From IMG/VR virus record IMGVR_UViG_2684622772_000002: a DNA stretch of 16,764 nt; one strand, given 5' to 3'. Below the pieces are notes generated by a model. The model searched no databases and was not told the origin of the DNA. It worked only from the letters and a program-made list of their open reading frames with translations. This stretch comes from a virus. Its lineage: Duplodnaviria > Heunggongvirae > Uroviricota > Caudoviricetes. Shown here in pieces: positions 1 to 16,764 of this stretch (position 1 is the first letter of the stretch; every line of letters starts with the position of its first letter). The translations under genes were made by a program, and so were the position numbers.

Positions 1-2
1 GG

Positions 3-212
3 TTATCGCTCGCCACGGGAATATCTGCGGCAGCGGGCTTGTAATGGGTTAAGTGATAACAGATGTCTGGAAATATAGGGGCAAATCCAATCGTCGCCGT
101 ATTCCCGTATTAACAGAGACCGTAGCCCGACGGGGAACTCCTTCTGCGCGAGTGTGCGGGAATAATCAAAAACGATGCACACCGGGGTTACCGGGTACAC
201 ATATTTCATCAT
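3..212 (-). CDS. Hypothetical 69-aa protein, leftmost ORF of the leftward cassette upstream of cos
   Basis: Complete ORF with ATG at 212..210 and TAA stop at 5..3. The product has a mixed hydrophobic/aromatic composition, unlike the Arg-rich overlapping plus-strand ORF 53..256. No clear Shine-Dalgarno and no recognised motif. Confidence 0.3.
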   Translation of the reverse strand: MMKYVYPVTPVCIVFDYSRTLAQKEFPVGLRSLLIREYGDDWICPYISRHLLSLNPLQARCRRYSRGER

Positions 213-257
213 GCCAGCGAGTCCGGTTCTGGCACGGAAGAAACCGGACGTTATGAT

Positions 258-683
258 TTAGTGCGGAAATATTTGTGTAGTGTTCTGTATGTTCTCAGTA
301 AAGAGTAATGAATTATCAAAGGTATAGTAATACCTTTTGTTTTCGTGGATATTTGTAATCCATCTGAAAACCCCTGCTGTAGCAAGATTTTTCCTGTATT
401 CGTAAAATGATAACTCTCCTGATTTGAATCCTTTTAAGGTGGCTTCTATAAGGCATTTATTTTTTGAAAATCTTACATTTACAACCTTACCCTGTCCTTT
501 TATTAAAACCGTATTATCGTTTTCAAGAACAAGATGAATATTCTCTGTGGCTAAATAGTAAATGTAATGTGAGACATTGTGACGTTTTAGTTCAGAATAA
601 AACCAGTGATAGTTTAAATTATTTCGCACTTTATCGAATATTTGTTTAAAAATGGCAACCTGAGCCATTGTAGTACCTTCCAT
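258..683 (-). CDS. Hypothetical protein (141 aa, or 136 aa from the ATG at 668), AT-rich moron gene of unknown function
   Basis: Uninterrupted ORF in a segment that is conspicuously AT-rich by eye compared with the flanking phage DNA. It is antisense to the late operon. An AAGG Shine-Dalgarno-like element precedes the internal ATG at 668. The product is rich in Tyr/Asn/Lys, with no signal peptide and no motif I recognise. Confidence 0.55.
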
Positions 684-725
684 GTGATATGAGGGGGCGT
701 AGTCTGCACGATTATCTAAATTGCT

Positions 726-959
726 TCAATCTGGTCTAACCTGTTTTCTGAGCAATTCAGTAATGTCACTCTTTTCTTTGTTTGCTTCAGGCGAAACTCT
801 TTTTTCTGAGCACAGTCTCCGGCGGCAGGCTTCAATGACCCAGGCTGAGAAATTCCCGGACCCTTTTTGAACAAGAGCGATGTTAATTTGTTCAATCATT
901 TGGTTAGGAAAGCGGATGTTGCGGGTTGTTGTTCTGCGGGTTCTGTTCTTCGTTGACAT
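726..959 (-). CDS. Small ribbon-helix-helix-like protein (77 aa), resembling the YlcI/YnfO (DUF3950) proteins found next to terminase genes in E. coli lambdoid prophages
   Basis: ORF with ATG at 959..957. The Arg/Thr-rich basic N-terminus (MSTKNRTRRTTTRNIRFPNQ) followed by a predicted helix (MIEQINIALVQKGSGNFSAWVIEACRRRL) fits a beta-strand-helix-helix DNA-binding fold. The family assignment is from memory, not a search. Confidence 0.55.
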   Translation of the reverse strand: MSTKNRTRRTTTRNIRFPNQMIEQINIALVQKGSGNFSAWVIEACRRRLCSEKRVSPEANKEKSDITELLRKQVRPD

Positions 960-999
960 GAGGTTGCCCTGTATTCAGTGTCGCTGATTTGTATTGTCT

Positions 1000-1347
1000 G
1001 AAGTTGTTTTTACGTTAAGTTGATGCAGATCAATTAATACGATACCTGCGTCATAATTGATTATTTGACGTGGTTTGATGGCGTAGATGCACGTTGTGAC
1101 ATGTAGATGATAATTATTATCATTTTGCGGGTCCTTTCCGGCGATCCGACAGGTTACGGGGCGGAAGGCGCGCGGGTTTTCGCTATTTATGACAATTTTC
1201 CGGTTTAAGGCGTTTCCGTTCTTCTTCGCCGTAACCTAATGTTTTTATTTAAAACACCCCCTGAAAAGAAAGGAAACGACAGGTGCTGAAAACGGGCTTT
1301 TTGGCCTCTGTCGTTTCCTTTCTCTGTTTTTGTCCGTGGAATGAACA
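1000..1347 (+). promoter_or_regulatory. cos: cos region (cosQ-cosN-cosB), the DNA packaging and terminase recognition site
   Basis: Sequence 1000..1158 closely matches what I recall of the lambda right end (...GATCCGACAGGTTACG), and 1171..1347 matches the lambda left end (CGCGGGTTTTCGCTATTTATGA...), directly upstream of nu1. Exact boundaries of cosQ and the R/I1 elements are not resolved. Confidence 0.85.
1159..1170 (+). other. cosN: cosN 12-nt cohesive-end core, here GGGCGGAAGGCG
   Basis: Positioned between the conserved ...AGGTTACG and CGCGGGTTTTCGC... flanks. Lambda has GGGCGGCGACCT here; the window differs in the last 6 nt (see findings). Confidence 0.6.
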
Positions 1348-1867
1348 ATGGAAGTCAACAAAAAGCAGCTGGCTGACATTTTCGGTGCGAGTATCCGTAC
1401 CATTCAGAACTGGCAGGAACAGGGAATGCCCGTTCTGCGAGGCGGTGGCAAGGGTAATGAGGTGCTTTATGACTCTGCCGCCGTTATAAGATGGTATGCC
1501 GAAAGGGATGCTGAAATTGAGAACGAAAAGCTGCGCCGGGAAGTTGAAGAACTGCGGCAGGCCAGCGAGACAGATCTCCAGCCAGGGACTATTGAGTACG
1601 AACGCCATCGACTTACGCGTGCGCAGGCCGACGCACAGGAGCTGAAAAATGCCAGAGACTCCGCTGAAGTGGTGGAAACCGCATTCTGTACTTTCGTGCT
1701 GTCGCGGATCGCAGGTGAAATTGCCAGTATTCTCGACGGGATCCCCCTGTCGGTGCAGCGGCGTTTTCCGGAACTGGAAAACCGACATGTTGATTTCCTG
1801 AAACGGGATATCATCAAAGCCATGAACAAAGCAGCCGCGCTGGATGAACTGATACCGGGGTTGCTGA

Positions 1868-1893
<26 letters not shown>
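1348..1893 (+). CDS. nu1: Terminase small subunit (181 aa)
   Basis: Near-identical to lambda Nu1 (MEVNKKQLADIFGASIRTIQNWQEQGMPVLRGGGKGNEVLYDS...), same length, and its 3' end overlaps A as in lambda. Confidence 0.96.
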
Positions 1894-5574
<3,681 letters not shown>

Positions 5575-5594
<20 letters not shown>

Positions 5595-6894
5595 TCTCCC
5601 GCATATTGCCAGCATGGCTTTTAATGAGCCGCTGATGCTTGAACCCGCCTATGCGCGGGTTTTCTTTTGTGCGCTTGCAGGCCAGCTTGGGATCAGCTGC
5701 CTGACGGATGCAGTATCCGGCGACAGCCTGACTGCCGGAGAGGCACCCGCGGCGCTGGCGTTATCCGGTGATGATGACGGACCACGACAGGCCCGCAGTT
5801 ATCAGGTAATGAACGGCATCGCCGTGCTGCCGGTGTCCGGCACGCTGGTCAGCCGGACGCGGGCGCTGCAGCCGTACTCGGGGATGACCGGTTACAACGG
5901 CATTATCGCCCGTCTGCAACAGGCTGCCAGCGACCCGATGGTGGACGGCATTCTGCTCGATATGGACACACCGGGCGGAATGGTGGCGGGAGCATTTGAC
6001 TGCGCTGACATCATCGCCCGTGTGCGTGACATAAAGCCGGTATGGGCGCTGGCCAATGACATGAACTGCAGCGCAGGTCAGCTGCTTGCCAGTGCCGCCT
6101 CCCGGCGTCTGGTCACGCAGACCGCCCGGACAGGCTCCATCGGCGTCATGATGGCTCACAGTAATTACGGCGCTGCACTGGAGAAACAGGGCGTGGAAAT
6201 CACGCTGATTTACAGCGGCAGCCATAAGGTGGATGGCAACCCCTACAGCCATCTACCGGATGATGTCCGGGAAACATTGCAGTCCCGGATGGATGCAACC
6301 CGCCGGATGTTTGCACAGAAGGTGTCGGCATATACCGGCCTGTCCGTGCAGGCTGTGCTGGATACCGAGGCTGCAGTGTACAGCGGTCAGGAGGCCATTG
6401 ATGCCGGACTGGCTGATGAACTTGTTAACAGTACCGATGCGATCACCGTCATGCGTGATGCACTGGATGCACGTAAATCCCGTCTCTCAGGAGGGCGAAT
6501 GACCAAAGAGACTCAATCAACAACTGTTTCAGCCACTGCTTCGCAGGCTGACGTTACTGGCGTGGTGCAAGCGACGGAGGGCGAGAACGCCAGCGCGGCG
6601 CAGCCGGACGTGAACGCGCAGATCACCGCAGCGGTTGCGGCAGAAAACAGTCGCATTATGGGGATCCTCAACTGTGAGGAGGCTCACGGACGCGAAGAAC
6701 AGGCACGCGTGCTGGCCGAAACCCCCGGTATGACCGTGGAAACGGCCCGCCGTATTCTGGCCGCAGCACCACAGAGTGCACAGACGCGCAGTGACACTGC
6801 GCTGGATCGTCTGATGCAGGGGGCACCGGCACCGCTGGCTGCAGGTAACCCGGCATCTGATGCCGTTAACGATTTGCTGAACACACCAGTGTAA
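5575..6894 (+). CDS. C: Head maturation protease / scaffold fusion (439 aa) with GTG start
   Basis: From the GTG at 5575 the product (TAELRNLPHIASMAFNEPLMLEPAYARVFFCALAGQLGIS...) matches lambda gpC at 439 aa. A strong Shine-Dalgarno (AGGAGGAG at 5562..5569) sits just upstream. The track ORF from 5440 is an in-frame upstream extension. Confidence 0.92.
6289..6894 (+). CDS. nu3: Scaffolding protein, nested in-frame in the 3' part of C
   Basis: Internal ATG at 6289 in the C frame gives MDATRRMFAQKVSAYTGLSVQAVLDTEA..., which is the lambda Nu3 arrangement (same stop as C). Confidence 0.85.
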   Translation: MDATRRMFAQKVSAYTGLSVQAVLDTEAAVYSGQEAIDAGLADELVNSTDAITVMRDALDARKSRLSGGRMTKETQSTTVSATASQADVTGVVQATEGENASAAQPDVNAQITAAVAAENSRIMGILNCEEAHGREEQARVLAETPGMTVETARRILAAAPQSAQTRSDTALDRLMQGAPAPLAAGNPASDAVNDLLNTPV

Positions 6895-6903
6895 GGGATG
6901 TTT

Positions 6904-7236
6904 ATGACGAGCAAAGAAACCTTTACCCATTACCAGCCGCTGGGCAATAGTGACCCGGCTCATACCGCAACCGCGCCCGGCGGATTGAGTGCGAAAGCGC
7001 CTGCAATGACCCCGCTGATGCTGGACACCTCCACCCGTAAGCTGGTTGCGTGGGATGGCACCACCGACGGTGCTGCCGTTGGCATTCTTGCGGTTGCTGC
7101 TGACCAGACCAGCACCACACTGACGTTCTACAAGTCCGGCACGTTCCGTTATGAGGATGTGCTCTGGCCGGAGGCTGCCAGCGACGAGACGAAAAAACGG
7201 ACCGTGTTTGCCGGAACGGCAATCAGCATCGTTTAA
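6904..7236 (+). CDS. D: Head decoration protein (110 aa)
   Basis: [27 protein letters not shown]... matches lambda gpD. The ATG at 6904 is 6 nt after an AGGGA Shine-Dalgarno; the track's ATG at 6898 adds two residues absent from lambda D. Confidence 0.95.
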
Positions 7237-7291
7237 CTTTACCCTTCATCACTAAAGGCCGCCTGTGTGGCTTTTTTTACGGGATTTTTTT

Positions 7292-8317
7292 ATGTCGATG
7301 TACACAACCGCCCAGCTGCTGGCGGCAAATGAGCAGAAATTTAAGTTTGATCCGCTGTTTCTGCGTCTCTTTTTCCGTGAGAGCTATCCCTTCACTACGG
7401 AGAAAGTCTATCTCTCACAAATTCCGGGACTGGTAAACATGGCGCTGTACGTTTCGCCGATTGTTTCCGGTGAGGTTATCCGTTCCCGTGGCGGCTCCAC
7501 CTCTGAATTTACGCCGGGATATGTCAAACCCAAGCATGAGGTGAATCCGCAGATGACCCTGCGTCGCCTGCCGGATGAAGATCCGCAGAATCTGGCGGAC
7601 CCGGCTTACCGCCGCCGTCGCATCATCATGCAGAACATGCGTGACGAAGAGCTGGCCATTGCTCAGGTCGAAGAGATGCAGGCAGTTTCTGCCGTGCTCA
7701 AGGGCAAATACACCATGACCGGTGAAGCCTTCGATCCGGTTGAGGTGGATATGGGCCGCAGTGCGGCGAACAACATCACACAGTCCGGCGTCACGGAGTG
7801 GAGCAAGCGTGACAAGTCCACGTATGACCCGACCGACGATATCGAAGCCTACGCGCTGAACGCCAGCGGTGTGGTGAATATCATCGTGTTTGACCCGAAA
7901 GGCTGGGCGCTGTTCCGTTCCTTCAAAGCCGTCAAGGAGAAGCTGGATACCCGTCGCGGCTCTCATTCCGAGCTGGAGACAGCGGTAAAAGACCTGGGCA
8001 AAGCGGTGTCCTATAAGGGAATGTATGGCGATGTGGCCATCGTCGTGTATTCCGGACAGTACGTGGAAAACGGCGTCAAAAAGAACTTCCTGCCGGACAA
8101 CACGATGGTGCTGGGGAACACTCAGGCTCGCGGTCTGCGCACCTATGGCTGCATTCAGGATGCGGACGCACAGCGCGAAGGCATTAACGCTTCTGCCCGT
8201 TACCCGAAAAACTGGGTGACCACCGGCGATCCGGCGCGTGAGTTCACCATGATTCAGTCAGCACCGCTGATGCTGCTGGCTGATCCTGATGAGTTCGTGT
8301 CCGTTCAACTGGCGTAA
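7292..8317 (+). CDS. E: Major capsid protein (341 aa)
   Basis: From the ATG at 7292, MSMYTTAQLLAANEQKFKFDPLFLRLFFRESYPFTTEKVYLSQIPGLVNMALYVSPIVSGEV... is near-identical to lambda gpE and the same length. The track start at 7265 is an upstream extension. Confidence 0.96.
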   Translation: MSMYTTAQLLAANEQKFKFDPLFLRLFFRESYPFTTEKVYLSQIPGLVNMALYVSPIVSGEVIRSRGGSTSEFTPGYVKPKHEVNPQMTLRRLPDEDPQNLADPAYRRRRIIMQNMRDEELAIAQVEEMQAVSAVLKGKYTMTGEAFDPVEVDMGRSAANNITQSGVTEWSKRDKSTYDPTDDIEAYALNASGVVNIIVFDPKGWALFRSFKAVKEKLDTRRGSHSELETAVKDLGKAVSYKGMYGDVAIVVYSGQYVENGVKKNFLPDNTMVLGNTQARGLRTYGCIQDADAQREGINASARYPKNWVTTGDPAREFTMIQSAPLMLLADPDEFVSVQLA

Positions 8318-8358
8318 TCATGGCCCTTCGGGGCCATTTTCTCTCTGTGGAGGAGTTC

Positions 8359-8757
8359 ATGACGAAAGATGAACTGATTGCCCGTCTTCAGGAGCTGGGT
8401 GAGCAATTGAACCGCGATGTCAGTTTGACGGGAACGAAAGAAGAACTGGCGCTTCGTGTGGCAGAGCTGGAAGAAGAGCTTGATGACACGGATGAAACTG
8501 CCGGTCAGGACACCCCTCTCAGCCGGGAAAATGTGCTGACCGGGCATGAAAATGAGGTGGTATCAGCGCAGCCGGATACCGTGATTCAGGATACGGCTGA
8601 ACTGGTCACGGTCGTGGCACTGGTGACGCTGCATACTGATGCACTTCACGCCACGCGGGATAAACCTGTGGCATTTGTGCTGCCGGGAACGGCGTTTCGT
8701 GTCTCTGCCGGTGTGGCAGCCGAAATGACAGAGCGCGGCCTGGCCAGAATGCAATAA
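8359..8757 (+). CDS. FI: Head assembly / DNA-packaging accessory protein (132 aa)
   Basis: From the ATG at 8359, MTKDELIARLQELGEQLNRDVSLTGTKEELALRVAELEEELDDTDETAGQDTPLSRENVL... matches lambda gpFI in length and sequence. The track start at 8320 is an extension. Confidence 0.93.
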   Translation: MTKDELIARLQELGEQLNRDVSLTGTKEELALRVAELEEELDDTDETAGQDTPLSRENVLTGHENEVVSAQPDTVIQDTAELVTVVALVTLHTDALHATRDKPVAFVLPGTAFRVSAGVAAEMTERGLARMQ

Positions 8758-8768
8758 CGGGAGGCGCT

Positions 8769-9122
8769 GTGGCTGATTTCGATAACCTGTTCGATGCTGC
8801 CATTGCCCGCGCCGATGAAACGATACGCGGGTACATGGGAACGTCAGCCACCATGACATCCGGTGAGCAGTCAGGTGCGGTGATACGTGGTGTTTTTGAT
8901 GACCCTGAAAATATCAGCTATGCCGGACAGGGCGTGCGCGTTGAAGGCTCCAGCCCGTCCCTGTTTGTCCGGACTGATGAGGTGCGGCAGCTGCGGCGTG
9001 GAGACACGCTGACCATCGGTGAGGAAAATTTCTGGGTAGATCGGGTTTCGCCGGATGATGGCGGAAGTTGTCATCTCTGGCTTGGACGGGGCGTACCGCC
9101 TGCCGTTAACCGTCGCCGCTGA
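8769..9122 (+). CDS. FII: Head-tail connector / head completion protein (117 aa)
   Basis: Same length and sequence pattern as lambda gpFII (MADFDNLFDAAIARADETIRGYMGTSAT...). Confidence 0.94.
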   Translation: MADFDNLFDAAIARADETIRGYMGTSATMTSGEQSGAVIRGVFDDPENISYAGQGVRVEGSSPSLFVRTDEVRQLRRGDTLTIGEENFWVDRVSPDDGGSCHLWLGRGVPPAVNRRR

Positions 9123-9133
9123 AAGGGGGATGT

Positions 9134-9712
9134 ATGGCCATAAAAGGTCTTGAGCAGGCCGTTGAAAACCTCAGCCGTATCAGCAAAACGGCGGTGCCCG
9201 GTGCCGCCGCAATGGCCATTAACCGCGTTGCTTCATCCGCGATATCGCAGTCTGCGTCACAGGTTGCCCGTGAGACAAAGGTACGCCGGAAACTGGTAAA
9301 GGAAAGGGCCAGGCTGAAAAGGGCCACGGTCAAAAATCCGCAGGCCAGAATCAAAGTTAACCGGGGGGATTTGCCCGTAATCAAGCTGGGTAATGCGCGG
9401 GTTGTCCTGTCCCGCCGCAGGCGTCATAAAAAGGGGCAGCGTTCATCCCTGAAAGGTGGCGGCAGCGTGCTTGTGGTGGGTAACCGTCGTATTCCCGGCG
9501 CGTTTATTCAGCAACTGAAAAACGGCCGGTGGCATGTTATGCAGCGTGTGGCCGGGAAAAACCGTTACCCCATTGATGTGGTGAAAATCCCGATGGCGGT
9601 GCCGCTGACCACGGCGTTTAAACAGAATATTGAACGGATACGGCGTGAACGTCTTCCGAAAGAGCTGGGCTATGCGCTGCAGCATCAACTGAGAATGGTA
9701 ATAAAGCGATGA
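9134..9712 (+). CDS. Z: Tail completion protein (192 aa)
   Basis: Same length and position as lambda gpZ (MAIKGLEQAVENLSRISKTAVPGAAAMAINRVASSAISQ...). Overlaps the U start by 4 nt. Confidence 0.94.
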   Translation: MAIKGLEQAVENLSRISKTAVPGAAAMAINRVASSAISQSASQVARETKVRRKLVKERARLKRATVKNPQARIKVNRGDLPVIKLGNARVVLSRRRRHKKGQRSSLKGGGSVLVVGNRRIPGAFIQQLKNGRWHVMQRVAGKNRYPIDVVKIPMAVPLTTAFKQNIERIRRERLPKELGYALQHQLRMVIKR

Positions 9713-10104
9713 AACATACTGAACTCCGTGCAGCCGTACTGGATGCACTGGAGAAGCATGACACCGGGGCGACGCTTTTTGATGGTCGCCCCGCTGTTTT
9801 TGATGAGGAAGATTTTCCGGCAATTGCCGTTTATCTCACCGGCGCTGAATACACGGGCGAAGAGCTGGACAGCGATACCTGGCAGGCGGAGCTGCATATT
9901 GAAGTTTTCCTGCCTGCTCAGGTGCCGGATTCAGAGCTGGATTCGTGGATGGAGTCCCGGATTTATCCTGTGATGAGCGATATCCCGGCACTGTCAGATT
10001 TGATCACCAGTATGGTGGCCAGCGGCTATGACTACCGGCGCGACGATGATGCGGGCCTGTGGAGTTCAGCCGATCTGACTTATGTCATTATCTATGAAAT
10101 GTGA
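9709..10104 (+). CDS. U: Tail terminator protein (131 aa)
   Basis: Same length and position as lambda gpU ([52 protein letters not shown]...). Confidence 0.94.
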
Positions 10105-10111
10105 GGACGCT

Positions 10112-10852
10112 ATGCCTGTACCAAATCCTACAATGCCGGTGAAAGGTGCCGGGACCACCCTGTGGGTTTATAAGGGGAGCGGTGACCCTTATGCGAACCC
10201 GCTTTCAGACGTTGACTGGTCGCGTCTGGCAAAAGTTAAAGACCTGACGCCCGGCGAACTGACCGCTGAGTCCTATGACGACAGCTATCTCGATGATGAA
10301 GATGCAGACTGGACTGCGACCGGGCAGGGGCAGAAATCTGCCGGAGATACCAGCTTCACGCTGGCGTGGATGCCCGGAGAGCAGGGGCAGCAGGCGCTGC
10401 TGGCGTGGTTTAATGAAGGTGATACCCGTGCCTATAAAATCCGCTTCCCGAACGGCACGGTCGATGTGTTCCGTGGCTGGGTCAGCAGTATCGGTAAGGC
10501 GGTGACGGCGAAGGAGGTGATTACCCGCACGGTGAAGGTCACCAATGTGGGACGTCCGTCGATGGCAGAAGATCGCAGCACGGTGACGGCGACGACCGGC
10601 ATGACGGTGACACCCGCCAGTGCTTCCGTAGTGAAAGGGCAGAGCACCACGCTGACCGTGGCATTCCAGCCGGATGGCGCAACCGACAAGAGCTTCCGTG
10701 CGGTGTCTGCGGATAAAACAAAAGCCACCGTGTCGGTCAGTGGTATGACCATCACCGTGAAAGGTGTTGCTGCAGGCAAGGTCAACATTCCGGTCGTATC
10801 TGGTAATGGTGAGTTTGCTGCGGTTGCAGAAATCAACGTCACCGCCAGTTAA
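10112..10852 (+). CDS. V: Major tail tube protein (246 aa)
   Basis: From the ATG at 10112, [57 protein letters not shown]... matches lambda gpV at 246 aa. The track start at 10082 is an extension. Confidence 0.95.
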
Positions 10853-10867
10853 TCCGGAGAGTCAGCG

Positions 10868-11290
10868 ATGTTCCTGAAAACCGAATCATTTGAACATAAC
10901 GGTGTGACCGTCACGCTTTCTGAACTGTCAGCCCTGCAGCGTATTGAGCATCTCGACCTGATGAAACGGCAGGCAGAACAGGCGGAGTCAGACAGCAACC
11001 GGAAGTTTACTGTGGAAGACGCCATCAGAACCGGCGCTTTTGTGGTTGCGATGTCCCTGTGGCATAACCATCCGAAGAAGACGCAGATGCCGTCCATGAA
11101 TGAAGCCGTTAAACAGATTGAGCAGGAAGTGCTTACCACCTGGCCCACAGAGGCAATTTCTCATGCTGAAAACGTGGTGTACCGGCTGTCCGGTATGTAT
11201 GAGTTTGTGGTGAATGATGCTCCTGAACAGGCAGAGGACGCCGGGCCTGCAGAGCCTGTTTCTGCGGGAAAGTGTTCGACGGTGAGCTGA
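10868..11290 (+). CDS. G: Tail assembly chaperone G (140 aa)
   Basis: Same length and sequence as lambda gpG (MFLKTESFEHNGVTVTLSELSALQRIEHLDLMKRQAEQAESDSNRKF...), ending ...SAGKCSTVS. Confidence 0.94.
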   Translation: MFLKTESFEHNGVTVTLSELSALQRIEHLDLMKRQAEQAESDSNRKFTVEDAIRTGAFVVAMSLWHNHPKKTQMPSMNEAVKQIEQEVLTTWPTEAISHAENVVYRLSGMYEFVVNDAPEQAEDAGPAEPVSAGKCSTVS

Positions 11291-11706
11291 GTTTTGCCCT
11301 GAAACTGGCGCGTGAGATGGGGCGACCCGACTGGCGCGCCATGCTTGCCGGGATGTCATCCACGGAGTATGCCGACTGGCACCGCTTTTACAGTACCCAT
11401 TATTTTCATGATGTTCTGCTGGATATGCACTTTTCCGGGCTGACGTACACCGTGCTCAGCCTGTTTTTCAGCGATCCGGAGATGCATCCGCTGGATTTCA
11501 GTCTGCTGAACCGGCGCGAGGCTGACGAAGAGCCTGAAGATGATGTGCTGATGCAGAAAGCGGCAGGGCTTGCCGGAGGTGTCCGCTTTGGCCCGGACGG
11601 GAATGAAGTTATCCCCGCTTCCCCGGATGTGGCGGACATGACGGAGGATGACGTAATGCTGATGACAGTATCAGAAGGGATCGCAGGAGGAGTCCGGTAT
11701 GGCTGA
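10868..11706 (+). CDS. G-T: Tail assembly chaperone G-T fusion made by programmed -1 ribosomal frameshift
   Basis: The G GGA AAG slippery heptamer at 11266..11272 sits near the end of G. The -1 frame from 11266 reads GKVFDGELSFALKLAREMGRPDWRAMLAGMSSTEYADWHRF..., matching lambda gpT, which has no start codon of its own, and runs to the stop at 11706. Confidence 0.9.
11266..11272 (+). promoter_or_regulatory. Slippery heptanucleotide GGGAAAG for the G-T -1 frameshift
   Basis: An X XXY YYZ heptamer in the G frame (gcG GGA AAG) exactly where the T reading frame opens. Confidence 0.88.
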
Positions 11707-14260
11707 ACCGGTAGGCGATCTGGTCGTTGATTTGAGTCTGGATGCGGCCAGATTTGACGAGCAGATGGCCAGAGTCAGGCGTCATTTTTCCGGTACGGAA
11801 AGTGATGCGAAAAAAACAGCGGCAGTCGTTGAACAGTCGCTGAGCCGACAGGCGCTGGCTGCACAGAAAGCGGGGATTTCCGTCGGGCAGTATAAAGCCG
11901 CCATGCGTATGCTGCCTGCACAGTTCACCGACGTGGCCACGCAGCTTGCAGGGGGGCAGAATCCCTGGCTGATCCTGCTGCAACAGGGTGGTCAGGTTAA
12001 GGACTCCTTCGGCGGGATGATCCCCATGTTCAGGGGGCTTGCCGGCGCGATCACCCTGCCGATGGTGGGGGCCACCTCGCTGGCGGTGGCGACCGGTGCG
12101 CTGGCGTATGCCTGGTATCAGGGCAACTCAACCCTGTCCGATTTCAACAAAACGCTGGTCCTTTCCGGTAATCAGGCGGGACTGACGGCAGATCGTATGC
12201 TGGTCCTGTCCAGAGCCGGGCAGGCGGCAGGGCTGACGTTTAACCAGACCAGCGAGTCACTCAGCGCACTGGTTAAGGCGGGGGTAAGCGGTGAGGCTCA
12301 GATTGCGTCCATCAGCCAGAGTGTGGCGCGTTTCTCCTATGCATCCGGCGTGGAGGTGGACAAGGTCGCTGAAGCCTTCGGGAAGCTGACCACAGACCCG
12401 ACGTCGGGGCTGACGGCGATGGCACGCCAGTTCCATAACGTGACGGCGGAGCAGATTGCGTATGTTGCTCAGTTGCAGCGTTCCGGCGATGAAGCCGGGG
12501 CATTGCAGGCGGCGAACGAGGCCGCAACGAAAGGGTTTGATGACCAGACCCGCCGCCTGAAAGAGAACATGGGCACGCTGGAGACCTGGGCAGACAGGAC
12601 TGCACGTGCATTCAAATCCATGTGGGATGCGGTGCTGGATATTGGTCGTCCTGATACCGCGCAGGAGATGCTGATTAAGGCAGAGGCTGCGTTTAAGAAA
12701 GCAGACGACATCTGGAATCTGCGCAAGGATGATTATTTCGTTAACGATGAAGCACGGGCGCGTTACTGGGATGATCGTGAAAAAAAACGCCTGGAGCGGG
12801 ATGCAGCCCAAAAGAGGGTAGATCAACAGCGTCAACAGGACAAAAATGCGCAGCAGCAGAGCGATACCGAAGCGTCACGGCTGAAATATACCGAAGAGGC
12901 GCAGAAGGCTTACGAACGGCTGCAGACGCCGCTGGAGAAATATACCGCCCGTCAGGAAGAACTGAACAAGGCACTGAAAGACGGAAAAATCCTGCAGGCA
13001 GATTACAACACGCTGATGGCGGCGGCGAAAAAGGATTATGAAGCGACGCTGAAAAAGCCGAAACAGTCCGGCGTGAAGGTGTATGCGGGCGATCGTCAGG
13101 AAGACAGTGCTCATGCGGCCCTGCTGACGCTTCAGGCAGAACTCCGGACGCTGGAGAAGCATGCCGGAGCGAATGAGAAAATCAGCCAGCAGCGCCGGGA
13201 TTTGTGGAAGGCAGAAAGTCAGTTCGCGGTACTGGAGGAGGCGGCACAACGTCGCCAGCTGTCCGCACAGGAGAAATCCCTGCTGGCGCATAAAGACGAG
13301 ACGCTGGAGTACAAACGCCAGCTGGCTGCACTTGGTGACAAGGTTACGTATCAGGAGCACCTGAATGCGCTGGCGCAGCAGGCGGATAAATTCGCACAGC
13401 AGCAACGGGCAAAACGGGCAGCCATTGATGCGAAAAACCGGGGGCTGACTGACCGGCAGGCAGCGCGGGAAGCCACGGAACAGCGCCTGAAGGAACAGTA
13501 TGGCGATAATCCTCTGGCGCTGAATAACGTCATGTCAGAGCAGAAAAAGACCTGGGCGGCTGAAGACCAGCTTCGCGGGAGCTGGATGGCAGGCCTGAAG
13601 TCCGGCTGGAGTGAGTGGGAAGAGAGCGCCACGGACAGTATGTCACAGGTTAAAAGTGCAGCCACGCAGACCTTTGATGGTATTGCACAGAATATGGCGG
13701 CGATGCTGACCGGCAGTGAACAGAACTGGCGCAGCTTCACCCGCTCCGTGCTGTCCATGATGACAGAAATTCTGCTTAAGCAGGCAATGGTGGGGATTGT
13801 CGGGAGTATCGGCAGCGCCATTGGCGGGGCTGTTGGTGGCGGCGCATCCGCGTCAGGTGGTACAGCCATTCAGGCCGCTGCGGTGAAATTCCATTTTGCA
13901 ACCGGGGGATTTACGGGAACCGGCGGCAAATATGAGCCAGCGGGGATTGTTCACCGTGGTGAATTTGTCTTCACGAAGGAGGCAACCAGCCGGATTGGCG
14001 TGGGGAATCTCTACCGGCTGATGCGCGGCTATGCGGAAGGTGGTTATGTGGGCGGTGCCGGAAGTCCGGCGCAGATGCGGCGGGCTGAAGGCATTAATTT
14101 TAATCAGAACAATCACGTGGTGATTCAGAACGACGGTACGAATGGTCTGCCAGGTCCACAGATGATGAAGGCCGTGTATGACATGGCCCGCAAGGGTGCC
14201 CGTGATGAAATTCAGACACAGATGCGTGATGGTGGCCTGTTCTCCGGAGGTGGACGATGA
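11699..14260 (+). CDS. H: Tail tape measure protein (853 aa)
   Basis: Same length as lambda gpH, with matching N-terminus (MAEPVGDLVVDLSLDAARFDEQMARVRRHFSGTESDAKKTAAVVEQ...) and Gly-rich C-terminal region. Start overlaps the T stop. Confidence 0.96.
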   Translation: MAEPVGDLVVDLSLDAARFDEQMARVRRHFSGTESDAKKTAAVVEQSLSRQALAAQKAGISVGQYKAAMRMLPAQFTDVATQLAGGQNPWLILLQQGGQVKDSFGGMIPMFRGLAGAITLPMVGATSLAVATGALAYAWYQGNSTLSDFNKTLVLSGNQAGLTADRMLVLSRAGQAAGLTFNQTSESLSALVKAGVSGEAQIASISQSVARFSYASGVEVDKVAEAFGKLTTDPTSGLTAMARQFHNVTAEQIAYVAQLQRSGDEAGALQAANEAATKGFDDQTRRLKENMGTLETWADRTARAFKSMWDAVLDIGRPDTAQEMLIKAEAAFKKADDIWNLRKDDYFVNDEARARYWDDREKKRLERDAAQKRVDQQRQQDKNAQQQSDTEASRLKYTEEAQKAYERLQTPLEKYTARQEELNKALKDGKILQADYNTLMAAAKKDYEATLKKPKQSGVKVYAGDRQEDSAHAALLTLQAELRTLEKHAGANEKISQQRRDLWKAESQFAVLEEAAQRRQLSAQEKSLLAHKDETLEYKRQLAALGDKVTYQEHLNALAQQADKFAQQQRAKRAAIDAKNRGLTDRQAAREATEQRLKEQYGDNPLALNNVMSEQKKTWAAEDQLRGSWMAGLKSGWSEWEESATDSMSQVKSAATQTFDGIAQNMAAMLTGSEQNWRSFTRSVLSMMTEILLKQAMVGIVGSIGSAIGGAVGGGASASGGTAIQAAAVKFHFATGGFTGTGGKYEPAGIVHRGEFVFTKEATSRIGVGNLYRLMRGYAEGGYVGGAGSPAQMRRAEGINFNQNNHVVIQNDGTNGLPGPQMMKAVYDMARKGARDEIQTQMRDGGLFSGGGR

Positions 14261-14586
14261 AAACCTTCCGCTGGAAAGTGAAACCCGGTATGGATGTGGC
14301 TTCGGCCCCTTCTGTAAGAAAGGTGCGCTTTGGTGATGGCTATTCCCAGCGAGCGCCTGCCGGGCTGAATGCCAACCTGAAAACGTACAGCGTGACGCTT
14401 TCTGTCCCCCGTGAGGAGGCCATGGTACTGGAGTCGTTTCTGGAAGAGCACGGGGGCTGGAAAGCCTTTCTGTGGACGCCGCCTTATGAGTGGCGGCAGA
14501 TAAAGGTGACCTGCGCAAAATGGTCGTCGCGGGTCAGTATGCTGCGTGTTGAGTTCAGCGCAGAGTTTGAACAGGTGGTGAACTGA
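14257..14586 (+). CDS. M: Tail tip assembly protein (109 aa)
   Basis: Same length and position as lambda gpM (MKTFRWKVKPGMDVASAPSVRKVRFGDGYSQRAPAGLNANLKTYSVTLSVPREE...). Overlaps the H stop and the L start. Confidence 0.94.
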   Translation: MKTFRWKVKPGMDVASAPSVRKVRFGDGYSQRAPAGLNANLKTYSVTLSVPREEAMVLESFLEEHGGWKAFLWTPPYEWRQIKVTCAKWSSRVSMLRVEFSAEFEQVVN

Positions 14587-15171
14587 TGCAGGATATCCGG
14601 CAGGAAACACTGAATGAATGCACCCGTGCGGAGCAGTCGGCCAGCGTGGTGCTCTGGGAAATCGATCTGACAGAGGTCGGTGGAGAACGTTATTTTTTCT
14701 GTAATGAGCAGAACGAAAAAGGTGAGCCGGTCACCTGGCAGGGGCGACAGTATCAGCCGTATCCCATTCAGGGGAGTGGTTTTGAACTGAATGGCAAAGG
14801 CACCAGTACGCGCCCCACGCTGATGGTTTCTAACCTGTACGGTATGGTCACCGGGATGGCGGAAGATCTACAGAGTCTGGTCGGCGGAACGGTGGTCCGG
14901 CGTAAGGTTTACGCCCGTTTTCTGGATGCGGTGAACTTCGTCAACGGAAACAGTGACGCCGATCCGGAGCAGGAGGTGATCAGCCGCTGGCGCATTGAGC
15001 AGTGCAGCGAACTGAGCGCGGTGAGTGCCTCTTTTGTACTGTCCACGCCGACGGAAACAGATGGCGCTGTTTTTCCGGGACGTATCATGCTGGCCAACAC
15101 CTGCACCTGGACCTATCGCGGCGATGAGTGCGGTTATCACGGTCCGGCGGTCGCGGATGAATATGACCAGC
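14586..15171 (+). CDS. L: Tail tip assembly protein L, 3' end lost in the assembly gap
   Basis: MQDIRQETLNECTRAEQSASVVLWEIDLTEVGGERYFFCNEQNEKGEPVTWQGRQYQPYPIQGSGFELNGKG... matches lambda gpL for 195 residues up to ...GPAVADEYDQ, then runs into the N-run. About 37 codons are missing. Confidence 0.9.
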
Positions 15172-15455
15172 NNNNNNNNNNNNNNNNNNNNNNNNNNNNN
15201 NNNNNNNNNNNNNNNNNNNNNNNNNNNNNNNNNNNNNNNNNNNNNNNNNNNNNNNNNNNNNNNNNNNNNNNNNNNNNNNNNNNNNNNNNNNNNNNNNNNN
15301 NNNNNNNNNNNNNNNNNNNNNNNNNNNNNNNNNNNNNNNNNNNNNNNNNNNNNNNNNNNNNNNNNNNNNNNNNNNNNNNNNNNNNNNNNNNNNNNNNNNN
15401 NNNNNNNNNNNNNNNNNNNNNNNNNNNNNNNNNNNNNNNNNNNNNNNNNNNNNNN
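15172..15455. other. Assembly gap: run of 284 N
   Basis: Contiguous N characters in the sequence. They replace the end of L, the L-K spacer and the start of K. Confidence 0.99.
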
Positions 15456-16073
15456 CCGGAGGCGTATTTCCGTATGTCGCCGGAAGACTGGCTGCAGGCA
15501 GAGATGCAGGGTGAGATTGTGGCACTGGTCCACAGCCACCCCGGTGGTCTGCCCTGGCTGAGTGAGGCCGACCGGCGGCTGCAGGTGCAGAGTGATTTGC
15601 CGTGGTGGCTGGTCTGCCGGGGGGCGATTCACAAGTTCCGCTGTGTGCCACATCTTACCGGGCGGCGCTTTGAGCACGGGGTGACGGACTGTTACACGCT
15701 GTTCCGGGATGCTTACCATCTGGCGGGGATTGAGATGCCGGATTTTCATCGTGAGGATGACTGGTGGCGTCACGGTCAGAATCTCTATCTGGATAATCTG
15801 GAGGCCACAGGGCTGTATCAGGTGCCGTTGTCAGCGGCGCAGCCGGGCGATGTGCTGCTGTGCTGTTTTGGTTCATCGGTGCCGAATCATGCCGCCATTT
15901 ACTGTGGTGACGGCGAGCTGCTGCACCATATTCCTGAACAACTGAGCAAACGAGAGAGGTATACCGACAAATGGCAGCGACGCACACACTCCCTCTGGCG
16001 TCACCGGGCATGGCACGCATCTGCCTTTACGGGGATTTGCAACGATTTGGCCGCCGCATCGACCTTCGTGTGA
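15456..16073 (+). CDS. K: Tail tip protein K with JAMM/MPN and NlpC/P60-like motifs, 5' end lost in the gap
   Basis: ...SPEDWLQAEMQGEIVALVHSHPGGLPWLSEADRRLQVQSDLPWWLVCRG... matches lambda gpK from about residue 50 to its C-terminus. The HSH-x7-S-x2-D JAMM metalloprotease motif is present, and a Cys/His-containing region (VTDCYTLFRDAYH...) follows. Confidence 0.9.
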   Translation, partial: PEAYFRMSPEDWLQAEMQGEIVALVHSHPGGLPWLSEADRRLQVQSDLPWWLVCRGAIHKFRCVPHLTGRRFEHGVTDCYTLFRDAYHLAGIEMPDFHREDDWWRHGQNLYLDNLEATGLYQVPLSAAQPGDVLLCCFGSSVPNHAAIYCGDGELLHHIPEQLSKRERYTDKWQRRTHSLWRHRAWHASAFTGICNDLAAASTFV

Positions 16074-16642
16074 AAACGGGTGCCGAAGCCATCCGGGCGA
16101 TGGCCACACAGCTCCCTGCGTTTCGTCAGAAGCTGAGCGACGGCTGGTATCAGGTGCGTATTGCCGGGCAGGATGTTAGCACGTCCGGATTAACGGCACA
16201 GTTACATGAGGCTCTGCCTGACGGCGCTGTGATTCATATTGTTCCCAGAGTCGCCGGGGCCAAGTCAGGTGGTGTATTCCAGATTGTCCTGGGAGCAGCC
16301 GCCATTGCCGGATCATTCTTTACCGCCGGAGCCACCCTTGCAGCATGGGGGGCTGCCATTGGTGCCGGTGGTATGACCGGCATTCTGTTTTCTCTCGGTG
16401 CCAGTATGGTGCTCGGCGGTGTGGCTCAGATGCTGGCACCGAAAGCCAGAACTCCCCGCACACAGACAACGGATAACGGTAAGCAGAACACCTATTTCTC
16501 CTCACTGGATAACATGGTTGCCCAGGGCAATGTTATGCCTGTTCTGTATGGTGAAATGCGCGTGGGGTCACGTGTGGTATCTCAGGAGATCAGCACGGCA
16601 GACGAAGGGGACGGTGGTCAGGTTGTGGTGATTGGTCGCTGA
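15971..16642 (+). CDS. I: Tail tip assembly protein (223 aa)
   Basis: Same length as lambda gpI (MAATHTLPLASPGMARICLYGDLQRFGRRIDLRVKTGAEAIRAMATQLPAFRQKL...). It overlaps the end of K by 103 nt in another frame, as in lambda. Confidence 0.94.
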   Translation: MAATHTLPLASPGMARICLYGDLQRFGRRIDLRVKTGAEAIRAMATQLPAFRQKLSDGWYQVRIAGQDVSTSGLTAQLHEALPDGAVIHIVPRVAGAKSGGVFQIVLGAAAIAGSFFTAGATLAAWGAAIGAGGMTGILFSLGASMVLGGVAQMLAPKARTPRTQTTDNGKQNTYFSSLDNMVAQGNVMPVLYGEMRVGSRVVSQEISTADEGDGGQVVVIGR

Positions 16643-16702
16643 TGCAAAATGTTTTATGTGAAATCGCCTCCGGGCGGTTTTATCGTTTATGGAGCATGAC
16701 GA

Positions 16703-16764
16703 ATGGGTAAAGGCAGCAGTAAGGGGCATACCCCGCGCGAAGCGAAGGACAACCTGAAGTCCAC
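16703..16764 (+). CDS. J: Tail tip central fibre / host specificity protein J, first 20 codons only (truncated by the window end)
   Basis: The ATG at 16703, preceded by GGAG at 16691..16694, opens MGKGSSKGHTPREAKDNLKS, the N-terminus of lambda gpJ. Not in the ORF track because it runs off the window. Confidence 0.85.
   Translation, partial: MGKGSSKGHTPREAKDNLKS

Follow-up and report, generated by a model that had tools for sequence, protein, structure and literature searches.

Which gene is read against the late operon in the AT-rich stretch ahead of cos, and what could it do for the virus or its host? The window, i.e., the whole analysed stretch of 16,764 nucleotides, is a lambda-like late region in which Nu1, the large terminase and then the portal, head and tail ORFs all lie on the plus strand. 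The ORF list of the window also holds a minus-strand ORF at 258..683 (141 codons plus stop), which exists just as a sequence-only reading of the same DNA had described it. The following features are relevant for its interpretation:

89..257, minus strand: 3' flank of the DUF1398 gene, common to lambda and DLP12 (blastn boundaries).
258..668, minus strand: coding sequence of the DUF1398 gene (136 aa, stop at 258-260), orthologous to lambda lambdap78 and to ybcV and ydfO of K-12.
669..683, minus strand: five additional in-frame codons (MEGTT), probably 5' UTR, with the Shine-Dalgarno-like GGAAGG at 681..676 inside.
684..745, minus strand: conserved 5' region that moves with the gene; palindrome, then TTGAAG-N17-CAGACT.
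726..959, minus strand: DUF3950/YlcI-YnfO family protein of 77 aa (Pfam PF13132, E 2e-20; NCBIfam YlcI_YnfO_N).
1159..1170, plus strand: cosN cohesive-end sequence in the variant form GGGCGGAAGGCG, from the alignment with the cos regions of lambda, DLP12 and PhiR49_1.
1348..1893, plus strand: small terminase Nu1, with which the late genes after cos begin; 98% aa identity to Nu1 of lambda and phage 434.
1868..3793, plus strand: large terminase (ORF list).

The sharp AT-richness relative to the phage backbone, which the sequence-only reading had stated without percentages, can be put into numbers: the coding sequence has a G+C content of 31.4% (GC3 30.7%) versus 55.9% for positions 1348-16764, where the late genes lie. 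Transcription against the late operon, also claimed there, is borne out as well, with the ORF on the minus strand and antisense to the plus-strand genes Nu1 and large terminase. Pairwise dN/dS values among the alleles of the window, Qin, DLP12 and lambda range from 0.12 to 0.35 and thus indicate that purifying selection acts on a protein gene. Of 5426 complete E. coli genomes, 2717 carry a close DNA copy, and in 2709 the copy covers at least 80% of the gene. That the AT-rich antisense ORF is a genuine protein gene is confirmed.

The true start of the gene is probably the ATG at 668, since in lambda and DLP12 a 1-nt indel puts the upstream ATG (683) into another frame, while the ATG at 668 is conserved and preceded at a distance of 7 nt by the GGAAGG motif. 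Beside this, ATGGAAGGT is invariant across the aligned upstream regions, and RefSeq gives a length of 136 aa for both ybcV and ydfO of K-12. The earlier length of 141 aa thus most likely has to be shortened to 136 aa, while the peptide quoted along with it already was that of the 136-aa product (MAQVAIF...).

The identity of the ORF is secure: it represents, as the local allele, the DUF1398 family, to which lambdap78 of lambda as well as YbcV, YdfO and YcgX of E. coli also belong. Its product matches the Pfam profile DUF1398 (PF07166) at full length (profile positions 1-119/119) with 147 bits versus a cut-off of 22 bits (E 3e-43), and phmmer relates the ORF to PDB entry 2HH8, i.e., E. coli YdfO, with an E-value of 1.4e-69. 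On the protein level, it is 100% identical to the respective gene of the phages PhiR49_1, Kati, Chlobot and ev099 and 76% identical to lambda lambdap78 (ORF 47048-47452). The allele of phage Tritos is 71% identical. The same position and orientation are seen in the annotated regions of lambda (where the gene adjoins bor), DLP12 (ybcV) and Qin (ydfO), and PGAP routinely assigns the name 'DUF1398 domain-containing protein'. That is, the gene is already known, both as a member of a catalogued family and as a lambda gene, while the biochemical role of the family is uncharacterised. The sequence-only reading had taken the ORF for the one unassigned gene of the window; this does not hold, since the ORF belongs to DUF1398/YbcV/YdfO/lambdap78, for which a structure has been solved, and since the adjacent DUF3950 ORF has no function assigned either. 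On the other hand, the statement that no function can be recognised agrees with the membership in an uncharacterised family. The profile search proposed in that reading, with a confident match to a characterised family as the outcome to speak against it, returned a match that is confident and a family that is not characterised.

To place this allele among its relatives, we consider both close and remote members. A phmmer search against 1.84 billion representatives gives 196 matches with E<=1e-3, mostly enterobacterial, while more remote DUF1398 members were reached via alignments and not by single-sequence phmmer. Identities of 44-48% are found for ycgX of E. coli and Shigella and of 34-39% for genes of Kluyvera, Klebsiella, Raoultella, Salmonella and Pseudocitrobacter; furthermore, there is a flavobacterial branch (Epilithonimonas, Chryseobacterium). 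Near the distant paralogs that were examined, no lambda-type Nu1, terminase, lysis or DUF3950 genes were found. Their neighbours vary, namely the bluR/bluF region at the e14 edge (ycgX), a sopE2-like effector with a PrpA-like phosphatase remnant, a P2-like prophage end, an integrase edge, an umuDC island and GGDEF plus Csp genes. The Epilithonimonas members lie in a housekeeping-gene neighbourhood, and the Pseudocitrobacter-type branch carries an N-terminal hydrophobic stretch and is always located 3' of an aryl-polyene-like cluster. What the distant paralogs have in common is that they stand alone, mostly within mobile or island DNA, and that no partner is conserved.

Among phages, 43 records hold a lambda-type DUF1398 gene versus about 88 with a close Nu1. 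The slot, i.e., the order of lysis genes, antisense DUF1398 and cos, is occupied likewise in five related elements; in a Stx-like prophage, for instance, the order is Rz, antisense DUF1398, Nu1. Location directly beside cos, as stated earlier, has to be relaxed to location within the lysis-to-cos slot, given that cosN (1159-1170) is about 475 nt away with the DUF3950 ORF in between. The likeness to the arrangement of lambda bor stands, as bor lies in this very slot and the lambda ortholog adjoins it. A comparison of the slot among related prophages, also suggested by the sequence-only reading, gives a divided picture. Different cargo is indeed present, i.e., bor in lambda and DLP12, KilA-N plus small ORFs in PhiR49_1, and cspI, ynfN and gnsB in Qin. 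DUF1398, however, is no arbitrary insert but the recurring slot member nearest to cos. An Rfam scan of positions 1-1400 yields nothing but miRNA noise, located at the inverted repeat of cosB.

The flanks of the gene are informative with regard to how its alleles are distributed. About 170 nt downstream of the gene are shared with lambda. In the Stx-like prophage, the flanks are 88-90% identical to those of the window (90% for positions 90-201), while its DUF1398 allele (P0274, 177 aa) shows a protein identity of only about 24%. The slot thus acts like a cassette site with conserved flanks. A hairpin about 10 nt past the stop codon (roughly 217-243) has no T-run and is not better than shuffles (z -1.3), and the terminator scan yields no intrinsic terminator downstream on the minus strand. 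Of the traits that mark bor-like morons, the locus hence shows a distinct base composition and insertion between conserved modules, but no intrinsic terminator of its own.

Upstream, about 80 nt of sequence are conserved and accompany the DUF1398 gene into unrelated contexts; a recognisable version of the same leader is retained by ycgX and by the Citrobacter alleles. The homology between Qin-type and lambda-type loci begins exactly at a palindrome, GGT(C/T)AGACC, that sits 73-74 nt before the start codon and that forms the 3' end of ynfO in Qin-type loci but is intergenic in lambda-type loci. In the window, the palindrome reads ATCTGGTCTAACCTGTT at 729-745 on the plus strand, i.e., GGTTAGACC on the strand of the gene, and the pattern occurs once versus 0 occurrences expected from shuffles. 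Its centre is located about 8 nt upstream of a -35-like hexamer, which is part of TTGAA(G/A/T)-N17-CANACT. The position of the latter is fixed in six aligned alleles, while its match to the sigma-70 consensus is weak, with a -10 element of only 3/6. The promoter scan additionally provides TAGACC-16-GATAAT (738->711), which is a weak consensus match, too. We also considered a structured leader or riboswitch within the conserved 5' region, which was discarded given an RNAalifold energy of -2 kcal/mol and no covariation.

For the K-12 alleles, which reside in cryptic prophages, one study combining genomic SELEX and RT-qPCR reported a PdhR box for ybcV/ybcW and for ynfO/ydfO, which is the same palindrome box, along with a 10-fold lower ybcV mRNA level in a pdhR mutant (PMC7660256). 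The box matches 10/14 consensus positions, and a PdhR-type box is absent upstream of more distant alleles. Since the conserved 5' control region begins inside the 3' end of ynfO, the DUF1398 gene presumably has a promoter of its own. Taken with this sequence comparison, the K-12 data lend indirect support to both an own promoter and expression in the prophage state.

The product has a mass of 16 kDa and a pI of 9.4, within a family range from 4.5 to 10. A single-sequence AlphaFold model was unusable (pLDDT 51) and was replaced by a model based on an alignment of 29 sequences down to about 20% identity, which reaches a pLDDT of 89. The latter reproduces the fold of the sole solved member 2HH8, i.e., the YdfO fold of two tandem alpha-alpha-beta-beta-beta (helix-helix-strand-strand-strand) repeats, for which the fold search revealed no other significant structural relative. 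The sole family-wide conserved patch is the motif AxxGVF(K/R)W...Y of the second repeat. Its residues A96, G99, W103 and Y114 are invariant or nearly so from Enterobacteriaceae to Flavobacteriia and all are present in the window protein. In accordance with the sequence-only reading, neither a transmembrane nor a signal segment was detected (highest 19-residue Kyte-Doolittle mean 0.39). The search for a catalytic motif likewise came out as stated there, and no second Pfam family recurs among the 29 members. Nor is there a DNA-binding signature common to the whole DUF1398 family. A Pfam match to HEPN_AbiA_CTD (E 0.014) for the 141-aa version was dismissed as chance; it is gone for the 136-aa protein and does not recur among the 29 members. 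For NCBIfam, only sub-threshold anthranilate-synthase noise is reported.

DUF1398 is mentioned in five papers and ybcV or ydfO in 41; those consulted contain entries in gene lists, regulation data and strain constructions, and none is a functional study. ydfO is induced by the ionic liquid [C2mim]Cl, by 12-fold (microarray) to 117-fold (qPCR) (PMC4077768), and its expression is changed on DicC induction, while ybcV is up in a sabinene-adapted strain. Furthermore, ybcV is among 86 ASKA clones with overexpression-altered glycogen, where it is listed in the glycogen-deficient table by COG category (PMC2853380); this is a phenotype in host physiology. An in-silico survey considered no inference possible for ycgX. 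Two further reports were set aside: the oxidative-stress resistance from YdfO overexpression that is quoted in PMC4077768 goes back to PMC3105296, a paper on YfdO of CPS-53 in which ydfO does not occur, and the 'ydfO' of a motility-interactome paper is an unrelated B. subtilis gene.

Given these observations, we lean, with little more than even confidence, towards the following reading. The DUF1398 gene would be a self-contained accessory unit of the moron type that is transcribed independently of the late operon and whose product acts as a soluble, non-enzymatic binding protein on host physiology. From the comparison of loci, the unit appears to consist of the upstream control region of about 80 nt, the coding sequence and the 3' flank of about 170 nt, with alleles exchanged between conserved flanks. 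Several other explanations compete with this reading.

First, the product might be an anti-phage or superinfection-exclusion factor that is expressed in the lysogen, similar to RexAB or SieB. Position, antisense orientation and AT-richness do resemble known prophage defence and moron loci, and the family is scattered over prophage ends and islands. The slot is also active in phage-host conflict: the Vulcan NADase defence senses the lambda neighbour lambdap79, which is absent from the window, as its activator (bioRxiv 10.64898/2026.09.04.749371). On the other hand, no model of PADLOC-DB v2 was matched significantly, with Csx23 as the best match (E 0.025, 12.6 bits), so that the anti-phage role, which the sequence-only reading had offered as a hypothesis, gains no evidence from this search. 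The protein shows no effector-type domain (nuclease, NADase, pore or protease), no partner is conserved beside this single small protein, and the flavobacterial members reside in housekeeping neighbourhoods. Moreover, a full-text search for DUF1398, ybcV, ydfO, ycgX and lambdap78 gave neither a defence study nor a defence phenotype. We consider an anti-phage factor unlikely.

A counter-defence or host-takeover protein, which would neutralise a host factor by binding it in the course of infection, not in the lysogen, is a quite improbable explanation. A small and soluble protein with an orphan fold and no catalytic motif is typical of phage inhibitors, and the gene is dispensable on a laboratory host in which most defences are missing. 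But the gene runs antisense where the late transcript passes and has no early promoter in its vicinity, cryptic prophages, which have lost infectivity, keep functional-looking copies subject to purifying selection, and solitary chromosomal paralogs are found in non-phage settings.

The upstream same-strand neighbour, i.e., the DUF3950 ORF (726..959), raises the question whether both genes form a toxin-antitoxin-like pair with the YnfO-like protein as antitoxin or repressor. The latter is small and basic (pI 10.9) with a tail, lies about 57 nt from the DUF1398 start (counted to 668), and the same pair is present in Qin. Both ORFs are in frame with only one TGA, the stop of the DUF3950 ORF, between them, and 233-aa read-through fusions of DUF3950 and DUF1398 exist in the database (P0013, 761 member sequences). 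We nevertheless reject the pair as very improbable, because the two genes are not always neighbours: lambda and DLP12 have the opposite-strand gene p79/ybcW between the DUF3950 and DUF1398 genes. Beside all distant paralogs that were examined, DUF3950 is absent. The DUF1398 control region starts within the 3' end of ynfO, which indicates an own promoter. Moreover, ybcV-overexpressing clones could be recovered and scored in the ASKA glycogen screen (PMC2853380), a Keio ybcV::kan mutant exists and is routinely used (PMC3945230), and the orphan fold has no similarity to any toxin family. The DUF3950 ORF is context and not a demonstrated partner of the DUF1398 gene.

Finally, the labels 'head protein' (PHROG 413, E 1e-89; likewise NC_001416 and several records) and 'putative envelope protein' (older GenBank and COG) suggest a virion or lytic-cycle component, and the constant place next to cos would suit a packaging helper. 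The proteins that make up the lambda head (E, D, B, the C-derived X1/X2, W and FII) have long been known, and to our knowledge the DUF1398 protein is not among them. Both labels appear to be propagated annotations, with that of PHROG 413 as the sole support for a structural class, and such a role is extremely unlikely for a gene that is on the strand opposite to the head genes and opposed by late transcription, whose product has no signal peptide or membrane segment and no structural similarity to capsid, portal or decoration proteins, whose allele variation does not follow that of Nu1 and cos (76% aa identity versus 98% for Nu1), and whose CRISPRi knock-down as lambdap78 leaves lambda plating normal (EOP 1.9 and 1.3; PMC10695390).

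We thus return to the accessory unit of the moron type. Both the unit itself and its activity in the prophage state are based on sequence comparison and the literature on the orthologs. Its transcription, independent of the late operon, would start from a weak sigma-70 promoter. The GntR-type palindrome about 8 nt upstream of the -35 element has a position that would suit an activator, for which PdhR, a pyruvate sensor, is the binder reported in K-12; here, positional conservation and the one SELEX/RT-qPCR study are the basis. Given promoter and PdhR-type palindrome, we propose that expression in the lysogen follows the metabolic or stress state of the host. On the other hand, the classical set of lysogen-expressed lambda genes, as PMC7067206 summarises it, is limited to cI, rexAB, lom and bor. 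Late in lytic growth, the DUF1398 gene would be opposed by the converging pR' transcript. Since no catalytic motif, membrane segment or family-wide DNA-binding signature was found and the second-repeat motif is the sole conserved patch, the protein would most likely act by stoichiometric binding to a host component and thereby alter host physiology, without a role in virion building, lysis or DNA packaging. The term 'binding protein' is deduced from an orphan fold that shows no catalytic features.

A more specific version is tentative and, in our view, rather doubtful: DUF1398 might represent a new class of lysogenic-conversion factor, in which a prophage-borne binding protein of orphan fold, activated by PdhR or a different GntR-type regulator at the GGTNAGACC operator, would adjust the central carbon or glycogen metabolism or the envelope-stress tolerance of the lysogen. 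If true, this would explain why the gene is under purifying selection next to cos in half of the E. coli genomes and in lambda; if the PdhR-linked role were shown, the lambda paradigm would gain a conversion gene that depends on metabolic state. The gene as such is no novelty: PGAP annotates it routinely, lambda carries it, E. coli K-12 has three copies, and a PDB structure has been available since 2006. It rather shows that even the best-studied phage retains a gene that is conserved and under selection, with an orphan fold and no assigned function, for which the widely propagated labels 'head protein' and 'envelope protein' are unsupported.

With regard to named systems, YcgX and the solitary chromosomal DUF1398 genes share Pfam family, length and the AxxGVF(K/R)W...Y motif with the window gene, and ycgX keeps a recognisable version of its upstream region. 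In contrast to the window gene, the chromosomal genes show identities of only 15-48%, are not located beside cos or terminase and reside mostly in island-like contexts.

The closest overall arrangement is that of ynfO-ydfO in Qin (YdfO being PDB 2HH8), i.e., a 77-aa DUF3950 gene, a short spacer and a 136-aa DUF1398 gene, both antisense to a Nu1 homolog beside cos, with 90% nucleotide identity over window positions 220-1400. Yet the protein alleles differ (dN 0.14, dS 0.67), and Qin is a decayed cryptic prophage, whereas the window holds an apparently complete late operon. lambdap78 of lambda and YbcV of DLP12 are orthologous and use the same slot and orientation, sharing the 5' region from the palindrome on as well as the 3' flank. 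In contrast to the window, which has neither bor nor p79 in the available sequence, both carry bor downstream and an extra opposite-strand gene, lambdap79/ybcW, before a shortened DUF3950 gene (ylcI, 64 aa).

Finally, the gene resembles the lambda morons bor and lom in being small, of deviating composition, orientated against or independent of the late operon, dispensable for phage growth and located in the region from lysis genes to cos. While Bor and Lom carry signal sequences, belong to the outer-membrane proteins or lipoproteins and have a known phenotype in serum resistance or adhesion, the DUF1398 product is predicted to be cytoplasmic.

The DUF1398 gene of the window is closely followed, on its downstream side, by a conserved segment of about 110 nt, i.e., window positions 90-201 are 90% identical to positions 6498-6609 of the locus L008 from a Stx-like prophage, and the flank on the cos side (window 1106-1203) is 88% identical in the same prophage. 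Despite the 90%-identical flank, the DUF1398 allele of L008 shares just ~24% protein identity with that of the window. Because the flanks are 88-90% identical yet the enclosed allele only ~24%, the comparison of these sequences suggests a cassette-like exchange of DUF1398 alleles between conserved linkers. For Stx1a phages, only the downstream flank and a C-terminal DUF1398 fragment seem to be left as a remnant.

The cohesive end itself, GGGCGGAAGGCG (12 nt, 1159-1170), differs at 5 positions from GGGCGGCGACCT, which is shared by lambda, DLP12 and phage PhiR49_1; the flanking cosQ and cosB are ~97% identical to those of the same three elements. The variant is a genuine cos type rather than a sequencing error, because its exact form is found again, together with the flanks, in 14 IMG/VR viral contigs.

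Two further observations concern the surroundings of DUF1398 genes:
6001-6468 or 6001-6447 (loci L005, L006, L007, L011): divergent DUF1398 gene
3-212, minus strand (window): putative 69-aa ORF at the left edge, where the sequence ends
The divergent genes, from Pseudocitrobacter and a related JGI genome, always follow an aryl-polyene-like biosynthetic cluster (MMPL, DUF3261, ketosynthases, ApeP-like, reductase, ACPS), and their other flank is variable; the proteins of the Pseudocitrobacter copies show an N-terminal hydrophobic segment. The 69-aa ORF partially matches PHROG 20197 (category 'unknown function'; E 2e-10) over the C-terminal end of that family, and PhiR49_1 is annotated with a small hypothetical gene at about its position.

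With regard to function, PHROG 413 and the re-annotated RefSeq records of phages, lambda (NC_001416) among them, give the family the label 'head protein'; older records and JGI call it 'putative envelope protein', and COG 'phage envelope protein'. None of the results of this analysis speaks for the head or the envelope label. The published claim of an oxidative-stress role of YdfO is a YdfO/YfdO name mix-up: PMC4077768 states that YdfO overexpression raises oxidative-stress resistance and cites PMC3105296, which deals with the CPS-53 prophage proteins YfdK, YfdO and YfdS and nowhere mentions ydfO. The DUF1398 gene of record MW057783.1, titled Campylobacter phage CJLB-4 (48361 nt), is identical to that of lambda and lies at similar coordinates (46968-47372); the record is most likely a lambda sequence under a wrong name or a contamination.

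The neighbouring gene, which always adjoins cos in lambda-type elements, and the region to be compared with it are:
726-959, minus strand (window): 77-aa DUF3950 ORF (YlcI/YnfO family), separated from the DUF1398 ORF by the spacer 684-725
2153-2767 (lambda locus L001) and 4174-4784 (DLP12 locus L003): insertion region, versus window 746-797
The DUF3950 protein is basic (pI 10.9), and the TGA that ends its ORF shares the reading frame of the DUF1398 ORF, with no further stop in between (window 684-725). A TGA to TGG change yields in P0013, which represents 761 member sequences of the protein collection, a 233-aa read-through fusion with both Pfam domains (DUF3950 and DUF1398). The insertion of ~600 nt in lambda and DLP12 carries lambdap79/ybcW on the opposite strand and cuts the DUF3950 gene to 64 aa. 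According to bioRxiv 10.64898/2026.09.04.749371, it is lambdap79 that activates the Vulcan NADase defence system, so phages with the window's layout would be without this trigger.

Follow-up and report, generated by a model that had tools for sequence, protein, structure and literature searches.

The 16,764-nucleotide stretch of viral DNA that we analyzed (IMG/VR record IMGVR_UViG_2684622772_000002, hereafter the window) carries what is probably a functional lambda-type cos site bearing a natural allele of the cohesive end, a reading to which we assign a probability of about 0.85. The 12-nt cohesive end, read directly from window positions 1159-1170, is GGGCGGAAGGCG, and that of lambda is GGGCGGCGACCT. 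Its immediate flanks are ...CCGACAGGTTACG on the left and CGCGGGTTTTCGC... on the right (in longer form, ...GGGTCCTTTCCGGCGATCCGACAGGTTACG and CGCGGGTTTTCGCTATTTATGACAATTTTCCGG...). The changes fall only in the half of the site that is known to tolerate change, so we regard the end as an ordinary natural variant and as neither a defect nor an error.

Cohesive end and its differences from lambda

To place the end in register, we aligned the window without gaps to lambda/DE3, 2H10, Turner, PhiR70_1, and an Stx1a phage. Cohesive-end positions 7, 8, 9, 10, and 12 differ from lambda, while positions 1-6 and position 11 (a C) are the same. An earlier note on this DNA, made from the letters alone, had described a block in which five of the last six positions are changed, and both the direct reading and the ungapped alignment confirm that block. 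The note had put the site near 1148-1180, a range that takes in the flanks; the 12-mer itself could be narrowed to the twelve positions given above. The lambda 12-mer quoted in it is correct. Both lambda records, J02459 and NC_001416, match the window only once their base 13 is reached (the BLAST alignment between lambda and the window begins exactly at lambda base 13 and has 97.4% identity over 14 kb), and the DE3 record labels the homologous 12 bases as “cos site.” The note had also asked for an alignment to lambda and to other lambdoid cos sites, and the variant stands in that alignment; the canonical GGGCGGCGACCT is absent from the whole window, even with up to 2 mismatches allowed.

The clustering of these changes is far above the local background. 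When the window is set against L045, the closest of its relatives to have the canonical core, the right half of the site differs at 5 of 6 bases, compared with 15 of 2,738 bases (0.55%) downstream. One of the changes, T12G, adjoins the predicted bottom-strand nick, and N15 carries the same base there.

Features of the cos region and neighboring genes

Table 1. Features of the window at and around cos
Feature	Position	Strand	Remarks
DUF1398 protein	258-683	-	Upstream of cos
DUF3950 YlcI/YnfO-type protein	726-959	-	Just upstream of cos
cosQ heptamer	1129..1135	+	GGGTCCT; packaging-termination signal; invariant in alignment
cosN (Feiss definition)	1157..1172	+	CG-GGGCGGAAGGCG-CG; 12 bp plus 2 bp on each side
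cosN left half	1159..1164	+	GGGCGG, same as lambda; half under strong functional constraint
cosN right half	1165..1170	+	AAGGCG (lambda: CGACCT); variant block
Predicted top-strand nick N1	between 1158/1159		By homology with lambda
Predicted bottom-strand nick N2	between 1170/1171		By homology with lambda
cosB R3	1208..1223	+	AGGCGTTTCCGTTCTT; identical to lambda (lambda bp 50-65)
cosB R2	1267..1282	-	AGAAAGGAAACGACAG; inverted copy of R1; exact boundaries assigned from the repeat
cosB R1	1308..1323	+	CTGTCGTTTCCTTTCT; perfect reverse complement of 1267-1282
Nu1, terminase small subunit	1348..1893	+	181 aa; 98.3% identical to lambda Nu1; full length
A, terminase large subunit and cosN endonuclease	1868..3793	+	641 aa; 99.4% identical to lambda gpA; full length

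The window shares with lambda cosQ, the CG flanks, GGGCGG, the register of the 12-bp stagger, the R3, R2, and R1 repeats, and the Nu1 and A genes; it departs from lambda in cosN's right half (Table 1). The heptamer that we take to be cosQ was named and positioned in part after PMC9026076, and it lies 23 bases before the top-strand nick, which is the lambda spacing. The CG pairs at 1157-1158 and 1171-1172, which flank both predicted nicks, are kept, and such CG dinucleotides are conserved on either side of cosN (PMC4669245). In the alignment, the interval between cosN and R3 contains no indel relative to lambda. The extent of R3 and the order of cosB, R3-I1-R2-R1 with R2 inverted, follow published work (PMC9026076).

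We also observed that the CGCGGG stretch to the right of the cohesive end is invariant in all other cos sites examined, Stx1a phages excepted: the Stx1a-converting phage Stx1_9793 has a canonical cohesive end but reads CGAGGG for CGCGGG at the homolog of 1171-1176.

We compared 19 head and tail proteins of lambda, as far as I, with those of the window and found them to be 94-100% identical, all of them full length save L. A run of 284 N at window positions 15172-15455 breaks the L tail gene and also affects the beginning of K. The “L-K” open reading frame of 495 aa at 14586-16073, which has Pfam matches to Phage_tail_L, Prok-JAB, and NlpC/P60, is a false fusion, an artifact of this run, and it was rejected as a gene. 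The window covers the prophage only in part. Upstream of cos, the DUF1398 and DUF3950 genes resemble the arrangement of DLP12/Qin-type E. coli prophages and are unlike the right-end genes of lambda.

Recurrence of the allele in other genomes

We found the exact GGGCGGAAGGCG in 78 IMG/VR contigs, in 31 contigs from metagenomes of human gut and of food, and in Escherichia sp. E1V33. For complete E. coli genomes, we performed a census using 39-nt queries that were able to seed on one allele only. This placed the variant in 155 of 5,426 genomes, at 166 places (150 chromosomal and 16 plasmid), and the canonical site in 4,105 genomes, at 7,427 places, 19 of them on plasmids. The variant thus makes up about 2.2% of lambda-type cosN copies in these genomes (166 versus 7,427 places). 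It is relatively enriched on 46-kb plasmid replicons such as pEC21Z151-46K (16/166, versus 19/7,427 for the canonical site). Besides the 46-kb plasmids, carriers include prophages in the chromosomes of E. coli strains that are unrelated to one another and were obtained from chicken, human, and surface water. A species-level scan returned few true cos matches, of which 1 was variant and 11 were canonical, several of the latter in non-enteric assemblies.

Two complete deposited phage genomes, PhiR46_1 and YDC107_1, carry the allele. YDC107_1 is classified in Ravinvirus. PhiR46_1 is an N15-like telomere phage, with telL and telR sites, ParA, and ParB annotated, and it has a full head and tail module of lambda type. 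As it is N15-like, yet has head, tail, and terminase genes that are about 99% lambda-like, this phage-plasmid is a mosaic that joins maintenance in the style of N15 to morphogenesis in the style of lambda. The host field of its record names ECOR13, which suggests that it was grown as a plaque-forming phage; no paper describing the PhiR phage series was found in the literature.

None of the 31 metagenome contigs begins at the predicted end; all 31 matches are internal and thus uninformative about physical ends. Among deposited phage records, we found none that starts with the variant 12-mer. The exact allele was likewise not found in the searchable text of the literature, where the one match was in an unrelated plant paper, leaving aside the 2017 survey by Vahanian, Oh, Sippy, and Feiss (Virology 509:140), which reportedly catalogs the cosN positions that vary among lambda-like phages and in which, according to the papers that cite it, conservation is high at the pairs beside the nicks and at the initial bases of the cohesive end.

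Two further observations came from these searches. One contig, IMGVR_UViG_3300045988_113976 (56,122 bases), has two copies of the variant cos (L157 and L165); a concatemer, over-assembly of a circular genome, or a pair of neighboring elements could account for this. In addition, exact canonical cos flanks turned up in non-enteric assemblies, namely those of Raphidiopsis brookii D9, Aeromicrobium sp., Archangium violaceum, and an Alicyclobacillus fastidiosus plasmid; these are most likely contamination with lambda DNA or cos vectors and not native prophages.

Spectrum of right-half alleles

To survey the variation at cosN more broadly, we ran scans of IMG/VR in which the right half was allowed to vary in part, while the left half and the flanks were kept constant; alleles of the forms CGAxCT and CGACxT with x other than C fall outside these scans. 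This yielded at least 12 right-half alleles, two of which are dominant: the canonical CGACCT (at least 121 in IMG/VR) and AAGGCG (78). The remainder were CAGGCG (4), CAGACG (3), AGACCT (2, and also present in phage PhiR70_1), TGACCT (2), GAGCGT (2), and AAGCGT, AAGGCT, CGACCG, CTGACG, and CAACCT (1 each). By direct reading, the first 12 bases of N15 are GGGCGGCGTCCG, giving a right half of CGTCCG. Together, the IMG/VR alleles and N15 indicate that the right half of cosN is variable in nature.

The left half behaved otherwise in the variant contigs. When positions of the left half were freed in the search, the same 78 IMG/VR contigs were returned, so GGGCGG is invariant in 78/78 of them. Freeing positions 8-11 also returned the same 78 contigs only, with no interior variants among the IMG/VR matches. 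Both common alleles are surrounded by one-step neighbors, and three-step gaps lie between the clusters; the rarer alleles form a partial link from one common allele to the other. Every allele is G+C rich; the two common ones each have 10/12 G+C, and their predicted duplex stabilities are similar (-18.2 and -17.8 kcal/mol).

Origin of the variant block

Differences between the window and L045, its closest canonical-core relative, cluster in the cosB region (window 1171-1345). In the closest such pair, the first 175 bases contain 8 of the 14 differences, a pattern that points to recombination over a short tract covering both cosN and cosB. Flanking SNPs are only partly linked to the core allele (r2 ≤ 0.49), and the cosB haplotype of the window is also paired with the canonical core in an Stx1a phage. 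We found AAGGCG in 26 flank haplotypes, some of them very different between cosQ and cosN, and paired with three types of R3: the lambda type, the CATGTCGG type, and the GGTGGTGG type. The block is most likely an old, diverged allele that would have been moved onto many backbones by short-tract recombination, while an origin by five fresh mutations in the lineage of the window is very unlikely. A small inversion of CGACCT was considered as another source and rejected: the inverted AGGTCG matches AAGGCG at only 4/6 positions, and intermediate alleles exist.

Comparison with known cos sites and proposed mechanism

Published genetics has established that cosN is functionally asymmetric, with mutations at bp 7-12 having minimal effect and those in the left half being severe (PMC4669245). 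For example, the Feiss laboratory found that G2C costs about tenfold and that C11G costs nothing (PMC4669245). Bound at R3, the small subunit fixes the large subunit in place to nick the bottom strand, and bp 7-12 are tolerant because this cosB-bound subunit positions that nick (PMC4669245, PMC9026076). The lambda large subunit is equally effective on the cosN of lambda and that of N15 (PMC4669245).

Natural variation follows the same asymmetry: relative to lambda, the changes are at bp 9 and 12 in N15 and phiD326 and at bp 8, 9, and 11 in Gifsy-1 (PMC4669245). The cohesive end of LLS and mEp213 is GGGCGGCGCGCT (PMC12315714). Variation in the window is confined to bp 7-12, as it is in N15, phiD326, Gifsy-1, and mEp213. 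The variant is therefore less surprising than the earlier note held, given that natural variation confined to these positions had already been published (PMC4669245). The note was correct that the lambda end is common to several lambdoid phages, but that end is not universal.

The individual cases resemble the window to different degrees. N15 and phiD326 are, like the window, right-half-only variants with a G at position 12, but they are two positions away from lambda (9 and 12) where the window is five; moreover, N15 relies on a simple cosB of its own, and its large subunit shares about 65% identity with that of lambda, whereas the terminase of the window is 99% lambda-like. Gifsy-1 and LLS/mEp213 likewise keep GGGCGG and vary within bp 7-12, but with other hexamers and with head genes unlike those of lambda. 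On the sequences compared, the window allele is further from lambda (five positions) than any of these published examples.

Based on homology with lambda, we propose that the terminase formed by Nu1 and gpA would bind cosB through Nu1, and that gpA would nick the top strand at 1158/1159 and the bottom strand at 1170/1171. Virion DNA would then carry a 5' 12-nt overhang, GGGCGGAAGGCG, at its left end and the complement at its right end. Nicking at bp 7-12 would be positioned by the anchoring of Nu1 at R3 and not by recognition of the bases. Weak constraint on bp 7-12 would follow from this anchoring, and so the same terminase could serve either allele. We infer that the site would be cut at the homologous positions, and efficiently.

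Alternative explanations

The earlier note had offered three readings, namely a real variant end, a degenerate cos in a defective prophage, and an assembly error; the first has held up, the second is disfavored, and the third is excluded. An assembly or sequencing error limited to the present record might be suspected, as the source assembly contains a masked or gapped stretch, the N run. However, the identical 12-mer recurs in the same register in more than 250 independent assemblies from varied projects and platforms, and closed genomes and phage records carry it as well; this recurrence leaves an error with practically no probability. A decayed cos, in which the right half drifted once selection for packaging was lost, is improbable. 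In its favor, cryptic elements make up the majority of lambda-like prophages in E. coli genomes, the window is itself part of a prophage with a run of N, and no physical ends were seen among the 31 metagenome contigs. Decay would, however, scatter lineage-specific changes over cos, and what we observed is one exact hexamer recurring, unaltered across the 26 flank haplotypes and in 3 cosB classes. The window retains cosQ, both CG flanks, and each of the repeats R3, R2, and R1 intact, and the lambda head and tail proteins are full length but for L, where the N run falls. The allele is also carried by complete deposited phage genomes. Terminase is intact at variant loci at least as often as at canonical loci: where the sequence extended far enough downstream, 43/50 variant loci versus 38/62 canonical loci had a lambda-type gpA that was full length and without gaps. 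A broken site thus appears unlikely from the sequences compared, and a functional cos with a natural variant end remains our preferred reading.

A real variant end could still differ from that of lambda in what it demands of the enzyme or in what it does for the phage. The variant might represent a nicking specificity of its own, with a terminase large subunit that has co-evolved to serve it, since 5/6 bases differ, including the base beside the bottom-strand nick, and the rotational symmetry of the right half-site with the left half is altered. We find this very improbable. The two allele classes have five different gpA and four different Nu1 sequences in common, and this occurrence of identical large and small subunits beside either allele is strong comparative support for use of the variant by a terminase that lacks adaptation to a particular cosN, so that a co-evolved enzyme would not be needed. 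The gpA sequences beside the two alleles are intermixed (98-99.8% identical to that of the window), a second gpA lineage, with about 65% identity to the lambda type, is likewise found with each of the alleles, and no gpA or Nu1 residue tracks the allele (the best column difference between variant and canonical loci was 0.41-0.42). Published data, too, reveal no cosN specificity between lambda and N15 (PMC4669245). Somewhat more credible, though still unlikely, is that CGACCT and AAGGCG mark mutually non-annealing groups of end compatibility that are kept by selection and not merely tolerated. Allele frequencies and the published cost of a two-base mismatch are the evidence that points this way. 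Two alleles dominate E. coli (7,427 and 166 places) and intermediates are rare; a 2-bp mismatch already cuts yield about fourfold (PMC4669245). With 5/12 bases mismatched, the two types of end would be unable to anneal; seven complementary positions would remain, six of them contiguous, and both alleles keep the same G+C content with similar predicted stability. Against this, shared ancestry and the design of the search weigh heavily on the counts, single-step and multi-step intermediates do exist, and drift at weakly constrained sites together with recombination explains the pattern without selection. If such groups were real, packaging between unlike cos sites would give ends unable to cyclize, and hence dead chromosomes, so that hybrids and rare alleles would be penalized; this would amount to a small selectable barrier inside an otherwise freely recombining lambdoid gene pool.

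Significance

As a probably functional lambda-type cos with a natural cohesive-end allele, the site carries little mechanistic weight, being a textbook-consistent case of the functional asymmetry of cosN. It has modest practical consequences: searching for the string GGGCGGCGACCT misses about 2% of E. coli lambda-type cos sites, and more of those on N15-like phage-plasmids, and neither lambda ends nor the usual cos oligonucleotides will anneal to AAGGCG-type ends. The natural variation collected here, with an invariant left half, at least 12 right-half alleles, and terminase proteins shared by the two dominant ones, agrees with the genetics of cosN.
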